A DNA stretch of 64,000 nt from a virus (Duplodnaviria > Caudoviricetes). Position numbers and translations under genes: made by a program. Each line of letters begins with the position of its first letter. Within the stretch, counting starts at the first letter, position 1. Positions 1 to 64,000 of the stretch are shown here, in pieces. Where the stretch lies: IMG/VR virus record IMGVR_UViG_3300037466_003648, positions 32,001-96,000 of that record; one strand, 5' to 3'. Under the pieces are notes generated by a model, which was not told the DNA's origin, did no database searches, and saw only the letters and a list, made by a program, of their open reading frames with translations.

Positions 1-137
1 TTGCTCTACTACAAGCACATGGCGCTCATGAGCGAGATACTGGGTCGCATCCGCCATGAGGTTAGCAGCGCCTCGCGCGCCGTCGAGACCGCTCGGGAAG
101 CTCGGCAACGCGACAAGAACCTGGAGGAGCCAAAGCC

Positions 138-368
138 GTGCACATCAACCTCATCGTCAACGCCTACTACACCTGCAACCTCGGCCGACAAACCGACATC
201 CAGGTCGAGAACGACAACGGCCAAGTCCGCCCGCTCTGGAGCGGCTACACCCAAGAGCGCAACGCCGTCGCCGCGGCGCAAGGCTGGGCAGACTTCTTCG
301 GCGTCGAAGTTAGGCGCCAGTCGCTGAACGCACCCTACCCGCCCGTAGCCGAAGGAGCGTCGTACTGA
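138..368 (+). CDS. hypothetical protein
   Basis: GGAGG upstream of GTG; stop overlaps next start (TGATG). Confidence 0.6.
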   Translation: MHINLIVNAYYTCNLGRQTDIQVENDNGQVRPLWSGYTQERNAVAAAQGWADFFGVEVRRQSLNAPYPPVAEGASY

Positions 369-583
369 TGCCGCTGCCATGTAAGCGCTGCGGCGGTGAG
401 ACGTTCAACCACTACCACCAAGTGCTCTGCCGGAAGTGCACGCAGTGTCAGAGCTGTGAGTGCTGTCCGTGCGAGCAGATTGGTTGCCCCGATTGTCCAG
501 CGGGTGGTCGCCGTGAAGGCGAAGACTCGCTGGACTACTTTGCACGTCGTATGTTCGGCGAGGAGACACAAGATGGCAAGTAA
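368..583 (+). CDS. Cys-rich hypothetical protein
   Basis: coupled start; several CxxC pairs. Confidence 0.6.
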   Translation: MPLPCKRCGGETFNHYHQVLCRKCTQCQSCECCPCEQIGCPDCPAGGRREGEDSLDYFARRMFGEETQDGK

Positions 584-797
584 ACGGTGTCTCCGGCGTA
601 AGTCCTGCGAGAGCAAGAAGCGCTTCGAGACGATGGAGATCGCCATCCAAATGAGCGGGCAGCGCATGCGGCAAACACAAGGTAAGTCCGGCACCCTGCA
701 CGCTTACAAGTGTCAGTTCTGCAGTGGCTACCACATGGGCCACCCACCGGGTTCGGCTAGCACCAAACCCAAACCCAAGATTTGGAGAACACGATGA
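573..797 (+). CDS. hypothetical protein, CxxC-H Zn-ribbon-like
   Basis: GGAG RBS before ATG573; YKCQFCSGYH motif; ATGA overlap with next gene. Confidence 0.6.
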   Translation: MASKRCLRRKSCESKKRFETMEIAIQMSGQRMRQTQGKSGTLHAYKCQFCSGYHMGHPPGSASTKPKPKIWRTR

Positions 798-1006
798 ACC
801 TGTGGATTCGCGTCTCACGCCTCTACAAGGAGCAGAATGACCTGGTCATGTTCGGACCTGGCGGCATCACCGCGTTGGAAAAGACCGACGACGGCGAGTT
901 GACCATCCTGCGTGGTAAGGACAGTCCTGCAGATGGGTGGGAAGTCGAGGATTCGATCAACACCCTGGAGGCCCATATCACCATCGCGATGAGGGGGAAG
1001 TCATGA
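794..1006 (+). CDS. hypothetical protein
   Basis: coupled ATGA overlaps at both ends. Confidence 0.6.
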   Translation: MNLWIRVSRLYKEQNDLVMFGPGGITALEKTDDGELTILRGKDSPADGWEVEDSINTLEAHITIAMRGKS

Positions 1007-1479
1007 GCACCGGGTTGCCCTGCCTCTATTGTCACGCCGACCCCTGCCGCGGCGCTCCCAACTGGTGTTGCCAGGCGCTCAAGGACGTCGTCGAAGCGAA
1101 CGAAGAGACCAACCGTCTCAAGAACACCGGCATCCCGACGATCCTGTTCTGCCCGGAGTGCAAGTACCAGCACGTCGACCGCGGCGAGTGGGCCACCAAG
1201 CCCCACCGTACACACCTGTGTGAGATCTGCGGTCATCTCTGGCGTCCCTTCGAGGTCGCCACCTACGGCACCACAACCCAAGACATCTTCGTGCCCGAGG
1301 TACTCGCCTCCGTCAAGAACACACCACCCTACAAGACTCTTGGCAAGTTCATGGCCGAGGGCTACTGCCCGCACAAGCTGTTCGGCGAGGCTTGGTGGAA
1401 GACCCGTACGGCCGAATACGTCAACACCCACGGCTGCGACATCTGCCGTGTGGCTTCACGGAGGGAGCGGCCCTTCTAG
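1003..1479 (+). CDS. hypothetical Zn-finger-rich protein
   Basis: ATG1003 coupled; FCPECKYQHVD and HLCEICGH motifs. Confidence 0.7.
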   Translation: MSTGLPCLYCHADPCRGAPNWCCQALKDVVEANEETNRLKNTGIPTILFCPECKYQHVDRGEWATKPHRTHLCEICGHLWRPFEVATYGTTTQDIFVPEVLASVKNTPPYKTLGKFMAEGYCPHKLFGEAWWKTRTAEYVNTHGCDICRVASRRERPF

Positions 1480-1487
1480 GAGATCCC

Positions 1488-1700
1488 ATGAGCACCGTTC
1501 TCAGTCCCACCCACCAGTGCGCCTACGTGGTCATGCAAGAGCCCGTGACCTCGTGCAACGCACCCTGCTTCTCGTGGAGCTTCACCGGCCCCAACGGTCC
1601 GTGGGTCTCCCTCTGCCTGGATCACATCCCGTTCTGGCCGTTCAAGGGATCGGGCGAGTTCGCGCCGCTGATTCGCCTCCCGGAGGACACCAAGTCATGA
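1488..1700 (+). CDS. hypothetical protein
   Basis: AGGAG RBS; GC3-biased codons. Confidence 0.6.
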   Translation: MSTVLSPTHQCAYVVMQEPVTSCNAPCFSWSFTGPNGPWVSLCLDHIPFWPFKGSGEFAPLIRLPEDTKS

Positions 1701-2071
1701 CCGGCACGCACACCCATCTCTACTGCCTGAACTGCAAGGCAGTCACACAACACGACGACGCGGGCGACTTCCAGTGGTCCTGTGTGGGCTGTCAGCGTCT
1801 CATCCACGCACCGGACGGCGCCCATCTGCAGGAGGTCTTCAGCGAGGTCAAGATCGCATTGATGATCGCTTGCGAGTTGCCGATCGCACGTCGCTACGAG
1901 CGCTGCCGTCTTCAGCAGCTGAATGACCCTGACGGGATCATCGCAGTCTGGAACGACATCATGCAGCCTGTCGTGTATGTCAACCGCCTGCGAGCAGAGT
2001 TGCTGCCCGATCGTGTCCTGCACACCCTCTTCACCAACGCGTTGATCGACATGGTCAACACCCGTCCGTGA
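1697..2071 (+). CDS. hypothetical protein with N-terminal Zn ribbon
   Basis: GGAGG RBS, ATGA overlap; CLNC...CVGC. Confidence 0.65.
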   Translation: MTGTHTHLYCLNCKAVTQHDDAGDFQWSCVGCQRLIHAPDGAHLQEVFSEVKIALMIACELPIARRYERCRLQQLNDPDGIIAVWNDIMQPVVYVNRLRAELLPDRVLHTLFTNALIDMVNTRP

Positions 2072-2292
2072 GCGCGGAGCAGGCACGCCGCGTCGGCGTT
2101 GGTTTGGTGGGCATCGTTGACACGCTCTTGGCGCTTGACGATGCCCGTTTTCTTGCCGCTCTCCAGGAACTGCCGGAGACCGCCCTAAACGGGCTGTTGA
2201 CTGGTTGGAGGGGCGGTGCATTCACCCGCCGTTACACCGATCTGGTTCTCGAAAGGAGCCCTTCCGCCCATGAGCACCCCCACCATCGTTGA
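2068..2292 (+). CDS. hypothetical protein
   Basis: GTGA overlap with upstream stop. Confidence 0.4.
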   Translation: MSAEQARRVGVGLVGIVDTLLALDDARFLAALQELPETALNGLLTGWRGGAFTRRYTDLVLERSPSAHEHPHHR

Positions 2293-3421
2293 CAACAAGG
2301 TCGAGGTCCGCGTCTGCTTCGACACGACGGGATCTATGTCCCCGTGCATCATGCAAGTGCGGCGCGTGGCCCGCGAGATGCTGACCCGCCTTGCCAAGGA
2401 CGTCCCCGGCATCCGCATGGGCATCACCGCGCACGGCGACTACTGCGACGATCCGGCGAGCGCCAGCGGTTACTACAGCCGTGGCAGCTACGTCACCAAG
2501 CACTCCGCCATGACCAGCGACATCAACTCGATCGTCAGCTTCATCGACAACGTGGGCAACACCGGCGGCGGCGACTCCGACGAGTGCTACGAGCTGGTGC
2601 TGAAGGAAGTCCAGGACCCCGCGATGGGCTGGACGCCTGGCTACAAGCACATCCTCGTCATGATCGGCGACGCCGAGCCGCACGAGCCGGGTTACCGCTA
2701 CGGCGGCAAGACCTACGACATCAACTGGCGCCACGAGGCCAAGAAGCTGGCCGACCAGGGCGTCAAGATCTACTCCGTCCAGGCGATGAGCTACAGCCGC
2801 TCGCGCAACTTCTGGTCGGAGATCGCGAAGATCGGTGGCGGCCACCACATCACGCTGGACCAGTTCGCCTACATCACGGACATGTTGCTCGCGATCTGCT
2901 ACCAGCAGCAAGGCCCCGAGGCGCTCTCCAAGTTCGAGACCGAGCTGCGTACGGCGGGTCGCTTGGGTCGCAACATGGCCACCGCGATCGGCACGCTCGC
3001 CGGGCGGTCGGTCGAGGCCATCAAGGAAGCCACCACCAAGACCTTCGGCGATCCCGGTAAGCTGCGTGCTTGCGACCCCAGCCGCTTCCAGGCGTTGGAG
3101 ATCGACGCGGATGTCCGCATCGACCAGTTCGTCGAGGGCAACGGCATCCCGTTCATCAAGGGCCGCGGCTTCTACGAGTTCATGAAGCGCGAGGAGATCC
3201 AGTCCTACAAGGAAGTCATCCTGATGGACAAGGCGTCCGGCGACCTCTTCGAGGGCGACGTGGCGCGCGAGATGCTGGGCCTCCCCAAGGACAAGACCGT
3301 CAAGCTCAGCCCGAAGGAAGTGGACCTGGGCAAGTACACGGCCTACATCCAGTCGACCAGCTACAACCGCAAGCTGATTGGCGGGACAAAGTTCCTGTAC
3401 GAGGTTGACCGCACGCGCTAA
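2270..3421 (+). CDS. vWA domain protein
   Basis: MIDAS-like FDTTGSM, GGGD-ECYE and LVMIGDAEPH motifs; GAAAGGAG RBS. Confidence 0.85.
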   Translation: MSTPTIVDNKVEVRVCFDTTGSMSPCIMQVRRVAREMLTRLAKDVPGIRMGITAHGDYCDDPASASGYYSRGSYVTKHSAMTSDINSIVSFIDNVGNTGGGDSDECYELVLKEVQDPAMGWTPGYKHILVMIGDAEPHEPGYRYGGKTYDINWRHEAKKLADQGVKIYSVQAMSYSRSRNFWSEIAKIGGGHHITLDQFAYITDMLLAICYQQQGPEALSKFETELRTAGRLGRNMATAIGTLAGRSVEAIKEATTKTFGDPGKLRACDPSRFQALEIDADVRIDQFVEGNGIPFIKGRGFYEFMKREEIQSYKEVILMDKASGDLFEGDVAREMLGLPKDKTVKLSPKEVDLGKYTAYIQSTSYNRKLIGGTKFLYEVDRTR

Positions 3422-3508
3422 GCGTCACCAACGTGTCGGCGGAGAGGCTTCTCCGTCGACACGTCCACACATCTTGTCGATCCCATCGACACGCCGAAAG
3501 GAGCCACC

Positions 3509-3802
3509 ATGCGATTAGGAGATACGACGGGTTCCAAGCCTGTCTACGTACACGATTGCAAACGTTGCGTCTACTTGGGTACCACACTGGTCCCACCCAA
3601 CAAAAGCGGCAAGGAAGGCTACACACCTGCCGACTGGTATGGCTGCAACAACCACGACAACGCGATCATCATCACGCGCCACAGCAGCGAGCCCAGCGAC
3701 AACCGGACGATCGATGCCCGTGACATCGGCCCCGCCTACGACTCGTTCAGCATGCTGCGGGCAGGTTTCGCGGCGCTGTACGCCGAACTGCGGGCATCCT
3801 AG
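3509..3802 (+). CDS. hypothetical protein
   Basis: GAAAGGAGCC RBS; HDCKRC motif. Confidence 0.7.
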   Translation: MRLGDTTGSKPVYVHDCKRCVYLGTTLVPPNKSGKEGYTPADWYGCNNHDNAIIITRHSSEPSDNRTIDARDIGPAYDSFSMLRAGFAALYAELRAS

Positions 3803-3914
3803 ATGCCCGGCCGCAGTCTGGAAGACATGGAAGAGCGCGCTCATGATGGGTACGCCGATCCCGAGGATGTTCTGACCCTGGTGGGCTGGATTCGCCAGCT
3901 CACGAAGCCGAAGG

Positions 3915-4403
3915 ATGATGCCCATGCAAGCGACGATTAACAAGCGCACGCCCTTGGTTCGGGTTCACATGGTACGCGAAACCATGGTAGAGTACCCCAT
4001 CGGCGAGCTGATGTCCGGTCCTCGCTACATCGGTCACGCTGCAAAGGTCATCCTCGACACCTACGACCGAGAAGCCTTCTTGGTTGCACACCTCAACGCC
4101 AAGCACAAGCTCATCTCGATGGAGGTGGTCGCGGTCGGCACCATCAATGCCACCCTGGTCCATCCTCGCGAGGTGTTCAAGGGAGCCGTGCTCGCCAATG
4201 CGGTCTCGGTCTGCCTGGTGCACAATCACCCCTCCGGTGATCCCACACCCAGCGCTGACGACATCGCACTCACAAAACAGCTCCTGGAAGCCGGGGAGAT
4301 CCTGGGTATCCGGGTCCTCGATCACCTCGTGTTGGGGTACGACCGTTCGGTCAGCCTCCGCGAAAACACCTCGCTGTGGCGAGAGCAATCCTTCCACCGC
4401 TAG
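3915..4403 (+). CDS. RadC-like JAB domain protein
   Basis: REAF...GTINATLVHPREVFK...HNHPSGDPTPSADD...LDHLV. Confidence 0.9.
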   Translation: MMPMQATINKRTPLVRVHMVRETMVEYPIGELMSGPRYIGHAAKVILDTYDREAFLVAHLNAKHKLISMEVVAVGTINATLVHPREVFKGAVLANAVSVCLVHNHPSGDPTPSADDIALTKQLLEAGEILGIRVLDHLVLGYDRSVSLRENTSLWREQSFHR

Positions 4404-4413
4404 GAGGTAGCCC

Positions 4414-4854
4414 ATGCAACTCGAACGCGTGAACATGTGGGACAGGCACCAGTGGGCGGGCGTCTACGTTGCCACCACGACCAACAGCATGATCAAGGCC
4501 AATGGTCGGGCGGCCATGGGCAAGGGCAACGCACTCGAAGCTTCCCAGCGCTTCCCCAAACTCGCCACCGGGCTGGCCGAATTGCTCAAGCTGCGGGGCA
4601 ACCACGTCTTCTACTTCCCGGACTACAAGCTCTTCACCTTCCCCACGAAGCACAACAACCCGTGGGCCAATTCGGACCTCGCGCTCATCGAGCAGTCCGC
4701 TCAAGAGCTGCGTATGTTCCTGGATGCCTACTCCCAGGTCAAGACCGTCTACCTACCCCAGCCGGGGTGTGGCAACGGTCGCCTCGACTGGAAGGACGTC
4801 GAACCCGTCCTGGATCGCCACCTCGATGACCGCGTGATCGTGGTCTACCAGTAA
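4414..4854 (+). CDS. macro domain protein (Poa1p/DarG-like ADP-ribose hydrolase fold)
   Basis: TTN...MGKGNA...FPTK...PGCGNGRLDW motifs. Confidence 0.8.
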   Translation: MQLERVNMWDRHQWAGVYVATTTNSMIKANGRAAMGKGNALEASQRFPKLATGLAELLKLRGNHVFYFPDYKLFTFPTKHNNPWANSDLALIEQSAQELRMFLDAYSQVKTVYLPQPGCGNGRLDWKDVEPVLDRHLDDRVIVVYQ

Positions 4855-4882
4855 CCCTCCCTCTGCTGAAAGGAGCCTCATC

Positions 4883-6937
4883 ATGGCCTCGATCTCCACG
4901 TCCCTGGACTTCCTGCCCTTCAAGCTCGCGGTCGCCGCCCAGTTCAAGAAGATGCAGGCGCACCCGATGCTCCGCATGACCGCCACCAAGGATGGCATGT
5001 GGGAGACCTACCTGGGCAGCTTCCCCGTGGGCACCGACCCGATCTTCCGCGAGCGCACGGAGCACAACTGCAACTGCTGCCGCTCGTTCATCCGCCACAT
5101 CGGCAACACCGTCGCCATCGTCGACGGTCAGCTCGTCTCGATCTGGGACAACCTCCAGAGCATCGACCCCGCCTACGCGACGGTCGCCGCCGCGATGTCG
5201 GCGTACGTGAAGGCCCAGGCGATCGACAACCTGTTCCTGCACAACGAGCACCGCATCGGCACGGACAAGAACTTCGAGCAGATCATGAACTCCGCGAAGG
5301 AGTGGCAGCACTTCTACGTGGACCTGCCGAAGGAGCTGGTCGTGGAGAAGGGCAAGACTGTCGAGGCGGCGCTGTCCGACCCGCGTGCCACCCACGACGT
5401 CATGCTGCGCGGCTTGAAGGAGCTGACCATGGACGCCGTGGACACGGTCCTGCAGCTGATGGCGCAGGGCTCGCTGTACCGTGGCGACGAGTTCAAGTGG
5501 GCGGTCGCCGAGTTCAAGAAGCTCAAGACCGACTTCGACAAGCTCACCACGGACCTGGATCGCGAGATCTTCGTCTGGTCGCGCGTCAAGAGCGTCAACC
5601 AGGCGGTCTCGCGCATCCGTAACTCCGCGATCGGCACCTTGCTCGTGGACCTGTCGGAGAACCCCGGTCTCCTGGAAGAGGCGGTGGGCTGCTACGAAGC
5701 CAAGGTTGCCCCGGTGAACTACAAGCGCACCACCGCGCTCGTGACGCCCAAGATGCTGGAGTTGGCGAAGCAGGAGATCGAGAAGTTGGGCCTCATGTCC
5801 GCTTTGGATCGCCGCTTCGCGCACTTGGAGGACATCACGATCAACAACGTGCTGTTCGCCGACCGCTCCAGCAAGGCCAAGATGGCGGGCAACATCTTCG
5901 ACGAGCTGGCCGCCAAGGCGAACACCACGCCGAAGAACCTCGACAAGGTCGAGGAGGTCACGATCGAGAAGTTCATGACCGACATCCTGCCCACGGCGCA
6001 GTCCCTGGAGATCATGGTGGAGAACCGCCATGTGCCCAACCTGATGACGCTGATCACCGCCGCCAACCCGACGGCCGGTCAGCTCTTCAAGTGGGGCAAC
6101 AACTTCTCCTGGGACTACAACGGTGGCGTCACCGACGCCATCAAGGAGCGCGTCAAGAAGGCGGGCGGCAACGTCGAGGGCGAGCTGTCCTGCCGCCTGG
6201 CGTGGAGCAACACGGACGACCTGGACTTCCACATGATCGAGCCGGGCGGCTACGAGATCGCGTTCCCCAACAAGGGTCGCAAGTCCCCTAACGGGGGCAT
6301 GCTCGACGTCGACATGAACGTGTCCGGCGAGAGCACGACCCCGGTGGAGAACATCTTCTACACCAACCGGAACCAGATGCGCGAAGGCGTCTACACGCTC
6401 AACGTGCACCAGTACACCCTCCGCAACCCGAACAAGAACGTCGGCTTCCAGGTGGACATCGACTTCTTGGGGACGGTCCACAGCTTCGTGTACCCCAAGA
6501 CGGTACGCCAAGGCGAGACCATCACCGTGGCGCGGATCGAGTACAGCAAGAAGGACGGCGTGAAGTTCCTGCCGGGTGGTCTGGACTCCAGCCAGGCGAC
6601 CAAGACGGTCTGGAACGTGCCGACCCAGACCTTCCAGAAGGTCAACGTCGTGTCGCTCTCGCCCAACCACTGGGACGGCGAGGGCATCGGGGCCAAGCAC
6701 TACTTCTTCTTCATCGATGGTTGCCTCCACGAGGGCGACGCGCGGGGCGTCTACAACGAGTTCTTGAAGAACGAGTTCACGCCGCACCGCAAGGCGTTCG
6801 ACCTGGTGGGCTCGAAGATGGTGACCGGCCAGTCCGATCGCCAGCTCTCCGGCCTGGGCTTCTCCAGCACCGTGCGCAACGACGTGCTCGTGCGCGTCGG
6901 CGGCGTGTTCACCCGGACCCTCAAGGTCACCTTCTAG
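4883..6937 (+). CDS. large conserved phage protein with YfaP/DUF2135-like module
   Basis: 684 aa; HNCNCC motif; DDLDFHMIEP-GGMLDVDMN-PVENIFY segment. Confidence 0.75.
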   Translation: MASISTSLDFLPFKLAVAAQFKKMQAHPMLRMTATKDGMWETYLGSFPVGTDPIFRERTEHNCNCCRSFIRHIGNTVAIVDGQLVSIWDNLQSIDPAYATVAAAMSAYVKAQAIDNLFLHNEHRIGTDKNFEQIMNSAKEWQHFYVDLPKELVVEKGKTVEAALSDPRATHDVMLRGLKELTMDAVDTVLQLMAQGSLYRGDEFKWAVAEFKKLKTDFDKLTTDLDREIFVWSRVKSVNQAVSRIRNSAIGTLLVDLSENPGLLEEAVGCYEAKVAPVNYKRTTALVTPKMLELAKQEIEKLGLMSALDRRFAHLEDITINNVLFADRSSKAKMAGNIFDELAAKANTTPKNLDKVEEVTIEKFMTDILPTAQSLEIMVENRHVPNLMTLITAANPTAGQLFKWGNNFSWDYNGGVTDAIKERVKKAGGNVEGELSCRLAWSNTDDLDFHMIEPGGYEIAFPNKGRKSPNGGMLDVDMNVSGESTTPVENIFYTNRNQMREGVYTLNVHQYTLRNPNKNVGFQVDIDFLGTVHSFVYPKTVRQGETITVARIEYSKKDGVKFLPGGLDSSQATKTVWNVPTQTFQKVNVVSLSPNHWDGEGIGAKHYFFFIDGCLHEGDARGVYNEFLKNEFTPHRKAFDLVGSKMVTGQSDRQLSGLGFSSTVRNDVLVRVGGVFTRTLKVTF

Positions 6938-6946
6938 GAGAATGTC

Positions 6947-7126
6947 ATGAGTGAGATCAACTTCCTGCTCACGGCGCACATCGAAGGTGACGTCGAGGAC
7001 ATTCCTACCTTGAAGGAGAACATCTTGGCAGCGTTGGAGCGGACCCGCTCCAACGATGGCATCTCCTCCGATAAGGAAGCCCATGGCTACGTCATGGGCT
7101 TCAGCGCCCGACACATCGACACGTAG
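6947..7126 (+). CDS. hypothetical protein
   Basis: AGGAG RBS; 59 aa ORF read by hand. Confidence 0.55.
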   Translation: MSEINFLLTAHIEGDVEDIPTLKENILAALERTRSNDGISSDKEAHGYVMGFSARHIDT

Positions 7127-7134
7127 GAGAATCC

Positions 7135-7542
7135 ATGGCTCAGACCATCATCCCGGCGGGGTACCGCATCCACGTCACGTCGTGGGAGAACGACGCTGAC
7201 AACTACCAAACCAAGACGCTCGAAGGGGTTGTGAAGGAGCACATCCCCTTCATCTTGGCTGCTTGTGATCTGCTGGACGACTCCTGCAACAACAGCAGCA
7301 AGTTTGGCAACATCTACGAGGGCAGCCTCGACGGGTTGCGCGAAGCTCTCGACGACCTCCTCAAGGAGTACCCCGACCGCCCAGCGGGGTGCGACTCTGG
7401 TGAAGCCATTGTCGAGGGTCTGTTGAGCAGCCTGGGACTCACCTACACAGGTGAGTTCACGACCCGTGTCTTCGATAACGTCAAGATCGAGTACGTTCCC
7501 CAGGAGATCCTCCTGGAAGACGTCACCTCCCAGTTCATCTAA
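7135..7542 (+). CDS. hypothetical protein
   Basis: AGGAG RBS, GC3 bias. Confidence 0.7.
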   Translation: MAQTIIPAGYRIHVTSWENDADNYQTKTLEGVVKEHIPFILAACDLLDDSCNNSSKFGNIYEGSLDGLREALDDLLKEYPDRPAGCDSGEAIVEGLLSSLGLTYTGEFTTRVFDNVKIEYVPQEILLEDVTSQFI

Positions 7543-7579
7543 TCCCCACCCCACGATCAGAAAGGATCGGTTCAACACC

Positions 7580-8002
7580 ATGGCCAACGAGAACATCTTC
7601 GAGCAGGCGTCCCGCATCAAGCTGCGTTTCGCCACGTCCAGCGCCAAGGGCTCTGGCGTCGTCTCCGTCGAGGACTTGTGGGATCTGCCCCTCAAGTCCG
7701 AGGCGGGTCGCCCCAACCTCTACGACATCGCCACCGCGCTGAACAAGCAGGTGCAGTCGGTGGGCGACGTGCCCGCCTTCCTGCAGGACGAAGCCAAGCC
7801 CGCCGACACCCAGGCGGCGCTGGCGCTGGACATCATCAAGCGCGTCATCGAGGTCCGCAAGGCCGAGGCGCTGGAGCGCAGCCAGGCTGCCGACAAGGCG
7901 GCCCAGAAGCAGAAGATCCTGGCGCTCATCAACGAGAAGGACGACGAGTCCCTCAAGACGAAGAGCAAGGAAGAGCTGATGCTGGAGCTGGCGAAGCTCT
8001 AG
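7580..8002 (+). CDS. conserved phage coiled-coil protein
   Basis: GAAAGGA RBS; FEQASR-KLRF...VEDLWDLPL; helical K/E-rich C-terminus. Confidence 0.75.
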   Translation: MANENIFEQASRIKLRFATSSAKGSGVVSVEDLWDLPLKSEAGRPNLYDIATALNKQVQSVGDVPAFLQDEAKPADTQAALALDIIKRVIEVRKAEALERSQAADKAAQKQKILALINEKDDESLKTKSKEELMLELAKL

Positions 8003-8009
8003 TCCGGTT

Positions 8010-8041
8010 GGGGCGGATGGCTTCGGCTGTCCGCCCCGCTT
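8010..8041 (+). terminator. intrinsic terminator-like hairpin
   Basis: GGGGCGGATGGC-TTCG-GCTGTCCGCCCC after a stop codon. Confidence 0.6.
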
Positions 8042-8062
8042 CATGTAGAAAGGAGCCGCCCC

Positions 8063-8284
8063 GTGGACGTCGCCAAAGACTTTGCTCGTGCCAAGAGGCA
8101 CTTGCAGGAAGCTTACAAACAAGTCATCCAGGACTGCCAGGCCAACTTGGAACGGCTGGAGTCTGCGCCTAAAGGTGACAAGCGTCCGTGGGATCTGATC
8201 CCGTTGGAGGGTAAGATCGGCAACGTGATCGTCTGTCAAGCCAAGTACCAGATTCTGGCAGAGGTCTCTACTACCAAGAACTAG
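8063..8284 (+). CDS. hypothetical protein
   Basis: GAAAGGAGCC RBS. Confidence 0.6.
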   Translation: MDVAKDFARAKRHLQEAYKQVIQDCQANLERLESAPKGDKRPWDLIPLEGKIGNVIVCQAKYQILAEVSTTKN

Positions 8285-8301
8285 CCGAAAGGAGCCGCCC
8301 C

Positions 8302-8505
8302 GTGGGTCTTTATCAATCCTTGTTCTTCAAGTCGTGGTCTGTGGTCGTGAAAGACGTCCGCGAGGCCAGCCAACCCCACATGCCGACCCACACGTTGCGG
8401 CGGATCGTTACCGCCAACACAGCCGAGGCGGCCATCGACAAAATGAAGCAGTACCTCACCAACGAGGGCTTCATGTTCGGTGTTGTCACGGCAGAGCTGG
8501 GCTAA
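8302..8505 (+). CDS. hypothetical protein
   Basis: GAAAGGAGCC RBS. Confidence 0.6.
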   Translation: MGLYQSLFFKSWSVVVKDVREASQPHMPTHTLRRIVTANTAEAAIDKMKQYLTNEGFMFGVVTAELG

Positions 8506-8507
8506 CC

Positions 8508-8678
8508 ATGCGTCCCAGCGAACTAAGAGACATGCAGGACTACCTGCAGATCGCGGTCGATGTACCGCTACCCGCTCGTGACGCCATGTACCGCCTCATC
8601 GATGAGGTGAAGCGTTTGGCGAACCGCCTGGCAAAAGTCCAAGGACTGCCAGAGCTACCCTATCCACCCAACAGCTGA
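8508..8678 (+). CDS. hypothetical protein
   Basis: short ORF filling the gap between flanking genes. Confidence 0.5.
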   Translation: MRPSELRDMQDYLQIAVDVPLPARDAMYRLIDEVKRLANRLAKVQGLPELPYPPNS

Positions 8679-8689
8679 AGGAGACTCCC

Positions 8690-9418
8690 GTGAGCAAGCC
8701 CATGATCAACCTCAAGAAGACCGAGGTTGAAGACCTTCGCAAGTTCTCCGTCGAACCTGTTCTCACCAACATGAAGGTGCTGGACGTAGTGTGCAACGTC
8801 GTGTTGGTGTTGGACGACTCCGGCTCGATGGAGCACGAGTACGAAGAGGGCCACGTCCAGCTCGTCGCCGAGCGTGCGCTCGCCCTGGCCATGGTCTGGG
8901 ACGCCGACCAGAAGGTCGACATCTTCACCCTCAACCGCGGCTTCATCGGCACGATGTCCCCCGACTCGTTCAAGGGCTGGGTCGGTCGCAATATCCGTGC
9001 ATTCGGCGGGACCCCGTACTCGACCGTCATCCGCCAGATCGTGGAGCGCTACGGTCAAGTCTTCCTAAAGGGCTTCTTCGCCAAGTTGCGCACCCTCTTC
9101 GGCGCCAAGGAAGCTCCCGTACTCCCCACCTACGTCCTCTTCGTGACGGACGGTGACTGTACCGACCAACCCGAAACGACCTCGATGATCGCCCAGCTCA
9201 TTGGCGGTCCCATCTTCATCCAGTTCGTGGGCTTGGGTGAAACCACCTTCTCGTACCTCAAGACCATGGACCGCCGCAACACCAGCTTCTTCATCCTCCC
9301 CTGCGAGGAAGAAGACGCGGTCGTGGACGATGGCTGGCTCTACCAGAACCTCGCCCGCGGCTTCAGCAACTGGCTGAAGAACCGTCAGGGCACGGGCAGT
9401 GTGGTCGGGAAGGACTAA
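8690..9418 (+). CDS. vWA-TerF-like domain protein
   Basis: LVLDDSGSM, GGTPY, YVLFVTDG and FIQFVGLG motifs. Confidence 0.85.
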   Translation: MSKPMINLKKTEVEDLRKFSVEPVLTNMKVLDVVCNVVLVLDDSGSMEHEYEEGHVQLVAERALALAMVWDADQKVDIFTLNRGFIGTMSPDSFKGWVGRNIRAFGGTPYSTVIRQIVERYGQVFLKGFFAKLRTLFGAKEAPVLPTYVLFVTDGDCTDQPETTSMIAQLIGGPIFIQFVGLGETTFSYLKTMDRRNTSFFILPCEEEDAVVDDGWLYQNLARGFSNWLKNRQGTGSVVGKD

Positions 9419-9421
9419 CCG

Positions 9422-9874
9422 ATGTCCGACCTGTCCCCCTCCTTGAACAACGTTCCTGCGGGTGGTGACGCACCCGCGCTGGGTTTCCGTCCGACCGATC
9501 TGCCCAAGCTGTGGGCGGAGGGTGACGAGCTACCGCACCGCGACGTCAAGCGGAGTCATCGTGACCCCGAACCCGAACCGAAGGTTGGCATGGGTGTCAC
9601 AATGGGCTACGGTTCCGACTGTTATCCCGGCACGATCGTCAAGGTGTCGCCGTCCGGCCACGCCGTCTGGGTGGTGGACGACCGGCACACCTATACGGGT
9701 CCGCCGCGGCCCTACGGCGATCCCGGCAAGGACGAGGACTGGCACTACTTCCGCACCGCCGACAACGAGGGCAAGAAGGCCACCCGTCGCCAGAATGGAC
9801 GCTACGCGTTCGTGGGCAGTCACCAAGCTCTCAACTTGGGTGCCCGCCGCTACTACCAAGATCCCCACTTCTAG
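9422..9874 (+). CDS. hypothetical protein
   Basis: GGAAGGA RBS, GC3 bias. Confidence 0.7.
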   Translation: MSDLSPSLNNVPAGGDAPALGFRPTDLPKLWAEGDELPHRDVKRSHRDPEPEPKVGMGVTMGYGSDCYPGTIVKVSPSGHAVWVVDDRHTYTGPPRPYGDPGKDEDWHYFRTADNEGKKATRRQNGRYAFVGSHQALNLGARRYYQDPHF

Positions 9875-9888
9875 CCGAAGGAGCTACC

Positions 9889-10290
9889 ATGTCCACCAAG
9901 ACCGTTACCGTCAGGGAAACTTACGTTGCCCGCTTCTTTACGGAGACCACTCGCACCGAGGTCGAGGGCCGCGACGTAGCTGCTGCCGTAGCTGCCTTGC
10001 AGCCCTACGAGATGGGCTTCTCGTTCTTCGACCAGCAGGTGGAGACCCACAAGACCACCTGGGGCGAAGAGAAGACGGACTATGGTCCCAGGCTCGATGA
10101 AACCGGCATCTACTACCCTGGCGGCACCCTCTACATGCGAGATCAAGTGCTCGATCCCACCGGTGAATTTGCTGGTGAGAGCTTCGACATCTTGCGTAGC
10201 AACGTCGAAAACAACAACGTCCAGGCACTCGTCAAGACGCGCTCTGGCAACCTCATCCAGTTCCACCCCGATCGCGACCACATCATCTAG
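9889..10290 (+). CDS. hypothetical protein
   Basis: GAAGGAG RBS. Confidence 0.7.
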   Translation: MSTKTVTVRETYVARFFTETTRTEVEGRDVAAAVAALQPYEMGFSFFDQQVETHKTTWGEEKTDYGPRLDETGIYYPGGTLYMRDQVLDPTGEFAGESFDILRSNVENNNVQALVKTRSGNLIQFHPDRDHII

Positions 10291-10304
10291 CCGAAGGAGC
10301 AACT

Positions 10305-10583
10305 ATGTCCTACCAACCGCCCCACAAGCGAGGTACCCACAGGTTCGACCGTCCCCGCTGCGTCGCGTGCAACGGTTCCGGTTATGCCGAGTTCCCACGC
10401 GCCGTCGAGCGGGTCGAGGTGATGTTGGGTGACAGTGGTCTCTCCGTCACGCGCACCGTCTACGAGGGCGTGCGTCAGATCGGCACGGGCGCCTACATCA
10501 AGTTCAGCGGCAAGCACGTCGCCGTGAAGAAGGTGGACGGCAAGTGGGTTACCGAAAACCCGGAAGAGGCGGTGGTCAGGTGA
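10305..10583 (+). CDS. hypothetical protein
   Basis: GAAGGAG RBS; CxxCxGxG motif. Confidence 0.65.
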
Positions 10584-11206
10584 GTCGCGCGTTCCTGAAC
10601 AACGAGATCTACATCAGCGTCGATGTCGAGACCGACGGCCCCATCCCCGGCCCCAACTCGATGTTGTCGCTGGGCGCCGCCGCGTATCGGATCGAGATCG
10701 TCAATGGCAAACTCGTGCCCGTGCTGCTGGACACCTTCAGCATGAACATCGAGCAGCTGTGGGATGCCAAGCCCGATCCCGAGACCGAAGCCTGGTGGAA
10801 GACCCAACCTGCTGCTTGGGAAGCTTGTCGCAAGGACCCACAGAAGCCTGGTGTCGTCATGAAGCTGTTCAGCCAGTGGGTCGAAGAGACCTCGAAGGAA
10901 GCTAATGCGAAGCCCGTCTTCGTGGGCTACCCTGCGGGCTTCGACTTCCTCTTCGTCTACTGGTACCTGATCCGCTTCGTGGGTAAGAGCCCCTTCTCGT
11001 TCTCCGCGCTGGACGTCAAGACGTTCGCCATGGCCGTGTTGGGCACCGAGTACCGCAACTCGACGAAGCGCAACATGCCCAAGGGATGGTTCCCCAAGGT
11101 CCGCCACAACCACATCGCGGTCGATGATGCCGTGGAGCAGGGCGAGTTGTTCTGCAACATGTTCATCGACAACTACCGCCGCCGTAAGCCCAACACGACC
11201 CTTTAG
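10580..11206 (+). CDS. DEDDh 3'-5' exonuclease (Rv2179c-like exoribonuclease family)
   Basis: SVDVETDGP...MLSLGA...FDFLF...HIAVDDA; GTGA overlap. Confidence 0.85.
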
Positions 11207-11215
11207 GAGGTCTCC

Positions 11216-12025
11216 ATGCTACTTGGTTGTCCCTACTGTCGGACCGTGCTCACCAAGCACTGGTTGTTCCGCACGCTGAAGTGCCCCACGCACGGCAAGA
11301 TCGAGCCGTACCGCGCGATCAACCTCGCGACCACGCCACCGCCCAAGCCGCCCGCGGCTCCGATCAGCAAGACGGCGCCTGTACCCACCCCGCGCCCGCC
11401 GCAGCCCTCGCGGACCCACCACAACCCGCCGCCCCCGGCTAGCCGCCCGGCTCCTCCTCGTGGTGTCCAGCATGTCCACCACGAGCACGAACACCACGAG
11501 CATCACCACCACACCTACATCCAGCCTTCGCCGCCACCCGTGGTCATCGAAGACCTCGGTGTTACGGCCAGCGGCAACTGGGGCACGGACACCCTGGCCC
11601 CTGCTGACAGCGGCGTGACCGCCAGTGATAGCTGGGGCACGACGGGTGCGGCAGGTGGTAACGGTGGTACGCCGGACAACTCTGGTTCTGGTGTGGACGC
11701 CAGCGGCAGCTGGGACACGGGCAACACGTACAGCCCGCCTCCCCCGCCTCCGCCGCCGTCCTACGAACCCAGCTACAGCCCGCCTACGCCGCCTCCTCCG
11801 GCTTCGGATTACAGCTACAGCCCGCCGCCTCCTCCCCCGCCTCCGCCGTCGTCGGACTACGGTTCGTCTTCGTCTTCCTACGACTCCGGCAGCTCCAGCA
11901 GCTCGTACGACTCCGGCAGCTCCAGCAGCTCGTACGACTCCGGCAGCTCCAGCAGCTCGTACGACTCCGGCAGCTCCAGCAGCTCGTACGACTCCGGCGG
12001 ATCGTCGGGCGGCGGGGACTGGTAA
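11216..12025 (+). CDS. low-complexity Pro/His/Ser/Gly-rich protein with N-terminal Zn ribbon
   Basis: AGGAGG RBS; CPYC...CPTH; SSSSSYDSG repeats; ends GGGDW. Confidence 0.75.
   Translation: MLLGCPYCRTVLTKHWLFRTLKCPTHGKIEPYRAINLATTPPPKPPAAPISKTAPVPTPRPPQPSRTHHNPPPPASRPAPPRGVQHVHHEHEHHEHHHHTYIQPSPPPVVIEDLGVTASGNWGTDTLAPADSGVTASDSWGTTGAAGGNGGTPDNSGSGVDASGSWDTGNTYSPPPPPPPPSYEPSYSPPTPPPPASDYSYSPPPPPPPPPSSDYGSSSSSYDSGSSSSSYDSGSSSSSYDSGSSSSSYDSGSSSSSYDSGGSSGGGDW
11879..11998 (+). repeat. 27-nt perfect tandem repeat, 4 copies plus 12 nt
   Basis: TACGACTCCGGCAGCTCCAGCAGCTCG at 11879, 11906, 11933, 11960; in-frame YDSGSSSSS. Confidence 0.95.
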
Positions 12026-12026
12026 G

Positions 12027-12353
12027 ATGCCGACCATCGTCAAGCAGCCTTGGGCTGAGTACGACGCGTGGTCGGGCTGCAAGCCGGATGGCTACTCGGT
12101 TCACCTCAGTGAGTCGGATCGAGTAGCCTTCGTTGATGGGTTCGACAAGACCTTCAACAACGAGGCGCAGGTCCCAGACAACTATGACAAGGCAGTTGGC
12201 AACCCCACGGTGATCGACGTTCCCGATCACGTACATCAGGCGCTGGTCGCGGTCCGGGAGGACAAGACGCACGACTACCCTTGGCGTGCATTTGGGATCT
12301 TCGTCCCCAACGACGCCGCGATCATGAAGTTGGGCATCAACCCCAACCCATAA
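12027..12353 (+). CDS. hypothetical protein
   Basis: ATG right after upstream stop; GC3 bias. Confidence 0.65.
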   Translation: MPTIVKQPWAEYDAWSGCKPDGYSVHLSESDRVAFVDGFDKTFNNEAQVPDNYDKAVGNPTVIDVPDHVHQALVAVREDKTHDYPWRAFGIFVPNDAAIMKLGINPNP

Positions 12354-12363
12354 GGAGTCCGCC

Positions 12364-12615
12364 ATGGACGCCGAATCCGCCTGGGCGATGGATCGTCACT
12401 GGGACGCGCCACCGCCCGAACCTCACTACAACTTGGGGATGTTGATCCTGTTCGTGGGTAGTTCGGTCCATCAAGCAGAGTCGCGATTGGCCGAAGCGAT
12501 TGCCAAGGCACCTGAAGGCGACATCAAGAACCGCCTTGCTGCTTGGGGCGAGCAGTTGAAGATCCTGGCTCAAGATCTTGACACCATACAATCCCTAGAA
12601 TCCCCCTTTAAATAA
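12364..12615 (+). CDS. hypothetical protein
   Basis: TAAGGAG RBS. Confidence 0.6.
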   Translation: MDAESAWAMDRHWDAPPPEPHYNLGMLILFVGSSVHQAESRLAEAIAKAPEGDIKNRLAAWGEQLKILAQDLDTIQSLESPFK

Positions 12616-12626
12616 GGAGCACCGCC

Positions 12627-13748
12627 ATGAGCACCGTCCGCACCACCATCGAGCGTCTGGTCAACGTCCGGCCGCACACCAACTCTGACAACCTGAACCT
12701 CGCCATCGTGCGTGGCTGGCAAATGGTCATGAACGACCGCAACGCGGAGAACCCGCGTAAGACCGGCGACCTGGTCGTTTACTTCGAGGCGGGCACCGTG
12801 CTTCCGTTGAAGTGGGCCGAGAAGTTCGAGGTCGTCAACTACCTCTCCAACAAGACGGACATCGAGGGCAACAAGGTCTTGGTGGTCGGCAAGGTCCGCT
12901 TGCGGGGCGAGCCCAGCTTCGGTCTCACGGTTCCCGTCGCCGAGGCGCTGGCCCTGATGGACGAGCCGGACACCGCGGTTCTGTTCGAGGGCGACGACGT
13001 GTCGCACCTCTTCGGCACCAGCAAGTACCGGCCGCCGGTCAAGGCGAGCGCGGGTGACGCCGAGGAGGATCACCCGCACTTCCAGCCCTACACCGACATC
13101 GAGAACCTGCGCAACTTCCCCAACATCATCGAGGAAGGCGAAGAGGTCACCTACCGCGAGAAGCTGCACGGCACGAACTGTCGCGTGGGCTTCGTGCGCT
13201 GTGACGAAGATCCCAACTGCATCGTCCGCATGGCGGGCTCGCGCGAACTGCGGCGCAAGGCGCCCAAGACCGACGACGAGATGGCCGCCAACACCTACTG
13301 GTTCCCGTGGACGCTGGAGTCGGTCAGCTTGATGCTCAGCCACCTGGGTATTCAAGGTAACCAGAGCGCGACGCTGTACGGTGAGGTCTACGGTGGTGGC
13401 GTCCAGAAGGGCTTCGACTACGGCCACAAGCGTCCGCAGTTCCGCGCCTTTGACCTGTCGGTCAACGGCAAGTACCTGGACGATCCCGAGTTCGAGGCGC
13501 TGTGCCAGGAGTTCGGTATCGAGGTGGCGCCGCTCGCGTACCGCGGTCCCCACAACATGGCCAAGCTCAAGGAGCTGGCTGAAGGCAAGACGGCCATCGA
13601 GGGTGCCACGCATATCAGCGAGGGCATCGTCGTAACCCCCACCAAGGAGCGTGTCCACCCGCAGGTGGGTCGCGTGATCCTCAAGTACGTGTCGGATGCC
13701 TACCTCTTCCGCAAGGGCGGGGATGACGACGACACGACCGACGTGTAA
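12627..13748 (+). CDS. ATP-dependent RNA ligase (DRB0094/Rnl5-type, N-terminal OB domain)
   Basis: HTNSDNL N-terminus; motif I EKLHGTN; YGEVYG, FRAFDL, EGIVV, LKYVS. Confidence 0.9.
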   Translation: MSTVRTTIERLVNVRPHTNSDNLNLAIVRGWQMVMNDRNAENPRKTGDLVVYFEAGTVLPLKWAEKFEVVNYLSNKTDIEGNKVLVVGKVRLRGEPSFGLTVPVAEALALMDEPDTAVLFEGDDVSHLFGTSKYRPPVKASAGDAEEDHPHFQPYTDIENLRNFPNIIEEGEEVTYREKLHGTNCRVGFVRCDEDPNCIVRMAGSRELRRKAPKTDDEMAANTYWFPWTLESVSLMLSHLGIQGNQSATLYGEVYGGGVQKGFDYGHKRPQFRAFDLSVNGKYLDDPEFEALCQEFGIEVAPLAYRGPHNMAKLKELAEGKTAIEGATHISEGIVVTPTKERVHPQVGRVILKYVSDAYLFRKGGDDDDTTDV

Positions 13749-13754
13749 TCACCA

Positions 13755-13780
13755 AGGGGCCAGCCTTCGGGTTGGCCCCT
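13755..13780 (+). terminator. stem-loop after RNA ligase
   Basis: AGGGGCCAGCC-TTCG-GGTTGGCCCCT; lacks a U tract. Confidence 0.5.
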
Positions 13781-13797
13781 CGCCGAAAGGAGCCACT

Positions 13798-14259
13798 ATG
13801 CCCCGCCCCAGCCGACGTACCCCGGAACGGGTCGTGGGTCGCGCCCACAAGGAACAATGCTTTGAACTGGCTCGGCAGCTGGCCACCGAGTTCAAGTTCA
13901 CGATGCCCTACTACAACGAGAAACAGTCTCTCTACCCGGAGACGTACTACGCCCAGCGGTTCATCGTGGTCAAGCGTCACACCATCTACAACAACGATGA
14001 CGACGGCCACGGCGCATCGGTCAAGGACGAGAACGCTTACGGCGAGTGGGCGGCTACTCCTGAAGACGCTGTCGAGAAGGTCCGTGAGGAGCTGAAGCAC
14101 TACGGCTACCGCCACGTCGAGGTCTACGATGTCGAGCGCCAAGAACAGTGCGACATCGACTTTGCCATCGTGTTGAAGTACAACGCGGTGGTGACCCAGG
14201 TGGCAGTGGCAGGCGGTGAGTACCTGGGCAACGCGCCCACAGTGAAAGGCAAAGACTAA
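13798..14259 (+). CDS. hypothetical protein
   Basis: GAAAGGAGCC RBS; TAATG coupling to next gene. Confidence 0.7.
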   Translation: MPRPSRRTPERVVGRAHKEQCFELARQLATEFKFTMPYYNEKQSLYPETYYAQRFIVVKRHTIYNNDDDGHGASVKDENAYGEWAATPEDAVEKVREELKHYGYRHVEVYDVERQEQCDIDFAIVLKYNAVVTQVAVAGGEYLGNAPTVKGKD

Positions 14260-14732
14260 TGGGCATGTTCGATTCGTTCTTCGCACCGATCACCTGCCCG
14301 CGCTGCAAGCAGCATTTCCCGAACGGCGAACTGCAGACCAAGCACGGTGTCTGCCACCTGGAGAAAGTGCGCATCGGCGAGTCCTCTCGCAAGATCGACA
14401 GCGGATTGCAGACCGGTGTGATCGACGACATTCTCTGGTTCTGTCCCAACGACGCGTGCCGCAAGGCCACCGCCTGGAAAGACACCCCGCGTGTCAAGGT
14501 CTTCATCCGCGACTTCGTGTTCATGGGAGCCAAGGTCGAGGACCAGACCAACCCCGACGACGACTTCGCAGACTCGCCGGTACCGTTCCGCGTAGAAGTT
14601 GCCCCGAAGGACAACTACGTGGAGCAGCTGGAGCAGGTCATCGCGCGCGTCAAGGACGCCTTCGAGAATGGCGACTACAGCAAGGTCTACGACGAGTTGA
14701 AGGACTACGGACACCTGTCCGTGAAGGAGTAA
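14259..14732 (+). CDS. hypothetical protein (MGMFD-CPxC phage family-like)
   Basis: coupled start; CPRC and CPNDAC motifs. Confidence 0.7.
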   Translation: MGMFDSFFAPITCPRCKQHFPNGELQTKHGVCHLEKVRIGESSRKIDSGLQTGVIDDILWFCPNDACRKATAWKDTPRVKVFIRDFVFMGAKVEDQTNPDDDFADSPVPFRVEVAPKDNYVEQLEQVIARVKDAFENGDYSKVYDELKDYGHLSVKE

Positions 14733-14734
14733 CG

Positions 14735-15193
14735 ATGCACACTCAGATCCGCGAACTGGCCGAAGCTCTGCTGAACCGCCGGAATGGTGGTGGCGGTGAA
14801 CTAGATGGCCCCGTGCGTAATCTGCTAGCAGCAATCGCCGAAGAGCACACGGAGTTCGCTGACATCATCTACGAGTACCTGCCGGACATTGTCACCGGTA
14901 CCTACGATCGTCGCTTCGAGCTGGTTGAGATCAAGGAGGGCGACTTGCCGCGGCTAACGGTCGCCACCAACCGCATTTCGCTCAAGATGCCCAAGGGGTC
15001 GTCTCAAGCGATGATCGACCATTACACCAGCTTGGCACATACCATTGCTGATCAGGTCGACAACCCGCACACGGTGCGCGGCACGTTCATCGGAACAGGT
15101 ATCCGCCTACGCGACGTTAAGAACAAGACGTACGGCCGCTTCGATGAGAACGGTCAGCGCAAGGTGCCCGATGTTCAACCCGACGAGGCGTGA
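14735..15193 (+). CDS. hypothetical protein
   Basis: GAAGGAG RBS. Confidence 0.65.
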   Translation: MHTQIRELAEALLNRRNGGGGELDGPVRNLLAAIAEEHTEFADIIYEYLPDIVTGTYDRRFELVEIKEGDLPRLTVATNRISLKMPKGSSQAMIDHYTSLAHTIADQVDNPHTVRGTFIGTGIRLRDVKNKTYGRFDENGQRKVPDVQPDEA

Positions 15194-15197
15194 CACG

Positions 15198-15842
15198 ATG
15201 CCGGACCGCATGCAAGACCTGGGGGACCTGCGAGACGCCTGCATGGGTTGTCGCAACTGCGATCTAGCAATTGCTAGAACCAACGTGGTCTTCGCTCGCG
15301 GCAACCCCTACGCACACGCGATGATCGTGGGCGAGGCGCCCGGCGCCGACGAAGACGCCACGGGCAAGCCCTTCGTCGGGCGCGCCGGTCAGCTCCTCGA
15401 CCGGATGTTCAAGTCCGTGGGGCTGGACACCGAGGAGCACTTCTACCTCACTAACACCGTGCGCTGCCGTCCGCCGGGGAACGCCAAGCCCACGCCCGAC
15501 CAAACTGCCGCCTGCAAGTACTGGCTCATCGACCAGATCCATCTGCTGCAGCCGCGCTTCATCGTGGCCGTCGGCGGCGTCGCCACAAGCTGGTTCAAGG
15601 GCGAGGAGGCCAAGATCACGCACCTCCGCGGACGCTGGTTCACCTGGAGCCCGCCGGACAGTTCGCTGGTCATCCCGGTCTTCCCCATCCTGCACCCCGC
15701 GTATCTGCTGCGCCAGAACGACCCACGTTGGGAAGACCCGACATCGCCGCACAGCTTGACCTTCCGGGACATGAAAGCCATCCGTCGTGCCTACCAGAAT
15801 CGCGGGCTCATCAACACCGCCGACCTTCCCGCAGAGGAGTGA
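15198..15842 (+). CDS. uracil-DNA glycosylase, family 4 (Fe-S)
   Basis: CxxCxxC N-terminus, GEAPG-ED-G-PFVG-AG, NTVRCRPPGN, HPAYLLR. Confidence 0.93.
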   Translation: MPDRMQDLGDLRDACMGCRNCDLAIARTNVVFARGNPYAHAMIVGEAPGADEDATGKPFVGRAGQLLDRMFKSVGLDTEEHFYLTNTVRCRPPGNAKPTPDQTAACKYWLIDQIHLLQPRFIVAVGGVATSWFKGEEAKITHLRGRWFTWSPPDSSLVIPVFPILHPAYLLRQNDPRWEDPTSPHSLTFRDMKAIRRAYQNRGLINTADLPAEE

Positions 15843-15845
15843 TCC

Positions 15846-16037
15846 ATGCAGAAACCCAACTACGACAACCTGACACCTAATGAGAAAGCAGCATTTCTCG
15901 CGGGCATGCAGTACGGCGCCGATCGCGTTGGTAGCGAGATCAGTGACAACGCTCTGCACTACTTCGATGCTGCCTACAAGCTCGTGGAGAACGAGATCGA
16001 GGAAAGTCAAGCCGAGCTGAACAAGGAGCAGAGGTAG
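15846..16037 (+). CDS. hypothetical protein
   Basis: GAGGAG RBS. Confidence 0.6.
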   Translation: MQKPNYDNLTPNEKAAFLAGMQYGADRVGSEISDNALHYFDAAYKLVENEIEESQAELNKEQR

Positions 16038-16039
16038 TC

Positions 16040-16498
16040 ATGGGTCAGAAACTGCAAGAGCACTGGATCGAGCCGCCCATCCAGATCGCCTCCGAGATGG
16101 CGTCCAGCGTCCACTGGTTCCAGGTGGGCATCGCCAAGGATAACCGCGACGAGAAGCCGTACCTCCGCATCAGCATCTGGCAGAAGGTCTTCCGCCTCGA
16201 CAACCACGAAGCGATCGCCGCCGTCGCCAAGGTCGCCTTGCGGTGGGTGGAACTGTACACCCCGAAGAAGGAAACGATCGGCGTCGACCTCTGGCGGGAA
16301 GGTTTCTCCATGACGGGGGAGTCCGGTACGGCCGAGTTTCTGGGGCACTACCCGGAAGCCAAGACCGTGCGGGAAGCAGCGGACGCTCACGCAGCGGCGA
16401 ACCCCCAATTCGCCAAGCTGTACAAGCCCGAGCACCTTACCTACTGGGGTTGCCGCTTGTACGACAACGAGGCCGATGCACGCAAGAGCTTCGGTTAG
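16040..16498 (+). CDS. hypothetical protein
   Basis: GAGG RBS, GC3 bias. Confidence 0.7.
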   Translation: MGQKLQEHWIEPPIQIASEMASSVHWFQVGIAKDNRDEKPYLRISIWQKVFRLDNHEAIAAVAKVALRWVELYTPKKETIGVDLWREGFSMTGESGTAEFLGHYPEAKTVREAADAHAAANPQFAKLYKPEHLTYWGCRLYDNEADARKSFG

Positions 16499-16559
16499 TT
16501 GACGACGTCCCGGTCTTTTGACCAGTTGGGTTGGTTGTCCACTGCTGAAAGGAGCCCCC

Positions 16560-17009
16560 ATGCACACGCTTACGGCTGCCCCGCTTACCATCACCTTCGG
16601 GAAGCATGCTGGCATCCCGATCACCCGCGTCCCGCCGGACTTCCTCGTCTGGCTTGCCAGCAAGAGCGAGTTCGTCATGGACGGCATCGAGTGGGTCGCG
16701 ATCGCCGAAGCCGAGTTAAAGCGCCGCGGCACCCGGCGGGAGGGTATCCTACCCAGCCACCACGCCATCGACCGCTTCAGCCAGCGACACCTGGACAAGT
16801 TCCTCCAGCGGGAGAACCCCGACGAGGGCTTGTCCAGCTTCGTCGGCCGCTTGGCAACCACCGCGTGGGAGCTGGGCGAGGTCATCAACTACGAGGAGAT
16901 CGGTGACATGATGACCGTCGTCAAGGCGCTGGGCAACATGGGCTTCGTGTTCGCCTGCACCTCCGAACCGCGACCGCTCACGGTCAAGACCGTCTTGGTT
17001 CTGGAGTAG
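16560..17009 (+). CDS. DUF3820-like domain protein
   Basis: ITFGKHAG-PI-RVP-DFL-WL motif; GAAAGGAG RBS. Confidence 0.7.
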   Translation: MHTLTAAPLTITFGKHAGIPITRVPPDFLVWLASKSEFVMDGIEWVAIAEAELKRRGTRREGILPSHHAIDRFSQRHLDKFLQRENPDEGLSSFVGRLATTAWELGEVINYEEIGDMMTVVKALGNMGFVFACTSEPRPLTVKTVLVLE

Positions 17010-17018
17010 GTGGCGTAG

Positions 17019-17231
17019 ATGGAAGTTTATGTCTACGCGGGCAATGCTCCGCTGGGTCAGGAGCCCTTGGGCACTGAAGGACGGCACATTTGGCGGGATC
17101 TCACCACCCTTAAGGGAGCCATTCAACGCGCCCGTGCGTTGTACCCCAGCGATGGGTTCATGGTCTACACCTTCACCAACTTCTTCAACGACGCGACGTT
17201 CAAGCTCCAGCACAGGGAGCCGGGCTTGTAG
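17019..17231 (+). CDS. hypothetical protein
   Basis: ORF in operon context. Confidence 0.55.
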   Translation: MEVYVYAGNAPLGQEPLGTEGRHIWRDLTTLKGAIQRARALYPSDGFMVYTFTNFFNDATFKLQHREPGL

Positions 17232-17278
17232 GATCGTTACATGCGTGGTAAGGTACATGTACTTCCAAGGAGGTACAT

Positions 17279-17572
17279 ATGGCTCCCCGTTGTCATCACT
17301 GCCTGTTGCTCGCCCAGGCAGTCATTGCGATCCCAGGTCAGAAGATCTACACCTGCCCACGGCACGGTAGGATCACAACCATCGTCGAGATGGACGCTCC
17401 CGAACCGGTCCCGGTAGAGGACGAAGGTGATGACGAGGAGCTGGGCGCCTACCGTCGTGTGGTTGCCCAAGCTTACCCGAACGCGCAGCCTGTCGCGAGC
17501 GACGAGCCCGAAGGTTACGAGACCTTCTCCCACATCCCTGGATACACCCGCTTTACGAGGAACAGTGCCTAA
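17279..17572 (+). CDS. hypothetical protein with N-terminal Zn ribbon
   Basis: AAGGAGG RBS; CHHC...CPRH. Confidence 0.6.
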   Translation: MAPRCHHCLLLAQAVIAIPGQKIYTCPRHGRITTIVEMDAPEPVPVEDEGDDEELGAYRRVVAQAYPNAQPVASDEPEGYETFSHIPGYTRFTRNSA

Positions 17573-18201
17573 TGGCTGGCAAGAAGCACACCGGGTTCGC
17601 CCACGAAGATCGCCGTGCCAAGAAGCACGAGTGGGGAACCCCTGCCACGATCTTCGAGTTGCTGAACATCATGTTCGATCTGGACCCGTGCCATCCCCAG
17701 ATCGCCTACTCCATTCCCATCGACAACTGGTGCCACGCCTGGTACACCAAGGAGGATGATGGGCTCAAGTCGCCGTGGTTCGGGCGGGTCTTCATGAACC
17801 CGCCCTACGGTGACGGCATCATCCACTGGATGGCGAAGATGCACGAGCACGCGAACGGCATCGCGCTCGTGTTCGCCCGCACAGACGTCAAGTGGTACCG
17901 ACAGTACGCGCTCCAGGCTGACGCGATCCTGTACCTCAAGACCCGCTTGAAGTTCATCGACATGAACGACGACAAGGACGAAGAGAAGGCGAAGAACGGC
18001 GCGGGCGCCGGGTCGATGCTCGTTGCCTGGGGCGACGACAACGTGGCTGCCCTTGCCAACCTCGCCCATTTGGGCGACTTTAGGGATCTCCGCATCGAGC
18101 GTCTGTTCAAGTCCTACGCCGGTAAGCCCCTCAACGCGCTCACGACCGCTGCTGCCAAGCTGTTGATCGGGGCGGCAGTCGAGAACTGCGTAGCCGCCTG
18201 A
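17572..18201 (+). CDS. phage DNA N6-adenine methyltransferase (Dam-like, PF05869-type)
   Basis: EWGTP, FDLDPC, DDGL--W-GRVFMNPPYG. Confidence 0.9.
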   Translation: MAGKKHTGFAHEDRRAKKHEWGTPATIFELLNIMFDLDPCHPQIAYSIPIDNWCHAWYTKEDDGLKSPWFGRVFMNPPYGDGIIHWMAKMHEHANGIALVFARTDVKWYRQYALQADAILYLKTRLKFIDMNDDKDEEKAKNGAGAGSMLVAWGDDNVAALANLAHLGDFRDLRIERLFKSYAGKPLNALTTAAAKLLIGAAVENCVAA

Positions 18202-18217
18202 CAGAAAGGAGCACCCC

Positions 18218-20431
18218 TTGTCCTGCGAGATTCGCCTTCGCACCGACATCTATGACGAGCCCATGGCCGCCTTCTTTAGGATGGTCCCGGCCGTTCACAA
18301 ACAGAACCTGCCAGATGGTCGGCTCATGTACACGTTCTACGGCGACGAGGGTTACCGGGTCTTCGTAGATACCGCCAACTGCCAGATCCAGGTCTGGGAG
18401 CAGTCACAAGAGTTCGATGATGACGACTTCGGCGCCCACATGAGGCGCAAAGACCCTTGGAGCTTCTCGTTCACCAGTATCTCGGCCGACGAGATCGTGA
18501 AGCGTCTGCGCAAGACGGCGCACGAGCTGATCTCCGACACCATCAAGAGCGAGCTGAACCTCGATCCCAAGTTGGGCACCGTCCAGATCACCATGGACAT
18601 CCCCTATGAAGTGGGGACCTGGCTCAAGCGCGGTATGGCGCCTTCCCTCGCAGGTCGCATGACGGGTGATGCTCGCAACGAGGACATCTACAGGTATCTG
18701 GTACCCAAGTGGGTGGCCGAAGGTGCCGTCAACTTCGCCCAGGAGATGCGACACTCGCGTTACAGCTACAGCCTGGCGGTCCTGAACTTCTACTGGGCGC
18801 ATCACGAGGTCATCAAGGAGATCAAGACCAAGTACCCTCGGCTCTACAAGTACCTGCCCGAGTACCTGTCCAACGGGCACGAACGCGCGGGTGTGACGCA
18901 GGCAGAGAAAGACGCTGCCCGCCAGAACTGGGACCGCAAGCGCAAGTCTCTGATCACGGAGCTGCGCAACTACGTGATGTGGAAGTGCAAGCTCACCAAG
19001 AGCGAGTTGGCCGAGTGGTTGGAGCTGGACGAGCAGAAGTTCGTCTGGATGACCAAGTACGGCGCCGACATGGGTTACGGCGTGGCGCTGGACGTGATCC
19101 GGGCAACCGGTCGCACTCCTGCCATGACGGGTCTCGATACCCTCAACCGCTTCTGGCGTGACGTGCACCACCGCTACACCATCGTGGACTCCGCTTTCTT
19201 GCGGCAGCTCTTCGTCGAGGCGCTGAAGCAGTCCATCAAGCGGCGCCACCGCATGGGCATCGCCCAGTGGCTGGAGCTGGAGTGGGGCCAGGTCGCCGAC
19301 TGGTACCGCGCGGCGGGACGGGCATTCCGTCCCGACAAGAACCAGAAGGGCGCCAAGTGGAGCTGGTTCGTCCGTCACTCCGAAGAGTGGCACGACCAGC
19401 AAGCCATCGCCAAGATGGACGCCAGCACGCCCACCGACGAGTGGACGTCGCTGATTCCCCAGCACGTCGCGGGCGACTTCCTGTTCGTGCCGATGCTCTC
19501 CAACAAGGATCTCCACATCGAGGGCGAATCGCAGGCGCACTGCGTCGGCGGATCGACCTACGTGGAAGGCTCCAAGCGAGGCGACATGTTGATCTGGTCG
19601 ATCCGCACGCGCGAGAACAACCGCGTCGCGACACTCCAGCTCAACAAGCGCGTCGACAAGGTCAAGGTGAAGGACGAGAACGGTCAGGACAAGGAGGTCG
19701 ACAAGATCGTCTGGCTCCGCGGCCAGTGCCTCGGTAAGCGCAACTCCCAGATCGAACCGGCTACCAGTGCGGCAGCCGACGACCTGATCAAGCGCTACAA
19801 CCAGCACCAGAGCATCGACTGGGAAGCCGAGCGCGAGCGCGATCAGCTTGCCTACGAAGCCAAGAAGAAGGCAGCCGTCGAGAAGGCACGCAAGGCGGCG
19901 AAGCACACCAAGCGCGTCGAGAAGCTGCTGAAAGAAAACCCGCTGATGCCGCTGGACCAGGCACGTCAGCTCGCAGCCGAGCAGATTGCCACGGAAGAGC
20001 GCGAGAAGGCGGAGAAGGAGCGCAAGAAGGTGGACGATCAGGGCCGTGTGCTCTCGATCGTGGACAGCGAGACCGACGAGGTTCCGCCGCCCATCACCGA
20101 CGCCGAGCCCGGTTGGGTTTGTCCCGGTGTCGAGCCTCCCGAACAGCTCACGCAAGCCGCCCAGGAGTTCCAGGAAGCCGTCGTGGCGCTCGAAGCTCCT
20201 CCGGCACCCCCGGAGGTCGAGGACACCCCGGACGACGTTCCTGACGGCTTTCAACGGCTAGTAGAACAGGCGTTGGGGGACGAGCCCGAACTCGAACTGC
20301 CGCCCGCGCCTGAACGGACCATGGACGAGATGATCGCCCGACACAACGAACAACTCGCCGAAGCGCTGGATGCGCCTACAGCATTGGTTAACCATCCCCA
20401 AGATCCCCAACCGGTTGATGCCGCGGCCTAG
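18218..20431 (+). CDS. PcfJ-like domain protein with acidic/Pro-rich tail
   Basis: L-IEG-SQAHCVG...IWSIR...ATLQL...QC-GKRN segment. Confidence 0.7.
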   Translation: MSCEIRLRTDIYDEPMAAFFRMVPAVHKQNLPDGRLMYTFYGDEGYRVFVDTANCQIQVWEQSQEFDDDDFGAHMRRKDPWSFSFTSISADEIVKRLRKTAHELISDTIKSELNLDPKLGTVQITMDIPYEVGTWLKRGMAPSLAGRMTGDARNEDIYRYLVPKWVAEGAVNFAQEMRHSRYSYSLAVLNFYWAHHEVIKEIKTKYPRLYKYLPEYLSNGHERAGVTQAEKDAARQNWDRKRKSLITELRNYVMWKCKLTKSELAEWLELDEQKFVWMTKYGADMGYGVALDVIRATGRTPAMTGLDTLNRFWRDVHHRYTIVDSAFLRQLFVEALKQSIKRRHRMGIAQWLELEWGQVADWYRAAGRAFRPDKNQKGAKWSWFVRHSEEWHDQQAIAKMDASTPTDEWTSLIPQHVAGDFLFVPMLSNKDLHIEGESQAHCVGGSTYVEGSKRGDMLIWSIRTRENNRVATLQLNKRVDKVKVKDENGQDKEVDKIVWLRGQCLGKRNSQIEPATSAAADDLIKRYNQHQSIDWEAERERDQLAYEAKKKAAVEKARKAAKHTKRVEKLLKENPLMPLDQARQLAAEQIATEEREKAEKERKKVDDQGRVLSIVDSETDEVPPPITDAEPGWVCPGVEPPEQLTQAAQEFQEAVVALEAPPAPPEVEDTPDDVPDGFQRLVEQALGDEPELELPPAPERTMDEMIARHNEQLAEALDAPTALVNHPQDPQPVDAAA

Positions 20432-20449
20432 CGGCGAGGAGGACCCACC

Positions 20450-21946
20450 ATGGCAAATGCCACGGACGAGAAGTACAAGCGAGCGCGTGACATCGTTGCC
20501 GCGTACCAGAAGGGCGGCATCTACCGCGCCAAGGACGCGATGACGCAGCAGAACCGTGACACGGAGCTGATGTTCGAGTACACCGCGCACCTGCAGTCCG
20601 AGCTGGACCAGCTGGAGCTGCAGGACGGCGACAGCGGCGGCAAGATCGTCGCCTTCACCGGCATCGCGCCTTCGGACAACAGCCCCGAGATCGCCGAGCT
20701 GCAGACCAAGCTCGACGAGGCGCAGGAGACCATCATGCAGCTTCAGCTGAAGCTGCAGGGTGAAGGCAACAGCGCCGAGACCGACGAGCTGAAGCAGAGG
20801 CTGGCCGATGCCGAGGCGGCGGCGGGCACCAGCGAGAACGCGGACATCTACGACATCCTCAAGACCACCCGTGTCTCGCTCAACAGCACCAAGATCGAGC
20901 TGGCTGGCGCCACGACGAACATCAAGGCGCTGCACGAGCAGCTGGAGACGGCTCGCCAGGAGCTGGACAAGACCATGACCGAGCTGTCGTCCACCAAGGG
21001 CGCCCTCGCGGCCAAGGAGACCCAGCTGACCGAAGCGCTCGACTCGGCCAACAAGTCGATCGGGGACCGCAACACCCAGATCGAGACGCTCACGGACACG
21101 ATCACGAAGCTGGAGTTCCAGCTGAACGAGGCCAAGTCCGCGGTGCCCACGGCTCCTGCGCCCCTCGCGACGCCGCATTCTCACGAGGTGTACCCGCGCG
21201 AAGTCTCGCCGACGCAGCTGCGCGAGATCTTGGCGCTGGTCAATCAGGGCCGCAAGATCGACGCGTTGAAGCTGCACCGCGAGATCACCGGTCTCGGTCT
21301 CAAGGAGGCGAAGGACTTCATCGACAAGCTGGTCTCGTCCAGCGAGATGCAGAACGCGGCCACCTTGGGCGTCGTTTCGCCAGACTCGATCCGGTTCATG
21401 CACGGCGGGACGGAGATGACCCTGACCGCCTGGATGAACGACGTCGACAACAAGCTCAACGGCTTGGGCAAGTACGGCGTGTCCGAGATCCAGGCGATCG
21501 TTCCTCCCAAGGAGGTTACGGGCATCGTCATCGCCGATGGGACCCTCGACTCGATGACGCTGGGTGTCGATCCCGCCGTTGAGAGCGGTGACACCACCAG
21601 CATCTCGATCGTGGACCGCATGCCCGAGGCGGTCTCCCAGCACTTGCCGGAAGCGGTGGAGTCCGTGGACGAAGACGAGGACGAGGTCGATGAAGCGCCC
21701 GAGCTGGCGGTGAAGGCGACCGAGCCCGAAGACAAGAAGCCGAAGACCGGCGACTGGCTCTTCACGTCGGACCTCTTCAAGGCGCTGGGCGGCGACCCCA
21801 AGGACACCTCGTCCAAGGTCACGTTCGGTGGCAAGACCCTGACGTACAAGGCGTTCCGCCAGCAGGAGAACTCCTTCTTCACGAAGGCTGGCCTGAAGGT
21901 GGACACCAAGCGTCAGAGCAAGAAGGAGCCCTGGCTGCAGCGCTAG
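20450..21946 (+). CDS. coiled-coil protein with ribosomal L7/L12 C-terminal-like domain
   Basis: long heptad region; GRKIDALKLHREITGLGLKEAKDFID. Confidence 0.7.
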   Translation: MANATDEKYKRARDIVAAYQKGGIYRAKDAMTQQNRDTELMFEYTAHLQSELDQLELQDGDSGGKIVAFTGIAPSDNSPEIAELQTKLDEAQETIMQLQLKLQGEGNSAETDELKQRLADAEAAAGTSENADIYDILKTTRVSLNSTKIELAGATTNIKALHEQLETARQELDKTMTELSSTKGALAAKETQLTEALDSANKSIGDRNTQIETLTDTITKLEFQLNEAKSAVPTAPAPLATPHSHEVYPREVSPTQLREILALVNQGRKIDALKLHREITGLGLKEAKDFIDKLVSSSEMQNAATLGVVSPDSIRFMHGGTEMTLTAWMNDVDNKLNGLGKYGVSEIQAIVPPKEVTGIVIADGTLDSMTLGVDPAVESGDTTSISIVDRMPEAVSQHLPEAVESVDEDEDEVDEAPELAVKATEPEDKKPKTGDWLFTSDLFKALGGDPKDTSSKVTFGGKTLTYKAFRQQENSFFTKAGLKVDTKRQSKKEPWLQR

Positions 21947-21964
21947 GGTAGTACACCCAACACA

Positions 21965-21993
21965 GGGGCGGGGCTTCGGCTCCGCCCTTGCTT
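21965..21993 (+). terminator. intrinsic terminator-like hairpin
   Basis: GGGGCGGGGC-TTCG-GCTCCGCCCT then TGCTT. Confidence 0.6.
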
Positions 21994-22011
21994 CAGCCGA
22001 AAGGAGCCAAC

Positions 22012-22416
22012 ATGACCGTCGAGTACAACGACGACCTCTCCCATGAGGACCAGGTCGACGCGGAAGAGGGCATTGCCCACATCATCCACGCGTTCGAGTA
22101 CGGCGAGAATGCCGAGATGCGTCCCTCCGAAGAGGACTGCGCCGAGTTGGGTCGCCAGATCCTCCTGTTCGTGCTGGAGAAGTTCCGGCCGGACTTGGTG
22201 GACGGTGGTGAAGAGCCCGTCGCCGAAGAATCCGAGGGCGGAAGCTTCGAGTGCAAGCGGTGCGAGACCGAGTTCCACTTCCCCGCGGAGGAGTACACGC
22301 CAGAAGAGGTTGATGACCAGCTTGCGCAGCATCTGTGCGATGCTCATGACATCAACCTCTCGACAAGCGCGTTCGAGTCGGAGCGGTCGCACTACTTTAA
22401 GCGGATCAACTCGTAG
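22012..22416 (+). CDS. acidic hypothetical protein
   Basis: GAAAGGAGCC RBS; CxxC...HxxxxH. Confidence 0.7.
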   Translation: MTVEYNDDLSHEDQVDAEEGIAHIIHAFEYGENAEMRPSEEDCAELGRQILLFVLEKFRPDLVDGGEEPVAEESEGGSFECKRCETEFHFPAEEYTPEEVDDQLAQHLCDAHDINLSTSAFESERSHYFKRINS

Positions 22417-22418
22417 GG

Positions 22419-22447
22419 TTGCGATCCTGTACCACATCTGGTACACT
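22419..22447 (+). promoter_or_regulatory. sigma70-type promoter
   Basis: TTGCGA-17-TACACT with extended TG. Confidence 0.55.
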
Positions 22448-22490
22448 CCTACCTGCTAAGGAACAACTACGCCGGGGCAAGAGGAGCACC

Positions 22491-23084
22491 ATGACCCAAC
22501 CCATCGAGTCCGAGCTGTACCTGCTCGTCGGCCCCAGTGGTGCCGGTAAGACGTCCGTGATGGACGAGTTGTACCGCGAGGGCACCCTGATCAAGGCGAC
22601 CTCTCACGCCACGCGCCCCATGCGGGAAGGCGAGTCCCAGGGCAACCCGTACCACTTCATCTCGGTGAACGAGTACAAGGGGTTGGATCTCGAAGGCCAG
22701 TTCATCGAGAAGATCGAGTACAACGGCAACCACTACGGCTTCACCCGCGGCGAAGTGCTGAACGCGTTGGAGCGGGGTGACGTTGGTCTGATCGTCGAGG
22801 GTCACGGTGCGGCGCAAATTCGCAAGCTCTTCCCCGGCCGGGTCACCACCATCTTCCTGGACCCGCCACCCCGCGAAGAGCTGGTGCGTCGGATGCGTCA
22901 GCGCAAGAACACCCAGGCGGAGATCGAAGAGCGTCTAGCGCTCATGGTGGACGAGATGAAGTTCGGTCCCGAGGCCGACTACCACGTCGACACCAACGAC
23001 TCGTTCGACCACGTTCTTACCAAGGTGCGCACGATCATCAAGATCACCCGTGCTCGCCGTCAGAACAAGGCGGAGGGTCTGTAA
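22491..23084 (+). CDS. gmk: guanylate kinase
   Basis: GPSGAGKT, SHATRPMR-GE--G--YHF, Y-GNHYG. Confidence 0.93.
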   Translation: MTQPIESELYLLVGPSGAGKTSVMDELYREGTLIKATSHATRPMREGESQGNPYHFISVNEYKGLDLEGQFIEKIEYNGNHYGFTRGEVLNALERGDVGLIVEGHGAAQIRKLFPGRVTTIFLDPPPREELVRRMRQRKNTQAEIEERLALMVDEMKFGPEADYHVDTNDSFDHVLTKVRTIIKITRARRQNKAEGL

Positions 23085-23085
23085 G

Positions 23086-23526
23086 ATGACGTCGCCCAAG
23101 CTCATCTTCGTCGCCTCGCCCCTGCGCCCCTTCATCCCGCCACACGTCCTGCAGATGTTCCCCGACCCGGATTGTTGGCAGCGTCAACAGTACTACCACG
23201 AGGTGTTGCAGAAGAACCTGCAGCACGCACGGGAGTGCTGTCAGAAGGTGCTGGCCGAGGGCCACACACCCATCGCGCCGCACCTGATCCTGCCGCAGCT
23301 TCTGGACGACGCCGACCCCGCCCAGCGCGAGCAAGGCATCAACGGTGGTTTGGTCTACCTGACCCGTGCCGACGAGCTGTGGTACTGGGACGACCCCACG
23401 GAAGGGATGATCAAGGAGATCCAGACGGCGTACCGCTTGGGCATTCCGGTGGTCTATATGGGCAACGTCCCCCTCACCCGCGTCATCCCCCAGGCCACTT
23501 CTACCGGCCAACTCAAGGAGTCCTAG
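23086..23526 (+). CDS. DUF4406/nucleoside deoxyribosyltransferase-like protein
   Basis: IFVASP...GHTPIAPHL...GL-YL--ADELW...EGM--EI--A---GIPV. Confidence 0.7.
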   Translation: MTSPKLIFVASPLRPFIPPHVLQMFPDPDCWQRQQYYHEVLQKNLQHARECCQKVLAEGHTPIAPHLILPQLLDDADPAQREQGINGGLVYLTRADELWYWDDPTEGMIKEIQTAYRLGIPVVYMGNVPLTRVIPQATSTGQLKES

Positions 23527-24468
23527 ATGTTCGAGCGGTACACCGAGAACGCCATTAAGGCGATCATGCTCGCCCAGGAAGAGGCTCGCCGTCTCGGCCA
23601 CAACTACGTCAGCACGGAGTTTGTCCTGTTGGGATTGATCGGTTTGGGTGAGAACAGCCCGGTCTACCGCGCCTTGGTGAAGTTGGGCGTCAGCTCGCCT
23701 CTCAAGACTGCGCGTCTTTTGGTCGAGCAGAGGGTCGGCAAGGGCTCCGGCTTCGTTGGGGTCGAGCTGCCCTTCACGCCACGCATGAAGCGCTCGATCG
23801 AAGTCTCGTGGAACACCGCCCGCGAGCTGGGCCACAACTACATCGCGCCGTTCCACGTCCTGTTCGCCATCATCGCGGAGGAAGAGAGTACAGCGCGTGC
23901 CGTGCTGTTCGATATGGGCATCATCGACCTGGAGACGTTCAAGTCGCTGGTCGTGGACGAGGCTTCGCGTGCTGCAGTTGCCAAGACCGACAGCATCTTG
24001 CAGGCGGTCAACGAGAAGCGTACCGCCGACGAGCGTCGGAACGAGAAGCAGCGTGCGTGGGACAAGAGCTACATGGCGATGGCCCATATCATCGCTGGTC
24101 ACTCTCACGACCCCAAGTTCAAGGTCGGTGCCATCGTCGTCAACGACCTCAACGGCGCCATCGTCGGTCTCGGCTACAACGGTCGCGGCAAGGGTCGTCC
24201 CAACGACCGTCTCTCGATGGAAACGGGCCAGAGCGGCTTCGTCCATGCCGAGATGAATGCCATTGCCCGTGTCTCGTGGGAGATGACGTGTACCTACACG
24301 CTCTACACCACCCTGGCGCCCTGCATGGTCTGCGCGGGTCTGGTTCTGAACAACCCCATCAAGCGGGTCGTCTACGGCCAGATCTACAACGATGACAAGA
24401 CCGGCGTCGAAGAGCTGATTGGCGGCTTGGGGGCGCATCTCGTCCACCATTGTCCGCACCATTCCTAA
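23527..24468 (+). CDS. ClpC-type Clp-N domain fused to dCMP/cytidine deaminase
   Basis: [28 protein letters not shown]...PFTPR; C-terminal KVGA, GYNG, HAEMNA, PCMVC. Confidence 0.88.
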   Translation: [313 protein letters not shown]

Positions 24469-24480
24469 AGGAGCACTCCC

Positions 24481-24591
24481 ATGAAAGTTTGGCATGTTCT
24501 CGCTGGTATGGCGGGTTTGTTTACCGCCGGTCTCGCTGTTTGGGATGGTATCGGCTATGTGGCCTGGCACTTCATTCACAAGCTGTGGTAG
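24481..24591 (+). CDS. small membrane protein (36 aa)
   Basis: AAGGAG RBS; hydrophobic run. Confidence 0.55.
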   Translation: MKVWHVLAGMAGLFTAGLAVWDGIGYVAWHFIHKLW

Positions 24592-24627
24592 TCAGCTGAA
24601 GCACACGCTGCTTCATTTCTTCCACCG

Positions 24628-25263
24628 TTGGCAGTGGGCGCTGGCCGCCCTCTTGGATGCGCTGTGCTAGAACCGATCATCATCGACCATGACGCGAGCA
24701 TCTCGTTCACCGGCTACTGGCAGGCGGACGAGATGTACCGGCTCGTGATCGCGCGTAAGCCGGTCACCGGACCGGTCCTTGCGAGCTTGTTGATGGGATC
24801 GACTGGCACGCGCCGTTCCAACTTCCAGGTGCTCAAGACCCCACCAGGCACCAGCCCGGTAGTTCAAGCGATGGGGCTCAACCGGATGTTTGCGATGCCC
24901 CTGGAAGCGCCTGGTGAGCGCAAACCCACCAAGGCGTTCTCGGTGTACGTGTTCGACGGGAACGACACCGAGGGTAGGGGCCGCTTTTCGTGGCTGACGA
25001 GTCTGAACGTCTACCGCTGTGATTGGATGCTAGATGTCCAAAAACAGCGGATGCTCGATCAGATGGATGAAGCCTACGATCGCTGGTTCGTCATGATCGA
25101 CCACCAACTGCACAAGTTGCCGTTTGGGCGCGAAGAGGTCGGATTGTCCAAAGCGTGCGAAAACTGCCCACACCAGTTTTCGTGCATGGCGGGCAATACG
25201 CCCGGTTACCTCATTGGCGACGATCTGCCCGAAAGTGCCCGTCCGCCCCAAAAGCAGGTTTAG
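24628..25263 (+). CDS. hypothetical protein with C-terminal CX2CX5C motif
   Basis: ACENCPHQFSCMAG; start codon uncertain. Confidence 0.6.
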   Translation: MAVGAGRPLGCAVLEPIIIDHDASISFTGYWQADEMYRLVIARKPVTGPVLASLLMGSTGTRRSNFQVLKTPPGTSPVVQAMGLNRMFAMPLEAPGERKPTKAFSVYVFDGNDTEGRGRFSWLTSLNVYRCDWMLDVQKQRMLDQMDEAYDRWFVMIDHQLHKLPFGREEVGLSKACENCPHQFSCMAGNTPGYLIGDDLPESARPPQKQV

Positions 25264-25268
25264 CCAAC

Positions 25269-25958
25269 ATGGACTTTGACGCCCTTTTTGACGCCCAAGC
25301 CAAAGGCACCGTGAACGTCAATGTGAACACCACGCGCCCCGAGGGCTTCTGGTTCGAGCCAGACCCCGAGTGGGACGGTGAGTGGTTGTTGTGGTTCAAG
25401 TGCGGCACCGATGTCGCCTTCCAGCTCATGAGCGACGCGAAGGGCAACCAGCTCGACTACACGGTCACGCTCAAGATGCGCACCAAGACAGGCAAAGACG
25501 CTCCTCGCCGAGCGGTCGTCCGTACGATCGAGAAGACCAACGACAGGGGTGAAACGCAGCAAGTGGCCTACCCCACAATCGTCAACTACTTCGATGTTTC
25601 GTTGATGGAGTCGATTCGGGAGGTCATCGTACGCCAACCCGGTCTGGGCGGCGCCATTCTGTCTCGTGGAAGCGACTACGAGATCGAAGGTACGACGCTG
25701 GTCACGCTCCAGGAGCTGAACGACGAAGCGTACCTGGAGATCGAAGGCAAGGGTTGGGGCTTCGAGCGGGCCATGACGCACAACGGCAAGATGCCGTCTA
25801 ACTTCTCATTCCCCACCACCGAGGTCAAGCGCGGCACCAAGGCCATCTGCGATGTCTGCCCGAACCAGTTCGCCTGCCTCGCCGGACAGCAGAAGATGTT
25901 CGGCATGGAGGAGTACAAGGTGGCGAAATTGATGAAGGGTGGCGATCCCTTCAAGTAG
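25269..25958 (+). CDS. hypothetical protein with C-terminal CX2CX5C motif
   Basis: ICDVCPNQFACLAG. Confidence 0.7.
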   Translation: MDFDALFDAQAKGTVNVNVNTTRPEGFWFEPDPEWDGEWLLWFKCGTDVAFQLMSDAKGNQLDYTVTLKMRTKTGKDAPRRAVVRTIEKTNDRGETQQVAYPTIVNYFDVSLMESIREVIVRQPGLGGAILSRGSDYEIEGTTLVTLQELNDEAYLEIEGKGWGFERAMTHNGKMPSNFSFPTTEVKRGTKAICDVCPNQFACLAGQQKMFGMEEYKVAKLMKGGDPFK

Positions 25959-26044
25959 GTGCAAGTACACCTACTTTGGATCTCAGTTTTTCGTCGTCGT
26001 AATTTTTCAAATTCGAGATCCGTGTTTCACAAGGGGCAAGGCCA

Positions 26045-26380
26045 ATGACAACCGACGACGAGACCACACCCGACCCGCTGACCTTGTGGCAGCCGGTCGT
26101 CGAGAACCCCAACGTCCTTCCGTCCAAAGTCAACTACAAGGCGAAGGGCCGTGTCCAGGAATGGCCGTGCTACAAGTACGCCAACTGGGCGCTCGGCAAC
26201 GACGCGGCCTACGTCCGCATCCGTCAGGGTTACAGCCGTGACAGCTTCGTCAAGGTCCCCACAAAAGCCGATCAGATCGGTACTTCGGAGGTCTGCAACC
26301 ACTGCTCTCAGCAGTTCGCGTGCCTGGCAGGCAATGTCACGTCGTTGACGTCTCGCACCCTCCTCTTACCTCCCCCTTAG
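26045..26380 (+). CDS. hypothetical protein with C-terminal CX2CX5C motif
   Basis: VCNHCSQQFACLAG. Confidence 0.7.
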   Translation: MTTDDETTPDPLTLWQPVVENPNVLPSKVNYKAKGRVQEWPCYKYANWALGNDAAYVRIRQGYSRDSFVKVPTKADQIGTSEVCNHCSQQFACLAGNVTSLTSRTLLLPPP

Positions 26381-26381
26381 C

Positions 26382-26410
26382 TTGTCCACGGACGAGGTTC
26401 GTGGTATAAC
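26382..26410 (+). promoter_or_regulatory. sigma70-type promoter
   Basis: TTGTCC-17-TATAAC with extended TG. Confidence 0.65.
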
Positions 26411-26426
26411 CCATAAGGATCAAACC

Positions 26427-26840
26427 ATGAGCAAGCGTTCAGTAGATCCCGTGAAGCCGATTGACGGGTACCAGACCCTTCCGGCGGACCCCGGACCCGG
26501 CACCTACGAGGTGGACATCGAGGTCACACACCGTATTGATGATGTCGTGACTCCCCTGCACAAGGAGACCGTCACCGTCGAGACTGCCTACGGGCGACCC
26601 CAAGCCAGCGCCAGCGCCCAGCTCCAGCTGTGTAAGACGCACCCCGAATTTGCCCGTGAACACGTCTACACCCAAGTAATGGAGGCTCGTCATGTCGCTG
26701 GACCCGCTCAACCCGTCCCCGCTGCAGCCGTCGAGCCAGGCAGTGCTGGAGAACCTGTGGTCGATCCTGAACGCCTCGAAGACGGAGACGAGCACCCCGA
26801 CTACGACTACAACTTCGACAAGCCCTTCGACATCTACTGA
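26427..26840 (+). CDS. hypothetical protein
   Basis: TAAGGA RBS downstream of promoter. Confidence 0.65.
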   Translation: MSKRSVDPVKPIDGYQTLPADPGPGTYEVDIEVTHRIDDVVTPLHKETVTVETAYGRPQASASAQLQLCKTHPEFAREHVYTQVMEARHVAGPAQPVPAAAVEPGSAGEPVVDPERLEDGDEHPDYDYNFDKPFDIY

Positions 26841-27354
26841 CGAAGGGTCGGTTAGCTACGCGATCACTGTCGGCCCGCCACCTACGGTCGAGGGTTTCAG
26901 GAACGAGATCCTGATGCGCCAGGCGGAGGTGCTGGGCACGGTCGAGGTGTTGACGTCGCAGGTTCATAACCTGCTCGAATCCGTCAGCCGTGAAGTCAGC
27001 TTCCGCACCCAGATGCCCAAGACACTCGCGTTCGGCGACCCTTTGGACCTGCCCGTCACACCGCCTTCGCGGGTACCGGCAGAGTTCATGCGTCCCACCT
27101 CCGCGGCGCACTTCCTGGCGGCACACACGGGCCACAAGTGGACCAACCCCAAGCTGCACGACCTCGCCAAGCGTCTGGGATGGCGGCCCGCCGATGTCAA
27201 GTACGACATGGAGCGCTCCGACCATCGCTACTTCACTGTGGTCACAACGCGTGAAGGGTTCGACTTCGGTGTCTATACCCCCAACGCGCTCGACTACGTC
27301 CTGGATCGGCCTGACGAGTGCTGGCAGATCGCAACCAGCAAGGAGACTCGATGA
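26692..27354 (+). CDS. hypothetical protein (149-nt overlap with upstream gene)
   Basis: GGAGG 6 nt before ATG26692; ATGA coupling at 3' end. Confidence 0.65.
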   Translation: MSLDPLNPSPLQPSSQAVLENLWSILNASKTETSTPTTTTTSTSPSTSTDEGSVSYAITVGPPPTVEGFRNEILMRQAEVLGTVEVLTSQVHNLLESVSREVSFRTQMPKTLAFGDPLDLPVTPPSRVPAEFMRPTSAAHFLAAHTGHKWTNPKLHDLAKRLGWRPADVKYDMERSDHRYFTVVTTREGFDFGVYTPNALDYVLDRPDECWQIATSKETR

Positions 27355-28427
27355 GCATGTCTACCACCCCCAACACCACGGCGCTGACCACCCGCTCGGC
27401 CGTCGGCTGGACGGGTGAGCATGCTCGCGTGCGTGTCAAGCAGTACTACGAGGCGACCGGTTTCTTCCCGGAGACGGCCGGTAAGCCCTGGTGGAACGAC
27501 TACACCCGTGCGATGGCCGACCGCCATGGCATCGTGCTTCCGCCCTACCAGGTCGTGCTCACGACCGGCGGGTTGCTGCAACTCAAGAACACCATCCTCG
27601 CAGAAGTGGCCGCGATGCCCCGTGTCGAAGACGAAGTGCTCGCGACCACGACGGCACCGCTCGTGACCGATGCCAGCGTGCCGATTGCCCCGTGCGGGAT
27701 GGTTCACCGACAGAAGGCTATCGAGGCGTACGCGCACATCTCCGAGCGCATCCTGCGGGCGGTCGACCAGGAGCATCGCACGCTGTCAAGTGTGGCGGTC
27801 GAATTGAACGGAGAGGGCATGACAACCCGCACGGGCAGCAAGTTCACCTCCAAAACGATCGGCAACATCTACCGGCGCGCCAAGGGTCTGCCCTCCTATG
27901 AGCAGCTGTTGCTTGCCCGTGTTGGTACACCCCTGCCTACGCTCCCCGACGCCGTGCGCGAGCCGCAGGCGGTCGAGGCGGAGCTGGTCACGGACGACGA
28001 CACGCCGACGAGCATCTTGACCCAGGCGCCCGACTACTCGCACAGCCCACCGCAGATGATCGAAGACGAGCCCCCTGCGTCCCCAGCACCAGTGCTTTCT
28101 GGTCGTCTCGTCGAGGTGCCCGCCGACCAGTTGCAACAGGCGTTGGAACTGGCCTCTCAGGCAGCCGCGGCTCAGGCGAAGGTCGCCCAGTACGAAGCGG
28201 TGATCGCCCAGTACGACGAGAAGTCCAAGGCACTGCTCACCCAGGTCGAGCGCGCTCAGACCATCGTGCAGGAGAACGTCAACCTGCGTGTTCAGGTCCA
28301 GGATCTGAAAGATCAGCTCCAGCAGCTGGAGTTCCGTAACGCGCACTGGCTCAACACCAAGGAGTTGATCCAGGAAGCGTTGAAGAGTGCCCCTTACCCC
28401 CTCCCCCTCCAGAAGAAGGAGTCCTAG
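27351..28427 (+). CDS. protein with recombinase-family HTH-like segment and C-terminal coiled coil
   Basis: TLSSVAVELNGEGMTTRTGSKFTSKTIGNIYRR; AAGGAG RBS. Confidence 0.65.
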   Translation: MSMSTTPNTTALTTRSAVGWTGEHARVRVKQYYEATGFFPETAGKPWWNDYTRAMADRHGIVLPPYQVVLTTGGLLQLKNTILAEVAAMPRVEDEVLATTTAPLVTDASVPIAPCGMVHRQKAIEAYAHISERILRAVDQEHRTLSSVAVELNGEGMTTRTGSKFTSKTIGNIYRRAKGLPSYEQLLLARVGTPLPTLPDAVREPQAVEAELVTDDDTPTSILTQAPDYSHSPPQMIEDEPPASPAPVLSGRLVEVPADQLQQALELASQAAAAQAKVAQYEAVIAQYDEKSKALLTQVERAQTIVQENVNLRVQVQDLKDQLQQLEFRNAHWLNTKELIQEALKSAPYPLPLQKKES

Positions 28428-28429
28428 TC

Positions 28430-29299
28430 TTGCCCGAGTCTGCTATCGTTCTTGCCGACAGCATCAGCCCCAACGGTGTGCGTTTGACCACCTTGCAGGT
28501 CACCTTCGCGCGCATCGTGTTGGCGGAGGTCAACACGCACCGCCAGTTCACCCGCAGCTCGGCCAGCTCGCGAGCTATCCCCGTCGAGAAGATGATCCAG
28601 CGCTGCATCGACGACCCCTTCATCCCCGATGCGTTCGGTAAGAACCGGGCGGGCATGCAAGCCAGCGAGAACCTGAACGACCGGGACGCGCAGGTGGCCC
28701 AGCAGATCTGGCTTGAAGCGCGCGACCAAGCCGTGCGTTCGGCGAGGGCGCTGCTCAACACCGGTGTGCATAAACAGATCACCAACCGTCTGTTGGAGCC
28801 CTTCATGTGGCACACCGCGATCATCACCGCCACGGAGTTCTCCAACTTCTTCGCGCTGCGCTGTCACCCCGACGCCCAGCCCCAGATCCGGGCAGCAGCG
28901 GAGTTGATGCGTGAGGCGATGGCGAACTCGACACCCGTGCACGTCAACCATGGCGAGTGGCACTTGCCTTTGGTTAGTGGTGTCGATCTGCACGAGCTGT
29001 TGGCGGAGGGCTACGCGATGGAGCAGATCGTGCGCATCAGCGCCGGTCGCTGCGCGCGGGTCAGCTACCTCACCCACGACGGCAAGCGCGAGCCCGTCAA
29101 GGACATCGAGCTGTGCGACCGCCTGGTTACGAGCGGTCACATGTCTCCGTTGGAGCATGTCGCCACGCCGGGTGTCTTCCACAACAACGGGGAGACGAAC
29201 GAGCAGGTGCCTTTCATCGGCAACTTCAAGGGCTGGCTCCAGTTGCGCAAGACCATCCCCAACGAGCACGACTTCAGCCTGATCAAGTCGGCTGTGTAG
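28430..29299 (+). CDS. thyX: FAD-dependent thymidylate synthase
   Basis: RIVLAEVNTHRQFTRSSASSRAIP; EFSNFFALRC; HMSPLEH. Confidence 0.92.
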   Translation: MPESAIVLADSISPNGVRLTTLQVTFARIVLAEVNTHRQFTRSSASSRAIPVEKMIQRCIDDPFIPDAFGKNRAGMQASENLNDRDAQVAQQIWLEARDQAVRSARALLNTGVHKQITNRLLEPFMWHTAIITATEFSNFFALRCHPDAQPQIRAAAELMREAMANSTPVHVNHGEWHLPLVSGVDLHELLAEGYAMEQIVRISAGRCARVSYLTHDGKREPVKDIELCDRLVTSGHMSPLEHVATPGVFHNNGETNEQVPFIGNFKGWLQLRKTIPNEHDFSLIKSAV

Positions 29300-29327
29300 T
29301 AGGAGGCGCGGCTTCCGAGGAGTTCTT

Positions 29328-30353
29328 ATGGCCGCACACCTCTCGCGCACGGCGATCGCACTGACCCAGGTACCCACCCCCGACCAGCGTAGTCACATCA
29401 TGGCGACGCTGGACGTGGTGTTCCGTCAGGAGCTGGGCATCTACGTCAGCACGGAGATCAGCCGGATGGCGTGCCACCCCAACATCAACGTCGCGCTGAC
29501 CAAGGCGGGACGGGTGCCCTGGTCCTACGAGTTCACCATTTACAAGATGGGCTTGGAGATCAAGGGCATCTTCAGCCCGTTGTGGGAGCCCACCCAGGTA
29601 ACGGGTAAGCGCGGTGGTGTAAAGGTCGAGCACTTCCTGGTTGATTGGCTCGTCACGGTCTACACGGTCAGCTCCAGCTGGACGGACTTCACCCCGTCCG
29701 ACATGGCCTGGGCCAGCGGTTCGCTGCTGCGCCACATCGAATCCGATCGGCTCAAAGGCTTCGAGTTCGAGTTGACCACCGAGAAGGAGCGGGACGCGCA
29801 AGGTCGAGAGATCAGTGTCCCCCGCTACCGGATCAAGAAGGTGTTCCAGTTCCAGCTGGGGCACCTGCTGAAGGCCGACAGCGAAGAGCCGGACCCCGAC
29901 CTCCAGAACATCGACCACTGGATCTGGTCGCTGGGGTCGCGTGCTGACTCGTTCGTCGTGGACGACCTGATCGATGTCTCGCCCGAGGTGCAGCTCTTGC
30001 TGCCCAGCAAGTTCATGCTTCAGCATCGCACCCAGCGCGTGACCTACAAGGACACGAACGGCAAGGATGCCGAGGAGAACGTGGACTTCACCTTGGTCTG
30101 GATGAAAGACAACTTGACCACTTGGCGCAACAAGCTGTCCACCCCTTGTCCTTACGCTCACCAAGGGGGCTTCCACGACATGAACACCACGCTTACCGAG
30201 GCGATCCTGTTCTGGAATAACAAAGTGTTGGGCAACCGCGAGCTGTGTGCGGGTTGTACCAACGAGTTCACCTGTATGGCACGGGAGTACCGTGGCGGTG
30301 GTAGCAAGTTGGAGTACCCATTGCAACTTCTGGAGCCACCCTTGGCACAGTAG
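29328..30353 (+). CDS. hypothetical protein with C-terminal CX2CX5C motif
   Basis: GAGGAG RBS; LCAGCTNEFTCMAR. Confidence 0.7.
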   Translation: MAAHLSRTAIALTQVPTPDQRSHIMATLDVVFRQELGIYVSTEISRMACHPNINVALTKAGRVPWSYEFTIYKMGLEIKGIFSPLWEPTQVTGKRGGVKVEHFLVDWLVTVYTVSSSWTDFTPSDMAWASGSLLRHIESDRLKGFEFELTTEKERDAQGREISVPRYRIKKVFQFQLGHLLKADSEEPDPDLQNIDHWIWSLGSRADSFVVDDLIDVSPEVQLLLPSKFMLQHRTQRVTYKDTNGKDAEENVDFTLVWMKDNLTTWRNKLSTPCPYAHQGGFHDMNTTLTEAILFWNNKVLGNRELCAGCTNEFTCMAREYRGGGSKLEYPLQLLEPPLAQ

Positions 30354-30406
30354 GTCCCTTGTGGTAATGTAGGATCGTCACCCACCTCAGAGGGAGAAGC
30401 GATCCA

Positions 30407-30775
30407 ATGAGCCAGAAGAACAACAAGAAGACCTACAGCCCCGGCGATCCGAACTTCGACGCCTTCAAGTTCGGGCCGACGGCCCAGCCCCTGACTCCCA
30501 TGGTGTTCCACGGTGACTGCGTCTGCGGCCAGCGCATCTTCACCGTCAGCGGCTTCGGCATGGCCATCGACGTGCCCATCGGCATGGATCTGGTCTGTCG
30601 CTGCAAGTGCGGTCGCGAGTACTCTGCCAACCTGCAGAGCGCCGCGGCGCTGGAGAAGCTGAAGGCCCAGCAGGCCGGTCAGGCGCCTGCCGAAGGACAG
30701 CCCCCGGTGGACAGTGCGCCTGCTGCACCGGCCGAGGCTCCCGTCGACCCGCAGGCTGCGAACAAGACGATGTAG
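30407..30775 (+). CDS. hypothetical Zn-ribbon protein
   Basis: CVCG...CRCKCG; TAGGAT -10-like box upstream. Confidence 0.65.
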   Translation: MSQKNNKKTYSPGDPNFDAFKFGPTAQPLTPMVFHGDCVCGQRIFTVSGFGMAIDVPIGMDLVCRCKCGREYSANLQSAAALEKLKAQQAGQAPAEGQPPVDSAPAAPAEAPVDPQAANKTM

Positions 30776-30777
30776 CC

Positions 30778-31200
30778 ATGGCAGAGGGGCGGTGCCAAGC
30801 CTGCCCTCACGAAGGTAAACTGACCAAGCACCACATCATCCCCCGTAAGGTGGGTGGACCGGATCGGCGGTGGAACATCGCCTACCTGTGCATGGACTGT
30901 CACGCCCTCGTCGAGCGCTACTACTGGCGTCAGCTCTCTCGCCGTCAACCGCTGGCAGCACGCACGATCAAGGAGATCGCCAACGCCTTCAAGGCCAAGC
31001 GCATTCCCATCGAGTGTGTTGCCGAAGCGCAGAACCGGCAGCAGCGAGCCTGGCGCAAGATCCTGGAACGACCGGCCCCTTGGGTCGACTGGTACAAGGA
31101 AGCTTGCGCTTGGATCACAACGGTCGAGATCACCGAACACAAGCACGTCGCGGACGCCATCACGAGCAAGCCGTGGTGGCATGACAAGAAAGAGGCATAG
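30778..31200 (+). CDS. HNH endonuclease-like protein
   Basis: CQAC...HHIIP--VGG----NIAYLCMDCH. Confidence 0.8.
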   Translation: MAEGRCQACPHEGKLTKHHIIPRKVGGPDRRWNIAYLCMDCHALVERYYWRQLSRRQPLAARTIKEIANAFKAKRIPIECVAEAQNRQQRAWRKILERPAPWVDWYKEACAWITTVEITEHKHVADAITSKPWWHDKKEA

Positions 31201-31201
31201 C

Positions 31202-32326
31202 GTGGGACTCCTGGTACAAGCCGTCATCTTTGATCTGGATGACACCTTGATCGAGACGGCGGTCGTCTACCAGGCCACGCTGCGCGAGGCCATCGCCTTG
31301 TGCGCCTCGGCGGGGTTGGACATCAGCACCGCCCACGATGTGTTCCGGGACATCGAGATCGAGATGATCGACCAGTTGGGCTTCGCCAAGGAGCGCTACC
31401 CGCTCTCCTTGGCGCGGCTCGGCACGACGCTGGCCGAGCAACAGAACAAGACCCTCGACCCCGCGCTGGTCAAGCGCCTGGGGCAGCTGGGTTGGGACCT
31501 TTACGAGTTTGACCACGAGGTGAAGGTAGGTGCCGAGCGAGTGCTGCGTGTGCTGCGCTTCGCCGACTACCGGCTTATCCTGGTGACCAAGGGAGACGAA
31601 GAGATCCAGCGTGCCAAGCTGATCCGCAGTGGCCTGGCCGAACTCTTCCACGAAGTCTACGTGCTGGCCGACAAGACGCCCGAGACCTGGGCGGAGGTCG
31701 CCCGCGTCGCCGAACTGCGACCCCACGAGTGCTTCGTGATTGGCGACTCCGTGCGCAGCGACATCAACGCCTCGATCGCCGCGGGCTTCAACGCCATCCA
31801 TATTCCACCGCCCAGCGAGTGGTTCTTCGAGAAGGCCGAACCGCACGCCGCTGCAGTCGTGAAGACCCACCTCGACGATCTGTTGGACGTGTTCCGCGTG
31901 CAGCACCTGGTCCGTGCCGAATGGACCTATCGCAACCAGCCCGAGCGCGATCTCATGCGCGCCACCAACGACGACCGCATGACGATGGTGCAGCATCATC
32001 ATCTGCGCACCGTGATGCCGGACTGTCCGGGGTTGCCGTACCTGTTCTCTTTCGAGGAACCGAACGGCGCGCTGCGCGAGATCCACGCGGTGTTCCAGAA
32101 GAACTTCATCGCGTTGCCTGGTCTGGGCGAATCGCACCCGTCGGAACTACCAGGCGATGAGCTGACGCGGGTAGCCACGCGCTGGTTCGCCAGCAACACG
32201 TCGACCGAGGCGATTCAGAAGCATCGAGCCGACCTGCCGACCGCGCTCTGCAAGAAGTGCAGTAACCGGGACGAGTGCAAGCAGCGGATGATCCGCGCTG
32301 GCGTTCGCTCTGGAGCTACTCCTTGA
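31202..32326 (+). CDS. HAD-superfamily hydrolase with C-terminal extension
   Basis: IFDLDDTL, VTKGD, KTP, IGDS-RSDI; C-terminal CKKCSNRDEC. Confidence 0.85.
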   Translation: MGLLVQAVIFDLDDTLIETAVVYQATLREAIALCASAGLDISTAHDVFRDIEIEMIDQLGFAKERYPLSLARLGTTLAEQQNKTLDPALVKRLGQLGWDLYEFDHEVKVGAERVLRVLRFADYRLILVTKGDEEIQRAKLIRSGLAELFHEVYVLADKTPETWAEVARVAELRPHECFVIGDSVRSDINASIAAGFNAIHIPPPSEWFFEKAEPHAAAVVKTHLDDLLDVFRVQHLVRAEWTYRNQPERDLMRATNDDRMTMVQHHHLRTVMPDCPGLPYLFSFEEPNGALREIHAVFQKNFIALPGLGESHPSELPGDELTRVATRWFASNTSTEAIQKHRADLPTALCKKCSNRDECKQRMIRAGVRSGATP

Positions 32327-32351
32327 TCCCTGGCTACTCCTGTGTTATGCT
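32323..32351 (+). promoter_or_regulatory. sigma70-type promoter
   Basis: TTGATC-17-TATGCT with TG. Confidence 0.5.
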
Positions 32352-32387
32352 GGCGATGCTAGCCCTGCGATCCACAAGGAGCCTCCT

Positions 32388-32663
32388 GTGAAGACCGTCA
32401 ACAACACCACCGTCCTGGAAGCCGGAGACATCGACAAGGTCGAGTACCGCGCCGCTGCCAAGGCTGCTCTGCTCAACGGCGGCAGCGTGTCGATCCCGCA
32501 CCTGGGGCTGTCGCTCCACATGGTCAACACGACCACCGTGGAAGTCGTGGACCTCGCCAAGGGCGAACCCAAGCAGTACCCCGGCAAGACGGCCGAGGCG
32601 GTCATGGACTGCATCGCCAGCTACAAGACGACGGATCGGATCCTCGCCTTCCTGGGCGCCTAG
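32388..32663 (+). CDS. hypothetical protein
   Basis: AAGGAG RBS. Confidence 0.65.
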   Translation: MKTVNNTTVLEAGDIDKVEYRAAAKAALLNGGSVSIPHLGLSLHMVNTTTVEVVDLAKGEPKQYPGKTAEAVMDCIASYKTTDRILAFLGA

Positions 32664-32672
32664 GTCACGACC

Positions 32673-32972
32673 ATGAGCGACGCCGCAGAAGCTCTCTGGG
32701 TTGAAGTCGAAGGTGCCAACGGCACCGAGAACTACTTCGTCGACGAGACCTTCGAGTTGGAGTGGAGCGGCGTCGCTTACACCTACGCCGTGCTGGTGCG
32801 CGAAGAAGACTTCTCCGCATACGCCGAGGGCGAAGAGGTCATTCCAGACGTCCTGCGCTTCTCCGAGGACAAGCAGACTCTGGAGGAGATCGAGGACGAC
32901 GACGAGAAGGCATACGTCATCGACACCATCGACGCGTTCTACCGTGCCGATGCGGAGTCCTCGCCAAGCTAG
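32673..32972 (+). CDS. acidic hypothetical protein
   Basis: strong D/E bias, GC3 bias. Confidence 0.65.
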   Translation: MSDAAEALWVEVEGANGTENYFVDETFELEWSGVAYTYAVLVREEDFSAYAEGEEVIPDVLRFSEDKQTLEEIEDDDEKAYVIDTIDAFYRADAESSPS

Positions 32973-33041
32973 GGTGCCCAGACTTCACCGTCGCCCTCCC
33001 CTACGCTGGTGGTGAGCCCCTTCCAGCCTAGGAGGTCCGCC

Positions 33042-33272
33042 ATGTTCATCATCGTTGGGTCGCAGCTCGCCTACCGCCAGCTCCTCACGGTCGATCCTAA
33101 CAACATGGACCCTTCGGAGATGCTGAACCTGGTCGACCTGGCTCGCCAGGAAGCCCGGCGCTCTACCGATCCGGCCACCGCCGAACAGGTCGAGGCCAAG
33201 TGTCGCTCGATCGAGCTGGACGTCCATCTGACCTACACTCCGCCCAGCCTTGCCTTGGTCTGCTGCGAGTAA
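33042..33272 (+). CDS. hypothetical protein
   Basis: AGGAGG RBS. Confidence 0.6.
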   Translation: MFIIVGSQLAYRQLLTVDPNNMDPSEMLNLVDLARQEARRSTDPATAEQVEAKCRSIELDVHLTYTPPSLALVCCE

Positions 33273-33275
33273 GTC

Positions 33276-33593
33276 ATGCGGTCCATCCTGATCAAACGGT
33301 GCGAGGCTTGTGGGGAAACCCGCGGGCTGACCAAGCACCATGTCTATCCGAAGAGCCTGTCCGAAGTATGGGGGCACAAGGTCAAGCAGGTGATGGCACT
33401 GTTGTGCCGCACCTGCCACGACGTCGTGCACTACCGGGGAGGTCGTCGGGTAGCGCGGCTGCAAGGTAAGCACGAGTACGTGCGCCGCTTCTGTGACCCA
33501 CAGATGCAGGCGGTTATAGGATCGTACCGTTTGATCATTCGGCAGTTGGAGCGCGAGTCCCGCGCCCTGCACATCGGGGAGTTGTTGAACTAG
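33276..33593 (+). CDS. HNH-like protein
   Basis: CEAC...LTKHHVYP...LLCRTCHDVVH; similar to 30778. Confidence 0.7.
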   Translation: MRSILIKRCEACGETRGLTKHHVYPKSLSEVWGHKVKQVMALLCRTCHDVVHYRGGRRVARLQGKHEYVRRFCDPQMQAVIGSYRLIIRQLERESRALHIGELLN

Positions 33594-33620
33594 ACAACCT
33601 ACCCTTAACCCTTGTATGAT
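33591..33620 (+). promoter_or_regulatory. sigma70-type promoter
   Basis: TAGACA-18-TATGAT with TG. Confidence 0.55.
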
Positions 33621-33626
33621 AGGAGC

Positions 33627-34133
33627 ATGATGAAGAAGCTGATCCCCACCATCCTCGCCCTTGCCTTGATCGCGCTCCCTGCCAGCGCCGCGGAGCAACC
33701 TCTGCACCAGTACATCCGCACCCAGTGCGAACTGGAGTTCGGCTCCAAGGCAATCGCCAAGGAGAAGGCCGACTACTACGCGCCCCTGATCACGAAGTAC
33801 GCCACGCGCTATGGGCTGCCGCCCGAGGTCGTGGCCGCCGTCGTCTGGCACGAGAGCAACTTCCGCCCGCGCTGTACGTCCAGCTGCAATGCACAAGGCT
33901 TGATGCAGGTGATCCCGTTCGCCGGTCGGTTCCCCGCCGGGTCGGACCACTACGATCCCGATGTCAACTTGAATGCCGGGTGCAAGTTGCTCAAGGGTTA
34001 CCTGTTGGAGTTCCATGGCGACTGGCCGCGTGCCCTCGCCGCCTACAACTGGGGACCGGCCAACGTCTCTCGCGGTACCTACCGCCTCGACTACTCACGC
34101 GCGGTGTTGAAGAGCGCTGGTCACGCTCGTTAA
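33627..34133 (+). CDS. lytic transglycosylase (SLT) with signal peptide
   Basis: MMKKLIPTILALALIALPASAA; WHESNF, GLMQV, ALAAYNWG. Confidence 0.9.
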   Translation: MMKKLIPTILALALIALPASAAEQPLHQYIRTQCELEFGSKAIAKEKADYYAPLITKYATRYGLPPEVVAAVVWHESNFRPRCTSSCNAQGLMQVIPFAGRFPAGSDHYDPDVNLNAGCKLLKGYLLEFHGDWPRALAAYNWGPANVSRGTYRLDYSRAVLKSAGHAR

Positions 34134-34588
34134 GGTTTCTTCTTGGGCCAGGTCTTGCCTTCCGGCTCGCGACCCGTCTTGAGGTCCCACTTGAGCGGGT
34201 GGAGTTGGAAGTGCCGCTCCAGGTGGCGCAGGCCATCCTCGAAGTCGGGAGCCATCAAGACCGGTTCGGGGTCACCCGGCTGCGTCTCGGGGCAGGTCAT
34301 CGAGCGTACGTAGCAAGACGCCAACTCCTTTTGCTTCGTGCGCAGCTGCTCCAGTCGCCACTCCACGTACTTCGCGAGGTTCTCGTCCTCGGTGTACATT
34401 TCCCAGACCTGCTGCTTCTTCACCTCGAAGATGCGCAAGGTCAGGCGGGTGCCGAACTCCAGGACCAGCTCGCGCAGCGTGTGCATCTCGCCCAGTCCCA
34501 TCGTACGCGGCTGGACCGTGTAGCGTTGGGGCTTGGCGCCGCCAACGGGTTTCTTGTCATTGGGTTCACGGTCATGTGTCGCGGACAC
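34130..34588 (-). CDS. hypothetical protein
   Basis: GAGGAGG RBS before GTG34588. Confidence 0.65.
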   Translation of the reverse strand: MSATHDREPNDKKPVGGAKPQRYTVQPRTMGLGEMHTLRELVLEFGTRLTLRIFEVKKQQVWEMYTEDENLAKYVEWRLEQLRTKQKELASCYVRSMTCPETQPGDPEPVLMAPDFEDGLRHLERHFQLHPLKWDLKTGREPEGKTWPKKKP

Positions 34589-34607
34589 GAGAGACCTCCT
34601 CAAGCGA

Positions 34608-34639
34608 GATGGGCCGTCCCCATGGTGGGGCGGCCCATC
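34608..34639 (-). terminator. stem-loop between inverted-block genes
   Basis: GATGGGCCG...CGGCCCATC inverted repeat. Confidence 0.5.
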
Positions 34640-34657
34640 GTGCATCATCTGGGTGGC

Positions 34658-36184
34658 TTAGGTCCAGCTCATCTGGGTTGGGAGGTAGACCTCATCCGGC
34701 CGACGGTAGTAGTACTTGCCGCCCACCGCCGCGAAGTCGCCCTGGATCAGGACCGGCTCCGGCACCACGATGCCCGTCTCGGGCATGACGTGGAAGATCG
34801 CGAAGCCGCGGTCGCTCTTGTCGAAGCCGTCCGTGTACTCCGCGTTGCCCCGGCACGCCGAGGGCGTGATGGTCCAACTGTAGGGAGCCGGGGTACCCTT
34901 GTTGAGGACGCTGCCCGTGTAGAGCTGCTGCTTGTGGATGTGACCGCTGGTGCCCGGCATGCCGAACTTGTCGTTGCGGATGTGCATCGCCACAAAGCTG
35001 TCCCAGAACACCACCCAGTTGTTCTTGATCTCTTCCTGCTCGTCCGCCTTGTTGAAGGCGCCCAGGTCCCACTTGCAGTTGACGTTGATCTGCAGATCGC
35101 GAATGCCGAAGAAGTCCGCCCACGTCCAACCGTGGAAGTCGGCCAGCACGGACCCCGTGTAGGGGCTGGCGATCGCCATGTGCTTCTGTACGCGCCACTC
35201 GTGATTGCCCAGGTTCCAAACGATCTCGCTGTCCGGGCAGACCTCACGCGCCGCACGGAAGATCTTGTCCCGCAGGAAGAACATCGACTTCACGATCTCC
35301 GCGTTGCGCGGGTCGACCGTGTACTTGCTGAACTCGTAGCAGTCCGCCTGGTCGCCGTTGAACAGGACGACGTCGGGCTGCATGTCCCGAAGCACTTCCA
35401 GGAACACCCGGTAGACGAAGGGGTCCTGCATCCGGTCGTGGTTGTCGCTGATGTCAACGATTGTGTTGATGGCCGCCTTCGCCGCGCGGGGGTAGAGCAT
35501 CTGGATGGGCTCGATGTCCCGGCGGTAGTACTGACGGAAGTCATCGAGGCTTGCGTGCTTCGCGATCTGCTTCTCGATCATGTGCTGGCTGCGGTGCAGC
35601 TGCAGCCCCGCCTGCCGACGGAACTCCAGGAACGTACCGAAGTGACGGCTCCAGGTGGCCTCGGAGTACTTGCCCTGATGCTGGTACATCGTGCGGCTGA
35701 CGAAGGAGTACTTGTTCTCGCGCTGAACGCGGCGCAAGTCTTCCCGACAGTCGTCCGGCGTAGCATTCGGGTCGAACTTCTTGCCCTCTTCGCTCATGAG
35801 GGCCAGCTGGCGCTGCGTTGGCTTGGGTTCCTTGGGAGGCTTCTCCTCCGTCGAGGGATCCGTGGGCGGCTCCTGATCCAACTGCTGGTACACGGGTTGG
35901 CCGCCAGGAATGTCCAGCTTGGCGTAGTTACCACGCTTCGTCGCGGGCTCGCCTTCACGGGCGATCGGCTGACGGGTGCGCTCGCTTGCGGACTTGCGGT
36001 AGTCGGGATCGATGACCGCGCGCACCGCGTTGCGCTTGATACCCAGTGTATCCTGGATCTGGTTGATCGACTGACCCACCTTCCAGCGCTGGATGATCTC
36101 CACCCGTGTCGCACGGTCGAGCGCCGATCCGTTGGAGGGCTCCAGCTCCTCGTTCGAGACCGCAATGTGCCGGAACTGCAGCAT
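34658..36184 (-). CDS. calcineurin-like metallophosphoesterase with N-terminal HTH and homing-endonuclease-associated-repeat-like segment
   Basis: SDNH, NGDQAD, GNHE and GHIH motifs; GGAGG RBS before ATG36184. Confidence 0.85.
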   Translation of the reverse strand: MLQFRHIAVSNEELEPSNGSALDRATRVEIIQRWKVGQSINQIQDTLGIKRNAVRAVIDPDYRKSASERTRQPIAREGEPATKRGNYAKLDIPGGQPVYQQLDQEPPTDPSTEEKPPKEPKPTQRQLALMSEEGKKFDPNATPDDCREDLRRVQRENKYSFVSRTMYQHQGKYSEATWSRHFGTFLEFRRQAGLQLHRSQHMIEKQIAKHASLDDFRQYYRRDIEPIQMLYPRAAKAAINTIVDISDNHDRMQDPFVYRVFLEVLRDMQPDVVLFNGDQADCYEFSKYTVDPRNAEIVKSMFFLRDKIFRAAREVCPDSEIVWNLGNHEWRVQKHMAIASPYTGSVLADFHGWTWADFFGIRDLQINVNCKWDLGAFNKADEQEEIKNNWVVFWDSFVAMHIRNDKFGMPGTSGHIHKQQLYTGSVLNKGTPAPYSWTITPSACRGNAEYTDGFDKSDRGFAIFHVMPETGIVVPEPVLIQGDFAAVGGKYYYRRPDEVYLPTQMSWT

Positions 36185-36300
36185 GTTCAACCTCCTGGAA
36201 CCACGCCTTATCACAGGCCATGCTCCCAGGACAGATCCACCAAAAACTGCGCAAGCCTAGGTGGGTTGGGACGGTTGGGGTAGTTGGTCGGGCTGTTGCC

Positions 36301-36585
36301 CTACCTGGAGTGGAACACGCTGGCGAACACGGAGGCCAGGTGACACGCACGGCGCAGGTCCACCAACATGACCCAGCCTCCATCGAACTCGTGGAACGTG
36401 AAGGTGAACAACTCCGCTGGAGACGCAAGCTTCTCGATGACGATGTCGCGTGCTCGGTCCCAGCTCATGCTCTTGGTGATCGGGATGGCAAACACGAAGC
36501 CGTTGTCTACCGCTTCCGGTGGGTAGAGCTGGCGCACCAAGGGCTGCAACCGTGCGACCAGCTCGTCAGAGTAGGGCAACTCCAC
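36301..36585 (-). CDS. hypothetical protein
   Basis: ORF in minus-strand operon. Confidence 0.55.
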   Translation of the reverse strand: MELPYSDELVARLQPLVRQLYPPEAVDNGFVFAIPITKSMSWDRARDIVIEKLASPAELFTFTFHEFDGGWVMLVDLRRACHLASVFASVFHSR

Positions 36586-36588
36586 GGA

Positions 36589-36834
36589 CTACCCCTTCAC
36601 CTGATTGGGCACCACGAACGCGTGCTCGAAGCCGAGCTTCGCGATGTAATTGCCGTACGCCATGAGCCCGTTCACCTCTACCAACCCGGCCTCGCCGTGC
36701 ATCTGATGGTACAGTCGTCCCATGGCGTCGACCCCCAACACCAGCACCGTACGACTGGGCGGCAGGGCCAGGTTGACTTGTTGAGGCGCGTTCGTCGCCT
36801 CGTTCTTCGGCTTCCGTTCCTTGCTACGTGACAT
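36589..36834 (-). CDS. hypothetical protein
   Basis: AGGAGG RBS before ATG36834. Confidence 0.65.
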   Translation of the reverse strand: MSRSKERKPKNEATNAPQQVNLALPPSRTVLVLGVDAMGRLYHQMHGEAGLVEVNGLMAYGNYIAKLGFEHAFVVPNQVKG

Positions 36835-36949
36835 AACAACTTCCTCCTGTGGGTCGTCTTGCATGACGGACCTCAGTCTACCAGATCCAACAGCCCCAGG
36901 GAACACGGCAGTACATCTTACTCACCCAGGCAACCGTAAGAATTAACTG

Positions 36950-36979
36950 TTGACACTTCTACATTAACCAATGTAAAGT
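36950..36979 (+). promoter_or_regulatory. sigma70-type promoter in AT-rich divergent region
   Basis: TTGACA-18-TAAAGT with TG. Confidence 0.65.
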
Positions 36980-37020
36980 GAACTCCAGTTGTTCCCTATC
37001 CGCTATGGAGGTACCCTCGA

Positions 37021-37644
37021 ATGTTTCAGCCGGTTCAACCCCACGTCTTCAAGAACAAGGATCAGCGGCGCCTCCTCGGCGAGAAGCTGGCTCTGGCCCG
37101 CTTGACCAAGGGCTACTCGCAGGCAGAAGCCCTGCGTGCGTCGGGCCTGCTCAACCCCGACGCCAGCCACACCACCCACGAAGGTGGTGTGACCCGCGGC
37201 TTCCTGACCTACGTGGAGGCCGGTACCCGCGGCGTCACGAAGGACCAGCTCTCCGCGCTCGCCAAGCTCTACGGCGTTAGCTATAAGAGCTTGATCGATC
37301 CCGCAGCCCTGACCGCTTCCCAGGTCAAGATGCTCAAGACCCTGCAGCTTGGGATGAAGCATCGGACCGCGCCGACCGGCACCAAGAAGTCCACGTCCAT
37401 CGGGGCGGGACGTACCCACAAGGTGATGGCGACCGCCAACGGGCGTCGCACCCAGCGCCAGGCGACGGTACCCCAAGCAGCGCCGCAGCATGGCATCACC
37501 CCGGCGGACATCGCCATGCTCGATGTGGTCCGCGACTGCTCTGAGCCCGAGAAGGTTTGGTTGCGGGATGGGCTGATCAAGCTCAAGGACCGCATGCGGT
37601 CGACGGTCGCGTCACCCACCAAGCAGTTGGTCGGCACCCGCTAA
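37021..37644 (+). CDS. XRE-family HTH transcriptional regulator
   Basis: LGEKLALARLTKGYSQ...FLTYVEAG-R...LSALAKLYGVS; GGAGG RBS. Confidence 0.8.
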   Translation: MFQPVQPHVFKNKDQRRLLGEKLALARLTKGYSQAEALRASGLLNPDASHTTHEGGVTRGFLTYVEAGTRGVTKDQLSALAKLYGVSYKSLIDPAALTASQVKMLKTLQLGMKHRTAPTGTKKSTSIGAGRTHKVMATANGRRTQRQATVPQAAPQHGITPADIAMLDVVRDCSEPEKVWLRDGLIKLKDRMRSTVASPTKQLVGTR

Positions 37645-37649
37645 TCCAC

Positions 37650-37684
37650 CGGGCTCGGGAGAGAATCCCGAGCCCTTCTTCTTA
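37650..37684 (+). terminator. intrinsic terminator
   Basis: GGGCTCGGGA-GAGAA-TCCCGAGCCC followed by TTCTTCTT. Confidence 0.75.
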
Positions 37685-37693
37685 GGAGGCTTC

Positions 37694-38038
37694 ATGACGC
37701 AGACCTTACAGTTCAAGCGTCTCGAAGTCGTAGGGGCACGGTTCCAGGCTGGGGTTGACTGGGCAGCGCTCCGAACGGGTGACCGGTTGGAGTTGATCCC
37801 GGAACCAACCAACGAGGTTGACAGCACAGCCGTGGCGGTCTATGCTGGCGCGACCCGGATCGGTTACCTGGCTCGGGAACGTGCCGAGATGTTCAGTCCT
37901 CTGTTGATTCACGGCTACATCAAAGCACGCGTCCAGCTTGTTCAGATCGATCCGTGGGTCGAGCGGCGACGCTTCACCCCCATCTTGATCGACTGTGAGA
38001 TCGAGAAAGTTGCTACGCCTACCCCCTTACCTGGCTAA
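37694..38038 (+). CDS. HIRAN domain protein
   Basis: VVG..F...GDRLELIPEP-NEVDSTAVAV....IGYL. Confidence 0.85.
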   Translation: MTQTLQFKRLEVVGARFQAGVDWAALRTGDRLELIPEPTNEVDSTAVAVYAGATRIGYLARERAEMFSPLLIHGYIKARVQLVQIDPWVERRRFTPILIDCEIEKVATPTPLPG

Positions 38039-38233
38039 GCGCATCCTGCTGGCCTTGATGCGATTCTGGTACCGCCGCGCCCACCAGGCGATCGCATCCA
38101 CCCTGACCCTGTTTGGCCTCGACCGCGTGTCATCCGACAAGCTGGCCGAAGGCTTCTTGCTGCGTGCCCTCACCCGGTACCGCGCTTCCCTGTCACAATC
38201 CCCAAGCAAGTCACCCAAGGAGGAGACCATCCC

Positions 38234-39160
38234 ATGGCTGAAGAGTTGAAGCTGCCCACGAACCTGCCGAAGGACATCGCGGAGTTCATGTCCTCGCAGA
38301 AGTACGCGAACGGCATGTGCATCCGCAACGTCAACAACTTGGCAGCGACCATCGCCAACAACGCCGCGATCACCGACGAGGTCTTCGCGGACATCCTCTC
38401 GAAGACCAACAAGACCTCGATGGAGACCCTGCCCGACATCTACGCGGTGCGCAACGAGATCAACGCGCGCTACGGCGATGGCAAGGGTGCTGCGCCTGCC
38501 CCCGCTGCCGCGGCGCCGACCCCGGCCCCCACCCCGGAGCCCGAGGCCGCTCCGGCTCCCACCCCCGAGCCCGCGGCTGCTCCGGCGCCGTTGCTCGAAG
38601 GCTTCGGCGCGCCTCCCACTTCGACCCCGACTCCCACGCCGGAGCCCGAGGTCGCTCCGGCTGCCGCTCCCGCGCCCAAGAAGCTGTCCGCTGCCGGTAA
38701 CAATCCGGTCGTGAGCAGCGCTGCTGCCGCGCCCCCGGTGGACGACATCGCGGCGGCGTTTGCCGCGGCGCCGACCGCGGTCACGGCCCAGCTGGAGACG
38801 GCGGTGGACGAGATCATGGACGAGCTGCCCGAGCCCCCGGCGGCGGAGGAAGAAGGTCCGGTGATCGACACGGAAGCGGAGACGGTCACTTCGGCACCCA
38901 CGCCGAAGCCCGAGACGCCTGCCCCGTCGGCTACCACGACCGAGGAAGCTCCCAAGCCGATCAAGGCTGGTGGTCGGGGTGCCAAGGTTGTCGCGGCCGG
39001 TCCCGAGAACGTGGTCAAGCAGCTGCTCGACAAGATCGACGAGCGCGACAAGCGGATCGAAGAGCTGGAGAAGGCGCTCACCGAGGCCAGCGCCAGCTCG
39101 ATGAAGCTGTCGGCTTCCATCGCCAAGCGCCTGGAGGCGGTGGGCGTCTCCGTCGAGTAG
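38234..39160 (+). CDS. Ala/Pro-rich linker protein with coiled-coil C-terminus
   Basis: AAGGAGGAG RBS; PTPEPE repeats. Confidence 0.8.
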   Translation: MAEELKLPTNLPKDIAEFMSSQKYANGMCIRNVNNLAATIANNAAITDEVFADILSKTNKTSMETLPDIYAVRNEINARYGDGKGAAPAPAAAAPTPAPTPEPEAAPAPTPEPAAAPAPLLEGFGAPPTSTPTPTPEPEVAPAAAPAPKKLSAAGNNPVVSSAAAAPPVDDIAAAFAAAPTAVTAQLETAVDEIMDELPEPPAAEEEGPVIDTEAETVTSAPTPKPETPAPSATTTEEAPKPIKAGGRGAKVVAAGPENVVKQLLDKIDERDKRIEELEKALTEASASSMKLSASIAKRLEAVGVSVE

Positions 39161-39164
39161 ATCC

Positions 39165-39193
39165 TTGTAAGCGGGGCTTCTTCATGGTAGGAT
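39165..39193 (+). promoter_or_regulatory. sigma70-type promoter
   Basis: TTGTAA-17-TAGGAT with TG. Confidence 0.6.
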
Positions 39194-39214
39194 CACTGCC
39201 ATTGGAGGAGCCCC

Positions 39215-40000
39215 GTGAACTGGGATCACCCTGACCACGAAGTATTCAAAGAGCGGCGGGACGAGAGCCAGATTCTCACGAGCTGGTACGTCGCCCGCCC
39301 TCTTGTTCAGAAGCAGCTCGACGGTCATCCACTAACCGAAGCCGAGCGGATGTACGTTCGACGCTTCTACGGCTCGAACGTCAACCAGGAGTTCTTCTGC
39401 CGCCTGGGGCTGACCTTCGCCAACAACAGCGAGTGTTGGCTGCCGGGCATCCCCACAGAGGAGCAGTGCCAGCGCTGCTCGCTGCATTACGCCTCGACCC
39501 ACGTCGTGAACTTCGGTCGCGATGAAGTCCCGAACGCGCCACCCGATCGTACCAACGTGAGCATGGTGGCAACCAAGGACGAGCAGGGCATCACCCGCAT
39601 CACCTGGATTCCCGTGAAGGACGCGCCAGCTGGAATGAACGGCCAGTTCATCGCGGGGGTGCAGCACGCGTTCAGCTCGTCGCTGACCCGCATCTTTCCC
39701 GTTTGCCTGCCTGGCCTGAGCCCCAGCTTCGACAAGTCCTGTGACGGGAACTGTGCGAAGTGTCCTGGCTATGGGTATTATGATGCTACACAAGAAACAA
39801 CCACGACCAACCTTGGGAACGTGAAGCTGACCAATGCCACCCTGCACCCTCGCATCGCCGAGCGGTTGAAGGTGATAGGCACGCAGCATGAGGAGCCACC
39901 TCTTGACGAACGAATCGAAGTACGATCCAATGATACCGATGGACTTTCACCAAGCGGAGATCCGAGTCGTACCGAGCTACCGCCGCCGGAAGGGTCGTGA
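39215..40000 (+). CDS. Cys-rich hypothetical protein
   Basis: GGAGGAG RBS before GTG. Confidence 0.65.
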   Translation: MNWDHPDHEVFKERRDESQILTSWYVARPLVQKQLDGHPLTEAERMYVRRFYGSNVNQEFFCRLGLTFANNSECWLPGIPTEEQCQRCSLHYASTHVVNFGRDEVPNAPPDRTNVSMVATKDEQGITRITWIPVKDAPAGMNGQFIAGVQHAFSSSLTRIFPVCLPGLSPSFDKSCDGNCAKCPGYGYYDATQETTTTNLGNVKLTNATLHPRIAERLKVIGTQHEEPPLDERIEVRSNDTDGLSPSGDPSRTELPPPEGS

Positions 40001-40166
40001 GCTGATCGGCTCTCGGTACGCTGGTCGCAAGGGGACCATCGAGGTCCGTCCCGCCATCCACGGCGCCTACGCCTCCGCCTTTGTGATGCCCAACGGCTAC
40101 CGTGCTGGCAAAACCGACGAGGTCGTCACCATCCCCGTGGACATCTCGTCCGCCACCCTAATCTAG
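39930..40166 (+). CDS. hypothetical protein
   Basis: GC3 bias; overlaps upstream gene end; start uncertain. Confidence 0.45.
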   Translation: MIPMDFHQAEIRVVPSYRRRKGRELIGSRYAGRKGTIEVRPAIHGAYASAFVMPNGYRAGKTDEVVTIPVDISSATLI

Positions 40167-40175
40167 GAGATCCAG

Positions 40176-40496
40176 ATGCTCAAGAAGACCCTGCTCGCTG
40201 TCGTCGCTGCGCTGTTCATGACGGGCTGTGCCAACGCCTTCAACCGCGTTGACCGTACGTTCTTCCAGAACTCGGCGGGCGACTACCACCTCGTCCAGTA
40301 CACCCTGGCAGGAAATGTGGACTACTGGGTCCACAACATCAAGGTGACCCAGGAGCACGAGACCGATGGCGTGTTCTTCTTCCTCGCCGACGGTACGATG
40401 GTGGAGATCCAGGGTCCGGTGACCAGCGTCCGCCTCAAGCACGGCTTCGACGGCCCCGATCGGTTGCCCGCGAACCTGCTGGCTCCGGCCAAGTAG
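40176..40496 (+). CDS. putative lipoprotein
   Basis: MLKKTLLAVVAALFMTGC lipobox. Confidence 0.75.
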   Translation: MLKKTLLAVVAALFMTGCANAFNRVDRTFFQNSAGDYHLVQYTLAGNVDYWVHNIKVTQEHETDGVFFFLADGTMVEIQGPVTSVRLKHGFDGPDRLPANLLAPAK

Positions 40497-40504
40497 GCGC
40501 ACCC

Positions 40505-41611
40505 ATGAGCGCCAGCTACCCCGAGAACCTCGTCGAGCTTGAAGCCTGGTTGAAGGACCGGGACCGCGAGTACTACGAGAAGGATGCCCCTACTGTCAGC
40601 GACGCGGTCTACGACGCCGCCACCAGCTACTGGGAGCGCATGGCGGGCAAGACCTGGGAGGTGCTGGGCAAGCCCTCCGAGCAGTTGACCCGCATCCCGC
40701 ACGTCGTGCCGATGCTCTCGCTCTCGAAAGAGACGGAGATCGAAGGCGTCGTCGCTTGGATTCCCGACCCCGACGAAGTCTACGTGCTGCTGCCCAAGAT
40801 CGACGGCATGGCAGGTCGCCTCAAGTACGATGCGGGTCAGCTCGCCAACGCGGTGTCTCGTGGTGACGGGTCCGTGGGTGAGAGCATCCTGCACAGCCTC
40901 AAGCTGCCGCTTGCCTCGGGTCACATCCCCGACGTGCTGCCCGACCCGCCACCGGGCGATCTCTACCCCGGTGGTGAGGTCTACCTGCCCAAGGAGCTGT
41001 TCAAGCTCGTGGGTGGTGCCAACCCCCGCAACGTGGGCGCTGGTCTGGTCCGTCGTCAGACACCGCACCCGCACCAGGCGCATCTGCGCTTCGTCGCCTA
41101 CCACCTGGTGGACCCGACCGGTCATGCGGGCGAGACGTACCTGGAGCAGCTGGAGTGGCTGCGCTGCCAGGGCTTCGAGATTCCCCCGCACGCGACCATC
41201 CATGGGGCGGACTTCCAGCACCTGACGCTCGACGCGCTGCACCCCGACCAGTGGCTCAACCCCGGCGAAGTGCTGCCCTACGAGATCGACGGCGTCGTCA
41301 TCACCTTGAACAACCTCGCCAAGCGCGCGGCGTTGGGCGAGACGGGCCACCACCCGCGCTGGGCGTGTGCCGTCAAGTTCGCGACGGAGATCGCCGTGAC
41401 CAAGCTGATCACCGTAGAGTGGAGCGCCACCCGTACGGGTGTCGTGGTCCCCACCGCGGTGTTCGAGGCGGTCAACTTGTGCGGCACCATCGTGACCCGT
41501 GCCACATTGCACAACCTGGAGCACTACCAGAAGTTGGGTGTGCGTCCGGGGGATATGGTGAAGGTCAGGAAGGCGAACGACATCATACCCGAGCTGATTG
41601 GCAAGGCGTGA
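40505..41611 (+). CDS. ligA: NAD-dependent DNA ligase, N-terminal part (Ia, adenylation, OB domains)
   Basis: PMLSL, KIDG, SRGDG, IDGVV, PRWA-AVKF, RTG, TRATLHN, IIPE; stops after OB fold. Confidence 0.9.
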   Translation: MSASYPENLVELEAWLKDRDREYYEKDAPTVSDAVYDAATSYWERMAGKTWEVLGKPSEQLTRIPHVVPMLSLSKETEIEGVVAWIPDPDEVYVLLPKIDGMAGRLKYDAGQLANAVSRGDGSVGESILHSLKLPLASGHIPDVLPDPPPGDLYPGGEVYLPKELFKLVGGANPRNVGAGLVRRQTPHPHQAHLRFVAYHLVDPTGHAGETYLEQLEWLRCQGFEIPPHATIHGADFQHLTLDALHPDQWLNPGEVLPYEIDGVVITLNNLAKRAALGETGHHPRWACAVKFATEIAVTKLITVEWSATRTGVVVPTAVFEAVNLCGTIVTRATLHNLEHYQKLGVRPGDMVKVRKANDIIPELIGKA

Positions 41612-41766
41612 TGGGTGTGGTCCTTTGTTTCTTCGGGTTCGTCTTGCTGCTGGCCGACCTCGACAACATCCTACAGCATGACTACTTCTGGGGCTTGGTT
41701 GGCCTGGGTGTGATGATCGTGGGCTACGTCATCGACGCCTACGAAGATTGGAGTATGACCTCGTGA
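41611..41766 (+). CDS. small membrane protein (51 aa) between ligase halves
   Basis: TGATG and GTGA couplings; two hydrophobic segments. Confidence 0.65.
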   Translation: MGVVLCFFGFVLLLADLDNILQHDYFWGLVGLGVMIVGYVIDAYEDWSMTS

Positions 41767-42641
41767 CCGTTTCGTTGGATCTCCCCTATCCGCCGACCTG
41801 CCCCAGCTGCAAGCACCCGACCGTCGTGTCGCTGCCGCACCTGGTCTGCCCCAACCCCTCGTGCCGGGCCAAGCTCGTGTTCCTGTTGGCACACGTCGCC
41901 AAGCGCCCGAACTTCGACATCGGCACGCTGGGCGAAGAGGTGGCCGAAGCCCTTGTCGCGTCGGGCTTGGTCAAGAACCTGTACGATCTCTTCACCCTCG
42001 AAGAGGCCAAGGTTGCGTCGATCCCCTTCGGCAAGGGCACGTACGGCAGCGTGCGGGCCAAGAAGTTGGTCGACAACATCGACAAAGCACGCGAGAAGCC
42101 CTGGAACGTGGTGCTGCACTCGCTGGGCATCCCCGGTCTGGGCGAGCCCGAGTGCGACATCATCGCCGCCAAGTACTCGCTCTGGGATCTCGCAGTCGCG
42201 ATGAACCCCGCGCAGCTCAAGGTCGAGCTGATGACCCTCAAGGGCATGGGCGAGAAGACCGCGGTGGCACTGGCCGAGTGGTTGAAGATCAACCGGGACT
42301 GGCTCGTCCAGTACGAACTGACGGAGGCTGGTGGACGCGCAACGGGTGGTCTCATCACGCTGCTCAACACGCGTCCCGAGGTCATCGACAGTCGCACACA
42401 GCCCTTGCTGGGCTACAAGATCGTGCTGACCGGCAGTTTCAGCACCAAGAGCGCTCGCAGCGACTACGAGAAGCGCCTGAAGAAGCTGGGTGCCGAGGTG
42501 CCCGGCAGCGTCAGCGTCAACACCACCTACCTCGTGGCCGGTGCCAACGTCGGCGCCAACAAGACCGACGCGGCCAAGAAGCACGGCGTCAACATCATCG
42601 ACGAGGCGACGCTGGTCGCCCTGCTGAAGGAGCACGAGTAA
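41763..42641 (+). CDS. ligA: NAD-dependent DNA ligase, C-terminal part (Zn finger, HhH, BRCT)
   Basis: CPSC...CPNPSC; LGIPGLG; BRCT IVLTG...GSVS-NT-YLVAG; GGAG RBS before GTG41763. Confidence 0.88.
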   Translation: MTVSLDLPYPPTCPSCKHPTVVSLPHLVCPNPSCRAKLVFLLAHVAKRPNFDIGTLGEEVAEALVASGLVKNLYDLFTLEEAKVASIPFGKGTYGSVRAKKLVDNIDKAREKPWNVVLHSLGIPGLGEPECDIIAAKYSLWDLAVAMNPAQLKVELMTLKGMGEKTAVALAEWLKINRDWLVQYELTEAGGRATGGLITLLNTRPEVIDSRTQPLLGYKIVLTGSFSTKSARSDYEKRLKKLGAEVPGSVSVNTTYLVAGANVGANKTDAAKKHGVNIIDEATLVALLKEHE

Positions 42642-42850
42642 TGCCCACCAACAAAGCCGAGACGCCCGAACCGAAGCCGACTCACGGCACACCGGTTGTG
42701 CGGATCTTCCGCGAGAAGCAGACCCTGATCGTCGAGGCCAACGAGATGCTCGTCGACCGCGATGCCTTGGGCCAGCTCGCGGGCAAGATGCCCGACCTCT
42801 ACCGACACCTGTCGTCCTACGGGATCGACACCGTCGAGCTGCGGGTGTAA
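42641..42850 (+). CDS. hypothetical protein
   Basis: TAATG coupling. Confidence 0.65.
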   Translation: MPTNKAETPEPKPTHGTPVVRIFREKQTLIVEANEMLVDRDALGQLAGKMPDLYRHLSSYGIDTVELRV

Positions 42851-42852
42851 CC

Positions 42853-43425
42853 ATGGCCGAAGTCGAAGCCAAGTTCCATCTGACGGACATCCAGGTTGGC
42901 GAGATCACCCGCATCCTGGGCCGACCCAAGGCTCATCTTGTCCAGACGGACACCTACTTCGACACGCCGAAGGGCTTGAGCTTGCGCATCCGCGAGGAGC
43001 GTAACCTCGCGCTGGGCAGCCACACCGCCTACCTTACCGCCAAGAGCGTGAGCGACCACACCGGCGGCATCCGTGCCGTCGAGGAGATCGAACCCGTCAT
43101 CGACCCCGACGACATCGACGTGTGGACCCGCATGTTCACGAACCTGATGGGCTTTCCTAAGGACGTGACGGTGGAGAAGCAGCGTGCGGAGTACGAGATC
43201 GACCGCGAGAGCGGTGGCATTGCCAAGCTCGTGCTCGACTTCATCTCCCAGCTGGGCCACTTCTGCGAGATCGAGATCGTCACCGAGGCATCCGACACGT
43301 TGTCGTGCGAAGCAGCCACTACCGAGCTGCAGAAGCTCATCAAGGAGCTGGGGCTGAGTCACCTGACCCCTGCCACGGGCTCGTACCGCTACATGCTCAA
43401 GCAGAAGGTGAAGGAGGGTGCATGA
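42853..43425 (+). CDS. CYTH (triphosphate tunnel metalloenzyme) protein
   Basis: EVEAKF, QTDTYFD, LRIR, EEIE, EKQR, EIEI. Confidence 0.85.
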   Translation: MAEVEAKFHLTDIQVGEITRILGRPKAHLVQTDTYFDTPKGLSLRIREERNLALGSHTAYLTAKSVSDHTGGIRAVEEIEPVIDPDDIDVWTRMFTNLMGFPKDVTVEKQRAEYEIDRESGGIAKLVLDFISQLGHFCEIEIVTEASDTLSCEAATTELQKLIKELGLSHLTPATGSYRYMLKQKVKEGA

Positions 43426-43763
43426 CGTCTCTCCGCTTCGGTGTGGCGTTCGCCGTGACGTTGCTGGTCAGCCAGCTGCTCCTCTCGGCCTCGGTCGGCG
43501 CCCGTCAGCCGTACCATCCTGATGTTTCGATGCCGGGTTGGACACTCAACAACCACCCCGGCGGTGGTCCCTACGTCTCGATCTTCGAGCAGTGCCCGAA
43601 CTTCGACCTGTTGCTGGTACACGATCGCTTCGGCATCGTCGAGCCCCGACCGGGTTGGTGGTACGCGGGTCAGGACGAACACGTCCCTGGTTACTTGATC
43701 TACCGCCGACCGCAGAACAAGAGCTTCCAACAGATCTGGACGGTCGATCCGTCCCCGCACTAG
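43422..43763 (+). CDS. hypothetical secreted/membrane protein
   Basis: GGAGG RBS; N-terminal hydrophobic segment. Confidence 0.6.
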   Translation: MTSLRFGVAFAVTLLVSQLLLSASVGARQPYHPDVSMPGWTLNNHPGGGPYVSIFEQCPNFDLLLVHDRFGIVEPRPGWWYAGQDEHVPGYLIYRRPQNKSFQQIWTVDPSPH

Positions 43764-43771
43764 GAGATCCA

Positions 43772-44314
43772 ATGCCCGACACGAACTACAGCGGCTACTA
43801 CCAGCACTACAAGGGTGGCTACTACCAGCGGCAGCTCTGCGGTAACAGCTGGACGGTGCTCGACACCACCTCCGGGAAGGAGCTGGCGATCTACAGCGCC
43901 GTTAACGAGGACGAGTACAAGCACGCCGCGTTCGCTCGTCCCGTCGAAGAGTTCGAAGGCACGGTCGAGGTGGATGGCAAGACCGTCCCGCGCTTCCGTC
44001 TGATCGGAGCCGACGAGAAGGTCCGCGTCGTCTGGTACACCTACATGTGCCCGATGTGCGGAGACCAAGCGCTGCCGGGCAAGTTCAGCTCGAAGCAGAT
44101 CTTGCTTGACTCTCGCGAGGCGCTCACTCTCGACGAGTTCTCGTGCTACAGCTGCCGCATGGACTTCGAAGAGTCCGTTGGCGAGGGCTGGCGCGAAGCC
44201 CAGTCGTTCTCGCGCAACATCCGCGAGAACTCGATCAGCGTCGTGCCTCCCCTGGTGGCACGCTGGCGCAAGGACATCGAGACCGTCGCCCGTGTAGCAC
44301 CGACCGACGAGTAG
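43772..44314 (+). CDS. DUF1653-like domain protein with C-terminal Zn ribbon
   Basis: YQHYKGG-Y...RPVEEFEG-V-VDG--VPRF; CPMC...CYSC. Confidence 0.7.
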   Translation: MPDTNYSGYYQHYKGGYYQRQLCGNSWTVLDTTSGKELAIYSAVNEDEYKHAAFARPVEEFEGTVEVDGKTVPRFRLIGADEKVRVVWYTYMCPMCGDQALPGKFSSKQILLDSREALTLDEFSCYSCRMDFEESVGEGWREAQSFSRNIRENSISVVPPLVARWRKDIETVARVAPTDE

Positions 44315-44392
44315 CCTACCGGGTGTCCGGTTGGGGCGGTTGGTCCGTTTTGATCCTGCCCCATCCGGGAACACGCCCGCAAGGAGAACCTG

Positions 44393-46111
44393 ATGCCCCC
44401 GACCAAGTCCCTCGATTGCTACGACCACTACCAGGAGAGCCTGTGCGGACTGCTGTCGCGGTTCCCGTTCTTCTACGCGTTCACGAACCAGTCGCCCTAC
44501 ACGGAGTCCCGGCAGGTTCCCATCGCGGAGATGTCTTTCGACGAGACCTCCAACAACATGAAGCTCGTTCTCAACCCGGACGAGTTCCCGCGCTACAACC
44601 TCAAGGACCAGATGTTCCACCTGGGTAAGCAGACGATCCACCAGATCCGTCTGCACCCGATCAGCCCCTTCGCCAAGCACGATCTCTGGCCCCTGGCCGC
44701 CAACATGGATGCGGTCAGCACGATGCTGGCCATGCAAGGACCAGACGGCAAGCCCTTCTTCACCATGCCCGAGGACCCCGATGACCCCGGCCATGGTGTC
44801 TACGTCACCCTGGATGGCGTGGCACGTCAGATCGAAGCGATGTGGGCGGCCAAGGGACAGCTCAAGCAGATCACCGCGCCCGAGCCCGAGCTGGGTGCGC
44901 TCGACTACTTCAACTGGCTGCTGGAGAACGTCCCCGCGGAGGCCAAGGAACCGGGCAAGGACAGCCAACCCAACCCGGAGGGCAAGCCCCAGAAGCAGAA
45001 GAACGACAATCCCGAGCCCGACGACGAGACCGAGCCCGAGCAGGAGCCCGAGGAGGAAGACGACGAGTCCGACCAGCCCGACAAGGGCGAGGGTGAAGAC
45101 GGCGACGGCGAATCCGACGACGACAGCCAAGGTGGCGGTGAAGAAGACAGCGACGACGAGGGCGACAGCGGGGAAGGCAAGGACGACCCCAAGGAAGACC
45201 CCAACGGCGAGGACGGCGACGGCAACGAAGACGATCCCGACACCGACAGCTCCGGTGACGACGGCGACGGCGAAGGTCAGGACGGCAAGTCTGGTGGCGC
45301 GCCACAAAACAAACCCGGCAAGGGTGGCGGTAGTCCCCGCGAGCTGATGCAGGAACTGCTGGACAAGTGCCAGCAGGACTGGCCTGACATGAACCCCGAT
45401 GAAAAGGAGATCATGAAGCAGGTCATCGCCGACCAGGTCGTGCAGGCGATGGCACAAGCCAACCCACCCGGCTCGTTGTCCGGCTCGTGTGCCGAGCTGA
45501 TCGAGAGCCTGAAGGACAAGGAAAGCTGGGAGCGTCACCTCAACAAGTTCACGGGTATGTCGGGTGGCCTCGATGGCCGCACCACGATGGCCCGTCGCAA
45601 CAAGTACGGTTCTTTCCCGCGCTACGTCTGGCGTCCCACCAAGAAGATCCTCATCATGATCGACACCTCCGGGTCGATGGATTCGCGCTGGATTGCTCGC
45701 GCCATTGGCGCCTGCGACAAGATCGCGAAGCACGCCGACGTGGACGTGATGTGGATCGATTGCGAGGTCCACGAGATCATCTCGTTCGCGGAAGCCAAGC
45801 GTCGCTCCAAGAAGCCGCGCGAGGACGGTCGCACTGGTTACGAGGCCAAGGGTCGGGGTGGTACCAGCATGCGTGCTGGCTTCCGTCACGTCCGCGATCA
45901 CAAGCTCAAGTACGACGCCCGCCTGGTCTTCAGCGATCTGGAGCTGGGCGATGCGAAATGGGGCGACAACTTCGGCTTCCCGCCCAAGACGGAGCAAGCT
46001 GGAATCCGTACCCTCTGGATCGGCGTCAAGGGTGATGCCAAGTCCCACCCCGTCCCGCGTGAAGCGGGTCCTGCCATCTACATCCCCGAGAGCGACCTGC
46101 TCGCTGCCTAA
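44393..46111 (+). CDS. DUF2201-type peptidase-like/vWA protein with long acidic linker
   Basis: C-terminal IDTSGSM...DCEV...GRGGT; D/E/G/P-rich middle; expected HExxH absent. Confidence 0.8.
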   Translation: MPPTKSLDCYDHYQESLCGLLSRFPFFYAFTNQSPYTESRQVPIAEMSFDETSNNMKLVLNPDEFPRYNLKDQMFHLGKQTIHQIRLHPISPFAKHDLWPLAANMDAVSTMLAMQGPDGKPFFTMPEDPDDPGHGVYVTLDGVARQIEAMWAAKGQLKQITAPEPELGALDYFNWLLENVPAEAKEPGKDSQPNPEGKPQKQKNDNPEPDDETEPEQEPEEEDDESDQPDKGEGEDGDGESDDDSQGGGEEDSDDEGDSGEGKDDPKEDPNGEDGDGNEDDPDTDSSGDDGDGEGQDGKSGGAPQNKPGKGGGSPRELMQELLDKCQQDWPDMNPDEKEIMKQVIADQVVQAMAQANPPGSLSGSCAELIESLKDKESWERHLNKFTGMSGGLDGRTTMARRNKYGSFPRYVWRPTKKILIMIDTSGSMDSRWIARAIGACDKIAKHADVDVMWIDCEVHEIISFAEAKRRSKKPREDGRTGYEAKGRGGTSMRAGFRHVRDHKLKYDARLVFSDLELGDAKWGDNFGFPPKTEQAGIRTLWIGVKGDAKSHPVPREAGPAIYIPESDLLAA

Positions 46112-46123
46112 AGGAGAACCACC

Positions 46124-47455
46124 GTGTCCGACACCACCATCGACCAGGTCGTCGATCAGCAGATGGCCGAGCACGCCATCCCCGCCCCGTCCCAGGCACC
46201 CGTTTACCGGGCGCTGAGTCAGACGGAGGTAGCCGAGAAGCGTTTGGAGCGTGTCCTCGCCACCGTCGAACGTGCCATGAAGTACTTCCCCGAGAACCCG
46301 TACATGCGGGCGGGCTTGTACTGCCACGCGGCGACGTTGGAGGGGCGCGACAACCCCAAGCTGTCGCCACGTATCATCACCCCGATGATCGTGGGCAAGG
46401 CAGGCTACGGCAAGACGTCCGTGCTTCGTCAGCTGGCGCGCGACACCGGCATCGGCTACCGCGAGATCCAGCTGGGCGGCATCACCGACATCGCCGAGGT
46501 CTTCGGTCTCGTCGAGAAGATCGTCATGGCGCCTGGTGAGCGGCCCAAGACCGTGCTGGCGCTGCCCGAGTGGTGGCCCGACCCGGACACCAACCCGCAG
46601 GAAGCGGAAGGCATCATCGTCTTCGACGACGCCACCCGCGCGCTGCCGCACATCCTGCAGGCCATCATGCAGTTCGTCATCAACGGCGAGTACAACGGCC
46701 TGCGCCTGCCCGAGGGCTGGAGCTGCCAGGTGACCGCCAACCCCGCGGACGGCGAGTACAACGTGGCAGAGCTGGACCCCGCGCAGTCCTCGCGCATGCT
46801 CGTGATGGGCTACAACCGCGCGCCGGAGACCTTCCACCACCAGTGCGAGGTGCAGGAAGTCGACGAAGACATGAAGGCTTACTGGGCTTCGCACCCGGAA
46901 GAGCTGGAGGTCGCGCCGGTCGAGGTTCCGCGCCCCGACAACAACGACCGTACCAAGATGATCTGGAACCGCATCTTCACCTACATGAAGCACGACCTCA
47001 TCGTGCTCAAGATGGTGGGCAACACGATGTTCGGTTCCGCCTGGGTGACGTCCTTCCTGGCGTCGCTCAAGAAGGATCAGCCCATCGACCCGGTGTCGAT
47101 CCTGTACAACTGGGATGGCGTGAAGGAACGGATGCAGAAGTACGTCGACGCTCGTCGCACGGACCTTGTTTCCGCCACCGTCGTTCGCCTGGTGACCTGG
47201 GTCAACACGCGCGAGCTGAAGGACTTGGAAGACGAGTGCTTCTCGAACCTCGCGCACCTGGGTGCGATGCTCCCCACCAGCGACGCGCACAACCTCATCG
47301 AGCGTCTGTGCGGTAACGGTGACCGCGGCGTCCAGATCTCGATGCGGATCAAGATGCGCACCGATGGTACGCCGCGTACCGAGGAGCACATCCAGGCGTT
47401 CGGCAAGAAGATGCGCGAGGTCATCTTGAGCATCAAGACCAAACTCGGCATGTAA
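46124..47455 (+). CDS. MoxR-like AAA+ ATPase
   Basis: Walker A GKAGYGKT; IVFDDATRA; VTANP; adjacent to vWA gene. Confidence 0.85.
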   Translation: MSDTTIDQVVDQQMAEHAIPAPSQAPVYRALSQTEVAEKRLERVLATVERAMKYFPENPYMRAGLYCHAATLEGRDNPKLSPRIITPMIVGKAGYGKTSVLRQLARDTGIGYREIQLGGITDIAEVFGLVEKIVMAPGERPKTVLALPEWWPDPDTNPQEAEGIIVFDDATRALPHILQAIMQFVINGEYNGLRLPEGWSCQVTANPADGEYNVAELDPAQSSRMLVMGYNRAPETFHHQCEVQEVDEDMKAYWASHPEELEVAPVEVPRPDNNDRTKMIWNRIFTYMKHDLIVLKMVGNTMFGSAWVTSFLASLKKDQPIDPVSILYNWDGVKERMQKYVDARRTDLVSATVVRLVTWVNTRELKDLEDECFSNLAHLGAMLPTSDAHNLIERLCGNGDRGVQISMRIKMRTDGTPRTEEHIQAFGKKMREVILSIKTKLGM

Positions 47456-47650
47456 ATGTCCGAGCCGCTCCATCGGTTCGTCGACCTCCCGCTGGATGTC
47501 CAGCGGGAGGTCGCTCGTTCTTGGGCACGCGCTGCCCAAGACCTCGTGGACACCGACCACGAACCCAGTGAAAGCGCGCTCATCTATGCGTGGGAGTGTC
47601 TGCGCACGGAACCCGAAGCGAAGTTTACGGCCGACGGCCGGGAGGTTTGA
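47456..47650 (+). CDS. hypothetical protein
   Basis: coupled at both ends. Confidence 0.55.
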   Translation: MSEPLHRFVDLPLDVQREVARSWARAAQDLVDTDHEPSESALIYAWECLRTEPEAKFTADGREV

Positions 47651-47829
47651 TGCAGAGTGCTCTGGAAGACTGGGCGTGCCGCCAACTCCAAAAGGCGCAG
47701 AGTATCCTCGAAGAGTTCGCCAATGACGTTGAAGCCGTTGGTGTGCTTGATGTCGATCGAGACTGGCCGGACCTTAGCCAAACCTACCGGAAGGCACGCG
47801 CCTTCCTCGATCAGAACAAGGACAAGTAA
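47650..47829 (+). CDS. hypothetical protein
   Basis: GGAGG RBS; TGATG coupling. Confidence 0.55.
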   Translation: MQSALEDWACRQLQKAQSILEEFANDVEAVGVLDVDRDWPDLSQTYRKARAFLDQNKDK

Positions 47830-47831
47830 CA

Positions 47832-48026
47832 ATGCCGAAGACTGACAACATGGAGATGTTCCGCGAGGGTGACATCCTCACGATCTCCATCGACCTCTCC
47901 AAGCGCTACGGCGACAGTAGCACGGGCAAGACCACCACGGTCGCCAGTAGCGGCGGCTTCATGGACGTGCCGGATTCTCCCGGTATGATCCTGAGTCTCA
48001 ACCTGGCCGAGAAGAAGCCCAAGTAG
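47832..48026 (+). CDS. small conserved hypothetical protein
   Basis: LTISIDLSK-YG-SSTGKT--VASSGG. Confidence 0.7.
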   Translation: MPKTDNMEMFREGDILTISIDLSKRYGDSSTGKTTTVASSGGFMDVPDSPGMILSLNLAEKKPK

Positions 48027-48027
48027 G

Positions 48028-48056
48028 TTGACGATGCGGATCGTCTCCTGTAGGAT
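48028..48056 (+). promoter_or_regulatory. sigma70-type promoter
   Basis: TTGACG-17-TAGGAT with TG. Confidence 0.65.
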
Positions 48057-48094
48057 TGGATCATTAGATCCCTATCCGATAAGGAGACGATCCC

Positions 48095-48553
48095 ATGTCC
48101 GACGACCGCCTGGGTACCGCCCAGCTCAACCCGATCACCCCGCTGGGCAACACCGCGGGTGTGCCCGAGGCCAACCTTCCGCCCGCGACGCCGACCTACT
48201 CGGCCGACTACATCGCCGAGGCCGCGCGCCAGGCGCACGAGATCAACCGTGCCTACTCCAAGGGGTTGGGTGACCACTCCCACCTGCCGTGGGACGAGGC
48301 GCCCCAGTGGCAGAAGGACTCCGCCATCAAGGGTGTCGAGGCCGTCATTGCTGACCCCGACGTGACCCCCAAGCAGCTGCACGAATCTTGGTTGGGCGTC
48401 AAGCTCGCCGCTGGCTGGGTCTACGGCGAGGTCAAGGACGAAGACAAGAAGACCCACCCGTGCATGCTCCCGTACGAGGACTTGCCCGAAGCGCAGCGCG
48501 TCAAGGACGAGCTGTTCGGTGGCACCGTCCGTCGTGCACTGGGGATGGTGTAG
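48095..48553 (+). CDS. RyR-domain protein
   Basis: LHESW---K---GW-YG-VKD---KTHPCMLPY-DLP. Confidence 0.8.
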   Translation: MSDDRLGTAQLNPITPLGNTAGVPEANLPPATPTYSADYIAEAARQAHEINRAYSKGLGDHSHLPWDEAPQWQKDSAIKGVEAVIADPDVTPKQLHESWLGVKLAAGWVYGEVKDEDKKTHPCMLPYEDLPEAQRVKDELFGGTVRRALGMV

Positions 48554-48555
48554 CT

Positions 48556-49329
48556 GTGGAGCGCCGCATCCTCAACGTCAAGCTCACACCGCCCTCGCCC
48601 GAGAAGATCGAGGGGCTGCACAAACAGCTGGACCTGCGCATCGCGAGTCCTGCCCTGTCGGTCGACCTGCGCTCCAAGTGCCCGGCGATCTATGACCAGG
48701 GCTACCTGGGCAGCTGCACCGGCTTCGCGTCGGCCAAGGGCTTGCGCGAGATCCTGGACTTGATCGAAGGTCGCCCGCACACCGAGTTCTCCGCGCTCTT
48801 CGCGTACTGGAACGAGCGGTCGGCCGAGAAGACCATCGACCACGATGCGGGCGCCCAGATCGTGGACGCCGTGGCGGTACTCCTGCACGAGGGCGCTTGC
48901 CCCGAGGCGCTGGACCCGTACGAGATCGGTGCCTTCCGTACCGCGCCGTCGCGGGAAGCCTTCGAGGCGGCCAAGGCGCACAAGGTGACCGACGCCACGC
49001 ACTTGCGGTCGGTCTCGACCCTCATCGATTGCCTCGCCAAGGGTTACCCGGTGATCGGTGGCATCCCGGTGTACGACGGTGACAACGGGTTGGAGAGTTC
49101 CCAAGCGCTGGTCTCCGGCAACGTGGGGATGCCCAACCCCGGCGACAACATCGCTGGTGGTCACGCTGTCGTGCTCGTGGGCTACGACCTGCGGTCGCGG
49201 ACCTTCTTGGTGCGCAATAGCTGGGGTAGCAACTGGGGTGACCGCGGCTACTTCCGTCTGCCTTTCGACTACGTCGAGCAGCTGGCGAACCCGGCCACCG
49301 GCGACTGGTGGACCGTCCGCATCTACTAG
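48556..49329 (+). CDS. C1 (papain-family) cysteine peptidase
   Basis: DQG-LGSC, GGHAV-LVGY, RNSWG--WG--GYF. Confidence 0.9.
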   Translation: MERRILNVKLTPPSPEKIEGLHKQLDLRIASPALSVDLRSKCPAIYDQGYLGSCTGFASAKGLREILDLIEGRPHTEFSALFAYWNERSAEKTIDHDAGAQIVDAVAVLLHEGACPEALDPYEIGAFRTAPSREAFEAAKAHKVTDATHLRSVSTLIDCLAKGYPVIGGIPVYDGDNGLESSQALVSGNVGMPNPGDNIAGGHAVVLVGYDLRSRTFLVRNSWGSNWGDRGYFRLPFDYVEQLANPATGDWWTVRIY

Positions 49330-49512
49330 ATGCTGGTCTGCTGCGAGACGCACGGAGTTCCCCTCCTGGACGGTGGTCCAGGAGGGCTCTTCTGTCCTGC
49401 CTGTGAGTACGAAGACGCACAGGCAGCCGAGTACGTGCCGTCCGACTTCAGCACCGTCCACCCCATCACCATGGAGACAAGTTTCAAGTATGCCATCATC
49501 GTCCGAGGCTGA
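49330..49512 (+). CDS. hypothetical Zn-ribbon protein
   Basis: CETH...CPAC. Confidence 0.55.
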   Translation: MLVCCETHGVPLLDGGPGGLFCPACEYEDAQAAEYVPSDFSTVHPITMETSFKYAIIVRG

Positions 49513-49789
49513 GTGCCAACACAACTGGGTCTCGTCGGGCGAAGCCTTCATGACGAGTGACCCCGTGCACACGGTGTTCTGCACCAAGTGCGATGCACTA
49601 GATAACCGCTATCGTCAGAGCCTGGGCAACTTCACGATAGATATGTCCGCCACGGTAACCGAGATGCGTAAGCGCGGTGGCGTCTGGACGAGCACCGCGG
49701 ACTACCTGGAGAACAACCTGAAGCTGAAGCGACCCTCGCTGTGGGAGTACCGCCGCTGGGTCGAGCCCGGCACCCGGAGCTTGTCATGA
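49490..49789 (+). CDS. hypothetical protein
   Basis: CQH...CTKC; ATGA coupling; start uncertain. Confidence 0.5.
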   Translation: MPSSSEAECQHNWVSSGEAFMTSDPVHTVFCTKCDALDNRYRQSLGNFTIDMSATVTEMRKRGGVWTSTADYLENNLKLKRPSLWEYRRWVEPGTRSLS

Positions 49790-50538
49790 GCCGCCCGCTG
49801 TTCTCCACGACCGACCTGCACGGCTGCTACGACGAGACCCTGCGCGCCTTCAACCAGGCAGGGTTGGTGGTCGGTGATCGCTGGGTAGCACCTGATGTTG
49901 ACCTGGTACTGCTGGGCGACTACATCGACCGTGGCCCCAAGTCCGCGCAGCTCATCGACATGCTGATCCGCTGGGAGGCAGAGGCCCAAGCTCTGGGTTC
50001 CATCTTCACCAAGCTCATGGGCAATCATGAGATGATGATGCTGACGGCGCCGCGGCAGGTGGAGATGGCCCAGCTCTGGCTGCAGCCACATGTGGGCGGT
50101 GTCGACACCCTGGAGTCCTACGGTGTCAAGCTGAGCTACCACCTCCGACCGTTCTACGAGCCGCGCTACACCAAGGCGATCATGAAGCGGCACAAGGAGT
50201 TCTTCCTGAGCCTCAAGAGCTATCACGTCCAGAACGACATTCTGTTCGTGCACGCGGGGCTGCCACCGGGGACGACCCGCGCGCAGATGGACATCGGTGT
50301 AGGCCACCTGTGGGTTCCCCGCAACCAGTGGGTCCACAACATCGACTACACCCGGTTGATCCAGGACTTTGGGGCTCACCGCATCGCGTTTGGTCACAGC
50401 ATCCTGTTCGAGGGTCCCGTCGAGTTCTACGGTATCGCCTTGAGCACGGACACCGGTAGCTACGAGCCCGAGGGCTGCGTCACCGTCGTTCACTACCCTT
50501 CCTCCGGCGGCTTCGTCGTCGCCGGTACCTCTCGATAG
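49786..50538 (+). CDS. metallophosphoesterase (lambda phosphatase/ApaH-like)
   Basis: DLHG, GDYIDRG, GNHE, HAG, FGHS. Confidence 0.9.
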   Translation: MSRPLFSTTDLHGCYDETLRAFNQAGLVVGDRWVAPDVDLVLLGDYIDRGPKSAQLIDMLIRWEAEAQALGSIFTKLMGNHEMMMLTAPRQVEMAQLWLQPHVGGVDTLESYGVKLSYHLRPFYEPRYTKAIMKRHKEFFLSLKSYHVQNDILFVHAGLPPGTTRAQMDIGVGHLWVPRNQWVHNIDYTRLIQDFGAHRIAFGHSILFEGPVEFYGIALSTDTGSYEPEGCVTVVHYPSSGGFVVAGTSR

Positions 50539-50546
50539 GAGACTTC

Positions 50547-51215
50547 ATGAACATCCAAGAGTACCAGCTTGCCGCCGAGAAGACCTCGCCCGCCTATGGG
50601 TTGGTGGCGACGCCCTTGTCGCGTGAAGTTGACGGTGTCATGGTCCTGCACTACGGCATCGTTCCTCGGGACCAGGGTGCGAGCCGCGCTGCCTGGCGTC
50701 TGGCGAACGGCATTGCCGGGCTGGGCTCCGAGTCCTGCGAGCTGGTTGCCTTGACCCTCGACTGGGACAACCAGTTCCCGGACCTGTCGACGATCACCGC
50801 GGCCGACGAGGAAGAGCTGGTCAACCTGGTCAAGAAGGAGTTGGGGGACATCGCCTGGTACATCGCGGAGTCCGCGAGCGCCATGGGCTTCAACCTCGGC
50901 GGCATCACGAACTGGTCGAACGTCCTCGTGGACCACTGTGACTGGGGTCTCAACGCCCTGCAGGTCGCCAAGTACGCGGGTGGGGCGGCCGACTACTTCA
51001 AGAAGCTGGCGTGGCACGACAAGACCATCGACTGGGCCACGGTCGAGAGCCACTTCGCCTGTGCGCTGGGGGCCATCGCCATCCTCGCGAAGACGCTGGG
51101 CTTCACGATCGAGGACGTCCTCGACGCCAACATCGCGAAGTTGTCCGTCCGCTACGAGAAGGGCTTCTCCGGCACCACTTCGGAAGCGCGAGTCGATCTC
51201 GCCGCGGGGGCTTGA
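50547..51215 (+). CDS. MazG-like NTP pyrophosphohydrolase (internally duplicated)
   Basis: EYQ-AA-KT, KKELGDIAWY, NIAKL-VRY. Confidence 0.8.
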   Translation: MNIQEYQLAAEKTSPAYGLVATPLSREVDGVMVLHYGIVPRDQGASRAAWRLANGIAGLGSESCELVALTLDWDNQFPDLSTITAADEEELVNLVKKELGDIAWYIAESASAMGFNLGGITNWSNVLVDHCDWGLNALQVAKYAGGAADYFKKLAWHDKTIDWATVESHFACALGAIAILAKTLGFTIEDVLDANIAKLSVRYEKGFSGTTSEARVDLAAGA

Positions 51216-51241
51216 CAACCAAGGGCACTTCCGCTTAGGAT
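51212..51241 (+). promoter_or_regulatory. sigma70-type promoter for small RNA 1
   Basis: TTGACA-18-TAGGAT. Confidence 0.7.
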
Positions 51242-51247
51242 GGACTT

Positions 51248-51352
51248 GCCCGTGCCAACTGGCGTCTGTGAGGGGTGTTCCCTGTCCCCAACAGTCCACC
51301 CCGTACACAGACGAGAATCGAGCCCCCGATGTCGCGATCGGGGGCTCTTCTC
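51248..51352 (+). ncRNA. candidate antisense sRNA (about 105 nt)
   Basis: own promoter; CGTCTGTG/CACAGACG hairpin with C-rich loop; terminator 51320-51352. Confidence 0.55.
51320..51352 (+). terminator. intrinsic terminator
   Basis: GAGCCCCCGAT-GTCGCG-ATCGGGGGCTC then TTCTC. Confidence 0.65.
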
Positions 51353-51373
51353 ATGGTGATCGATCCTAACCTC

Positions 51374-51403
51374 TTGACGGACGAGCCGGGGTCATGTTAG
51401 GGT
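51374..51403 (+). promoter_or_regulatory. sigma70-type promoter for RNA 2
   Basis: TTGACG-18-TAGGGT with TG. Confidence 0.6.
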
Positions 51404-51408
51404 AGGAT

Positions 51409-51635
51409 CATCTTGGCTCTGGTGGACTGTGGGGACAGGGAGACCAACCGAGATGAAGTCGAAGGGGCTTTATACGCCAGTTCTGCTTCCAGCGTAGGTA
51501 GCGCGTTACCTGCCGTGAACCTCCCCCTGCCTCACTCCGCTGTCGCCTCCGGGTCGATGGCTCTCCTGTGTTGTCTTAGTAAGACACCATTGGATCGGCA
51601 CGAGTGAACTAGGGGTAGGGGGACACGGTTGTTTT
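51409..51635 (+). ncRNA. structured RNA 2 with 14-codon mini-ORF (51453-51497) and long 3' rod
   Basis: rod CCGTG 51513/CACGG 51628 with nested helices, followed by TTGTTTT. Confidence 0.5.
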
Positions 51636-51686
51636 GGAAGTCTCAGCTAACATTACCGCCAGTTTGCGGGCGCGCGAAGAAAGTGC

Positions 51687-51716
51687 TTGACAGATCCGTT
51701 AGGGTCATGCTACTGT
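51687..51716 (+). promoter_or_regulatory. sigma70-type promoter of the tRNA array
   Basis: TTGACA-18-TACTGT with TG. Confidence 0.7.
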
Positions 51717-51722
51717 CACTTT

Positions 51723-51941
51723 CACCGGCTGAAAGAGCCGATCGACCGAAGGAGTTTCCTGTGTTTACGATGGGCAACCAGATTGAAGGAGCCGCCAGCG
51801 GCTCGAATCAGGTCTCGATCGTGACGGTCGATCCGAGCAACGCCGGGCGCCACCCGAAGTGAGTGGCAAGTAGGTCCAAGCCTACAAGGTTCCCGCCCGG
51901 CACCCAGGTCCAAGTGACCAACGGATGCCGGGCTTCTTCTT
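51723..51941 (+). promoter_or_regulatory. structured leader, candidate attenuator with 33-codon leader ORF (51761-51862)
   Basis: GAAGGAG SD; mutually exclusive helices 51842-49/51894-901 vs 51895-902/51926-33 plus TTCTTCTT. Confidence 0.5.
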
Positions 51942-51957
51942 GGGACAACAAGTTTGT

Positions 51958-52030
51958 GGCGGAGTGGGCCAGCGGCTACGCCGGGAGTCTCATAAGCTCC
52001 AGATCGAGGGTTCGAGTCCCTCCTCCGCCC
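51958..52030 (+). tRNA. tRNA-Met or Ile2 (CAT)
   Basis: cloverleaf; GGAGT-CTCATAA-GCTCC; TTCGAGT T-loop. Confidence 0.85.
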
Positions 52031-52061
52031 CCTAATCGTACCTTGACAACCTAACACACTA

Positions 52062-52153
52062 GGGCAGATGGTCGAGAGGCCGATGGCACCTGTTTCGAAA
52101 ACAGGAGGCCGGTGTAACAAGCCGGTCCGGGGGTTCGAATCCCTCTCTGCCCG
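52062..52153 (+). tRNA. tRNA-Ser (CGA)
   Basis: CCTGT-TTCGAAA-ACAGG; long V-arm; G73. Confidence 0.9.
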
Positions 52154-52161
52154 CTTAACTT

Positions 52162-52247
52162 GGGTGGTTGGCAGAGAGGCCGATCGCGCGACTTTGCTAA
52201 AGTCGTGACCTCTATGGGGTCCGTGGGTTCGACTCCCACACCACCCG
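52162..52247 (+). tRNA. tRNA-Ser (GCT)
   Basis: CGACT-TTGCTAA-AGTCG; long V-arm. Confidence 0.9.
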
Positions 52248-52250
52248 CCT

Positions 52251-52326
52251 TGGTCTGTAGCTCAACTAGCAGAGTGCTGGATTCTGACTCCAGAGGTTGC
52301 GGGTGCGAGTCCCGTCAGACCTGCCA
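52251..52326 (+). tRNA. tRNA-Gln (CTG)
   Basis: CTGGA-TTCTGAC-TCCAG; encoded CCA. Confidence 0.85.
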
Positions 52327-52331
52327 TCAAT

Positions 52332-52404
52332 GGTCCTATCGTTCAGAGGCCAAGGACGCCGCATTGTCAATGCGGTAACACGGGTTCGAATCCCGTTAGG
52401 ACCG
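52332..52404 (+). tRNA. tRNA-Asp (GTC)
   Basis: CCGCA-TTGTCAA-TGCGG. Confidence 0.9.
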
Positions 52405-52408
52405 CCTC

Positions 52409-52467
52409 GGGCATCGCCTACCCAGACCGTGGTGACGCGGCGTAAGTAGGAGCAACGGTGTCCACCA
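52409..52467 (+). ncRNA. armless tRNA-like minihelix with G3:U70 and ACCA end
   Basis: GGGCATC/GGTGTCC 7-bp stem plus A73 and CCA; no D or T arm. Confidence 0.6.
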
Positions 52468-52471
52468 ATAT

Positions 52472-52544
52472 GCGCGTGGAGCTGGGTTGGTTCAGCGCCG
52501 CCTTGCCAAGGCGGAGTCCACGGGTTCGATCCCCGTTACGCGCT
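52472..52544 (+). tRNA. tRNA-Gly (GCC)
   Basis: CCGCC-TTGCCAA-GGCGG; U73. Confidence 0.9.
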
Positions 52545-52549
52545 CTCAT

Positions 52550-52621
52550 TGCTACGTAGCACAGCGGTAGTGCGGCGCACTGTTAATGCGAAGGTCGCTG
52601 GTTCGATCCCAGCCGTAGCAG
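52550..52621 (+). tRNA. tRNA-Asn (GTT)
   Basis: CGCA-CTGTTAA-TGCG; G73. Confidence 0.9.
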
Positions 52622-52626
52622 CCTAT

Positions 52627-52698
52627 GCCCCAGTAGCTCAATGGCAGAGCGTCTGCCTTTGGAGCAGATGGTTGTCCGTTCAAGTCGGACCTGGGGTT
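52627..52698 (+). tRNA. tRNA-Gln (TTG)
   Basis: TCTGC-CTTTGGA-GCAGA. Confidence 0.85.
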
Positions 52699-52709
52699 CT
52701 CAAGTTCCT

Positions 52710-52782
52710 GGTGATGTAGCTCAACAGGTAGAGCAAGCTCTTGATAAGGGCTAGGTCGGAGGTTCGAGTCCTCCCGTCACCA
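52710..52782 (+). tRNA. tRNA-Ile (GAT)
   Basis: AGCTC-TTGATAA-GGGCT; A73. Confidence 0.9.
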
Positions 52783-52792
52783 CCTCAAGACG

Positions 52793-52925
52793 GTCGCGGG
52801 TAGCCAAATGGGTTTAAAAGTACCCGGCGGACGAGCGGCTGGTGTTCCTACGGGACCCGGTCATCCGCCTCGACGGTCTGATCTAGCGGAAGGACGCTCC
52901 GCAAGTGGGTGAGAATCCCACACCC
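52793..52925 (+). ncRNA. unassigned structured RNA (junction plus T-arm-like hairpin)
   Basis: GTCG/CGAC, GGGTA/TACCC and GGCGGA/TCCGCC helices; GTGGG-TGAGAAT-CCCAC. Confidence 0.45.
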
Positions 52926-52928
52926 TTT

Positions 52929-52999
52929 GGGTCTATAGCTCAATGGCAGAGCTGCCGACTCTTAATCGGTAGATCAGAGTTCGACTCTCTGTGGACCCA
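52929..52999 (+). tRNA. tRNA-Lys (CTT)
   Basis: GCCGA-CTCTTAA-TCGGT. Confidence 0.9.
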
Positions 53000-53003
53000 C
53001 TCC

Positions 53004-53075
53004 GCCGGTGTGGCTCAATGGTACAGCAGTTGATTTGTAATCAACCACCTCTCGGTTCAAGTCCGGGTACCGGCA
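53004..53075 (+). tRNA. tRNA-Thr (TGT)
   Basis: GTTGA-TTTGTAA-TCAAC. Confidence 0.9.
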
Positions 53076-53088
53076 TCGCACAGTTCTC

Positions 53089-53161
53089 GCTGGTGTAGCT
53101 CAGTTGGTAGAGCGGCTGCTTCGTAAGCAGCGGGTCACGAGTTCGATTCTTGTCACCAGCA
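53089..53161 (+). tRNA. tRNA-Thr (CGT)
   Basis: GCTGC-TTCGTAA-GCAGC. Confidence 0.9.
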
Positions 53162-53166
53162 CCTAC

Positions 53167-53238
53167 GGTCGTCTGGCGCAACGGTGGCGCGGCTCCTTTA
53201 CACGGAGAGGGTTCAGGGTTCGAGTCCCTGGATGACCA
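53167..53238 (+). tRNA. tRNA-Val (TAC)
   Basis: CTCC-TTTACAC-GGAG. Confidence 0.88.
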
Positions 53239-53242
53239 CTAA

Positions 53243-53314
53243 CGGAATGTACGCAAGGGGTATGCGGTCTGCTTTGGGAGCAGGAAGTCGGGGGTTCAAA
53301 TCCCTCCATTCCGA
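53243..53314 (+). tRNA. tRNA-Pro (TGG)
   Basis: TCTGC-TTTGGGA-GCAGG; CGG start, A73. Confidence 0.9.
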
Positions 53315-53319
53315 CCTTT

Positions 53320-53401
53320 GGGGGTATAAGGGCTGTCGATTCGGTGAAAGCCCCATGCGGGAACGCCGAAGACCTGGGTTCAATTCCCAGTACCTCCACC
53401 A
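53320..53401 (+). ncRNA. ssrA-like: tmRNA tRNA-like domain only (no mRNA-like domain), 82 nt
   Basis: GGGGGTA/TACCTCC with G3:U70, A73-CCA; stemless D-loop ending TCGA; helix TTCGGT/GCCGAA; GAC linker; CTGGG-TTCAATT-CCCAG T-arm. Confidence 0.8.
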
Positions 53402-53545
53402 ACGACAGGGGCAACAAGGTGACCTGACCTTCCCCTACGCACCGCTCAAGGCCGTGTGGTTACAGGTGACGCTCGGGAGAGGACACCCGCTGATGGCTTG
53501 CCTCGCGGACACCGGGTGACAGTCGGGAATAGACCGGCACCTTTC
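53402..53545 (+). ncRNA. unassigned structured RNA downstream of mini-tmRNA
   Basis: AGGGG/CCCCT and AAGGT/ACCTT hairpin; 3' GGTG-GTC-GGGAATA-GAC-CACC hairpin. Confidence 0.35.
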
Positions 53546-53547
53546 AC

Positions 53548-53619
53548 GCCCGTTCAGCTCGTCGGTCGAGCATCTCCTTGACATGGAGAAGGCGGCTGGT
53601 TCAACTCCAGCAACGGGCT
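53548..53619 (+). tRNA. tRNA-Val (GAC)
   Basis: TCTCC-TTGACAT-GGAGA. Confidence 0.88.
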
Positions 53620-53625
53620 CTACAC

Positions 53626-53701
53626 GCCGTGACAGTCTGACTGGACAGATCTCTGGCCTTCATCCAGAGGGAAGCGGGTTCGAGTCCCGCACGCGGCACC
53701 A
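53626..53701 (+). tRNA. tRNA-Glu (TTC), C33 variant
   Basis: TCTGG-CCTTCAT-CCAGA; encoded CCA. Confidence 0.75.
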
Positions 53702-53713
53702 TCAACAAATCAT

Positions 53714-53788
53714 GCCCCGGCAGACTGCTCGGCAGGGTCGCCAGGTTCTCAACCTGGAGGTAGGTGGGTTCGAATCCCCCGCGGGGTG
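53714..53788 (+). tRNA. tRNA-Glu (CTC)
   Basis: CCAGG-TTCTCAA-CCTGG. Confidence 0.8.
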
Positions 53789-53793
53789 CCTTA

Positions 53794-53924
53794 GTCCTAC
53801 GTTAGCTTCAAGCCGTATCGAGAGGTGCGGACACCGCCTGGGTGACCAGGATAGTCGGTGGGTTAGAGCGACCCAGGATTCTGTGCCTGGGGAGGTTGTC
53901 GGTTCGAGTCCGGGGCGTAGGATA
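53794..53924 (+). ncRNA. tRNA-like RNA with 57-nt branched D-loop and 8-nt anticodon loop
   Basis: GTCCTACG/CGTAGGAT acceptor; GCTT/GAGC D-stem; CCCAGG-ATTCTGTG-CCTGGG; TTCGAGT T-loop. Confidence 0.7.
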
Positions 53925-53929
53925 CTAAC

Positions 53930-53996
53930 GGGAGATGGCAGATCCTTCCGATAGGCTGCAGGGCGGGCAACCGCCGTAAGTGCAAAACTGCCACCC
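53930..53996 (+). ncRNA. unassigned small structured RNA
   Basis: TGGCAG/CTGCCA, TGCA/TGCA, GGCGG-GCAA-CCGCC. Confidence 0.4.
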
Positions 53997-54002
53997 TTCA
54001 AT

Positions 54003-54075
54003 GCGGTAGTAGCTCAGTTGGCAGAGCGCGTGCCTTCCAAGCATGATGTCGCAGGTTCGAAGCCTGTCTACCGCA
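54003..54075 (+). tRNA. tRNA-Gly (TCC)
   Basis: CGTGC-CTTCCAA-GCATG. Confidence 0.9.
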
Positions 54076-54104
54076 CCTGGTCGTAGCAAGAGAAGGAGAT
54101 CGCC

Positions 54105-54266
54105 ATGGCACATTACAAGCGGAAGAAGCAGAAGGAACGGGTTCGTCGGACCAGCGGCTACGACACGGAGAAGGTCCGAGCCTCTTACCACGGATGGCAC
54201 GCCTTGCTGCCTGCCATCCGTCTGCAGATGATCAAGGTCAAGGAAGAGCTGCGCGACGCAGCGTAA
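54105..54266 (+). CDS. small basic protein (53 aa) inside tRNA array
   Basis: GAAGGAG RBS; MAHYKRKKQKERVRR... Confidence 0.65.
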   Translation: MAHYKRKKQKERVRRTSGYDTEKVRASYHGWHALLPAIRLQMIKVKEELRDAA

Positions 54267-54271
54267 GTTAT

Positions 54272-54411
54272 GGCCGGGTAGCTCAAGAGTAGAGCGCGAG
54301 CCTGATAAGCTCGTCTTCGTTGCGTAGTGGACACTGATCAACCACGGTAGCAACGAAGCGGTTGGAGGTCGCTCCTTCAACTGATGCCGGTGACGACTCC
54401 GGCCCTGGCCG
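54272..54411 (+). tRNA. tRNA-Ile(GAT)-like with 72-nt two-hairpin variable region
   Basis: CGAGC-CTGATAA-GCTCG; insert 54314-54385; 8-nt T-loop; G73. Confidence 0.7.
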
Positions 54412-54426
54412 CCCTTCACAACATCT

Positions 54427-54499
54427 GGGCCTGTAGCTCCAATGGTAGAGCAGCTCCTTTGCAAGGAAAGGGTTGGCGGTTCGAGTCCGCCCAGGTCCA
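54427..54499 (+). tRNA. tRNA-Ala (TGC)
   Basis: TTTGCAA loop; G3:U70; A73. Confidence 0.9.
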
Positions 54500-54501
54500 C
54501 T

Positions 54502-54607
54502 GGTTCTCACGACGTCCCGTGAACCTTGTTCGAACTGTTGCAACAGTTCGAACAAGGGTAGATGACAGGGATCAAAGCGCTGAAAGGTAAGCCGCGTCGT
54601 GAGAACC
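54502..54607 (+). repeat. element bounded by 13-bp inverted repeats, containing a perfect 34-bp palindrome (54524-54557)
   Basis: GGTTCTCACGACG/CGTCGTGAGAACC; CCTTGTTCGAACTGTTGCAACAGTTCGAACAAGG. Confidence 0.85.
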
Positions 54608-54613
54608 GCCCTT

Positions 54614-54686
54614 GGTCGGGTAGCTCCAACGGTAGAGCAGGCGCCTGAAAAGTGCCGTGTTGTCGGTTCGAGTCCGACCCCGACCA
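54614..54686 (+). tRNA. tRNA-Phe (GAA)
   Basis: GGCGC-CTGAAAA-GTGCC. Confidence 0.9.
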
Positions 54687-54703
54687 CTCTTTTGATCCAG
54701 GGG

Positions 54704-54733
54704 TTGACAGATCCCATCTATGTGTGTTAGGGT
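54704..54733 (+). promoter_or_regulatory. internal sigma70-type promoter in tRNA array
   Basis: TTGACA-18-TAGGGT with TG. Confidence 0.65.
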
Positions 54734-54742
54734 TGTCCAACT

Positions 54743-54850
54743 ATGAACGCCGTGATCGCCAACTTGCTGTTGCTAGCCCTGCCGGTTGCAGGGTATCGAC
54801 GCTGGCGACATTCTTCTTGCGGCGGTCGACTTACCCTGCATCTGGCGTAA
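54743..54850 (+). CDS. possible leaderless 35-aa hydrophobic peptide (or structured RNA)
   Basis: MNAVIANLLLLALPVAGYRRWRH...; ATG at predicted TSS; also a strong hairpin. Confidence 0.35.
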   Translation: MNAVIANLLLLALPVAGYRRWRHSSCGGRLTLHLA

Positions 54851-54867
54851 CCTCTTCACTCCTTTCT

Positions 54868-54950
54868 CGGGACGTGGCGAAATGGCAGATGCGCCTGGCT
54901 CAGAACCAGGTGGGCGAAAGCCCGTGGGAGTTCGACTCTCCCCGTCCCGA
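54868..54950 (+). tRNA. tRNA-Leu (CAG)
   Basis: CCTGG-CTCAGAA-CCAGG; V-arm. Confidence 0.9.
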
Positions 54951-54954
54951 CTCT

Positions 54955-55037
54955 GCGGATGTGGCGTAATGGCAGATGCGCACGCCTGAGTAGCGTGTGA
55001 GCGTAAGCTCGTGTGAGTTCGAGTCTCACCGTCCGCA
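54955..55037 (+). tRNA. tRNA-Leu (GAG)
   Basis: CACGC-CTGAGTA-GCGTG; V-arm. Confidence 0.9.
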
Positions 55038-55043
55038 CTACAA

Positions 55044-55126
55044 GTCGGGATGATGAAATGGCAGCCTTGGTGGTCTCAAAAACCGCTGTCCGTAAGGACG
55101 TGGGGGTTCGACTCCCCCTCCCGGCA
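55044..55126 (+). tRNA. tRNA-Leu (CAA)
   Basis: GTGGT-CTCAAAA-ACCGC; V-arm. Confidence 0.9.
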
Positions 55127-55149
55127 CTCTTCCAGTACCTTGACAATCT

Positions 55150-55224
55150 GTGCCCGCAGCTCGATGGACGAGCACTCCCCTCCGAAGGGAGCGGTTGCGC
55201 GTTCGAGTCGCGCCGGGCACGCCA
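55150..55224 (+). tRNA. tRNA-Arg (CCG)
   Basis: CTCCC-CTCCGAA-GGGAG; encoded CCA. Confidence 0.9.
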
Positions 55225-55225
55225 T

Positions 55226-55298
55226 GTGCGTGTAGTTCAAACGGAAGAACGTCGGCCTCCTAAGCTGACGGTTGCTGGTTCGAGTCCAGCCGCGCACT
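55226..55298 (+). tRNA. tRNA-Arg (CCT)
   Basis: TCGGC-CTCCTAA-GCTGA. Confidence 0.9.
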
Positions 55299-55302
55299 CT
55301 AA

Positions 55303-55375
55303 GCCCGCATAGCTCAATTGGACAGAGCACTGGTCTACGAAGCCGGGGACGTAGGTTCGACTCCTACTGTGGGTG
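55303..55375 (+). tRNA. tRNA-Arg (ACG)
   Basis: CTGGT-CTACGAA-GCCGG. Confidence 0.9.
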
Positions 55376-55379
55376 CTGT

Positions 55380-55451
55380 GGTGACTGTAGGCTAACGGTA
55401 AGCCGCCTGATTGTGGATCAGGTGATGCGGGTTCGATCCCCGTCAGTCACA
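55380..55451 (+). tRNA. tRNA-His (GTG)
   Basis: CCTGA-TTGTGGA-TCAGG; G at -1. Confidence 0.88.
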
Positions 55452-55456
55452 CCTAT

Positions 55457-55537
55457 GCCAGTATGGGTGAGTAGCAATACCGGCTGCCTGTAAAGCAGCT
55501 CCCTCTGGGTTCCCTGGTGCAAGTCCAGGTGCTGGCA
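55457..55537 (+). tRNA. tRNA-Tyr (GTA)
   Basis: GCTGC-CTGTAAA-GCAGC; V-arm. Confidence 0.88.
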
Positions 55538-55543
55538 CTCCAT

Positions 55544-55614
55544 CTACCGGTAGCCAAGTAGTAAGGTAGCGGTCTGCAAAACCGCCAGCGTGGGTGCGAT
55601 TCCCACCCGGTAGT
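55544..55614 (+). tRNA. tRNA-Cys (GCA)
   Basis: GCGGT-CTGCAAA-ACCGC; U73. Confidence 0.9.
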
Positions 55615-55618
55615 CTCT

Positions 55619-55690
55619 GCGTCGTAAAGATTACGGTAGTCGGCTGGTCTCCAAAACCAGCAGCGGTGGGTTCGACTCCCCCACGATGCG
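55619..55690 (+). tRNA. tRNA-Trp (CCA)
   Basis: CTGGT-CTCCAAA-ACCAG; G73. Confidence 0.9.
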
Positions 55691-55697
55691 CTCTCTT

Positions 55698-55781
55698 GGT
55701 TGGTAGGGTTCAGTGGTGAGCACCACCGTCGGAAGCGGTGGCCGGGTGTCACAGCCTTCGGTTCGACTCCGATGCCAACCG
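55698..55781 (+). tRNA. tRNA-Ser (GGA), C33 variant
   Basis: CACCG-TCGGAAG-CGGTG; V-arm; G73. Confidence 0.8.
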
Positions 55782-55791
55782 CCTCATCCCC

Positions 55792-55821
55792 TTGCACAAG
55801 CTCCTATGGATCGGGTACAGT
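55792..55821 (+). promoter_or_regulatory. sigma70-type promoter
   Basis: TTGCAC-18-TACAGT. Confidence 0.5.
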
Positions 55822-55849
55822 AGTGCCATAATCCATAGGAGCTTTTGCT

Positions 55850-56155
55850 ATGTCAACACTCAGTCCCGAAGTCCAACGCGTGATGCGCAAGATTGCAACC
55901 GACTTGGCGATCGCCGCCCAGGCGTTCAGCAAGCCAGCCGATCCTAAGGTTACCCGCGAGACGTACGCCCTGATGTACTTCCGCTACCATTTCCCGGAGA
56001 TCACCCTGCAGGACATTCGTGATCCGCGAGTGACCCTCACCGACAGTACCATCTCGTACGACAGCGACTGGCTCAACGAGCTGCGCGTGCGTCACGGGAT
56101 GCCGCCGTTCGAGTTCCAGCCACCTGCTGTGTGGGCGGAGTTCAAAGTCAACTAG
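55850..56155 (+). CDS. hypothetical protein
   Basis: AGGAG RBS. Confidence 0.7.
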   Translation: MSTLSPEVQRVMRKIATDLAIAAQAFSKPADPKVTRETYALMYFRYHFPEITLQDIRDPRVTLTDSTISYDSDWLNELRVRHGMPPFEFQPPAVWAEFKVN

Positions 56156-56163
56156 GAGGACCC

Positions 56164-56508
56164 ATGGACATCGGCGGGTATAGCCACCCCAAAGCTCGCA
56201 AGCAGCACGTCTGCTACATCTGTAGCACGTTCATCGAGGTGGGTGAGACCTACACCCGCTGTAAAGGTCTCTGGCAGGGTGAGTGGCAGAACTGGTGTGC
56301 CCACAAGATCTGTCTTGCCATCGAAGATGCCAGCCGCGACTGTTGCGACGACGAGTTGTCCCAGTTGGGGTGGTCGGAGTTGGTCGAGCTGTGTACCACG
56401 GAAGCCCATCTCTGCACCTTCCTCGAACGTTTCCCTCCCGAAGATGAGGAGCAAGCCAAGCTCGCTCACTTCCAAGCCAAGCATTTAGGAGCACGTCAGC
56501 ATGCCTAG
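56164..56508 (+). CDS. hypothetical protein (KARK-H-C-IC phage family-like)
   Basis: AGGAGG RBS; ARKQHVCYIC...I-VGETY. Confidence 0.7.
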   Translation: MDIGGYSHPKARKQHVCYICSTFIEVGETYTRCKGLWQGEWQNWCAHKICLAIEDASRDCCDDELSQLGWSELVELCTTEAHLCTFLERFPPEDEEQAKLAHFQAKHLGARQHA

Positions 56509-56932
56509 CGCCCTTCTCCCCATCAAGAACGACTACCACATCATGGGTCTGCGGGGCATCTTCCGCACCGAGATCAAGTTCGAGGAGAACCACGTCAACC
56601 TCACGATCAACAACGTCGAGGTCCAGCTGGCGCATCAAGGGCTGCAGGACATGCGCGCCATGGAGATGCGCTACCAGCTCGTGCGTGCCATCCACCAGAA
56701 CCAGGAGTTCACGATGTGCTACACGACGCCGGGCACCAAGAAGGTGGCCTCCACGGATGTCGTCGTGCGCGTGCTGCCCATCAAGCTCGGCTTCATCGAG
56801 ACGCCGCTTGCCAAGGCCAAGTCCTGGGTGCTGACTGCCTCCGTGGACGGCAAGGAGCAGGACTTCCTGGTGGAGAACATCCGGGGCACCTGGAACTACC
56901 TGATGCACGTCAAGCAGGAGGCCACCGCGTGA
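56501..56932 (+). CDS. hypothetical protein
   Basis: AGGAG RBS; strong GC3 bias. Confidence 0.7.
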   Translation: MPSALLPIKNDYHIMGLRGIFRTEIKFEENHVNLTINNVEVQLAHQGLQDMRAMEMRYQLVRAIHQNQEFTMCYTTPGTKKVASTDVVVRVLPIKLGFIETPLAKAKSWVLTASVDGKEQDFLVENIRGTWNYLMHVKQEATA

Positions 56933-57150
56933 CCGGCGCCTGGTGCAAGCACCCGCTCAGCTTGATCGAACACTATGTCCCCGACGCTGGCATGAAGCGC
57001 AAGAAGCTCAAGTCTCTTTGCAAAGAGGCAGAAGCTAACAACTGGCTGCTTGACGAGCAAGGCGCGGCACATTGCCGCGCTTGCGTCGACCTGATCACCA
57101 CCCACTACCAACAGCTCGACGCGCAGGCGTCGGAAAGGACTACCCCATGA
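56929..57150 (+). CDS. hypothetical Zn-binding protein
   Basis: GTGA coupling; CKH...HCRAC. Confidence 0.55.
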   Translation: MTGAWCKHPLSLIEHYVPDAGMKRKKLKSLCKEAEANNWLLDEQGAAHCRACVDLITTHYQQLDAQASERTTP

Positions 57151-57689
57151 GCGACGCGCTCGGCAACATCGACCTCACCGCCCTCGTCCAGATGCTCAAC
57201 AGCTGCGACGAGATCCAGCTGCAGGGCACCCCGCGCCTGAAGATCGAGAAGATCACCTGGAGTTCTGCTGACGGCGAGCCGCGCTTCGTCATCACCGGTC
57301 CCTACTCCAAGGTCGGTAGCGACCTGCGTGCCGTCTGGACCGGCGAGACCTGGCTCTTCCAGGAGGAGGGCTCCTCGCGCCTCAACACCAGCCACGGCAA
57401 GGCGTACGACAGCATCACGGACGCCTACAAGGACGTCGACACTGCCCGCCAGGCGCACCCGCGCTACAAGGCACCCAAGCCGGTTGCCCCGGCGCCGATC
57501 GATGCGGAGAAGCTGGGCGAGATCGGCTACGCGCGCATGGCCGAGGTCGGCCGCACGCTGGGCATCGAAGGCTTCGCCGGCTGGGGCAGCATCTCGCCGG
57601 AGATCCGCGGGATGTGGGCCGAAGTGGCGCGCCAGGTCGTGCAGGCGGAGCGGGACAGCGCGGCTGCTCCTGCACCTGCCAGCGTGTAG
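57147..57689 (+). CDS. hypothetical protein
   Basis: GAAAGGA RBS; ATGA coupling. Confidence 0.7.
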   Translation: MSDALGNIDLTALVQMLNSCDEIQLQGTPRLKIEKITWSSADGEPRFVITGPYSKVGSDLRAVWTGETWLFQEEGSSRLNTSHGKAYDSITDAYKDVDTARQAHPRYKAPKPVAPAPIDAEKLGEIGYARMAEVGRTLGIEGFAGWGSISPEIRGMWAEVARQVVQAERDSAAAPAPASV

Positions 57690-57956
57690 ATGTACTGCCC
57701 TCACTGCAAGCGGGTCGCCCCTCGGGGCGGTCCGCGCTTCTGTCGTTGCTCCGGTGCGCTGGAAGCACGGCGCAAGGAGAGACTCTTGTCAGATCCTCAG
57801 GTGCGCATTGCCGCACTCGAAGCAGCTCTTCGCGAGCTGATCGACATCAAGGCGCTCAAGGACAGTGAGGGCAACGACACCCGCGACTACATCGACCGTG
57901 AAGTCAAGGCGTGGGAGACCGCGCGCCAGCTACTCAAGAAGGAGCACATGCAGTGA
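57690..57956 (+). CDS. hypothetical protein
   Basis: CPHC...CRC; coiled-coil C-terminus. Confidence 0.6.
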   Translation: MYCPHCKRVAPRGGPRFCRCSGALEARRKERLLSDPQVRIAALEAALRELIDIKALKDSEGNDTRDYIDREVKAWETARQLLKKEHMQ

Positions 57957-58384
57957 GTGACAACAAAGACAAGGGCATCTTACCCAAGTACAACGTGAGC
58001 CGTACGGACGGCAAGCCCACTGGCTTCTGCTTCGTCCTCGACGTGTCGCGCGACCCGATCGCGATTGAAGCGCTCTCGGCTTACGCGATGCACGCACGTC
58101 ATGCAGGCTACACCAAGCTCGCTGACGAGTTGGCCGTTCAGGTCTCGGCAGCTCGCGACGCTCATCTCATGGTGACGCTGAAGCAAGATCTGGTCCGTGG
58201 GCAGGAGCTGCTACGAGAGTTGACTGCGGACCTTTTGTTCTTGGAACCCTTGAGCAATCACCCCAACGAGCTGCGTGGGAAGGTCAAGCTGGTGCGCGAC
58301 GTCATTCGCAAGCTGATTGGTCCCGACCCGATCCAATCCAACCAGCTTTTGGTGGAAGCCCAGCGGTACGCGAGCGGGGACTAG
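57953..58384 (+). CDS. hypothetical protein
   Basis: GTGA coupling; KYNVSRTDG...FVLD--RDP-A--AL--YA. Confidence 0.65.
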   Translation: MSDNKDKGILPKYNVSRTDGKPTGFCFVLDVSRDPIAIEALSAYAMHARHAGYTKLADELAVQVSAARDAHLMVTLKQDLVRGQELLRELTADLLFLEPLSNHPNELRGKVKLVRDVIRKLIGPDPIQSNQLLVEAQRYASGD

Positions 58385-58704
58385 GCGTAACTGTCCAACG
58401 AGCACAGCGGCAGGATGGTTCCCGTCCCGCCGCAGTGTGTCGTCTGGTCGCCCGACCGCGCCGCGGCGTAGTCCTCGACGTACAGCACCGGCGACCCCGA
58501 CGAGGGGTAGAAGGTGTTGGGTCCGGCACACGCGGCGTGCGTGCTCTTGTGGTTGGGATTGGTCGTGGCCGTCGCCCGGTCGTTCGTGTAGTCCGACTGC
58601 GCACCCACCTGGATCAACCCCGTCACGGGCACCGGCCAGCCGAAGGGATGGCCGTCGGCCGGACAGAAGACGGCGTCACCGACGCGCGCGATGGGGTTTC
58701 CCAT
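58381..58704 (-). CDS. PAAR-like baseplate spike tip protein
   Basis: IARVGD-V-C, V-VE--AAAR-GD-T-CGG. Confidence 0.8.
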   Translation of the reverse strand: MGNPIARVGDAVFCPADGHPFGWPVPVTGLIQVGAQSDYTNDRATATTNPNHKSTHAACAGPNTFYPSSGSPVLYVEDYAAARSGDQTTHCGGTGTILPLCSLDSYA

Positions 58705-58858
58705 GGTACAGCTCCTTCGGAGGGCTCAGACGCACGAGCATCGGACGCAAGATTCCATCGTCGTGCTTGGGGTTCGACCAGCAGACGCCCAAGTAGGTGG
58801 CGTCGTCCGCCTTCATAACCACGATGGCCTGCAGCGCGGTGTAGTCACTGGTGATCAT
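58676..58858 (-). CDS. hypothetical protein
   Basis: AAGGG RBS before ATG58858. Confidence 0.45.
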   Translation of the reverse strand: MITSDYTALQAIVVMKADDATYLGVCWSNPKHDDGILRPMLVRLSPPKELYHGKPHRARR

Positions 58859-59060
58859 GCAGTTTCCCTTGATAGCGGAATGCCAACCCGCATCCGCACT
58901 CGACGATGCCCCAGTAGTGGTTCTGGAAGTCCTTGAAGGCGGGTCCCTTGAGGCGCCGCACGAGACGACACTTCGGACAGCGCGAGCCATCCGGGGTGGT
59001 CGGAAAGACCAGCTCCCAGAGCCAGTGGCTCAGCGCATCCAGCACCCAACGTCCTGACAT
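58845..59060 (-). CDS. hypothetical Zn-ribbon protein
   Basis: CPKC...CGCG. Confidence 0.55.
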   Translation of the reverse strand: MSGRWVLDALSHWLWELVFPTTPDGSRCPKCRLVRRLKGPAFKDFQNHYWGIVECGCGLAFRYQGKLHDHQ

Positions 59061-59061
59061 C

Positions 59062-59694
59062 TCACCACCCCGTCAGGGACGAGCGAATTGCGTAATCGTA
59101 ATCAATTGTGACATCACTCAAGTCAGCGAGATTAGTCAAGACACGCACGGTACCGTCTTCGTTGATCACGTAGTCATCGCCCAGAACCAACCGGCGTCGA
59201 GACGTCCCTGTGAAGGGATAAGTGTCGCCGTTCATGATGCCCGACGGCTCGATGCCCATCGCGTAGACGTGGACCTCCGGTCCGATGCGGTACTCCCACG
59301 GCAGCGCGCCCAGCGTGCTCGTGATCTTGTTCACGGACGCCGTACCCGCAGGCATCGCGATCGGGGTCAACCCCGTGCGGGTGAAGCTCTGCGTGGTGGT
59401 GACCCCTAGCGTGTCCGTCAGCTCGACGTCGAACGTGTTGGGCAGCTGGTCGGCATCCGTCAGCGCCCAGTCCACGAACCACAACCGCAACGGATAGTCA
59501 CCCGCACTGGGCTTCTTCGCGATGAGATCCACGCTGCTAGGACCGATACGCACGACGTTGAAGGCGAACGCCTCCGTCGCGACGATGTGGGTGACCGCGA
59601 TCACCTTCTTGGTGGTTGTGAAGATGTTGCCCGTCCCTGCGACCGCCGTAAAGCTCTCGATCGCCGCGCCGGGAATTTGGGGAATGTTACTCAC
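59062..59694 (-). CDS. putative virion structural protein (beta-rich)
   Basis: T/G/V-rich; in PAAR operon; GGGAGG RBS. Confidence 0.6.
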   Translation of the reverse strand: MSNIPQIPGAAIESFTAVAGTGNIFTTTKKVIAVTHIVATEAFAFNVVRIGPSSVDLIAKKPSAGDYPLRLWFVDWALTDADQLPNTFDVELTDTLGVTTTQSFTRTGLTPIAMPAGTASVNKITSTLGALPWEYRIGPEVHVYAMGIEPSGIMNGDTYPFTGTSRRRLVLGDDYVINEDGTVRVLTNLADLSDVTIDYDYAIRSSLTGW

Positions 59695-59815
59695 GCTTCC
59701 CTCCCAGTGAGCAGGCGCCCAAGAGCAGCGTCAGCAACAACGAAGCCACCTCGATCATGGTCGGGTTGATCCGGCTCGCCGCGGCCTTCGTCTTGGTCCA
59801 GAGGGTCTTGAACAT
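59687..59815 (-). CDS. 42-aa membrane peptide with LGAC lipobox-like motif
   Basis: MFKTLWTKTKAAASRINPTMIEVASLLLTLLLGACSLGGKRE; GGAGAG upstream. Confidence 0.55.
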   Translation of the reverse strand: MFKTLWTKTKAAASRINPTMIEVASLLLTLLLGACSLGGKRE

Positions 59816-60385
59816 CTACTCGCTCTCCTTGTGGTCCGGTGGTAGCAGGGTGGCCGCGACGACGATGCGCTCGCCGCCCGGTGCCAGGGTGAACTCCCAG
59901 GTCTTGAGACCGGTGACCCCTGGGTTGGGGACGACCGTGAAGTCGATGGTGTAGCGGTTGCCGGGCGTCGCAAAGCAGTCCAGGATGCCAGGACCACCGC
60001 CGGGTTGAACAGTGGGCAACGGCAGCCCGACGAGCATCCCGGCCGTGATGACCACGGGACTGGGTGAGGCGCTTACAGGCGGTGGTCCGATCACCAACGG
60101 CAAGAACCCGAACCCCACGGGGGTCCAGGTCGGCATCGTGGCGCCCGCGGGCAAGACGCCCTGCGTGGACACCACACACCCATGAATCATCAGGGTGATC
60201 TGTGCCCAGTCGCAGGGAGGGAAGACCGCCGGGAGGCTAAGAAACGGGATGGGCGGCCCGCCATCCTGGACGATAGTCAAGGTATCGTGGAACATCTGTG
60301 TCCCGTCGTTCTTGACTGTGCCCAGCATGATCGAGCCGAGGTTCTGTGTCAGGTCCGCCCGAATGCGGAGAATGTCCGCTGGCAT
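59816..60385 (-). CDS. putative virion structural protein (Pro-rich)
   Basis: GAAGGAGGAG RBS; in PAAR operon. Confidence 0.65.
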   Translation of the reverse strand: MPADILRIRADLTQNLGSIMLGTVKNDGTQMFHDTLTIVQDGGPPIPFLSLPAVFPPCDWAQITLMIHGCVVSTQGVLPAGATMPTWTPVGFGFLPLVIGPPPVSASPSPVVITAGMLVGLPLPTVQPGGGPGILDCFATPGNRYTIDFTVVPNPGVTGLKTWEFTLAPGGERIVVAATLLPPDHKESE

Positions 60386-60677
60386 CCCGCTCCTCCTTCA
60401 AGCCATGCAGCTTGGCATGCGCGGCGGCGATGTCGTCGCGTGTGCCATAGTTGTCGAGCACCTTGCAGTTGTTCAGCACCGCACCGTGCAGGTTCGTCCA
60501 GGTGGTGTTGCGCACCGCGTAGACGTCCACGTTCCCGTCCGCCCGGAAGCGGACGAACGATCCTGTTGGCGTGTGCTCGATGCGCACGCTGCCGTCTTGC
60601 CCGACGTTGACGGCCACTACCTGGCTCAACCGAACCAGGAGCTTCACCCCACGAAATACGGATCGCAGTAGTTGCAT
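60237..60677 (-). CDS. possible spike (gp5/gpV-like) beta-repeat fragment
   Basis: RIEHTPTGSFVRFRADGNVDV; start and end uncertain. Confidence 0.4.
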   Translation of the reverse strand: MQLLRSVFRGVKLLVRLSQVVAVNVGQDGSVRIEHTPTGSFVRFRADGNVDVYAVRNTTWTNLHGAVLNNCKVLDNYGTRDDIAAAHAKLHGLKEERDASGHSPHSGGPDTEPRLDHAGHSQERRDTDVPRYLDYRPGWRAAHPVS

Positions 60678-60715
60678 GAGGCGAGTGTAACACGGTACCA
60701 CATAGGAGTAAACCC

Positions 60716-60913
60716 ATGGCCCTTCAGGATGTCATCGAGCAGTTTAACGAGCGCGTGAAAGACACGCGGTACAACCACCGGCAGGCACCCGCGGGGATGT
60801 CTCAGAAGGATCTGGTCCTCCACATCGCCGATCTAATCGACGACCTCCACACGTTGGAAAGCGATCTTCGGATGGATCTCCAGATCCTCCTCGCCGACGC
60901 GCGTAAGTGTTGA
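60716..60913 (+). CDS. hypothetical protein
   Basis: AGGAG RBS. Confidence 0.6.
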   Translation: MALQDVIEQFNERVKDTRYNHRQAPAGMSQKDLVLHIADLIDDLHTLESDLRMDLQILLADARKC

Positions 60914-60931
60914 CCGGTTGGGCTGGCGGCT

Positions 60932-61135
60932 ATGTTTGAGCATGCCCAAGATGTCTGCGCGGTGACGATCGGCGATGGGGAACTGTACTTCCACCTCGTC
61001 CGCCCCGACCAGACCCTCAAGATCCAACGAACCGCCCGCACCATTCAGGTGGAGGGTCCCCTTGTCATCACAATCGACGAAGGATCGCAAGGTCCCGTCG
61101 GTGTCCACCTGGTTTTCCCGAAGGAGAAGTCATGA
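60932..61135 (+). CDS. hypothetical protein
   Basis: ATGA coupling to next gene. Confidence 0.55.
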   Translation: MFEHAQDVCAVTIGDGELYFHLVRPDQTLKIQRTARTIQVEGPLVITIDEGSQGPVGVHLVFPKEKS

Positions 61136-61650
61136 GCACCTACCGCCACTTCTACAAGCAGGCCAAGGCGGCCAGCCCCAAGCAGTGGGCCAAGATCAAG
61201 ACCGACGTCGAGAAGTTGCTTGCGAGCCTGCCACCCAACTCGGAGAGCGCGGGTGGTACCTTCCGCCAGTGGACCTTGATGATCGGTGACGCGTCCGGTG
61301 CGGTGGGTAGCAAGCCCACCGTGACCGATGACGAGATCGCGCTGAACGGCGTCCACGGCAAGGTCGACCTCTCCCATGAGACCTTCTGGATCACCCGCAG
61401 CAAGAACACGGAGCCCGATGCCGACTACTGCAAGACGGCGCGCAAGCCCTACGACCTGGTCGTCTGCGGCATCCTGATCGTCTTGCAGCACCACGCGCCC
61501 GGCGTCTGGAAGATCTCCACCAACGGCACGCTGGAGGACTGGGACCCGGCTCGCGAGTGGGTGGAGTCGATCCTGGGCTACGCAGGCTTCGATGAGGTGC
61601 TGCACATCTGCGGGGAGGTAGAGGATGCAAGCGACAAACGCGCCTCTTGA
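61132..61650 (+). CDS. conserved phage hypothetical protein
   Basis: IALNG...HETF...YCKTARKPYD-VV. Confidence 0.75.
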   Translation: MSTYRHFYKQAKAASPKQWAKIKTDVEKLLASLPPNSESAGGTFRQWTLMIGDASGAVGSKPTVTDDEIALNGVHGKVDLSHETFWITRSKNTEPDADYCKTARKPYDLVVCGILIVLQHHAPGVWKISTNGTLEDWDPAREWVESILGYAGFDEVLHICGEVEDASDKRAS

Positions 61651-63778
61651 CCAGAGGCAGATCCGTGGTACGATGGTCTCCGCCTCGCCCATAGCACCTC
61701 CAGGGATCAGCGTGAGTACGACCCTTCGCCAAGCTCCGACGCACCACCCCTACACGTTGGTGGAGACCGACCAGGATGCCCAGGACGTCTGCGAGTACCT
61801 GCTGACTCAAGACCTGCTGGCCCTGGACACGGAGACCCACGCCAACGGCAAGGAAGGCCCCAAAGCGCTCGACCCGAAGAAGGCGTTTACCGACCCCTTC
61901 ATCAACACGGTCCGGTTGTTACAGGTGCGCTCGCGCGATAGCGAGAGTTTCATCTTCGACCTCCGCAAGATGGGCGTCGCGGGCACCTTCGCCATTAAGA
62001 ACCTGCTGTCCCAGGAGCACATCACCTGGGTCGGCCACAACCTGAAGTTCGACTACAAGATGCTCGCCACGAGTCTGGACGTGTACCTCAAGAAGGTGTA
62101 CGACACCATGATCGCGGCCAACTGTGTCGGCTTCGCGGTGGGTGACCAGGCAGCGTTGGCGCGTGGCTACAGCTTGAAGGACGTGGTGCGGGACTACCTG
62201 GGTCACTACCTGGACAAGACTGAGCAGTCGTCCAACTGGAGCGCGCGGGAGCTGACCGAAAGCCAGTTCCAGTACGCTGCCGACGACCTGCTCTACCTGT
62301 TCGATCTCTACGACCTGCTGACCTACACGGTCCGGCACGAGTACGGGATGGAAGGGGGCGTCCAGCTGGAGATGGACGTGATGCCGGTCGTCGCCAAGAT
62401 CGAGCTGAACGGCATGGCGCTGGACCCGGTCATGTTCGAGATCGTGCAGAGGTCCGCCGCTGCGTACATGCCAGCGCTCGAAGAAGAGCTGTGCAAGTAC
62501 ATCAACTGGCCGATGATCGCCTGTCCTCCGCTGGTCAAGCTGAAGACGAAGCGTAACTTCATGCCGAAGCCGGTCAGCTTCGACGGCAAGTCCGGCTCGC
62601 CGCTCATGTCCAACTCGGTCATGCTCAAGGCGTTCCACGAAAAGGGCTTGCCGCTGGAGAACCTGCAAGGCGACTACCTGGAGGAGCTGGCGAAGTCGAG
62701 CGGCAACGAGATCCTGAAGAAGTTCGTCTTCTACCGTGACCTTGCCAAGCAACTCTCTACCAACTATCTGGACTGGGTGCATCCGGTCACGGGTCGCATC
62801 CACCCCAACCTGAACCAGATGGGCGCGTCTACCGGTCGCTTCAGCGGCAGCGATCCCAACCCCCAGAACGTCCCGACCTTGAGTGTCGAGGTTCCTCCTG
62901 ACCTGTTCGAGTTGTACAAGGAGTTCCTGCAGGAGTACATCGACGCGAAGACGGGTAAGTGTCTGGTCAACTACCGCTACTGCTTCGTGCCTGCCAAGGG
63001 TAAGAAGATGGCGTCGGCCGACTACAGCGGGCAAGAGGTCCGCATGATGGTGGCGCTGTCCAAGGACCCGGAGCTGATCCGCATTCACCTCGAACCTGCC
63101 AAGGTCGAGCGCGACGGCAAGATGGTCAAGAACATGGCCGCCGACGTTCACGCCAAGACCGCGGAGCTGATGTGGGGCAAGTCGCACGGCGTCACCTGTT
63201 GGAACGCTGACGAGCTGGTCATGCCGGGTGTGGGCAAGAAGTTCCGCGCCGTTGCCAAGGTGATCGTGTTCGGTCTGGCCTACGGCAAGACCGCGGCAGG
63301 TATGGCACTCGACTGGGGCATCTCCCAGGAGGATGCCCAGGTCATCATCGACGAGTTCTTCCGCGCGTACCCCGTGCTGAAGAAGTGGCTCGACAGCAAG
63401 GGACGCGAAGCCAACGACACCCGCATGTCGTGGTACGGTTGTCGCGAGGCGGGCATCATCCGTTGGCGCATGGTCAACTCCGCTCGCCACGCAGATCGTG
63501 GTGCTCTGGAGCGCGCGGGCAAGAACACGCCCATCCAGGGCGGCTCTGCCTTGCAGATGAAGCTGGCTCTGGTTATGCTGGACAAGGCCCTTGCCGGGAC
63601 CGGCATCTTGATGACCGGGACCGTGCACGACGAAGCGCTGTTCGAGTTCTACGAGGCGGAAGAGAAGCTGGCCGTGACCACCATCGATCGCTGCATGACC
63701 GCGGCAGGTGATGTCTTCCTGCAGCACGTCATCCCCAGTACCTGCGGTGTCGGTGTCGGCACCCACTGGTTCCACTAG
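61625..63778 (+). CDS. polA: DNA polymerase family A with 3'-5' exonuclease
   Basis: LDTET, HNLKFD, YAADD, TGR-S-SDPN-QN, ADYSGQE-R, K-IVFGLAYG, PIQG, VHDE. Confidence 0.95.
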   Translation: MQATNAPLDQRQIRGTMVSASPIAPPGISVSTTLRQAPTHHPYTLVETDQDAQDVCEYLLTQDLLALDTETHANGKEGPKALDPKKAFTDPFINTVRLLQVRSRDSESFIFDLRKMGVAGTFAIKNLLSQEHITWVGHNLKFDYKMLATSLDVYLKKVYDTMIAANCVGFAVGDQAALARGYSLKDVVRDYLGHYLDKTEQSSNWSARELTESQFQYAADDLLYLFDLYDLLTYTVRHEYGMEGGVQLEMDVMPVVAKIELNGMALDPVMFEIVQRSAAAYMPALEEELCKYINWPMIACPPLVKLKTKRNFMPKPVSFDGKSGSPLMSNSVMLKAFHEKGLPLENLQGDYLEELAKSSGNEILKKFVFYRDLAKQLSTNYLDWVHPVTGRIHPNLNQMGASTGRFSGSDPNPQNVPTLSVEVPPDLFELYKEFLQEYIDAKTGKCLVNYRYCFVPAKGKKMASADYSGQEVRMMVALSKDPELIRIHLEPAKVERDGKMVKNMAADVHAKTAELMWGKSHGVTCWNADELVMPGVGKKFRAVAKVIVFGLAYGKTAAGMALDWGISQEDAQVIIDEFFRAYPVLKKWLDSKGREANDTRMSWYGCREAGIIRWRMVNSARHADRGALERAGKNTPIQGGSALQMKLALVMLDKALAGTGILMTGTVHDEALFEFYEAEEKLAVTTIDRCMTAAGDVFLQHVIPSTCGVGVGTHWFH

Positions 63779-63790
63779 AAGGAGAGGTCC

Positions 63791-64000
63791 ATGACCGATA
63801 ACGTTCCCTACATCAACGGCTTCAACAGCCACGTCATTGGCGGCATGGTCGGCCTGACCAGCTTCCTGGGCGGCATGTCCCCGAAGGTTCAGAACGAGCA
63901 GTCCATGGTCATGACACCGGGCGATGCCGTGGACATGGGCCGCGTGCTCATGCAGATGGCGGTCACCGCGATGATCCAGAGCAGCGCTGACCGCGGCACC
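63791..64000 (+). CDS. hypothetical protein (runs off window)
   Basis: GGAGAGG RBS; open to window end. Confidence 0.55.
   Translation, partial: MTDNVPYINGFNSHVIGGMVGLTSFLGGMSPKVQNEQSMVMTPGDAVDMGRVLMQMAVTAMIQSSADRGT

Follow-up and report, generated by a model that had tools for sequence, protein, structure and literature searches.

A tmRNA gene cut down to the tRNA-like domain, within a tRNA array of an uncultured soil phage, and its relatives in other phages

Results

An 82-nt tmRNA-like gene within a phage tRNA array

The stretch of DNA analysed here (the window, 64,000 nt in total) corresponds to bases 32001-96000 of a 205,180-bp IMG/VR virus record, the genome of an uncultured soil phage of "jumbo" size that has direct terminal repeats, is rated complete and has a GC content of ~62%. 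The window carries an array of 32 tRNA genes on one strand, 27 of which also reach gathering level in Rfam. Inside this array, starting 3 nt past a tRNA-Pro (53243-53316) and ending 146 nt short of a tRNA-Val (53548-53620), lies a gene that has the parts of the tRNA-like domain (TLD) of a tmRNA and that we refer to as a mini-tmRNA. The features of the locus, with the basis for each in brackets, are as follows.

51958-55783 (+): tRNA array, 32 tRNA genes, one strand (ARAGORN and Rfam)
53320-53401 (+): TLD-only mini-tmRNA, whole gene, 82 nt, single copy in the genome (RF00023 end to end; covariance model R1, 81.5 bits)
53320-53326 (+): acceptor stem 5' strand GGGGGTA, with G3 at 53322 (pairs 7/7 with 53391-53397)
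53327-53339 (+): stemless D-loop TAAGGGCTGTCGA with GG and the tmRNA-typical TCGA (aligned to the RF00023 D-loop)
53340-53345 (+): helix 2a 5' strand TTCGGT (pairs with 53365-53370, one U-G pair)
53346-53364 (+): 19-nt insert GAAAGCCCCATGCGGGAAC, replacing the ~310-nt mRNA-like domain and pseudoknots (sequence and RF00023 alignment)
53352-53354 / 53359-53361 (+): 3-bp hairpin inside the insert, CCC / GGG (folding)
53365-53370 (+): helix 2a 3' strand GCCGAA (pairs with 53340-53345)
53371-53373 (+): GAC linker from helix 2a to the T-arm (aligned to 'GGAC' of RF00023)
53374-53390 (+): T-arm CTGGG / TTCAATT / CCCAG (RF00023 alignment)
53391-53397 (+): acceptor stem 3' strand TACCTCC, with U70 at 53395 (pairs with 53320-53326, including G3:U70, 53322:53395)
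53398-53401 (+): discriminator A73 and a genomically encoded CCA (read from the sequence)

The initial annotation had described this locus as a complete TLD without an mRNA-like domain, naming the acceptor stem with G3:U70, the TCGA of the D-loop, helix 2, the GAC linker and the T-arm as its hallmarks. This description is correct, as each hallmark lies where it had been placed and only 19 nt separate the two strands of helix 2a. Relative to the standard one-piece tmRNA (SsrA, RF00023), with which it has in common a homologous and complete TLD, the alanine identity and the helix 2a/GAC junction on which the SmpB-binding side of the TLD lies, the mini-tmRNA is without the mRNA-like domain (resume codon, tag frame and stop codon) and without the four pseudoknots PK1-PK4, so that 310 RF00023 positions are deleted. 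The insert found in their place is nearly identical to GAAAGCCGCACGCGGAAC, the consensus of the actinophage copies, with a hairpin pair swapped from G-C to C-G. Its 3' half is similar to the part of a Streptomyces tmRNA that forms the 3' strand of helix 2 (GCACACGGAG versus GCACGCGGAG), which fits a putative origin from a full-length tmRNA by loss of an internal segment. The CCA end is encoded in just 3 of the 32 neighbouring tRNAs and, unlike in the copy at 53320-53401, is not encoded in most members of the family described below. The array also contains an ordinary tRNA-Ala(TGC), called by ARAGORN at 54427-54500, and the 146-nt spacer downstream of the mini-tmRNA (53402-53547) folds no better than its shuffles.

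Identification as a tmRNA

The initial annotation had proposed an alignment to RF00023, and the model matches the gene from end to end: its positions 1-374 align exactly to 53320-53401, and in place of 310 model positions the gene has 17-19 nt. The match scores 34.7 bits in a search of 451 nt (E 2e-12) and 43.2 bits over 5.2 kb (E 5.7e-15; E 5.3e-17 over the genome), and while these scores are below the Rfam gathering score for this family (47 bits), which is why the gene is missing from a default Rfam scan, the match is still far beyond chance. RF00023 is also the top family of the tRNA clan at 53320-53401 and outscores the tRNA model. ARAGORN calls neither a tRNA nor a tmRNA at this position, and it finds no gene in isolated sequences of the family. 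With R1, a covariance model that we built from 35 sequences of our first IMG/VR scan (see below), the mini-tmRNA scores 81.5 bits on the phage genome, against 29 bits for the runner-up, a tRNA.

The identity of a tRNA-Ala was rejected, as the D-stem and an anticodon arm with an Ala anticodon are lacking, ARAGORN makes no call and the tmRNA model scores higher. An attP site, or ssrA fragment of an integrating element, was likewise rejected, since both halves of the domain are present and the genome is without a PF00589 integrase. If the gene were one half of a two-piece (permuted) tmRNA, a separate coding piece pairing with the TLD would be expected, and the initial annotation had named such a piece as evidence against its reading. 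None was found in the array, the genome or the window: no mRNA-like piece gives a tmRNA-family match in the array or the genome, the array spacers contain no tag-like short frame, and the 19-nt insert has no complement in the window. The gene is moreover in one piece and self-closed, and the permuted model RF04321 reaches only 16-20 bits. A 53-aa frame at 54105-54266 was considered as a tag piece and dropped, as it has its own SD and ATG.

Collapse of a full-length tmRNA during assembly had been named as a further way in which the short form could arise. Contigs from three other metagenome runs span 52900-53900 with 0 differences and 0 gaps, and the contig of a fourth run spans 52900-53584, again with 0 differences and 0 gaps. 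As these independent assemblies (soil and rhizosphere contigs) all have the identical 82-nt form, it is not an assembly collapse. Together this confirms the observation that the mini-tmRNA gene is real. Among public runs, the array region is present in at least nine soil or rhizosphere metagenome runs, and no RNA runs carrying it are listed.

The gene is of a kind known from one mycobacteriophage

Cluster C mycobacteriophages such as Bxz1 carry full-length tmRNAs, and the initial annotation had held that known phage tmRNAs are full length. As a general statement this is wrong, because a TLD-only form in phage DS6A was published in 2009/2014. The list of ssrA phages in Hudson, Lau and Williams 2014 (PMC4131195) includes 'Mycobacterium phage DS6A (TLD only)', described there as little more than a TLD, and the same RNA is tmID 11587 of the tmRNA Website. 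Given this precedent the mini-tmRNA does not count as undescribed in kind. One phage represents this kind in the literature, and the copy at 53320-53401 belongs with it, having a complete TLD, a short helix 2 closed by a hairpin, a length within 60-90 nt and a phage genome as its setting. New here are the copy with an encoded CCA in the tRNA array of a jumbo phage and a family that is much larger than the literature states.

The DS6A RNA and the mini-tmRNA at 53320-53401 have in common the Ala-type acceptor with G3:U70 and A73, the stemless D-loop with TCGA, the T-arm, a helix 2a of 5-6 bp, the inner hairpin GAAA(A/G)CC...GCGG, and the lack of a tag frame and of pseudoknots. They differ in setting and in detail, as DS6A is a 60-kb temperate siphovirus with a solitary copy and no encoded CCA, whereas the present copy lies, with its CCA encoded, in a 32-tRNA array of a 205-kb phage that has terminal repeats and no tyrosine integrase; the first pair of helix 2a is C-G in DS6A and U-A here. 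A 3' trailer common to the two, ACGACAGG, was rejected as a conserved element since other members have not retained it. In sequence, the nearest copies from cultured phages are those of the Streptomyces phages pSt2308, LuckySocke and GiJojo (82% identity over 55 nt, with an identical T-arm), which have the inner segment TGAAAGCCGCACGCGGAAC and differ from the present copy in that their CCA is not encoded; the pSt2308 copy likewise lies in a tRNA array.

Outside phages, the CDS-less tmRNAs of organelles (jakobid and oomycete mitochondria, RF02544; Mallomonadaceae plastids, with two genes of ~65 bp, PMC11915505) resemble the mini-tmRNA in being a TLD without a tag frame whose SmpB is encoded elsewhere. 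In contrast to the one-piece phage gene, they are mostly permuted two-piece genes, and they are of independent origin. The pipeline of the 2025 tmRNA database paper (PMC11915505) took RefSeq viruses and rejected 'truncations', and our full-text literature searches found no description of a widespread phage TLD-only class.

TLD-only genes are common among phages

The initial annotation had suggested a search of phage genomes for TLD-only ssrA, and this search was productive, as such genes occur in DS6A, in Streptomyces phages and in a large number of IMG/VR contigs. Our first IMG/VR scan, with the pattern GGGG..CGA..(20-50 nt)..T-loop..CTCCACCA, yielded at least 120 loci, and among the matches listed most were TLD-only look-alikes of 64-89 nt and few were tRNA-Ala genes. 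R1 gives members 54-88 bits, the 3' ends of ordinary tmRNAs 43-49 bits and tRNAs no more than 43 bits. A second scan, of actinophage type, used the inner motif and the T-loop only and made no use of the acceptor stem; it gave 37 further loci, every one of which (37/37) was confirmed by R1. The IMG/VR contigs thus scanned hold at least about 100 distinct copies with the same architecture, and the GC content of the contigs ranges from 31 to 69%.

Cultured phages carry the element as well. R1 recovered the DS6A copy (JN698994 28478-28560; L130:28478-28560) with 58 bits, between gp33 and a DNA pol III gene, and in Streptomyces phage pSt2308 it found a copy that lies, unannotated, within a tRNA array (L129:1477-1557; 63 bits). 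The copies of GiJojo (PP725410 17047-17103) and LuckySocke (OR725497 17999-18055) are not annotated as RNA either, and the GiJojo site is overlain by an annotated 'hypothetical protein'. When the same kind of pattern was used on bacterial genomes, 95 of the 120 listed matches were the 3' ends of ordinary tmRNAs, and ~18 true minis were found in MAGs and genomes among the matches listed; all five of the genomes checked (5/5) have a normal tmRNA.

Among the matches listed, a tRNA lies within 300 nt of 15 of 77 members, and most members are solitary. The only neighbours that recur across the family within 3 kb are a DnaB-like helicase and endonuclease VII, both ordinary replication genes, and no translation factor recurs within this distance. 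The initial annotation had gone on to propose an RNA-based translation counter-defence module made up of the mini-tmRNA and the other odd RNAs of the array, which none of our results supports, with 15/77 members near a tRNA and no conserved translation-related neighbour.

Two arrangements within the family are recorded here as observations. In a set of small actinophage contigs (L132, L136, L137, L141, L149, L163 and related ones) the mini-tmRNA immediately follows a GC-rich hairpin and is itself immediately followed by an SD and ATG, and it heads a module with the DnaB-like helicase and endonuclease VII. In another contig (IMGVR_UViG_3300021373_002437, L088:680-754) a 75-nt TLD-like element precedes a full-length tmRNA with the tag ANDDVYHQDILLAA, whose 5' end lies ~125 nt further downstream, and ARAGORN takes the pair for one permuted tmRNA. 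The ARAGORN tmRNA calls over two other contigs, L085 and L015, were rejected as spurious extensions, while the L088 call reflects a real full-length tmRNA beside the TLD-like element.

Helices covary and the alanine identity set is kept

Across 78 members, 96.7% of pair cells are standard and 16 of the 21 pairs are altered on both sides. Covariation scores 0.636, compared with 0.05-0.10 for slid controls, and none of 500 shuffles (0/500) reaches the observed value. Compensatory changes are seen in all six family pairs of helix 2a (6/6; 97.8-98.3% of cells paired) and in 4 of the 5 pairs of the T-arm, where 100% of cells are paired. In alignment A1 the GA of the GAC linker is invariant, as is the TCGA, for which both search patterns had demanded CGA or TCGA.

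The first four acceptor pairs are uninformative in the 78-member set because they were fixed by the search pattern. In the acceptor-blind subset (30 distinct sequences), G1-C72, G2-C71, G3:U70 and A73 are invariant in 30/30, whereas each of pairs 4-7 shows two-sided changes in 3-16 sequences. The invariant positions are the established AlaRS identity set of tRNA-Ala and tmRNA, and their strict retention next to the drifting pairs 4-7 argues that alanine charging of these RNAs is probably under selection. A one-codon message was also considered, as a stop triplet is found at the helix 2a junction in 14/25 and in 41/72 distinct members, and it was dropped because the triplet is enriched yet not conserved.

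Discussion

Possible roles of the mini-tmRNA

Bacteria rescue ribosomes and tag proteins mainly through the tmRNA-SmpB pair, which several pathogens cannot do without. Our searches of the phage genome found no SmpB, no full-length tmRNA (RF00023 search), no AlaRS, no CCA-adding enzyme, no Pth, no RF-1/ArfB domain and no tyrosine integrase (PF00589). On balance we lean towards the reading that 53320-53401 is a functional tmRNA gene of the DS6A kind, reduced to the TLD, helix 2a and a capping hairpin, whose product suppresses host tagging by competition. In such a model the RNA would be transcribed with the phage tRNA array, freed by the tRNA-processing enzymes of the host, charged with alanine by host AlaRS via G3:U70 and A73, and bound by host SmpB. 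Without a message (it has neither a resume codon nor a tag frame nor a stop codon), it would be unable to add a degradation tag, and it would compete with host tmRNA for SmpB, and probably also for EF-Tu and stalled ribosomes, lowering SsrA tagging during infection.

Suppression of tagging is the best-supported effect because a similar molecule has been published as an inhibitor of tmRNA. In the passage of PMC4131195 that concerns DS6A, which cites Mao et al. 2009, such a molecule is said to inhibit tmRNA strongly whether it is chargeable or not, perhaps by titrating SmpB, and the corresponding passage of PMC11915505, citing the same work, has the DS6A TLD-only form inhibiting tmRNA in E. coli. 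SmpB sequestration, for which there is this published precedent, and rescue without a tag, both put forward in the initial annotation, are the leading hypotheses. What benefit the phage would draw from suppressed tagging is conjecture.

Because chargeable and unchargeable forms were both reported to inhibit, titration of SmpB alone leaves the strict retention of the alanine identity set unexplained, and a charging-dependent role is therefore a serious rival. If the alanine-charged mini-tmRNA were to enter the stalled ribosome with host SmpB and EF-Tu and take over the nascent chain, the peptidyl-RNA could be removed by drop-off with Pth or by ArfB-type release, leaving one extra alanine and no degron, and this productive, tag-less rescue would aid the phage when mRNAs or tRNAs are cut. 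We regard this as possible and hold it only tentatively. It would account for an identity set that is invariant in 30/30 while the rest of the stem covaries, given that SmpB titration needs no charging (according to the same passage of PMC4131195), and it agrees with the CCA encoded in the 53320-53401 copy, with the 32 tRNAs and the RNA ligase by which this phage invests heavily in translation and in the repair of RNA, and with the mitochondrial CDS-less tmRNAs, which occur alongside SmpB and whose presumed role is to help where mRNAs are incomplete (PMC11915505). However, no release step comes from the phage, whose genome is without Pth or an RF-1/ArfB domain, the one-codon message is not conserved (stop triplet in 14/25 and 41/72), and the sole experimental report for such an RNA, as these passages give it, is of inhibition and not of rescue. 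An extended form of the idea, in which charged RNAs acting on the ribosome constitute a widespread phage tag-less rescue that borrows host SmpB and that in this phage works with the RNA ligase and a rod-like RNA of the array (52409-52467) as a translation-protection module, strikes us as unlikely. If tag-less rescue were true, ribosomes stalled by defence nucleases or host shut-off would be freed and their products would not be marked for degradation.

Roles outside trans-translation fare worse. The gene could be a tRNA-like decoy, acting as a sink for anticodon or acceptor nucleases, as a regulator of AlaRS, or as a processing or primer element of the array, and the array does hold further non-canonical RNAs, including the 59-nt rod with G3:U and ACCA at 52409-52467; but as the family keeps parts that are specific to tmRNA (the stemless D-loop with TCGA, helix 2a and GAC) and not generic tRNA features, and as most members lie outside tRNA arrays, we find this improbable. 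Temperate elements often carry ssrA fragments, and this frequency, the sub-gathering RF00023 score and the likeness of the inner hairpin to the helix 2 3' strand of Streptomyces tmRNA (GCACACGGAG versus GCACGCGGAG) are what could be said for a locus with no RNA function, be it what is left of a full-length phage tmRNA in decay, a tRNA-Ala pseudogene of unusual form, or a piece of host ssrA of the attP type. We give hardly any credence to this, since at least about 100 distinct copies are spread over phages whose GC ranges from 31 to 69%, every helix shows compensatory changes, and an att fragment would consist of the 3' part alone whereas both the 5' and 3' halves are present here. Moreover, the phage genome has no tyrosine integrase and a normal tRNA-Ala(TGC) at 54427-54500, and the sequence is identical in independent assemblies.

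Competitive suppression of host tagging, the reading we lean towards, and tag-less rescue would both matter beyond this phage, as an RNA by which a phage disables or bypasses tmRNA-SmpB would be a natural inhibitor or variant of the pathway. The TLD-only form is common across very different phages, while the literature we found treats it as the curiosity of one mycobacteriophage. The family is invisible to ARAGORN and lies under the Rfam threshold, and yet it keeps the determinants of alanine charging. Phage annotation overlooks these genes or labels them as proteins, and a dedicated covariance model would recover them; the practical value of the finding lies mostly in this large family missed by standard annotation. 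As DS6A and the Streptomyces phages can be cultured, they permit a direct test of blocked trans-translation against a tag-less version of it.

Other features of the phage and its array

Comparison of the DNA and of two proteins with cultured phages found no close relative. The nearest mini-tmRNAs, together with a tRNA-Lys that matches a Gordonia phage, do no more than hint at an actinobacterial host.

Between the tRNA-Asp and tRNA-Gly of the array lies the 59-nt rod-like RNA mentioned above (52409-52467, +), which gives no match with R1 or Rfam. Its 8-bp terminal stem has a G3:U and is followed by ACCA, so that it resembles an alanine minihelix, and its MFE is -25.8 kcal/mol (z = -2.2). Also within the array, the segment 54105-54411 (+) holds an SD and a very basic 53-aa ORF with the C-terminus ...LRDAA, after which comes a tRNA-like element that is oversized (54272-54350 scores 24.5 bits with RF00005). 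A promoter-like motif, TTGACAGATCC, is repeated at ~51685 and ~54703 (+) and precedes each half of the tRNA array, which suggests phage-specific promoters driving it. Finally, the same phage encodes an RNA ligase at 12627-13748 (+), with PF09414 and a PHA02142 OB domain, for which a function in tRNA repair is possible.
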